A DNA stretch of 23,243 bases from an uncultured archaeon (GCA_964587725.1 CAZPLO010000020.1:1-23243); one strand, 5' to 3'. Numbered from the stretch's first letter, positions 1-23,243 are shown. Notes: generated from the letters alone by a model not told the origin. A program made the numbers and translations.

Positions 1-501
1 GTGAAATACGGGCTAGCCGACGTCGGGGCGGGATTGTCTCCGCAGCAGCAGAGGGTGAAGGAAGACGTCATAGCCGGCAGATACGACGTATTAATGTATA
101 CGCCCCGGTCGTGGGTGACGACGTCCGCGATACTGGCGGAGCTGCCTGAAGAAACGCTGCGCCAGTACTGTGAGGTGGCGGTGCCGGACTTCAGCTACCT
201 CGGGGACGGGCGAACACATTCCATAGTCATATACGCTAACAGGAGCAGGTGCGCATCCGTTGTGGAGGCGATGGCGTCACACTACGGTGAACTACTGCCT
301 GAACTGTGTGAGAAAAGCGAGGAGGCCGCGTATGTGGTGCGGAACATCATGGCAAGGAACAAGGTATACTACCGGCAGGAATGTTCTTCCGGAGCGGAGG
401 TTGGGAGAGACGACGTATACGAGCCCAGGCTGGGGGATTTAGGGGGTTTCCTCGCGTTAGCGGCTGTTCTGCACCTGCTCACTGCCAGGAACATTGTCTG
501 A
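1..501 (+). CDS. C-terminal part of a hypothetical protein with a C-terminal hydrophobic segment (5' end outside window)
   Basis: Frame is open from base 1 to TGA at 499-501 and ends in hydrophobic LGGFLALAAVLHLL. No family motif recognised. Confidence 0.6.
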   Translation: MKYGLADVGAGLSPQQQRVKEDVIAGRYDVLMYTPRSWVTTSAILAELPEETLRQYCEVAVPDFSYLGDGRTHSIVIYANRSRCASVVEAMASHYGELLPELCEKSEEAAYVVRNIMARNKVYYRQECSSGAEVGRDDVYEPRLGDLGGFLALAAVLHLLTARNIV

Positions 502-619
502 AAACCTGCTACTTTCTGCCTGAAACGGGGGTGGTTAAGTATTTGTGCGGTGTCTGTGATACTTTAACACACATCACCTACTGGGGGGAAGTGAGACGAG
601 AAAGAAAAACCAGCCATAT

Positions 620-648
620 GCGGCGGAGCCTGAATAGGGCTCCGCCGC
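620..648 (-). terminator. GC-rich stem-loop downstream of pdaD, probable terminator
   Basis: Perfect 11-bp stem GCGGCGGAGCC-N7-GGCTCCGCCGC, 8 nt after the pdaD stop. Followed on the minus strand by GTTTTTCTTTCT. Confidence 0.6.
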
Positions 649-656
649 CCCCTCCA

Positions 657-1109
657 CTACTGCGTGTAGATGAGGGCCGCCAACACCGTACCGTATTCTC
701 TTTCGTTGGTCTGCGATACTACGCGGGTTTTCATGTCACGCGCTTCCATGCCGCGGGCGTCGGCCATGTCCGCCAACTTATCCAACAGGTTCCGCTCCAG
801 CGTCTCCTCGTCGTAGTTGCCGCTGTCTTCTGCGACGATGCCGTAGTCGTCCAACACAGCCCACCCGATGCCCGCCGACACGGTCTCGCCTTTGACGCCG
901 TCCTCACGCGCCAATACGCAGTGGGTGATGGTGCCTGCGGGGAAGTCGATGGGCTCTATCTCCACCGCGTTCTCCGGCAGTATGCTGCTCACGTGCACGA
1001 GGTTGCATTGGGCGATGCCCGCGTCCATCAGCGCGCGGTCGAATCCGTTCAAACGTGAAGTGTCGGATTCCCCGCGGCCGGAGACTATGAAATATCTGGT
1101 GTAACGCAT
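657..1109 (-). CDS. pdaD: Pyruvoyl-dependent arginine decarboxylase (PvlArgDC)
   Basis: LNGFDRALMDAGIAQCNLVHVSSILP motif with the Ser-Ser autocleavage site; 150 aa. Confidence 0.92.
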   Translation of the reverse strand: MRYTRYFIVSGRGESDTSRLNGFDRALMDAGIAQCNLVHVSSILPENAVEIEPIDFPAGTITHCVLAREDGVKGETVSAGIGWAVLDDYGIVAEDSGNYDEETLERNLLDKLADMADARGMEARDMKTRVVSQTNEREYGTVLAALIYTQ

Positions 1110-1140
1110 ACACTATCATATGTGCTGTAGAATAAAACCT

Positions 1141-3363
1141 TTAATCGCTGAACTCGAAGACGGTGCCGTTCAGCTCGAGTACGCCGGCTGTGAAGTTCAG
1201 TATCTTCCCGAGGTTGTAGATGGTGTTGTTGCGGAGCCGGAGCGTGTTCTCAACCGTTATTTTGCCGGTGCTCGACGGTATGAAGCTGCTGTCATTACAT
1301 GCAGTCAGCTGCGTTATAACCCAGTCGCCGCCGCTGCCTATGCCCGGCGGACTGTCGCCTGTGCATGAGGGGACGCCGCTCACCCTCGGACCGCTCTGCA
1401 GCGAAGAGGAAACGGTGGTGTTGTATGTGCGGTTGTCGTCCGCCGTTATGCGGTAGCTGTGTGTTCCCTCCGCCAGCGTGAGGTTGCGGTAGAATACTCT
1501 CCCGTCCGAGTAGACTTCATCCGATTCCGCCGCCGCCATCGCGTACACTGTCCCGTCCAAGGTGAGGTTCACGCTGTCTTCGGCGTCCCCGTCCAGGTCG
1601 GTGAAGTTCACGGTGAAGTTGTACAGGTCCGTGGTTTCGCCGATGGACGGCGTCACCGCCACCTGATACAGGGCGGGTCGGACGGTCGCCACCAGGTTGG
1701 TATGTATCGCATCCGAGTCGTTGAGGAACCCGTCCGAGGCCGTGAAATTGTATTCGTAGTTTCCTTTGGCCAAGTAGAGGCTGCGGTAGTATCGTTTCCC
1801 GTCGGTCTTGTCCGCGTCCCCCGAATCCGCTTCAGACATACTGTATCCTGTGCCGTTCACCGTAACAACAATACTGTCGGGGGTGTTGTTCTCGGCGTCC
1901 GTGTAGGTTACGTTGAAGGTGAACGGGGTGTCGTTTACGTACTCCTCCGCCGACACGTTACCGTCCGACAGTGAAGGGGCGGTGTTCGATATGTTCAGCA
2001 GGCTATTCCACACGTCAATCCTCGGTTTCGTCACATCTCTCGTAACCTGTTTCCCGCTGTCGTTGAACAACGTGTTGATCTCCTCCCGCGTCAGACGCTG
2101 CCCTGTCCGGTCGCGGTTGAACTGCTGTATGACCGCGGCGGCTCCGGCGACGTGGGGGCACGCCATCGACGTCCCGCCTTTGCTGACGAAGGCTGTGTCG
2201 CTGTTGTATGCGGTCGAGTATATGTCGAACCCCGGCGCCCACACGTCCAGGAAGCTGGGGCGGTTGCTGATGCATATGACCTTGTCTATGTCGTGTTGGA
2301 CGGAGTTGTCGCTGCAGCTGCTCCACCCCACGCCGCCTCCGTCGTAGTCGTATACTGCGCCCACGGAGGTGCAGTTGCGGTGGCATGCGGGCGCGCTCAT
2401 CCGGTCCGTGTAGGCTTCGTTTCCGGATGCGGCGACAACGTATATGCCGGCGTCGGTGGCTGCGTTTATGGCGTCGCGTTCCGCCTGAACCCACGCAGCC
2501 TCTCCACCGCCGTCGCAGTGGCTGTAAAATTTAGTGTTTGACCCCAAACTCATGCTTATGACCGTAATATTGTATGTGTCGGCGTTGGTGGTGCACCACT
2601 GTATGGCGGAGGTCACGTCCCCCATCGACCCGGTTCCATCGTACGCGAGAACCTTCATGGCTATGAGGTTCGCGTCCGGCGCCACGCCCTTCCACGTAGT
2701 GTGCGTTGACGCCACGATGCCGGCGCAGTGTGTGCCGTGGCCGTGGTCGTCGTTGGGGTTGCTGTCGCCGTTGACGTAGTCGTAGCCGCCCAACACCTTG
2801 TTGCCCCAGCCGTCGCCCAAATAATCGTGGGTGTACCGGATGCCCGTGTCTATTATGCAGACGGTTTCGTCCCGGCCGGTGAAGTTCCTGCCCAGATAGT
2901 ATTTGTTCCACGGCAGGGTGCCGTTTATGAGGGGTACGCTCTCGTCCAAGGCAATCGAAACCGGTTCGTCCAGTGAAACCGCCTCTACACGCGGGTCGTC
3001 CAACAGCTTCAGCAGGCCCTCGCGTGTCACGTTGCCTGCGAGCGCGTTGAAGGTCTGATACTGGTATTTCACCCGGAAGTCAGAGTCCAGGCGGGATAGT
3101 ACGCCGGATTGCACGCGCCCGAAGCTTTTTCTCTTAACATCCAGTTTCTCGGTGCGCTTCCACCGCACGCTCATGTCCGCTTCCTCCACGGCCGCTAGTT
3201 TCATGCCGAGGTCCGGCTCGTCCTTTAACGTGACGATGACGCGGACTGATTCGCCAGGCTGAAGGGACTCTACCTCGTCGGCGAGTGATTCTGTGACGGA
3301 AGCCTGGGCTACAGTGTGTGCCGAAAGCAGCAGTATGATGAATAATGTATGGGGGGTGTTCAT
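1141..3363 (-). CDS. Secreted subtilisin-like serine protease (S8) with I9-type propeptide and two C-terminal Ig-like repeats
   Basis: Signal peptide; catalytic motifs IIDTG, HGHGTHCAG, oxyanion AASGN and GTSMACPHVAG; two similar ~85-aa beta repeats (FNVTYTDAE / FTVNFTDLD). ATG at 3363, TTG at 3366. Confidence 0.93.
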   Translation of the reverse strand: MNTPHTLFIILLLSAHTVAQASVTESLADEVESLQPGESVRVIVTLKDEPDLGMKLAAVEEADMSVRWKRTEKLDVKRKSFGRVQSGVLSRLDSDFRVKYQYQTFNALAGNVTREGLLKLLDDPRVEAVSLDEPVSIALDESVPLINGTLPWNKYYLGRNFTGRDETVCIIDTGIRYTHDYLGDGWGNKVLGGYDYVNGDSNPNDDHGHGTHCAGIVASTHTTWKGVAPDANLIAMKVLAYDGTGSMGDVTSAIQWCTTNADTYNITVISMSLGSNTKFYSHCDGGGEAAWVQAERDAINAATDAGIYVVAASGNEAYTDRMSAPACHRNCTSVGAVYDYDGGGVGWSSCSDNSVQHDIDKVICISNRPSFLDVWAPGFDIYSTAYNSDTAFVSKGGTSMACPHVAGAAAVIQQFNRDRTGQRLTREEINTLFNDSGKQVTRDVTKPRIDVWNSLLNISNTAPSLSDGNVSAEEYVNDTPFTFNVTYTDAENNTPDSIVVTVNGTGYSMSEADSGDADKTDGKRYYRSLYLAKGNYEYNFTASDGFLNDSDAIHTNLVATVRPALYQVAVTPSIGETTDLYNFTVNFTDLDGDAEDSVNLTLDGTVYAMAAAESDEVYSDGRVFYRNLTLAEGTHSYRITADDNRTYNTTVSSSLQSGPRVSGVPSCTGDSPPGIGSGGDWVITQLTACNDSSFIPSSTGKITVENTLRLRNNTIYNLGKILNFTAGVLELNGTVFEFSD

Positions 3364-3391
3364 CAAGGAAATATTATGAATCAGGCGGTTA

Positions 3392-3643
3392 TTATACGCC
3401 CGCCGGCAGCCGGCGGCTCTGGAATTCGTGGACGAAGAACTGGTCCAGGGTCTCCCGGATCTTAGACGGGGTTTTCAGTAGCGGGTGCTTGGGGTTGAAC
3501 TGCCGATGCAGGTCCCGAGCGTCTATGACGCTGCCGTTCCGCAGCTTCACGGCCTTCAGCTGCATCCGGTCGTCGAGTATGTACTCGACGATGTCGTGGC
3601 TGAACCGCACATCCCCTCCGTCGTCAGTCAGAATCTTACTCAT
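3392..3643 (-). CDS. Hypothetical protein (83 aa)
   Basis: ATG-started ORF filling the gap, with an AT-rich TATA-like element (TTTTTATAT on minus, ~3669-3677) upstream. No motif recognised. Confidence 0.55.
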   Translation of the reverse strand: MSKILTDDGGDVRFSHDIVEYILDDRMQLKAVKLRNGSVIDARDLHRQFNPKHPLLKTPSKIRETLDQFFVHEFQSRRLPAGV

Positions 3644-3849
3644 TTCTCATATAATATGTGATACCATCATATAAAAAGGTTGGGGTTTCAGCTGGAACAC
3701 AGGTTATCCGGCAGTTTTCCCTCACTCTACCTCCCATGATTTATAAGTAACCGCCTCTTATCTAATGTCTTTCAGAGGTTACCGCCCTAGAAGACAGTAT
3801 TTATAGCTCCCTGATTCCATAGGGTAAACGGGGGTATGGTTGGTTTGGG

Positions 3850-4386
3850 ATGACTATGGACGCTCGCGCTGAAAACCGGAAAAAGCTGGTAGACTACCTG
3901 GTAGCCAACGTTCCTAAACTGACGAAGTTCACGTTGAACAAGATGGCCTATGCTGTGGAGGTAGGATATTTCCTGCGCCACCAAAGACGCCTCACCGACA
4001 TCCCCTATGTATTCGACCACTATGGACCATATTCCCCCATGGTGCATGAAACCGCCGAGGAATCCAACACCATCGAAGTCAAAGAAGGAGTGACCGTCGG
4101 AGGCATGGAGTTCACCGGCTACGACCACGTTGACGAGAGGAAAAAGATTAAATTACCGGAAGACGTGAGGGAGGTGGCTGATGAGGTCATCTCAGAATTC
4201 GGCTGCATGTCCCCGAAGCAGCGTGCAGAAGCCTTAAGGGACTTCGTGTACTCTACGTCGCCGCTTACCAAAACCGAGAAATACCAGGAAATAGACTTCA
4301 ACCACCTCAAACCCAAATACAAGGTCGACCCTGGCATCCGCGAGGCCAGGAAAAAACTGGCTGAAAAGATAATGACCGCTCAGTAG
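3850..4386 (+). CDS. Panacea (DUF4065/SocA-like) antitoxin-domain protein
   Basis: LTKFTLNKMAY...YFLRHQRRLT...YVFDHYGPYS matches the L-x-K-x-x-Y...GP signature of DUF4065. Confidence 0.75.
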   Translation: MTMDARAENRKKLVDYLVANVPKLTKFTLNKMAYAVEVGYFLRHQRRLTDIPYVFDHYGPYSPMVHETAEESNTIEVKEGVTVGGMEFTGYDHVDERKKIKLPEDVREVADEVISEFGCMSPKQRAEALRDFVYSTSPLTKTEKYQEIDFNHLKPKYKVDPGIREARKKLAEKIMTAQ

Positions 4387-4805
4387 AAGTCGCTCGGGTA
4401 TCCGACGTCGATGAGGTCTTCGACGGCCTCATAGTCTTTCCTGTTGTATGTTACAAGCTTCGCCTTATGTGCTAAAGCGAATGCTGCGTGGGTTGCGTCG
4501 CCTCTGTGCACGCCGCGGCCGCGCATCACCCTCTCCTTTCCAGTCACCTCCGGTGTGACAGGCAGCACCCGGTATTCGACGCCGACGCCGTCCAAATACA
4601 TTTCAACGTCTTCCCGGCTGAGCCTGAACTTCCTCCGCAACTCACCCAACACCTTCTCGGATACGAGGATTTTATGCCCATTCTCTCTGCAGAACTGGAA
4701 GAACTGGCCCACTTCAACGTCGCGGACCTGGTAGGTTATCCCCGTCCTGCAGAATTCAGCGTTGCTGTAACCGACGATGGTGTCGCTGTCGAGGGTGAAA
4801 TTCAT
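4380..4805 (-). CDS. PIN-domain (VapC-like) ribonuclease toxin
   Basis: Acidic PIN motifs FTLDSD, VLGEL, GDATHAAFA and LVTYNRKDY. Confidence 0.85.
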   Translation of the reverse strand: MNFTLDSDTIVGYSNAEFCRTGITYQVRDVEVGQFFQFCRENGHKILVSEKVLGELRRKFRLSREDVEMYLDGVGVEYRVLPVTPEVTGKERVMRGRGVHRGDATHAAFALAHKAKLVTYNRKDYEAVEDLIDVGYPSDFY

Positions 4806-4846
4806 CGCTTTTCCTATCTGATGAACGCCAAACCTATTTATGAATC

Positions 4847-5023
4847 TCAGATACCATCTGCTGCCGCCAGCCTACCCTAATCAACCAACTCACTGGTTAT
4901 TTCCACCACCAGTTCGAGGTCCAGCCCCAGCTCATCCGCTGCCTCGTCCGGGTAGGCCTCCTCTTTTCCCCGTTTGAAGTAGTCTAGAATCCGTTCTTTG
5001 GCTTTTCCGGCGTACGTCATCAT
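4847..5023 (-). pseudogene. Small winged-HTH protein (candidate antitoxin of the downstream PIN) with an apparent premature TAG at 4877-4879
   Basis: Not in the ORF track. Manual translation: MMTYAGKAKERILDYFKRGKEEAYPDEAADELGLDLELVVEITSELVD*GRLAAADGI*. TTATATA box at 5044-5050 upstream. Could instead be an intact 48-aa gene. Confidence 0.6.
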
Positions 5024-5105
5024 GTAATGTTCCAGTTTCCACGTATATAACGGTTGTGTGAGATGCGGAACCTTTAAAATACTGTACGCCCATACTATTG
5101 AGTCT

Positions 5106-5639
5106 ATGATTCACGAGACAGCCGTGGTTTCAGACGACGCTGAAGTAGGGGATGGGACGAGGATATGGCACCACGCCCAAATCAGGGAAGGCGCCGTATT
5201 GGGGAAAAACTGCAGCATCGGCAAGAACGTCTACATCGGCGAGGGCGTGAAGATAGGTTCTGGGGTTAAGATACAGAACAACGCCTGCGTATACAGCGGC
5301 GTCACAATCGAAGACGACGTGTTCATAGGGCCGGGGGTGTGCTTCACCAACGACATGTACCCGCGCGCCAAACTCTGGAGCGAAGACCGTAAAAGGGAGA
5401 CGACGGTGAAAAAAGGCGCATCAGTAGGGGCGAACTCCACCGTCATATGCGGCGTCGACATAGGGGCGCACGCGATGATAGGGGCGGGTTCGGTGGTGAC
5501 GAAGGACGTCCCCGACCACGCGCTGGTATACGGTAACCCGGCTGAAATACACGGTTACGTGTGCGAGTGCGGGTGCAAGCTGGAGCGGAAGGATGAAGGC
5601 TGCGTGTGCCCGGAATGCGGAGTTGAGATAAAAGCATGA
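5106..5639 (+). CDS. wbpD: Hexapeptide-repeat N-acetyltransferase, WbpD/WlbB-like, with C-terminal Zn-ribbon
   Basis: IHETAVV...[13 protein letters not shown]...VKIQNN...FTNDMYPR...GNPA, ending CECG...CPECG. ATG at 5106 preferred over 5058. Confidence 0.85.
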
Positions 5640-6700
5640 TACCTATTGCCTCACCCGACATCGGAGACGAAGAAAAAAACGCCGTATTGGATGTTTTGGA
5701 CTCCGGCGTCATAGCCGCAGGCCCCAAAGTAAAGGAGTTCGAGGAACGGTTTGCAGACTACATAGGAGTGGAACACGCGGTTGCGGTGTCATCCGGCACC
5801 GCCGCACTGCACGTTGCGCTGCTGGCCCACGGCATCGGCTCCGGAGACGAAGTGATTACGTCGCCGTTCACGTTCATCGCGTCAGCCAACAGCGTACTGT
5901 TCACCGGCGCCCGTCCCGTGTTCGCGGACATAGACGAAACATACAACCTCGACCCCGGCCGGGTGGCGGAGCAGATAACCAAAGAGACGAAGGCGATAAT
6001 GCCGGTGCATCTGTACGGGCAGCCGGCTGAGATGAAGGCGCTGACGGAACTGGCGGTCGACCACGACCTGATCGTGATAGAGGATGCGTGCCAGGCCCAC
6101 GGAGCAGAATACGATGGGAGAAAAGTGGGCTCGTTCGGCTGCGGGTGCTTCAGTTTTTACCCGACAAAAAACATGACGTCCGCGGAAGGCGGGATGATTA
6201 CGACACACGACAGTGAAGTGGATGAGAGGGCGCGGGCGATACGGCAGCACGGGATGAAACGCAGATACTACCACGAGATGCTCGGCTACAACCTCCGCAT
6301 GACGGACGTCCACGCAGCCATCGGCGTCGAACAGCTGAAGAAGCTGGACCAATACAATGAGCGGCGGATTACGAATGCACTGTATCTGAGCAAGAAAATA
6401 ACAAACAAAGACTTCAACCTCCCTATACTGTGCGGCAACTGCAGGCACGTGTTCCACCAGTACACGGTACGTCACCCGGACCGTGAGACGGTTGTGGAGG
6501 CGCTGAAGGAGAACGACATAGGATACGGCATCTACTATCCCGTGCCGGTGCATAAGCAGCCGTATTATGTGGGGCTGGGTTATGACGCCGACTGTCCCGT
6601 GGCAGAACAAGTCGCGGACGAGGTGGTGTCGCTGCCGATACACCCCAAGGTTTCGGAAGACGACCTCGGATTTATAGCGGGGGTCTTGAATAGGTTATGA
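5636..6700 (+). CDS. wbpE: DegT/DnrJ/EryC1/StrS PLP aminotransferase, WbpE-like
   Basis: [29 protein letters not shown] (PLP Lys), EGG, GYNLR. 4-nt overlap with the upstream gene. Confidence 0.85.
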
Positions 6701-7701
6701 TGGAGTCGTTGAAGGCCGCTGTCATAGGGGTGGGGGCGATGGGCCGCAACCACTGCCGAGTCTACAATGAACTGAACAATGTTGAACTGGCGGGGGTGTG
6801 TGACCTGGACAAACGACTCTCAAAAAACACCGGCCGCGACTTCAAGGCGAAATCCTACACGGACTTCAACAAGATGCTGTCGGATTCGAAGCCGGACCTC
6901 GTGTCCGTGGCCGTGCCGACGCAGAACCACCGGGAGGTCGCCTTAGCCTGCATAGAGGCCGGCGCCGCCGTGCTGGTGGAGAAGCCCGTAGCGGATTCCG
7001 TAGAAAACGCCGGAGCCATAATCAAGGCCGCATCCGACGCGGAGGTGAAACTGATGGTCGGCCACATCGAAAGATTCAACCCCGCTGTGCAGGAGCTGAA
7101 ACGGAGGGTGCAGGAGCGTGAACTGGGGCGCATCTTCACCGTCCACGCCACCCGGGTGGGGCCCTTCCCACACAGAATCCGGGACGTCGGCGTGGTCATA
7201 GACCTGGCGGTCCACGACATAGACGTCATGCGCTACATAACAGAGTCCGAGGTGAAAAGGGTTTACGCGGAGACCGAGAAACGGATTCACACCAGCTGCG
7301 AAGACATGCTCAGCGGCCTGCTGAAATTCAACAACGGCGTCGTCGGCGTGTTGGACGTGAACTGGCTCACCCCCGAAAAAATACGGGAACTGAAGGTGAC
7401 CGGAGAGAAGGGGATGTTCCACGTCGACTACATCAGCCAGGAACTCCTGTTCTACGAGAACAGGGACGCCAACGGCAAGGAATACAACTACCAGGACATA
7501 CTCATGGGCGTCACCGAAGGGGACATAACCCAGGTGCGGATACAGAAGAAGGAGCCGCTGAAGGCGGAGCTGGAGAGCTTCGCGGAATGCGTGATGAAAG
7601 ACCAAGAGCCGGGGGTCACCGGGGAAGACGGGCTGCGTTCGCTGGAGATTGCATTGTCGATAGCCGAGGCGGCGGCGAAAAACAGGGTGATGGTGTTGTG
7701 A
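6697..7701 (+). CDS. wbpB: Gfo/Idh/MocA oxidoreductase, probable UDP-GlcNAc(A) 3-dehydrogenase (WbpB-like)
   Basis: GVGAMG Rossmann motif, LVEKP, GHIERFNPA, DLAVHDID; operon context. Confidence 0.8.
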   Translation: MMESLKAAVIGVGAMGRNHCRVYNELNNVELAGVCDLDKRLSKNTGRDFKAKSYTDFNKMLSDSKPDLVSVAVPTQNHREVALACIEAGAAVLVEKPVADSVENAGAIIKAASDAEVKLMVGHIERFNPAVQELKRRVQERELGRIFTVHATRVGPFPHRIRDVGVVIDLAVHDIDVMRYITESEVKRVYAETEKRIHTSCEDMLSGLLKFNNGVVGVLDVNWLTPEKIRELKVTGEKGMFHVDYISQELLFYENRDANGKEYNYQDILMGVTEGDITQVRIQKKEPLKAELESFAECVMKDQEPGVTGEDGLRSLEIALSIAEAAAKNRVMVL

Positions 7702-8843
7702 AGGCGTGCATCATAGGGTTGGGCAGGGCCGGCCTGCCGCTGGCGGCGGTGATGGCCGACGCCGGCATCCAGGTGACCGGCGTCGACGTGGACGAAAAAC
7801 GCGTAGCCGACGTCGACTCGGGAGTAAACCCCATACCCGAAGAAAAGGGGCTGACGGAACTTTTGAAGCGGAAGAAGATAAAGGCGACGACGGACATCAA
7901 AGAAGCAAGGGACTGTTCAGTGTACGTGGTTATAGTGCCGTTGTTCCTGAAAGGCCATGAGCCGGACTTCACCGCACTGGATGCGGCCTTCAACGACGTC
8001 GCACTGGTGCTGACCGAAAACGATCTGGTGATACTGGAGACTACGGTGCCGCCGGGGACGACGGAAGACAGGGTGAAGAGGATACTGGACGAGCCCGCCA
8101 TCAAATACCATCTCGCCTACAGTCCGGAGCGCATCATGACCGGATACAGCATCTCACGGTTCAAAGAATTCCCGAAGGTCGTCGGGGGGGTGACGCCGGA
8201 GGCGACCGAAAAAGCGTATGGGTTCTACTCGAAATTCAACGACCAGGTGGTGAAGGTCAGGGATGCTCGTACGGCGGAGCTGGTTAAGGTGGCTGAAGGA
8301 GTCTACAGGGACGTGAACATCGCGTTAGCCAACGAACTCTACAGGGTGTGCGGTGAACTCGACATAGACTTCTGGAGTATGAGGGAGGCCGCCAACCACC
8401 GTTTTTGTAACATCCATGAGCCGGGGATGGTGGGCGGCCACTGCATCCCCGTGTACCCGTGGTTCCTCATCAACGAACACAATGTGCCGCTGATTCGGAC
8501 AGCCCGCGAAATAAACGACTCCATGGCCGACTACTACGCGGACCGGGCGGCTGAAATCGCAGGCGAAGGCGGGAAAGTAGGGGTCATAGGGTTGTCCTAC
8601 AGGGACGGGGTTCGCGAAGCCGTGCACACCCAAGCCCACAGACTCATACAGGCGCTGCGGGACCGTAAAATGGAGGTGTACGGATTGGATCCGCTGTTCA
8701 CCCACGAAGAAGTGGAGGAGCTGTTCAAGGTGAAGCCGCTTATGGATGCGGGCGGAATGGACGCGGTCATAGTAACCGGCCACGCGGACGTCGACCTCGA
8801 CCCCCGGAAGGCGGTGGACGTGAAAAACACCATCAAACCCTAG
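7698..8843 (+). CDS. Nucleotide-sugar 6-dehydrogenase (UDP-GlcNAc/ManNAc dehydrogenase, WbpA/WecC family)
   Basis: GLGRAG, ETTVPPGTT, YSPER, AELVKVAEG, GGHCIPVYP (catalytic Cys). GTG start at 7698 overlaps the upstream TGA. Confidence 0.88.
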   Translation: MKACIIGLGRAGLPLAAVMADAGIQVTGVDVDEKRVADVDSGVNPIPEEKGLTELLKRKKIKATTDIKEARDCSVYVVIVPLFLKGHEPDFTALDAAFNDVALVLTENDLVILETTVPPGTTEDRVKRILDEPAIKYHLAYSPERIMTGYSISRFKEFPKVVGGVTPEATEKAYGFYSKFNDQVVKVRDARTAELVKVAEGVYRDVNIALANELYRVCGELDIDFWSMREAANHRFCNIHEPGMVGGHCIPVYPWFLINEHNVPLIRTAREINDSMADYYADRAAEIAGEGGKVGVIGLSYRDGVREAVHTQAHRLIQALRDRKMEVYGLDPLFTHEEVEELFKVKPLMDAGGMDAVIVTGHADVDLDPRKAVDVKNTIKP

Positions 8844-8886
8844 AGTTTTCAAGAAATGCTATTTATATACTCGACCACACATATTA

Positions 8887-8934
8887 TTACCGGGATTCCC
8901 GGTAGATAAAATAGTTACCGGGATTCCCGGTAGA
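8887..8934. promoter_or_regulatory. Tandem identical palindromes (operator-like) between a TATA box and the kinase start codon
   Basis: TACCGGGA-T-TCCCGGTA at 8888-8904 and 8916-8932 (20-nt direct repeat, period 28). TTTATATA at 8862-8869; ATG at 8936. Confidence 0.75.
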
Positions 8935-8935
8935 A

Positions 8936-9898
8936 ATGAGAGTACACATACCTAACAGCGCATTCCTGGGCAACATAGACCCGTTTATAAGGGGGTTTAA
9001 TCCTGAAAATGAAGGGGTCTTGGAGATAACAGCGAATGAAAAGTGGGTGTCCGCCCATCCGCTGGTTATATCGATGATTGCTTCTCTGGGACGCTCAATC
9101 GATGATAAAAGCAACATAATCTGCCCTAAATTCACCGCAAAGTCGATACACTACCTGGAGAGGATAGGGTTGTTTAAGATGATGGGTGTGGACTCGGAGA
9201 TAACCATCGAGGAACACGAGGCTGCTGGACGGTTCATACCCTTAACCTTCATCCCACAACCGGATGAACTGACGGACTTCATAAAGGATATGATCCCCCT
9301 CCTCCACCCGGACCCCTACCACGTTGAACCCATAAAATACATAATCAGTGAACTGGCGAGGAACGTGCTTGAGCACTCCCGGGCTGACGGCGCGATACTG
9401 TGCGGGCAATACTACCCCAAAAGCAACAGAATCGCGTTGGGCGTCGTTGACAGGGGTGTGGGGATAAAGCGGACGATAGCGATGTCCCATGACGTGCAAG
9501 ACGACTTGGAGGCCATCCAGCTGGCGCTTACGCCGGGGGTCACGGGGATGACAAAAAAAATAGGGGGCACCGAGTCGAACGCCGGAGCAGGCCTGTTTTT
9601 CGTTAAATCCATTGCGAGCGTTAACCGGGACTTTTTCGTAATCTACAGTGGAAACGCCATGTACAAGCTTCTGAAAAGGGGTGGGGTAAAAAGGATAGTG
9701 CTTCACTCGAACCCGTTCGACGACAAACACACAGGACACGGCACCCTCCCCTACTGGAAGGGCACGGCGGTGGGAATCGACATATCCTTAGAGCAGACCA
9801 GCGAGTTCAACGCCATGCTCGACCTGATAAGAGACGTGTTCCATAAGGAGATAAAGGAGATGAAAAAGAGGAGATACAGGAAACCGAGGTTCGTATGA
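8936..9898 (+). CDS. GHKL/HATPase_c protein (anti-sigma-factor-like Ser kinase fold), probably with a degenerate N-terminal STAS-like domain
   Basis: N box SELARNVLEHS, G1 VVDRGVGI, G2 NAGAGL, C-terminal WKGT. No HisKA or transmembrane segment. Confidence 0.8.
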   Translation: MRVHIPNSAFLGNIDPFIRGFNPENEGVLEITANEKWVSAHPLVISMIASLGRSIDDKSNIICPKFTAKSIHYLERIGLFKMMGVDSEITIEEHEAAGRFIPLTFIPQPDELTDFIKDMIPLLHPDPYHVEPIKYIISELARNVLEHSRADGAILCGQYYPKSNRIALGVVDRGVGIKRTIAMSHDVQDDLEAIQLALTPGVTGMTKKIGGTESNAGAGLFFVKSIASVNRDFFVIYSGNAMYKLLKRGGVKRIVLHSNPFDDKHTGHGTLPYWKGTAVGIDISLEQTSEFNAMLDLIRDVFHKEIKEMKKRRYRKPRFV

Positions 9899-10185
9899 TA
9901 AACGTGGAATTGTTCAAGCAGGCCGGAGATTTCGCGGAAAACAAGGACATAGCCAGGGACATTAGAGTGAAAACCATCTACCCCGCGTTGGACCGGGGGG
10001 AGGAGGTGCAACTGGATTTCACCGGCGTCGACGGCGCAACCCAGTCCTTCATACACGCTCTGTTGAGCGAGGTGATGAGAAAATACGGCATCGAATCCCT
10101 GGATAAAATCACCTTCAAAAACTGCAACGAAACAGTCAAAAAAATCATACTGATAGTCACAGAGTACATGCAGGAAAGTGTCTGA
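9895..10185 (+). CDS. STAS-like protein (DUF4325-type)
   Basis: VQLDFTGVDGATQSFIHALL motif; 96 aa; ATGA overlap with the kinase gene. Confidence 0.8.
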   Translation: MINVELFKQAGDFAENKDIARDIRVKTIYPALDRGEEVQLDFTGVDGATQSFIHALLSEVMRKYGIESLDKITFKNCNETVKKIILIVTEYMQESV

Positions 10186-10235
10186 CATGGCGCCTGCGGA
10201 ACAGCCTTAATTTATATTAATCCTAACTATTGTCT

Positions 10236-11249
10236 ATGGTTAGTTTCGCGGTGGTGGGGTGCGGCCACATAGGGCCCAGGCACAGCCGCCACATAGCGTC
10301 GATGGCGGAGCTGGCGTACGTCTGCGACGTCAAAGAAGACAGGGCCAAACAGCTCGCCGAAGAATACGGGTGCGGGTACGTGACAGACTACCGTATGCTG
10401 TTGGATAAGGACTTCGACGTCGCCAACATATGCACCCCCAACGGAACCCACGCCCAGCTGGCGATTGATTTTCTGGAGGCGGGGAAGCATGTGGTGTGCG
10501 AGAAACCCATGTGTTTGAAGGTTGAAGACGGTGAACGGATGATGGAGGCGGCAGAGAAAGCCGGGAAGCATTTGTTCATCGTGAAGCAGAACCGGTATAA
10601 TCCGCCGGTGAAGGCCGCCCGCGAAGTACTGGAGTCCGGTGAGCTGGGGGAACTGTTCATGTGCGCAGTCAACTGCTACTGGAACCGCCGCAGAGACTAC
10701 TATGAGCAGAGCGACTGGAAGGGGAGTGAGGACTTGGACGGCGGCGCACTCTACACGCAGTTCAGCCACTTCATCGACCTGATGATACTGTTGATGGGTC
10801 CGGTTGAAAGCGTGGATGCGCGGTCAGCCAACTACACCCACCCCTACATAGGCATAGACGACACCGGCGTGGTGCTGGTGAAGTTCAAGAACGGGGGATT
10901 GGGGGCGGTGAACTACACCAACTCCGTGTACGACCAAAACTATGAGGGGTCGATAACGCTGTTCGGGAGCGCGGGGACGGTGAAGATAGGCGGCCAGTAT
11001 TTGAACACGCTGGAGCACTGGAACGTGAAGGGCGTTCCCAAACCGGTTTTGGAGGACGGTAACCCGCCCAACGACTACGGAACCTACAAGGGTTCGATGA
11101 GCAACCACGACAAGGTGATAGAGAACGTGGTGGAGGTGCTGTCGGGAGACGGTGAAATACACACCACCGCCGCGGAAGGGTTGGAGACGGTCAAACTCAT
11201 CAATGCAGCGTATAAGTCCGCCGAATCGGGCGGGGAGGTGCGGGTGTGA
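10236..11249 (+). CDS. Gfo/Idh/MocA oxidoreductase, WlbA-like sugar 3-oxidase
   Basis: GCGHIG, ICTPNGTH, CEKPM, VKQNRYNP, DGGALYTQFSHFIDL. Has its own TATA-like TTTATATT at 10211-10218. Confidence 0.85.
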   Translation: MVSFAVVGCGHIGPRHSRHIASMAELAYVCDVKEDRAKQLAEEYGCGYVTDYRMLLDKDFDVANICTPNGTHAQLAIDFLEAGKHVVCEKPMCLKVEDGERMMEAAEKAGKHLFIVKQNRYNPPVKAAREVLESGELGELFMCAVNCYWNRRRDYYEQSDWKGSEDLDGGALYTQFSHFIDLMILLMGPVESVDARSANYTHPYIGIDDTGVVLVKFKNGGLGAVNYTNSVYDQNYEGSITLFGSAGTVKIGGQYLNTLEHWNVKGVPKPVLEDGNPPNDYGTYKGSMSNHDKVIENVVEVLSGDGEIHTTAAEGLETVKLINAAYKSAESGGEVRV

Positions 11250-11842
11250 TAGCTGAAACGGCGAAGATAGACGGGGCAGTGTCCCTGGGGGATAACGTTG
11301 AGGTGGGAGAATACGTTCTGCTGGGCTACGGCGGCGGCAGCGAGACGTTCATAGGAGACGACTCAGTGATAAGGTCGCATACGGTAGTATACGAGGGCAA
11401 CAAGATTGGGAGGAATTTTCAGACGGGGCACGGCGTGTTGATACGTGAAAACAACGTCATAGGCGACAACGTGTCCATCGGCTCGCACTCGGACATAGAA
11501 CACGACATAACCATGGAGGATGATGTGAGGATACACTCGGGCGTGTTCGTGCCAGAGTACACGACGCTGAAGAAGGGGTGTTGGCTGGGTCCGGGCGTCA
11601 TGCTGACGAACGCGAAATACCCGCTTTCGAAGGACGTGAAGAAACGGTTGAAGGGGCCTGTGATAGGGGAGGGTTCGATTATAGGGGCTAACGCCACCAT
11701 ACTGCCGGATGTGAAGATAGGGCGGAACTGTCTGATAGGGGCGGGGGCGGTTGTGACCGAGGACGTCCCCGACGACTCCGTCGTCGTAGGCGTCCCAGCT
11801 AAAGTATTGCGGAAGCGGAGCGACATAGAGGGGTACAGATGA
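11246..11842 (+). CDS. Hexapeptide-repeat sugar N-acetyltransferase
   Basis: Left-handed beta-helix repeats, TGHGVLIRE, LTNAKYP, GAGAVVTEDVP...GVPA. Confidence 0.85.
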   Translation: MIAETAKIDGAVSLGDNVEVGEYVLLGYGGGSETFIGDDSVIRSHTVVYEGNKIGRNFQTGHGVLIRENNVIGDNVSIGSHSDIEHDITMEDDVRIHSGVFVPEYTTLKKGCWLGPGVMLTNAKYPLSKDVKKRLKGPVIGEGSIIGANATILPDVKIGRNCLIGAGAVVTEDVPDDSVVVGVPAKVLRKRSDIEGYR

Positions 11843-12927
11843 GGGTTCCGTTGGTGGATTTGCGGCGGGAGTACGAGAGCGTCAGAGAAGAGGTGATGCC
11901 GGAGATTGAAAGGGTTGTGTCGGAGGCCGCGTTCATCAAAGGAGAAGACTTAAGAAAATTCGAGGACTCGTATGCATCATACTGCAGAGCCGACCACTGT
12001 GTGGGGGTGAAGTCGGGGACCGCCGCGTTGTTTCTCGCGCAGAAAGCGCTTGGAGTGGAGGGTGAGGTCGTCACCGTCCCCAACAGTTTCATCGCCACCA
12101 CGGAGTCTATTACGCAGGCCGGGAACAGGATTAGATTCGTTGACGTGGAGCCGGACACGGGGTTGATGGATTTGGAGCGGCTGCAGGAGGTCTGCTCGAA
12201 GAAGACGAAGGCTGTTGTTCCGGTGCACATGTACGGGCAGATGGTGGATGTGAAGGCCGTCCGCAACATTGTGGGCGACGACGTCCGCATCATAGAGGAT
12301 GCCGCCCACGCCCACGGAGCATTGTATGACGGTAAGCCGCCCGGCTCATACTCTGACTGCGCCTGCTACAGCTTCTACCCCGCCAAAAACCTCGGAGCCT
12401 ACGGCGACGGCGGAGCCGTCGTGACAAACGACCCCGGCGCCGCGGAATTGCTGGTGAAATTAAGGGACCACGGCAGGGGGTTGAAGGACAAGTACGAGCA
12501 CAGGGTGGAAGGCTACAATGAACGACTCGACAACCTCCAAGCAGCGATACTGAATGTTAAATTGAAACACCTGCCCGGGTGGGTTGAGAAGAGACGGGGG
12601 GTGGCTGAACGATACAATAAACTCCTGAATGTTGAATCGTTGAAGGTTCACCTCCACGCCCACCACTCATACTACTTCTACGTCATACGTTCACGGGACC
12701 GCGACGGATTACTGGAGCATCTGAAAAGTAAGGGTGTCGGCGCAGGCATACACTACCCGATACCGCTGCACCTGCTGGAGGCGTACAAACACCTGAACCT
12801 CGGTGAAGGCACGTATCCGGCAGCCGAAAAACTATCCAAAACCGTTCTATCACTCCCCACCCACCCGTACCTGACAGACGAGGAAATCGAGTACGTGTCC
12901 GAGCAGGTTAACGCACACAAGAGTTAG
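11839..12927 (+). CDS. DegT/DnrJ/EryC1/StrS PLP aminotransferase
   Basis: SGTAAL, VHMYG, IEDAAHAHG, SFYPAKNLGAYGDGG, GYNERLD, IHYPIPLH. Confidence 0.9.
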   Translation: MRVPLVDLRREYESVREEVMPEIERVVSEAAFIKGEDLRKFEDSYASYCRADHCVGVKSGTAALFLAQKALGVEGEVVTVPNSFIATTESITQAGNRIRFVDVEPDTGLMDLERLQEVCSKKTKAVVPVHMYGQMVDVKAVRNIVGDDVRIIEDAAHAHGALYDGKPPGSYSDCACYSFYPAKNLGAYGDGGAVVTNDPGAAELLVKLRDHGRGLKDKYEHRVEGYNERLDNLQAAILNVKLKHLPGWVEKRRGVAERYNKLLNVESLKVHLHAHHSYYFYVIRSRDRDGLLEHLKSKGVGAGIHYPIPLHLLEAYKHLNLGEGTYPAAEKLSKTVLSLPTHPYLTDEEIEYVSEQVNAHKS

Positions 12928-12958
12928 GCACTACATGTGTTTAATCTTAGTATATTTT

Positions 12959-13020
12959 GTCGTGGTGCAACGAACACTAAAGTGTTCGTGCACACGAATT
13001 CCAATGGAATTCGTCGTGGT
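12959..13020. mobile_element. Miniature double-hairpin insertion flanked by 8-bp direct repeats (putative non-autonomous element)
   Basis: GTCGTGGT at 12959-12966 and 13013-13020. Between them: ACGAACACT-AA-AGTGTTCGT (12970-12989) and ACGAATTCCA-A-TGGAATTCGT (12994-13014). Confidence 0.6.
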
Positions 13021-13261
13021 CGTAGTCTAGTAGCTTGACTTTTTTCTGTTTTTCGTTGATTTCGTATGTGAGAACGAATGATTTGTCTATGTGGACTCTT
13101 CTTGCCCCGTGTTTGTCGCCGCGCAGGGGTTTGAAGTGATATGGTTTCTCGAGGATTTCCTCTATTTTCTTGTGGATTATCCTTAACTGTTTTTTGTTTT
13201 TCTTGGAGAGCTTTTTGAATTTCCTGTGCAACTGTTCGGAAACCTCCAGGGAGTAGTCCAT
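12977..13261 (-). CDS. RelE/YafQ-family toxin with C-terminus altered by an insertion (ancestral stop likely 12947-12949)
   Basis: FKKLSKK...PYHFKPLRGDKHGARRVHIDKSFVLTYEI...LLDYDH. The in-frame HHDKIY* tail lies downstream of the current TAG. Confidence 0.85.
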   Translation of the reverse strand: MDYSLEVSEQLHRKFKKLSKKNKKQLRIIHKKIEEILEKPYHFKPLRGDKHGARRVHIDKSFVLTYEINEKQKKVKLLDYDHDEFHWNSCARTL

Positions 13262-13264
13262 GTT

Positions 13265-13486
13265 CTACAAACCGTATTCCCTGGAGAAGTCGCTGACTTG
13301 GATGAAGTTTCCTTTCCTGATTCTGTTCAGTTTCTCCAGATACTCTCTTTTAGCCTCGGGCTCCTCTTCAAGCTGGGCTTTCATGAACAGGTTGACCTGC
13401 TTGCTCATGCTAATGCCGTGAGATTTACAGAAACTGGAAAACCGGTCGTATACGTTTTCGTCCACGTTAAATGTTTTCAACACCAT
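13265..13486 (-). CDS. RHH-type antitoxin upstream of RelE
   Basis: KTFNVDENVYDRFSSFCKSHGISMSKQVNLFM ribbon-helix-helix pattern; 3 nt from the toxin start. Confidence 0.75.
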   Translation of the reverse strand: MVLKTFNVDENVYDRFSSFCKSHGISMSKQVNLFMKAQLEEEPEAKREYLEKLNRIRKGNFIQVSDFSREYGL

Positions 13487-13494
13487 CACAAAAC

Positions 13495-13518
13495 ACCTTA
13501 TTTAACATTAAATAAGGT
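13495..13518. promoter_or_regulatory. Palindromic operator of the antitoxin-relE pair
   Basis: ACCTTATTTAA-CA-TTAAATAAGGT directly upstream of the antitoxin start. Confidence 0.65.
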
Positions 13519-13590
13519 TATTTAACTATTTAAGGTTGTCGTTTCGACCCCCCCCTTCGGGTGTCGTCTGCAGTTATCCCCTAAGCGCAT

Positions 13591-14304
13591 CTACCATCCT
13601 TCTATCAGTTCCCTGAACTCCGTTATCCTGGGGTTTTTGAGTCCGGCGTCGTAGTTGAGGCTCCAGAACCCGTATTCGCTGTGGTCTCCGAATTCTCCGA
13701 TGGCTTTCATACCGTGGTCTGACAGTACGAGCTTCTTGTCCGCATCCACTTTTCCGGCCATGTCGTCCAGGTCTTTGTAGATGAGGTTCATCATGACGTT
13801 GTTGCCGAAGTTCAGGTGTCCTACGACGTCGGCGACGCTGAAGTACCCTAAAACGAAGTCGTGGTCCCCACCCAACGCCTCCATGAACTCAGTCTTCACC
13901 TTCCGGTGGTGGTCGAAGGCGTCCTGGTTATACTGTTTCTTCACCTCCTCCTTCTCCGCCGGGTCCTCGGACTCGAAATACTTCTTCAGCAGTTCTCTGC
14001 TGCGGTCGTGGACCTGTTTGTCGTAGTTGTACCCCGGCAGGTCTATCACGACCGGATTCTCGAACGAGCTGAACAAGGTATCCTCCACGGGCCAGCGGAT
14101 GTTCCACATTTCTTTGTCGCCTTCAGCCAATACCTCCTGTTCCTTGTTAACGCCGGTCATGAACGAACTCCACAACACCATGGTCCGGGGTTCGCTGAAC
14201 TCGCTGATGTCCGTCTTCCCATAGGACACCTGCTTCAGGTTCCGGTTGTCGTATGCTTCCACGTACGCGTGTTCCAGCGCGTCTATGCCGATCACAACCT
14301 TCAT
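13591..14304 (-). CDS. Alkaline-phosphatase-superfamily (nucleotide pyrophosphatase/phosphodiesterase-like) protein
   Basis: Metal and nucleophile motifs [31 protein letters not shown]. No signal peptide. Confidence 0.8.
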
Positions 14305-15560
14305 TTTTTCACCTCCGTTATGATGCCGCCTGCGCAGGTGTCCTGTCTCTCCAACACGAACCTGCCGAGCTCCGGTGTTTTGTTGAAGTCGTCTATCACC
14401 ACCGGCTTGGAAGTCTTCACTTTTACGTCAGCGACCTCCCGGTTCCCGACGGTGTCCCTGTCCAGCACCTCCAATGTGGAGGAGTCAATAACCCGCAGCA
14501 CTTCTATGTCGCACATTATGTCCTGGGTGACGCACTTGAACGACAGCCGCTCCCCCCTCTCATATGGTTTTTTGTCGAGCCAGAATATGTGGGCGCGGAA
14601 CTCGTCCGCGACTGTGGGTTCTTCACCCGACACCAGCACGTCTCCGCGGTCCGTGAACAGCTGCTCCTCCAATGTGACTCCGGTGCTCTCCCCCGCCTCC
14701 GCGGATTCGGGGAAAATTATTTCCCCGTCTCCGAACGGGTCCTGCTTGTCCGTCACCCACTCTATAATCTCCTTCACCTTCGTTGATTCGCCGCTCGGCA
14801 ATACGATGACTTCATCCCCTGGTTTCACGGTGCCGCTTGATATGACTCCGGTTATCACCCTCCTGTCGCCGACTTTCATCACATCCTGTATGGGAAGGCG
14901 GAACGACTTGTCCTCCGCCGTCTCCGGCACGTGGAAGGTGTCCAGTGCCTCGAGTATGCTGGGTCCGCCGTACCAGCGGAGGTTCCCGCTGTTGGAGGCG
15001 ATGTTGTCTCCCTCTTTCGCGGACACCGGTATCACATACGTCGGCTGTATGCCGATGGTGTCGAGGAACTCCGTCAGCTCCCCCCTGACTTCATCGAACC
15101 TGCCTTCACCGTACCCGACCTTGTCCATCTTGTTGGCTGCCACAATCACCTGGTCGAGTCCGAGCATCCCGAGTATGTATGCGTGGCGGCGCGTCTGCTC
15201 CTTAACGCCCTCTTCCACATCCACTATGAGTATGGCTGCTTCCGCGTGGCTTGCACCGGTTATCATGTTCCGCACGAACTCCACGTGCCCGGGCGCGTCT
15301 ATGATGGTGTACTGTCGTTTGTCGGTTTTGAAGAACTTCTGCGCCGTGTCTATGGTGACGCCCTGGTCCCGCTCCTCCTTGAGGTTGTCCATGATGAACC
15401 CGAACTCCATCTCCCGCCCCAAGGCCTCACACACCTGACGTATCTCCTCTACTTTGCCATCGGGCAGCGAGTCCGTGTCGTAGAATAATCTCCCTATCAA
15501 TGTGCTTTTCCCGTGGTCCACGTGCCCCACAATCACGAGTTTCAGGTTGTCCATCTTCAC
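14301..15560 (-). CDS. cysN: Sulfate adenylyltransferase subunit 1 (GTPase); no fused APS kinase
   Basis: [41 protein letters not shown]; adjacent to cysD. Confidence 0.92.
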
Positions 15561-16366
15561 ATGTATCCTAAACTTCTCAGCTTCTGCATGGCGTCCGCCT
15601 CCTCCTTGTCCTGCGCCCGCCCGCTCCGTTCAGAAATCTTGGTGTTCCTGAGTTCCTCTATCATCTCGTCCACGTCTCCTGCGTTGCTGTCGATGGGGTG
15701 GGTGCAGGGTTCGCATCCGAGGCTCCTGAACCGTTTCCCCTTCCACCGTGTGCCGCTGAAGTACAGGGGGTTCACCGGTAAATTTTCACGTTTGATGTAC
15801 TGCCAGATGTCGAGTTCCGTCCAGCTCAGCAGCGGGTGTATCCTGAGATGATACTCTGACTCCAGCCGGGTCTTGTACTGGTCCCACAGCTCCGGCGCCT
15901 GTTCCTTATAGTTCCACTGGAAGTCTTTGTTGCGGGGGCTGAACACTCTCTCCTTCGCCCTCACCCCGTGCTCGTCCCTCCGTATCCCGAGTATGAGCGC
16001 CTGGAATTTGTGTTCGGCGATGGTGTCCTTCAGCGCCTGCGTCTTCCGGTAGTCGCAGCACCTGATTTTTCCCTCAGGCCCGATGCCTTTCTCGTCCGCG
16101 TCCTCCTTCTTCGACACAATCAAGTCCAGGCCCCACTCCTCAACGCACGTGTCTCGGAACTCGTACATTTCTTGGAAGTGTTTGCCGGTGTCGATGTATA
16201 TGACCGGGAACGGCACTCTCCCGTAGAATGCTTTTCTGGCGAGCGAGAGCATTGTCGTGCTGTCCTTCCCGATCGACCAGAGCATCCCCACCTTCTTGAA
16301 CTTCTCTTTGGCCTCCCGCATGATGTATATGCTCTCGCTCTCCAGCTTATCAAGATTGTCCATCAC
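15557..16366 (-). CDS. cysD: Sulfate adenylyltransferase subunit 2
   Basis: [26 protein letters not shown]...[35 protein letters not shown]. Confidence 0.93.
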
Positions 16367-16563
16367 AGGTACCCCAGCTTCCTTAATTTTTCCTTCACCT
16401 TCGCCTCGTCCGTCTCGTACTCGTCTCTGCCGGCCTTGATTTCCCGCAGCAGATATGTCACGTAATCCGACAGGCTCTTGAATCCCGTGTCTTTAATCTG
16501 TTCGCGTATGTCGTCCGCCAGCTCCACGGGGATGCTTACGGTCGTGTACTTCGACCCTTTCAC
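16363..16563 (-). CDS. CopG/RHH-family protein with C-terminal LRKLGYL tail
   Basis: YTTVSIPVELADDIREQIKDTGFKSLSDYVTYLLRE; 4-nt overlap with cysD. Confidence 0.8.
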   Translation of the reverse strand: MKGSKYTTVSIPVELADDIREQIKDTGFKSLSDYVTYLLREIKAGRDEYETDEAKVKEKLRKLGYL

Positions 16564-16565
16564 GG

Positions 16566-16595
16566 TGTAATTATCTGTAATTACATTTATAAATG
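16566..16595. promoter_or_regulatory. Operator palindrome and TATA box of the RHH-cysDN operon
   Basis: TGTAATTA-TCTG-TAATTACA (16566-16585) abutting TTTATAAA (16586-16593), immediately upstream of the GTG start. Confidence 0.6.
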
Positions 16596-16691
16596 CCTAA
16601 CAGAACGAATTTATTCTAGCATATGAATGAAAAATCACTACTATATTGGAATTTCCTGTGCTTTTATATTTGTGTTACATATGTATCCTTT

Positions 16692-16916
16692 ATGGCGTCA
16701 TCTGTAACACTTAATGTTAGGATTCCCTCAGAACAGTATGAGGCGTTGGAGGAGATTGTGCGGGGCAGACATTATACCTCTAAGGCGGAGTTCGTCCGGA
16801 TGCTGTTGCGTGAGGCGTTGGACGACTACACGGAGTTCCTGCATGAGAAGGCTGTGCGTGACAGAGGCAAACACGTTTCCCTCGAAGACTACGGGAGGGA
16901 AGCTGGACTGGGATGA
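16692..16916 (+). CDS. RHH/CopG antitoxin
   Basis: VTLNVRIPSEQYEALEEIV...YTSKAEFVRMLLRE. ATG 16692 follows TTTTATAT (16662-16669) and the palindrome TACATATGTA (16676-16685). Confidence 0.8.
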   Translation: MASSVTLNVRIPSEQYEALEEIVRGRHYTSKAEFVRMLLREALDDYTEFLHEKAVRDRGKHVSLEDYGREAGLG

Positions 16917-17176
16917 AACACCCGGTTCTACTGCATCCCGACGCCGTCAAATACCTTGACAGTCTATCACAGAAGGAGCGGCGCAGAATCTACCAGGCGT
17001 TGAAGGGGTTGGGTGAGGACCCTTACACTGGCCGCTCCGGCTGCGATATCAAGCGGCTGCGGGGCAAACACAAAACCGCATACCGCCTCCGCGTGGGGGA
17101 CCATCGCCTCCTCTACGTCGTCGTAGAAGGGGAAGTGTTGGTTGAAGAAGCATTCAGGCGGGAGAAAGGCTACTAG
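16913..17176 (+). CDS. RelE/ParE-family toxin
   Basis: HPDAVKYLDSL...IKRLRG...YRLRVGDHRLLY; ATGA overlap with the antitoxin. Confidence 0.9.
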   Translation: MKHPVLLHPDAVKYLDSLSQKERRRIYQALKGLGEDPYTGRSGCDIKRLRGKHKTAYRLRVGDHRLLYVVVEGEVLVEEAFRREKGY

Positions 17177-17179
17177 TTT

Positions 17180-17728
17180 TCATATCTTCTGCTGAGGGAT
17201 TTCTTCATCCTGCATCTTCTTGGAGTATATGTCAGTAAGTTCGCTGGCGATTTCGTGAAGCCCCAGTCTTTCGGCGAGTTTTATGTTGTTGAAGCAGTAT
17301 TGTCTCAGGTTTGGTGACTCATCCAGGAGTTTCTCGAATACTAGGGCGACGAGATAGTTTTTCCTGTCCACATCCTTAAATCGTCTCTTCTTTATTTCGA
17401 GGTTCATCAAGTCTGCTTCACACACCCGTATCTGTGGCATGTGGAGTGCTTTCTTATCCCCTATTATGGGCTGCGACAACTCGATGGTTTTGAACAGTAT
17501 GCTGGGTATGAGGCCGACGGGTTCTCTTCCATGTTTTTCATAGGTCAGCCAGCGGCGGTCGAACGTTAGAAGAGATATCCTGTGCGGGTGGTGGGTGAGT
17601 GTCGGGTTCCGCACCCCTTCTACTACAGCCACTACGTCAACGTCTCCGGTGTGTCTTCCGCATACGCTGCTGCCTGTGACGCCGGCGTAGACTACGCCGT
17701 CCCCCAACAGTTTATTACGCTCATCCAA
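17180..17728 (-). CDS. Pol-beta-superfamily (MNT-like) nucleotidyltransferase-domain protein
   Basis: VTGSSVCG...GDVDVVAV = GS...DxD motif. Start codon (TTG) uncertain. Confidence 0.6.
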   Translation of the reverse strand: MDERNKLLGDGVVYAGVTGSSVCGRHTGDVDVVAVVEGVRNPTLTHHPHRISLLTFDRRWLTYEKHGREPVGLIPSILFKTIELSQPIIGDKKALHMPQIRVCEADLMNLEIKKRRFKDVDRKNYLVALVFEKLLDESPNLRQYCFNNIKLAERLGLHEIASELTDIYSKKMQDEEIPQQKI

Positions 17729-17732
17729 TTCT

Positions 17733-18926
17733 TCAACCTAGTATGTACTCTGACAGAGGCACCATGCGGACGTCACCTTCCTTTTTTGTATCCATCGTTA
17801 TGAGTACTTTTTTCCTGGTTTTAAGTCCGCGCAGTGGTTGGATGTCGTCTTCTGATATTTTTTTCTTGTATTTGACTTCCACCGCAGTGCCGTCAACTAT
17901 GAAGTCGACCTCTTTCTTGTCTGCAACGTGATATCTGACTTCTCCCAGGTTCTTTATCTTATTGTAGACGAGATTCTCTGCCAGTGCTCCTATGTCCCTG
18001 TATCCGGTGAAAACGCATCTTATGCCGGTGTCGGCTAAATATATCTTCTTCGGAGAGTATATTCTTTCGTTTAGTGATTTGCTGTCCCGTGGCACGGTGT
18101 TTATCAAGTATGTTTCTTCCATGTGTGTGATGTATTGTTTCACCGTGTCTGTTGTTATTTCCAGTATGTTTGCTAGTTTGTTGTATGTGAGTTTTTTCCC
18201 CACCCTCTCCGCCAGCAGCAGGAAGAGTTTTTTCACTATGTCTGGGTTTTTTATCCCGTAGACGCCGACTATGTCCTTGTATATGATTCCTTCAACAAGG
18301 TCTAGGAGGTATTGGCTGTCCTTCCGTAGAACGTGTTCGGGCATGCCGCCTGTTCGCATATAGTTTTCCAGGTGTTTGTGCAGCAGGTATTGCTCTGACT
18401 TTCTCACGGTCACCTGGTTGAAGTCCAGGTATTCTTGGAAGTCCAGTGGCTCCACCCTTATCTCTCTGCTCCTGCCCGTGAGATACGGTTTTTTGTGTTT
18501 TACGACCAGGCTTGAGGAGCCTGTAGCGTATGTCTTAACCTTCTCAGTGTCATATAGTGTTTTCAGGTCTCTCTCAAAGTTTTTTTTCATGTGCACTTCG
18601 TCCAGAAACAGGTATTGTTTATCCTGTCTGCTGAGTCCGTGCATCCTCCGGTATTCTCTAAGGATTTCTATGAGATTGTGGTCTTCGAAGACTGGGTGGT
18701 CTGCTGAAATATACAGTATCCTCTCTGGTTTTACGGTGTTAAGGAGTTTATGTATCAATTGGCGGGCTAGCGTGGTCTTACCCACCCTCCTCAACCCGGT
18801 TATAAAGGTGACGTGTTTCTGCTCAAGTTCATTCTCAAGCCTTTTAAGGTATCTCGGCCTTTCCACGGCATCCACCTCGTATCCGCCTTCCCACCAGGGG
18901 TTGAACTGGTATAAGACCTCCTCCAT
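17733..18926 (-). CDS. AAA+ ATPase (AAA_14 + DUF4143 type) with C-terminal PD-(D/E)xK-like domain
   Basis: FNPWW, GLRRVGKT, LFLDEVH, TGSSS, LTGR, GGMPE, PKKIYLADTG, LAEN, EVDF...VEVK. ATG at 18926 preferred over 18971. Confidence 0.9.
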   Translation of the reverse strand: MEEVLYQFNPWWEGGYEVDAVERPRYLKRLENELEQKHVTFITGLRRVGKTTLARQLIHKLLNTVKPERILYISADHPVFEDHNLIEILREYRRMHGLSRQDKQYLFLDEVHMKKNFERDLKTLYDTEKVKTYATGSSSLVVKHKKPYLTGRSREIRVEPLDFQEYLDFNQVTVRKSEQYLLHKHLENYMRTGGMPEHVLRKDSQYLLDLVEGIIYKDIVGVYGIKNPDIVKKLFLLLAERVGKKLTYNKLANILEITTDTVKQYITHMEETYLINTVPRDSKSLNERIYSPKKIYLADTGIRCVFTGYRDIGALAENLVYNKIKNLGEVRYHVADKKEVDFIVDGTAVEVKYKKKISEDDIQPLRGLKTRKKVLITMDTKKEGDVRMVPLSEYILG

Positions 18927-18954
18927 GTTCAAATATTCAGTAGATTCCTTTAAA

Positions 18955-19084
18955 TATGTTTCGACTGCCAATGGAAACTATTGCCATTATGTTTCGACTG
19001 CCAGTCGAAAGTCCATTCATTTAGTCCTAAAATTTTAGGACTTACTGGAACACGTTATTTCCCTTTCAGAAAGCAACCTGGTTG
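18955..19084. promoter_or_regulatory. Cluster of palindromes upstream of the ATPase
   Basis: 16-nt direct repeat TATGTTTCGACTGCCA (18955, 18988); TTTCGACTG-C-CAGTCGAAA (18992-19010); AGTCCTAAAATTTTAGGACT (19023-19042); CTTTC-A-GAAAG; CAACC-T-GGTTG. Confidence 0.55.
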
Positions 19085-19087
19085 AAC

Positions 19088-19124
19088 TATCCGAGGCTTC
19101 GGAGGCGTTCCTTCACCTTCTCCT
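19088..19124 (-). repeat. Isolated copy of the 3' end of the RHH gene at 20721-20924 (direct repeat of 20731-20767)
   Basis: 36/37 nt identical. Translates EKVKERLRSLG* with no recognisable RHH-coding sequence upstream. Confidence 0.85.
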
Positions 19125-19144
19125 GCCTTACTACTGTTTGAGGA

Positions 19145-19942
19145 TTAGGCGTCGTAGTCTGGTCCGGGCATGTTGCTGGCGCCTTCCGGCTTGTATCGCT
19201 GGTCCAGCAGCCGCAGTACGTTGGTGGTTTCGTCCAGTTTGATGTTGATGTCCACTGTTGATATGCAGAGGCTGCGGGCGTACGGCGACTTTATGTTGTC
19301 GCAGTAGCTGCGGTCCCTTTTTTCCTCTCCGATCCGGGTCCAGTAGCTGCCTTCGCACTGCTCCCTGTCGGATGCCTTCTGATGTCGGCTGCAGTAGCTT
19401 ATGTCTCCGCGGAAGTACGCCCAGTCGCTCCAGCACATCTTCCGGTCGCGGTAGCCGTAGGCGTCCTCGCACAACACGATGTTGTCCGTCACATACGAGT
19501 ACCATATCTTGCACTCCTGCCGCTGATAAATCTCATTACATACCAGGTGGTCGCCCGCGGCCAACGCCACACAAATCTGGTCATCCTCCTCGCATACAGT
19601 GTCGTTCCTAGTTAGATATGCGACACAGTAATCGGACTTGCACAGGGACGCGTCACCCGCGGATAATGCGTGGTCGTCGTAGCAGAACACACCCCAGTCC
19701 CGCACCAAACTCCAGTTACCGTCACATGCGCTGATACTGTGCAACGTCGTGGACGTCGTCGACGAAGTGGAAGTGGTTGACGTGGAAACAACAGTAGAGG
19801 AAGTAACCGACACTACAGTGGAGGAAGTGGTTGGTGGTGCAGAGTCTCCGCTAAGACACCCGCACAACAAAACCACTAAAACCAACTCCTTAATCCTTAA
19901 GGGATCCAATACCAGCTTCTCCAGGGTTGTTTGATTAAACAT
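19145..19942 (-). CDS. Predicted lipoprotein with Ser/Thr-rich linker and Cys-rich repeats
   Basis: Hydrophobic LVLVVLLCGC lipobox-like segment, ~30-aa S/T/V linker, then 14 regularly spaced Cys. Start uncertain. Confidence 0.7.
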   Translation of the reverse strand: MFNQTTLEKLVLDPLRIKELVLVVLLCGCLSGDSAPPTTSSTVVSVTSSTVVSTSTTSTSSTTSTTLHSISACDGNWSLVRDWGVFCYDDHALSAGDASLCKSDYCVAYLTRNDTVCEEDDQICVALAAGDHLVCNEIYQRQECKIWYSYVTDNIVLCEDAYGYRDRKMCWSDWAYFRGDISYCSRHQKASDREQCEGSYWTRIGEEKRDRSYCDNIKSPYARSLCISTVDINIKLDETTNVLRLLDQRYKPEGASNMPGPDYDA

Positions 19943-19951
19943 GTTCTCCTG

Positions 19952-20380
19952 TCAGTGTTTTCTTATCCATTCGAGAGTCTCTTTAACAGTCCATCTTTTT
20001 GTCTTGGTCTGCTCGAATGCTTTGTCTTGGCTGAATATTCCGTCGCAGTCCAGTGTCATGGCTAGGGCTAGGAATTCCTTGTCGTCTGCGTCGATTTCTT
20101 TCATTATTTCCCAGGCGTTCTTCAGGTCTTCTTTGAAGAATTCTTTTTTAACTATCTTCACTTTTTTGAGGAGGTATGTGAGGGTGAATACTATCTGGAT
20201 GTCGGCTAACCCTGTTTTCTCTTGGATGGTGTCTCTGTGGTCTATTATCTCTTCGAAGGCGTATTCGGGCAGGTATAGCTGGATTTTGTCTGACAGAAGG
20301 ATGTCGCGTATTATGGAGTTCTCGTTTATGAGTGCTGACAGGATTACGTTGGTGTCCAAAACCAGCTTAAGTTTTTTCAT
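19952..20380 (-). CDS. PIN-domain toxin
   Basis: LVLDTNVILSAL, EEI, DADDKEFLALA, IFSQDKAF. Confidence 0.9.
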   Translation of the reverse strand: MKKLKLVLDTNVILSALINENSIIRDILLSDKIQLYLPEYAFEEIIDHRDTIQEKTGLADIQIVFTLTYLLKKVKIVKKEFFKEDLKNAWEIMKEIDADDKEFLALAMTLDCDGIFSQDKAFEQTKTKRWTVKETLEWIRKH

Positions 20381-20591
20381 ATCTCTTGGTGAGGGATTTC
20401 TTTATCTCCGCGTCCAGTTCCTCCACGTCCTTGGGTGTTAGTCTGCTGTCTTGGAGTATCTGCTCCACCATCTCCCTCTCGCTGACGGCGTGTGAAAGCT
20501 CTCTGGAGACTACTTCACCCCAGTTTATCATGTCGTGTTTCCTCATCTTCTCTGATATCTCCTCCGGCACCCGTACGAACACGTCAGACAT
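20367..20591 (-). CDS. Antitoxin (RHH-like N-terminus) of the PIN at 19952
   Basis: VFVRVPEEISEKMRKH..INWGEVV; overlaps the PIN start; similar to 21691-21918. Confidence 0.8.
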   Translation of the reverse strand: MSDVFVRVPEEISEKMRKHDMINWGEVVSRELSHAVSEREMVEQILQDSRLTPKDVEELDAEIKKSLTKRYEKT

Positions 20592-20630
20592 CTTCTTAGT
20601 AAAAAATACGGTCTGCTACTTATAAATCAG

Positions 20631-20704
20631 AGATTTCCACCGGCTAGAGACCTGTGGAAATCTACTATCAAGAGCCGCCTATTCCATACCGCCGGTTCTT
20701 GATA
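20631..20704. other. Two adjacent stem-loops in an intergenic gap
   Basis: AGATTTCCAC...GTGGAAATCT (20631-20663) and TATCAAGA...TCTTGATA (20666-20704). Confidence 0.55.
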
Positions 20705-20720
20705 AAGCCTATTTCACGGT

Positions 20721-20924
20721 TTAGTCGAGGTATCCGAGGCTTCGTAGGCGTTCCTTCACCTTCTCCTCATCTTCTTTGCTGTACGCCTGCTCTTCTTCTT
20801 TGTTGACTTGTTCGAGCACCTGCTTCAGCACGTACGTCACATACTCCTCAACAGAATTGAATTCGGTGACCTTAACCCGCTCCTCTATCCCCCTGTACAC
20901 GTCGTCGGGCACTTCTACCTTCAT
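20721..20924 (-). CDS. CopG/RHH-family protein with C-terminal RLRSLGYLD tail
   Basis: VEVPDDVYRGIEERV...FNSVEEYVTYVLKQ; paralogous to 16363-16563. Confidence 0.8.
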   Translation of the reverse strand: MKVEVPDDVYRGIEERVKVTEFNSVEEYVTYVLKQVLEQVNKEEEQAYSKEDEEKVKERLRSLGYLD

Positions 20925-20965
20925 GGAATCTACATGGTCGGCGGTGAATAAATATGTCTATGATT

Positions 20966-21385
20966 TTATAGTGTGTCTAGGAATTCTCTGGTTTTGACTA
21001 CGTTGACGTGTTCTTTTATTTTCGTGTTGTGGAAGTCGTTGTCTCCTGTCACAAAGTAGTCTGGTTGGTGTTTAATGGCTGCCGCCAGTACTGGGGCGTC
21101 CTTTTTGTCTCTAATCATCTCCTTTGCTCTGCTGATGTCTCCCGCGTCCACTATGGTGATTAGTTCAAGGACGTCTGTTACGGTGTCTGTTTTTTCAGGG
21201 AATTTTCTCCGAGTTACTTCCTTAACCTCTTCTATTACGAAGTCACAGGTGATCAGTTCTATGGTTCCAGCTAAACCCATATTCAGCAGCTTGTTCTCGG
21301 CTCCTTCAAAGAATAATCCTGAAACCAGGGTGTTGGCGTCGATGAACACCCGCGGCTTACGCGTATTTCCGCTGGTATAATTCAT
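20966..21385 (-). CDS. PIN-domain toxin
   Basis: VFIDANTLVSG, EEV, RDKKDAPVLAAA, FVTGDNDF. Confidence 0.9.
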   Translation of the reverse strand: MNYTSGNTRKPRVFIDANTLVSGLFFEGAENKLLNMGLAGTIELITCDFVIEEVKEVTRRKFPEKTDTVTDVLELITIVDAGDISRAKEMIRDKKDAPVLAAAIKHQPDYFVTGDNDFHNTKIKEHVNVVKTREFLDTL

Positions 21386-21596
21386 CTCCCACTTTGTTCA
21401 GTTCTTCTAGCAGGCTCTTCTTTGTTATCCCCTTCTCTCTAGCGGTCTCCTGGAGCTCCAGGAGGGATGCCATTACCTCCAGTCTCCTGACGGCGTCGCG
21501 GACCGCCTCGCCCCTCGAAGCATACACTCCACTACCCACCAGCTGGTCCAGTCTCCTGAGTTGCTGCTCCGTCAGCCTAACCTGCACAGTCTCCAT
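21357..21596 (-). CDS. RHH/CopG antitoxin
   Basis: VQVRLTEQQLRRLDQLVGSGVYASRGEAVRDAVR. Confidence 0.85.
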   Translation of the reverse strand: METVQVRLTEQQLRRLDQLVGSGVYASRGEAVRDAVRRLEVMASLLELQETAREKGITKKSLLEELNKVGDELYQRKYA

Positions 21597-21598
21597 AG

Positions 21599-21685
21599 CA
21601 ATTACTATAGTAATTGTTCATTTATAAGCGATATTTTTCGTGTTTCTTATGATGTGGGTTTATAAATATGTGTGTGCACATATTT
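21599..21685. promoter_or_regulatory. Divergent promoter region with one operator palindrome per TA module
   Basis: Perfect CAATTACTATAGTAATTG (21599-21616) next to TTTATAA; AAATATGTG-TGTG-CACATATTT (21664-21685) overlapping TTTATAAA. Confidence 0.65.
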
Positions 21686-21690
21686 TACTT

Positions 21691-21918
21691 ATGGTTAATA
21701 TGACGTTGTCTGTGCCTGCGGAACTCCATAAAATCATTAAAAAGCACTCTGAGATCAAGTGGAGTGAGGTGGCTAGGAGGGCGATGTGGGCTCAGGCCAG
21801 GAAGCTGGAGTTGATGGATAGTATCCTATCAGGCAGCGAGTTGACGGAGGAGGATGCTGGTGAAATCGGCGGCCTGATAAAGCATGAGATAGCCAGAAAG
21901 CACGGGCTGGTTAAATGA
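21691..21918 (+). CDS. Antitoxin (RHH-like N-terminus)
   Basis: [32 protein letters not shown]; ATG at 21691 downstream of the TATA box and operator. Confidence 0.8.
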
Positions 21919-22319
21919 AATTGGTTGTCGACACCAACCGTGTTATCGCGGCTTTGATTAAAGACGGGGTTTCCAGGAGAATACTGGCCGACCCATCATT
22001 CGACTTTTATTCCCCTGACCACACGCTCTCTGAAATACACGCGTACGCGGGCATGATACGGGGGAAGGCCAAGGTCTCGGCTGAGGAATTAGAGATTCTG
22101 TTGTCTCTCCTCTTTGAACGAATAACCATCCTCCCCCGGGAGGAATATGAAGGGTTCTTGGAGCAGGCGGAGAACATGATATCCGACGTGGACGATGTCC
22201 CATTCCTCGCCGCATCCATGGCAACCATGTGTGACGGCATATGGAGTGACGACCGCCATTTCCTCGAGCAAAACAAAATACGGGTCCTGACCACAGCCGA
22301 CATGCTCAAACTAATGTAA
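21915..22319 (+). CDS. PIN-domain toxin
   Basis: [34 protein letters not shown]. Confidence 0.9.
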
Positions 22320-22352
22320 CGTATTTTACCCCCCCCGCCTAATATTTTTCTG

Positions 22353-23243
22353 ATGTTTGTGTGGGAGACTGCGGGGGTGTTCGTGATAGCGTTTGCTGCT
22401 ACATTGTATCTTACGCGGAAGTTCATCCGCCGCTTCCACGCCGGCGGGCATGTGGTGAAGGACATGTATAAACCTGGTCGGCCGGACGTCCCCACCATGG
22501 GAGGGATAGCGTTGATTGGCGGCGTGATGATTTCGTTGATTGCCGCGCAGCTGTTGATTCCGGATCCGGGGTTTGTGGAGCGGCTGCTGATATTCTACTT
22601 CGTCGTCTTCATCTACGGCATGTTCGGGTTGTTGGATGATTTGATTGGGGTGAAGAGCAGGTACAAGAAAATCTATATCCTGTTTTTCCTGGCGTTGCCT
22701 ATTGGGTTGTTGAACATCGACACCAACCTGAGTCTGTTGTTTTGGGAGGTTGAGATTGGGTGGCTGGCTCCGCTGGTGTTCGCCCCCGTGTATGTGATGG
22801 TTGTGTCTAACCTGGTGAACATGCATGCGGGCTTCAACGGACTGTCCGGCGGCCTCTCCTGGATATTGTTGTTGTTCACGGGGTTGAAGGCGTATTTGAA
22901 GTATGACGGCAACGTCCTCGTATTCTTGATGCCTATGCTCGGCGCTTTGTTGGCGTTTATGTGGTATAACCGTTACCCGAGCAGAATCTTTTTGGGGAAC
23001 AGTGGGACGTTGATGTTGGGTGCGTCCGTGGGCGGCCTGCTCATCCTCTATAACCTGGAGTTCTTCGGCGCCATAATCCTCATACCCCACATCGTGAATT
23101 TCATCCTGTGGGTGTATTGGCGCCTCCACATGACCGTCCAACCCCACGTGAAATTCGCCGAAGTCCTCCCCGACGGCACCATCAAACCCCCAAACAAACT
23201 AACAATGAAATACCTCATCACATCCCTATTCAACGTCAACGAA
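22353..23243 (+). CDS. aglH: UDP-GlcNAc:dolichyl-phosphate GlcNAc-1-phosphotransferase (MraY/GPT family), 3' end outside window
   Basis: Absent from the ORF track because there is no stop in the window. Manual translation: MFVWETAG...KDMYKPGRPDVPTMGG...GLLDDL...SNLVNMHAGFNGL...YNRYPSRIFLGNSG; multiple TM segments. Confidence 0.8.
   Translation, partial: MFVWETAGVFVIAFAATLYLTRKFIRRFHAGGHVVKDMYKPGRPDVPTMGGIALIGGVMISLIAAQLLIPDPGFVERLLIFYFVVFIYGMFGLLDDLIGVKSRYKKIYILFFLALPIGLLNIDTNLSLLFWEVEIGWLAPLVFAPVYVMVVSNLVNMHAGFNGLSGGLSWILLLFTGLKAYLKYDGNVLVFLMPMLGALLAFMWYNRYPSRIFLGNSGTLMLGASVGGLLILYNLEFFGAIILIPHIVNFILWVYWRLHMTVQPHVKFAEVLPDGTIKPPNKLTMKYLITSLFNVNE

Follow-up and report, generated by a model that had tools for sequence, protein, structure and literature searches.

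Why does a toxin gene of an uncultured archaeon end inside a pair of DNA hairpins, and where did these hairpins come from? The question is raised by a relBE-like cassette in the window, by which we mean the whole stretch of 23,243 nucleotides that was analysed. On the minus strand, a single frame reads ...LLDYDHD-EFHWNSCARTL*-CSLH-HDKIY*, and the original prediction had taken this to be the tail of a relE gene carrying a small in-frame double hairpin; frame and hairpins are indeed as it described them. We examined the toxin and its homologues, the structure and limits of the insert, its occurrence in related genomes and the enzymes that might move it, and compared it with the known families of short palindromic and single-stranded-DNA-borne elements.

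The predicted toxin ends within an insert

The toxin open reading frame (Table 1) matches TIGR02385 (RelE_StbE) over residues 6-82 with 35.8 bits, above the cut-off of 27.9, and TIGR00053 (YafQ) over residues 3-82 with 61.6 bits, which is below the cut-off of that model; the Pfam ParE-like, YafQ and ParE models also match, every one of them below cut-off. In a structure search, HP0892 and YafQ were the top matches, both weak (E about 0.04-0.07). The antitoxin frame belongs to the same operon and stops 3 nt ahead of the toxin start codon. Its match to the RelB_DinJ profile is weak and under the cut-off (E 0.0046), and its C-terminus is similar to that of the antitoxin next to a related toxin of another genome (locus L150, below). 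By the curated RelE_StbE cut-off and the adjoining upstream antitoxin frame, the gene is classed on sequence grounds as a type II toxin of the RelE/StbE-YafQ type.

The whole relBE-like cassette (window 12940-13560) is an AT-rich island, with a GC content of 0.43-0.46 against 0.55-0.60 in the flanks, and is flanked by genes for a DegT-type aminotransferase and a phosphodiesterase-like protein. No match to the cassette was found in G001, the other genome of the genus. Since it is AT-rich and absent from that genome, the cassette looks like horizontally acquired accessory DNA.

Table 1. Features of the toxin locus and of its insert, in window coordinates.
Feature	Position	Strand	Remarks
Antitoxin gene, 74 aa, intact	13265-13489	minus	ORF; weak RelB_DinJ match
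RelE/YafQ-type toxin ORF	12977..13261	minus	94 aa; residues 1-82 native
In-frame TAG ending the toxin ORF	12977-12979	minus	inside the loop of hairpin 2
Displaced original toxin end	12947..12964	minus	codons H-D-K-I-Y and stop, same frame, now untranslated
Displaced original stop TAA	12947-12949	minus	
Double-hairpin element, covariance-model match	12965..13018	minus	54 nt, CAC at both ends; 80.2 bits, E 2e-19
Hairpin 1, 9-bp stem, 3-nt loop	12994..13014	minus	ACGAA...TTCGT, fold
Central 4-nt linker GTGC	12990..12993	minus	complementary to 5' CAC and 3' GCAC
Hairpin 2, 8-bp stem, 4-nt loop	12970..12989	minus	ACGAA...TTCGT, fold
8-nt repeat GTCGTGGT	12959-12966 and 13013-13020	plus	copies 54 nt apart
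Empty allele junction			...GAC joined straight to CACCACGAC

The alignments to the RelE_StbE and YafQ profiles run to residue 82 in the window's toxin and to residue 87 in an intact homologue (P0002). After H82, the conserved HHDxxY tail of the toxin subfamily is replaced in the window's protein, as the prediction of a rewritten C-terminus had stated, and the last 12 of its 94 residues, DEFHWNSCARTL, are translated out of the insert. The weak alignment to HP0892 and YafQ (E about 0.04), which served only to locate the C-terminal His, puts the second His of HHD opposite the His in the GSHSEL tail; YafQ requires this His and the aromatic residue four positions on for its activity, and RelE requires its C-terminal Tyr. 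From the conservation of the lost tail we infer that the toxin is inactivated or weakened by the insert, with the antitoxin gene left intact. The replacement tail opens with H-D-E-F, and some toxin function could persist.

The two hairpins are perfect and abut each other, with stems of 8-10 bp, and both can be extended past a single bulged base, as had been noticed at the outset. In hairpin 1, the CAC at 13016-13018 pairs with the central GTG around a bulged G at 13015, and in hairpin 2, GTGC pairs with GCAC around a bulged T at 12969. The ACGAA...TTCGT hairpin pattern was found twice in the window for an expectation of 0.28, and at least twice in 3 of 100 shuffles. The fold goes beyond what shuffled sequences reach: 141 nt folded as RNA gave -32.4 kcal/mol (z = -3.99, 0/200 shuffles equal), and 60 nt folded as single-stranded DNA gave -19.1 kcal/mol on either strand (z = -6.6 and -6.2, 0/200 shuffles equal). 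The repeat GTCGTGGT does lie on both sides of the hairpins at the predicted spacing, and it has 5 matches across the window against 1.09 expected.

Empty sites define an insert of 51 nucleotides

A search of a large protein collection gave 392 candidates, 390 of which were relatives at E <= 0.001. Among the 120 relatives listed of these 390, the 94-residue form is represented by the window's own protein alone, and most have 87 residues and cover 85-96% of the query. An HHDxxY end with at most two further residues was present in all 18 homologues retrieved, the nearest of which (83-84% protein identity) end in LLDYDHHDKIY. As all 18 homologues share this end, the break must lie between the two His codons. 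The HH pair is restored only by removing 51 nt, and the net insert set by the empty-site homologues is therefore 51 nt (17 codons), not the 54 nt originally proposed, the removal of which leaves the protein one His short.

The 51-nt insert has four equivalent registers, from 12968-13018 to 12965-13015, shifted along the common CAC. Its boundaries are fixed only to within 3 nt, with which a 2-3-nt target duplication stays compatible; such a duplication and a common target word look alike at the junctions. The 8-bp flanking duplication of the original prediction turned out not to be a target-site duplication, since the junctions share 2-3 nt only and CAC is the one part of the 8-nt repeat common to both. 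The other five bases are the 5' consensus of the family described below (CAC-R-ACGAA), coincidentally similar to the His-Asp codons of the target: many family copies start with CAC-G-ACGAA, which resembles the His-Asp codons past the insertion point. The 51 nt of the window can also be read as two complete bulged hairpins of 28 and 23 nt, with the following CAC being that of the target.

That the hairpins were inserted is borne out by related genomes, in which empty sites exist. The locus L008 of a relative, with 83% DNA identity, reads ...DYDHHDKIY* without the insert, a further 6-7 relE loci in relatives are empty as well, and directly behind the insert, the window agrees with the empty site of L009 at 21 of 21 nt. 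A lack of other copies and of empty-site homologues, or close homologues sharing the EFHWNSCARTL tail, had been named as evidence against an insertion; what we found are homologues ending in HHDxxY and a family of copies.

In contigs from four DNA runs (word depths of 4.7 to 82), which belong to a single study that may be the source of the window's DNA, only the filled allele was present and no joint was seen, it being understood that contigs hide minority alleles and that neither rare variants nor expression can be read from them; no RNA run was listed for the site. One metagenome run contained a 195-nt contig that matches window 12964-12999, i.e., hairpin 2 and the linker only, between unrelated flanks, and this is probably another copy within the same community.

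A family of structured repeats in one archaeal order

The window's genome comprises 1.56 Mb in 48 contigs and is 92% complete. Exact-pattern and BLAST searches of it gave no second copy, and a covariance model, alone among the searches, found one, diverged and near a gene start (C31:8658-8714, 44 bits). The route to this model was a comparison of a 661-nt query with 60 relatives, in which short matches confined to the insert appeared in three other genomes; these have the same two-hairpin layout and different stems in which pairing is kept. The model was built from nine copies, eight of them distinct. Over the nine copies, standard pairs occupy 94.6% of the cells, compared with 26-44% in slid controls, four stem pairs have changed on both sides, and the observed pairing and covariation score was reached by none of 500 shuffles, with the reservation that the structure for this test was drawn from the window copy, which tilts the test somewhat in favour of that structure.

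The model matches 28 of the 49 genomes of the order at E <= 0.01. The family is restricted to this one order of Altiarchaeota: a scan of 61 genomes of the phylum at E <= 0.001 gave matches in 26 of the 49 genomes within the order and in none of the 12 outside it. Matches per genome reach 29 in G022, 27 in G027 and 19 in G032 when both strands are counted, so that real copy numbers lie below these counts; G001, G026 and G042 have none. We collected 85 non-overlapping copies in 73 loci, a biased sample, as the loci were picked for containing matches; in the main, the copies are found between genes, clustered in tandem and in both orientations.

Other collections were searched with patterns. A 17-mer scan of genome contigs yielded at least four true copies among six loci retained, all four already in our set and all belonging to Candidatus Altiarchaeota archaeon or uncultured archaeon, and nearly all the remaining matches listed were due to chance. 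In metagenome contigs, the relE-junction pattern had no match and the general CAC-type pattern matched one contig (L255); the latter pattern had no match in viral contigs. When nine copy-bearing loci were compared with Rfam at E <= 1, just tRNA and one sub-threshold overlap with that tRNA were returned.

Insertions recur at the same codons

Copies are also found in three further relE-type genes, again at the H^HD position, namely L150 in G011 and the paralogues L174 and L149 in G027, the last of which is broken additionally. All four relE inserts add exactly 51 nt, in frame. A stop codon is brought along by three of the four copies; the insert in L150 is without one, and its 110-residue protein rejoins an HDEVY tail. 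The L174 toxin (35% protein identity to that of the window) matches ParE_toxin above the cut-off, and the L150 toxin (52%) has no Pfam match at E <= 0.01. At the DNA level, the elements of L150, L174 and L149 are 83-84% identical to that of the window, against 56-64% over the 240 nt upstream, and in the G027 pair the element is identical at 54 of 54 positions, with 82% in the upstream DNA. Because the element is widely conserved across the family, these identities alone do not date the insertions.

A second recurrent target is a K-Y^H site in IS1595-type transposase genes, six of which, in three genomes, are filled and two empty. One empty gene is intact (G047:C4, 249 aa, ...ERFYKYHGIHK), the other lies at G047:C80, and one empty gene shares its genome with two filled ones. 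The inserts at G047:C36 and C87 add a net 48 nt, in frame and without a stop; the insert at G032:C133 adds 52 nt and shifts the frame, and the filled copies at G045:C249, G045:C252 and G032:C167 are also out of frame. Hairpin 2 is wholly different between the G047 and the G032 versions. Finally, a 55-nt copy breaks an IS5-type transposase gene of G019 into two frames. In each of these insertions, the terminal word of the element is the same, or nearly the same, as the adjoining target word; for relE the target word is CAC, and the transposases have TAC or TAT. Every interrupted gene that could be named, toxin or transposase, is dispensable or selfish, as can be expected because purifying selection would leave such copies.

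A guide-like word between the hairpins

On the better-scoring strand, the family is laid out from 5' to 3' as a trinucleotide, a bulged purine, hairpin 1, a 4-nt linker, hairpin 2, a bulged pyrimidine, a G and a repeat of the 5' trinucleotide, this terminal word being CAC, TAC, AAC, CGC or, more rarely, another. The five base pairs at the hairpin foot are mostly ACGAA/TTCGT, and distal stems and loops are free to vary. A simple parser handled 84 of the 85 copies and split 45 of them cleanly, which left 43 unique copies after two duplicates were taken out. The 5' trinucleotide is fully complementary to the first three bases of the linker in 40 of the 43 (shuffles: mean 9.8, maximum 19), and the linker is fully complementary to the 3' 4-mer in 28 (shuffles: mean 7.1, maximum 15). 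The two terminal trinucleotides are identical in 32 of these parsed copies, and 5' word, linker and 3' word co-vary over at least eight variants or word pairs. Judged by its complementarity, the linker is able to pair with either end of the element and is a guide-like word.

The surroundings of the copies are themselves repetitive. In G022 and G027 (L148, L179, L180, L184, L201 and L026), the double hairpin is nested in an outer inverted repeat, AGGTTTTCCAC ... GTGGAAAACCT, and in many cases another double hairpin, unlike the first, comes after it, the whole forming a larger composite unit. The flanks of the copies in G016 (L256-L265) and G027 (L275-L284) consist of other short repeated modules in a BIME-like mosaic, with a flanking module of about 90 nt occurring 12 times in G016 and several modules of 35-60 nt occurring at many sites in G027. 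For the TAC, CGC and AAC subfamilies, no further filled and empty pairs were found, the flanks being other repeated modules. L147, L177, L181, L186, L198, L163 and others have a T-rich context, ...TTTCTTTTGGGGGTGAAG / element / CTTTTCTTT...AAAGAAAAGGGG, and ARAGORN placed a tRNA beside two of nine such loci (tRNA-Lys in L147 and tRNA-Ala in L178); such a context either marks a hot spot or is itself one more module. In the low-GC genome G032 (L190, L192, L193, L195, L199, L200 and L203-L205), the stems are A/T-rich and lie between further A/T hairpins. Several of the G032 copies are at contig ends, and these repeats may break the assembly.

Y1 transposase genes and the element

The element had been predicted to be a non-autonomous, MITE- or REP-like unit. 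A dispersed, structured and protein-less family is in keeping with this; the transposase side of the prediction fared less well, and neither Y1_Tnp (PF01797) nor any HUH transposase was detected in the window's 92%-complete genome. In the order, Y1 matches occur in 18 of the 49 genomes, with no correspondence between Y1 genes and the element: the two are found together in 11 genomes, the element alone in 17 and Y1 alone in 7, and 14 genomes are without either. An HUH/IS200 transposase with matching ends had been suggested, and no intact Y1 locus of the order has the element at its ends. Across 26 further Y1 loci there was one clear model match (E 1.3e-5), beside a degenerate fragment in L229, and the sole other match at E <= 0.1, in L239, is marginal (E 0.011, 17 bits).

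In L229 (G031:C8), an IS200-type tnpA pseudogene with stops and frameshifts (1501-1735) is preceded, at a distance of about 200 nt, by a weak copy (1254-1306, 27 bits). At the tnpA-tnpB element L216 of G022 and the tnpA locus L217 of G027, the model found nothing at E <= 1; L216 (G022:C94, 284-1887) is a complete IS605-type element encoding a TnpA of 132 aa and a TnpB of 430 aa, and its ends are unrelated to the double hairpin. L218 (G027:C230, 1322-1905) is an intergenic region with five or six copies, on the minus strand to the left and on the plus strand to the right, and between these inverted clusters lies a 36-residue remnant of a Y1 transposase (E 2.3e-4). A RAYT gene and its REPs have the same arrangement, but the gene in L218 is decayed and the case is a single one. 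We take it as no more than a lead.

Origin of the insert

We consider it probable that the 51 nt are a REP/BIME/MITE-like archaeal insertion element which truncates a RelE/YafQ-type toxin, and which was moved as folded single-stranded DNA with its linker as a guide and is now stranded. The copy sits between the two His codons of a toxin end reading ...DYDH^HDKIY; translation enters the element and halts at the TAG in the loop of hairpin 2, keeping residues 1-82 and losing the conserved tail, and a neutral or favourable effect of toxin loss would explain why the insertion persists. The element would move, or once have moved, as folded single-stranded DNA, with the central linker pairing as a guide both with the terminal trinucleotide and with the identical trinucleotide of the target, a logic similar to the pairing of guide and cleavage site in IS200/IS605. 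Such pairing would lead to site-specific insertion beside CAC, or beside TAC, AAC and CGC in other subfamilies, and to seamless excision. The mobilising enzyme is probably missing from the window's genome, and the copy studied here is most likely a stranded fossil. More tentatively, and with considerable doubt, the family may represent a minimal guide-directed single-stranded-DNA transposon, in which one 4-nt guide reads both ends and the target and the enzyme is not a recognisable Y1 of the IS200 type.

The identical 2-3 nt at both ends of 32 of the 43 copies could also be the target-site duplication (CA or CAC, 2-3 bp) of a classical MITE moved by a DDE transposase, with the ACGAA/TTCGT feet as its very short TIRs. 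The outer feet of the two hairpins do form a 5-nt inverted repeat, and the genomes concerned also contain DDE transposase genes of the IS1595 and IS5 types. However, a duplication should be arbitrary in sequence, and in 40 of the 43 copies the linker inside the element is complementary to its terminal word; the stems vary with pairing kept, which points to the recognition of a structure and not of the sequence of double-stranded ends; full-length elements ending in this way were not seen, and the DDE genes that were found are targets of the element and not its carriers. We therefore regard a DDE-driven MITE as unlikely. Strong hairpins that close an operon on its 3' side, with the stop codon of a convergent gene some 40 nt away, would suit a native, immobile 3' module of the relE lineage, which might terminate transcription or stabilise the mRNA, or a fold-back duplication of local origin, but we give such an origin next to no credence, as the same architecture recurs in many unrelated contexts in 28 of the 49 genomes, the nearest relE homologues are without the insert and the interrupted tail resumes exactly after it.

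The exact, in-frame 51 nt of all four relE inserts, the stop-free copy of L150 with its rejoined HDEVY tail and the recurrence of same-site insertions in separate genes would also be expected of an intron-like element cut from the mRNA, by the archaeal splicing endonuclease or another activity, the spliced mRNA then encoding the full toxin. In one register, by a pairing that recurs under two equivalent scan settings, the copies of the window and L150 form a 4-bp helix (CGAC/GUUG) between two CAC bulges. This helix, however, is without an outer helix (h1 = 0) and has only 2 bp on its inner side, a 4/4 helix is possible in no register of L174 or of the IS1595 copy, the majority of copies are extragenic, in tandem clusters and on either strand, the IS1595 and IS5 copies that add 52 nt shift the frame, and no Rfam family, ribozymes included, matched at E <= 1. 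Four genic copies were scanned for BHB introns in all four registers, with two cut positions and in both mirror geometries, and the 4/4 central helix was never found combined with an outer helix. Splicing thus seems very improbable to us. So, to the same degree, does a programmed reversible switch in which frequent precise excision and re-insertion toggle the toxin within the population: seamless excision is expected from a peel-and-paste mechanism and the displaced tail and stop codon are still intact, but no candidate enzyme was found in the genome, which holds two copies only, and neither an empty-allele contig nor a joint was seen in the four runs, whose contigs hide minority alleles.

Integron attC sites were also compared by eye and set aside: some copies, though none of the CAC or TAC types, have an R'-box-like 3' GTTG..., and what the copies do is break up genes, not bound cassettes.

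Comparison with known elements

The passages on REPs in PMC3733652 describe them as short, protein-less palindromes in which the base of the hairpin is conserved and the distal stem covaries, and which occur as doublets, in tandem clusters, in mosaics with other hairpin modules and occasionally within genes. The element is like REP, BIME and REPIN sequences in its conserved hairpin base, covarying stems, clusters, mosaics and some genic copies, and unlike them in having an archaeal and not a bacterial host. A BIME consists of two inverted copies of one REP, whereas the element always consists of two different hairpins in tandem; REPs have a GTAG or CGTC tag, in place of which the element has a variable terminal word that matches its internal linker; and REPs often exceed 100 copies per genome, compared with 2 in the window's genome and at most 29 model matches (both strands) elsewhere. 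Bacterial REP, BIME and REPIN sequences are mobilised by RAYT, a Y1 HUH transposase, the single-copy gene of which is flanked by REPs, whereas only two degenerate Y1 fragments (L218 and L229) lie beside copies of the element.

With IS200/IS605, the element shares a hairpin at each end with a single extrahelical base, the lack of long inverted repeats and site-specific insertion. In IS608, an internal guide is complementary to the cleavage sites at the ends, and the element similarly has a short internal word complementary to its own ends; PATEs are gene-less derivatives of IS200/IS605. The element differs from all of these in that a single central word serves both ends and in its length of only about 48-57 nt, and also in that no full-length copy with matching ends was found in these genomes and Y1 genes do not co-occur with it.

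Rickettsia palindromic elements are described in PMC3733652 as palindromic selfish DNA within coding genes that may be in frame and translated. In the same way, the L150 copy and the G047 copies in IS1595 genes keep the frame and contain no stop. However, Rickettsia palindromic elements are longer and unrelated in sequence, and, by contrast, three of the four relE copies carry a stop and the known hosts of the element are dispensable genes. Archaeal BHB introns, known from tRNA, rRNA and cbf5 mRNA, are also short inserts in archaeal genes, as the element is, in frame, in relE, but their defining motif, two 3-nt bulges around a 4-bp helix with further helices outside and the cuts placed in the bulges, is missing from it. 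The element thus lacks defining features of each of the classes considered, the REPs or BIMEs, the IS200/IS605-derived, PATE-like elements, the TIR-type MITEs and the BHB introns.

To our knowledge, REP-like structured repeats have hardly been characterised in archaea. A literature search found no published description of the element; the supplements of PMC11602168 might list such elements, and the census in that article gives Ca. Altiarchaeum hamiconexum the top MITE density of the archaea surveyed.

The element is a source of annotation errors, such as odd C-termini and split genes, in genomes of Altiarchaeota. For the relE gene itself, the result is modest, truncation by selfish DNA being a common fate of toxin-antitoxin genes. 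More interesting are the clean covariation between the internal 4-mer and the ends of the element, the repeated hits at the same codon and the lack of a recognisable transposase partner. The family makes it testable how tiny palindromes pick their targets and what moves them. If the guide-directed reading is true, a changed guide would be enough to reprogram target choice and to explain the CAC, TAC, AAC and CGC subfamilies; the family would then do naturally in archaea what has been engineered in the retargeting of IS608, and could point to a new enzyme for cutting and joining DNA at short words that can be programmed.
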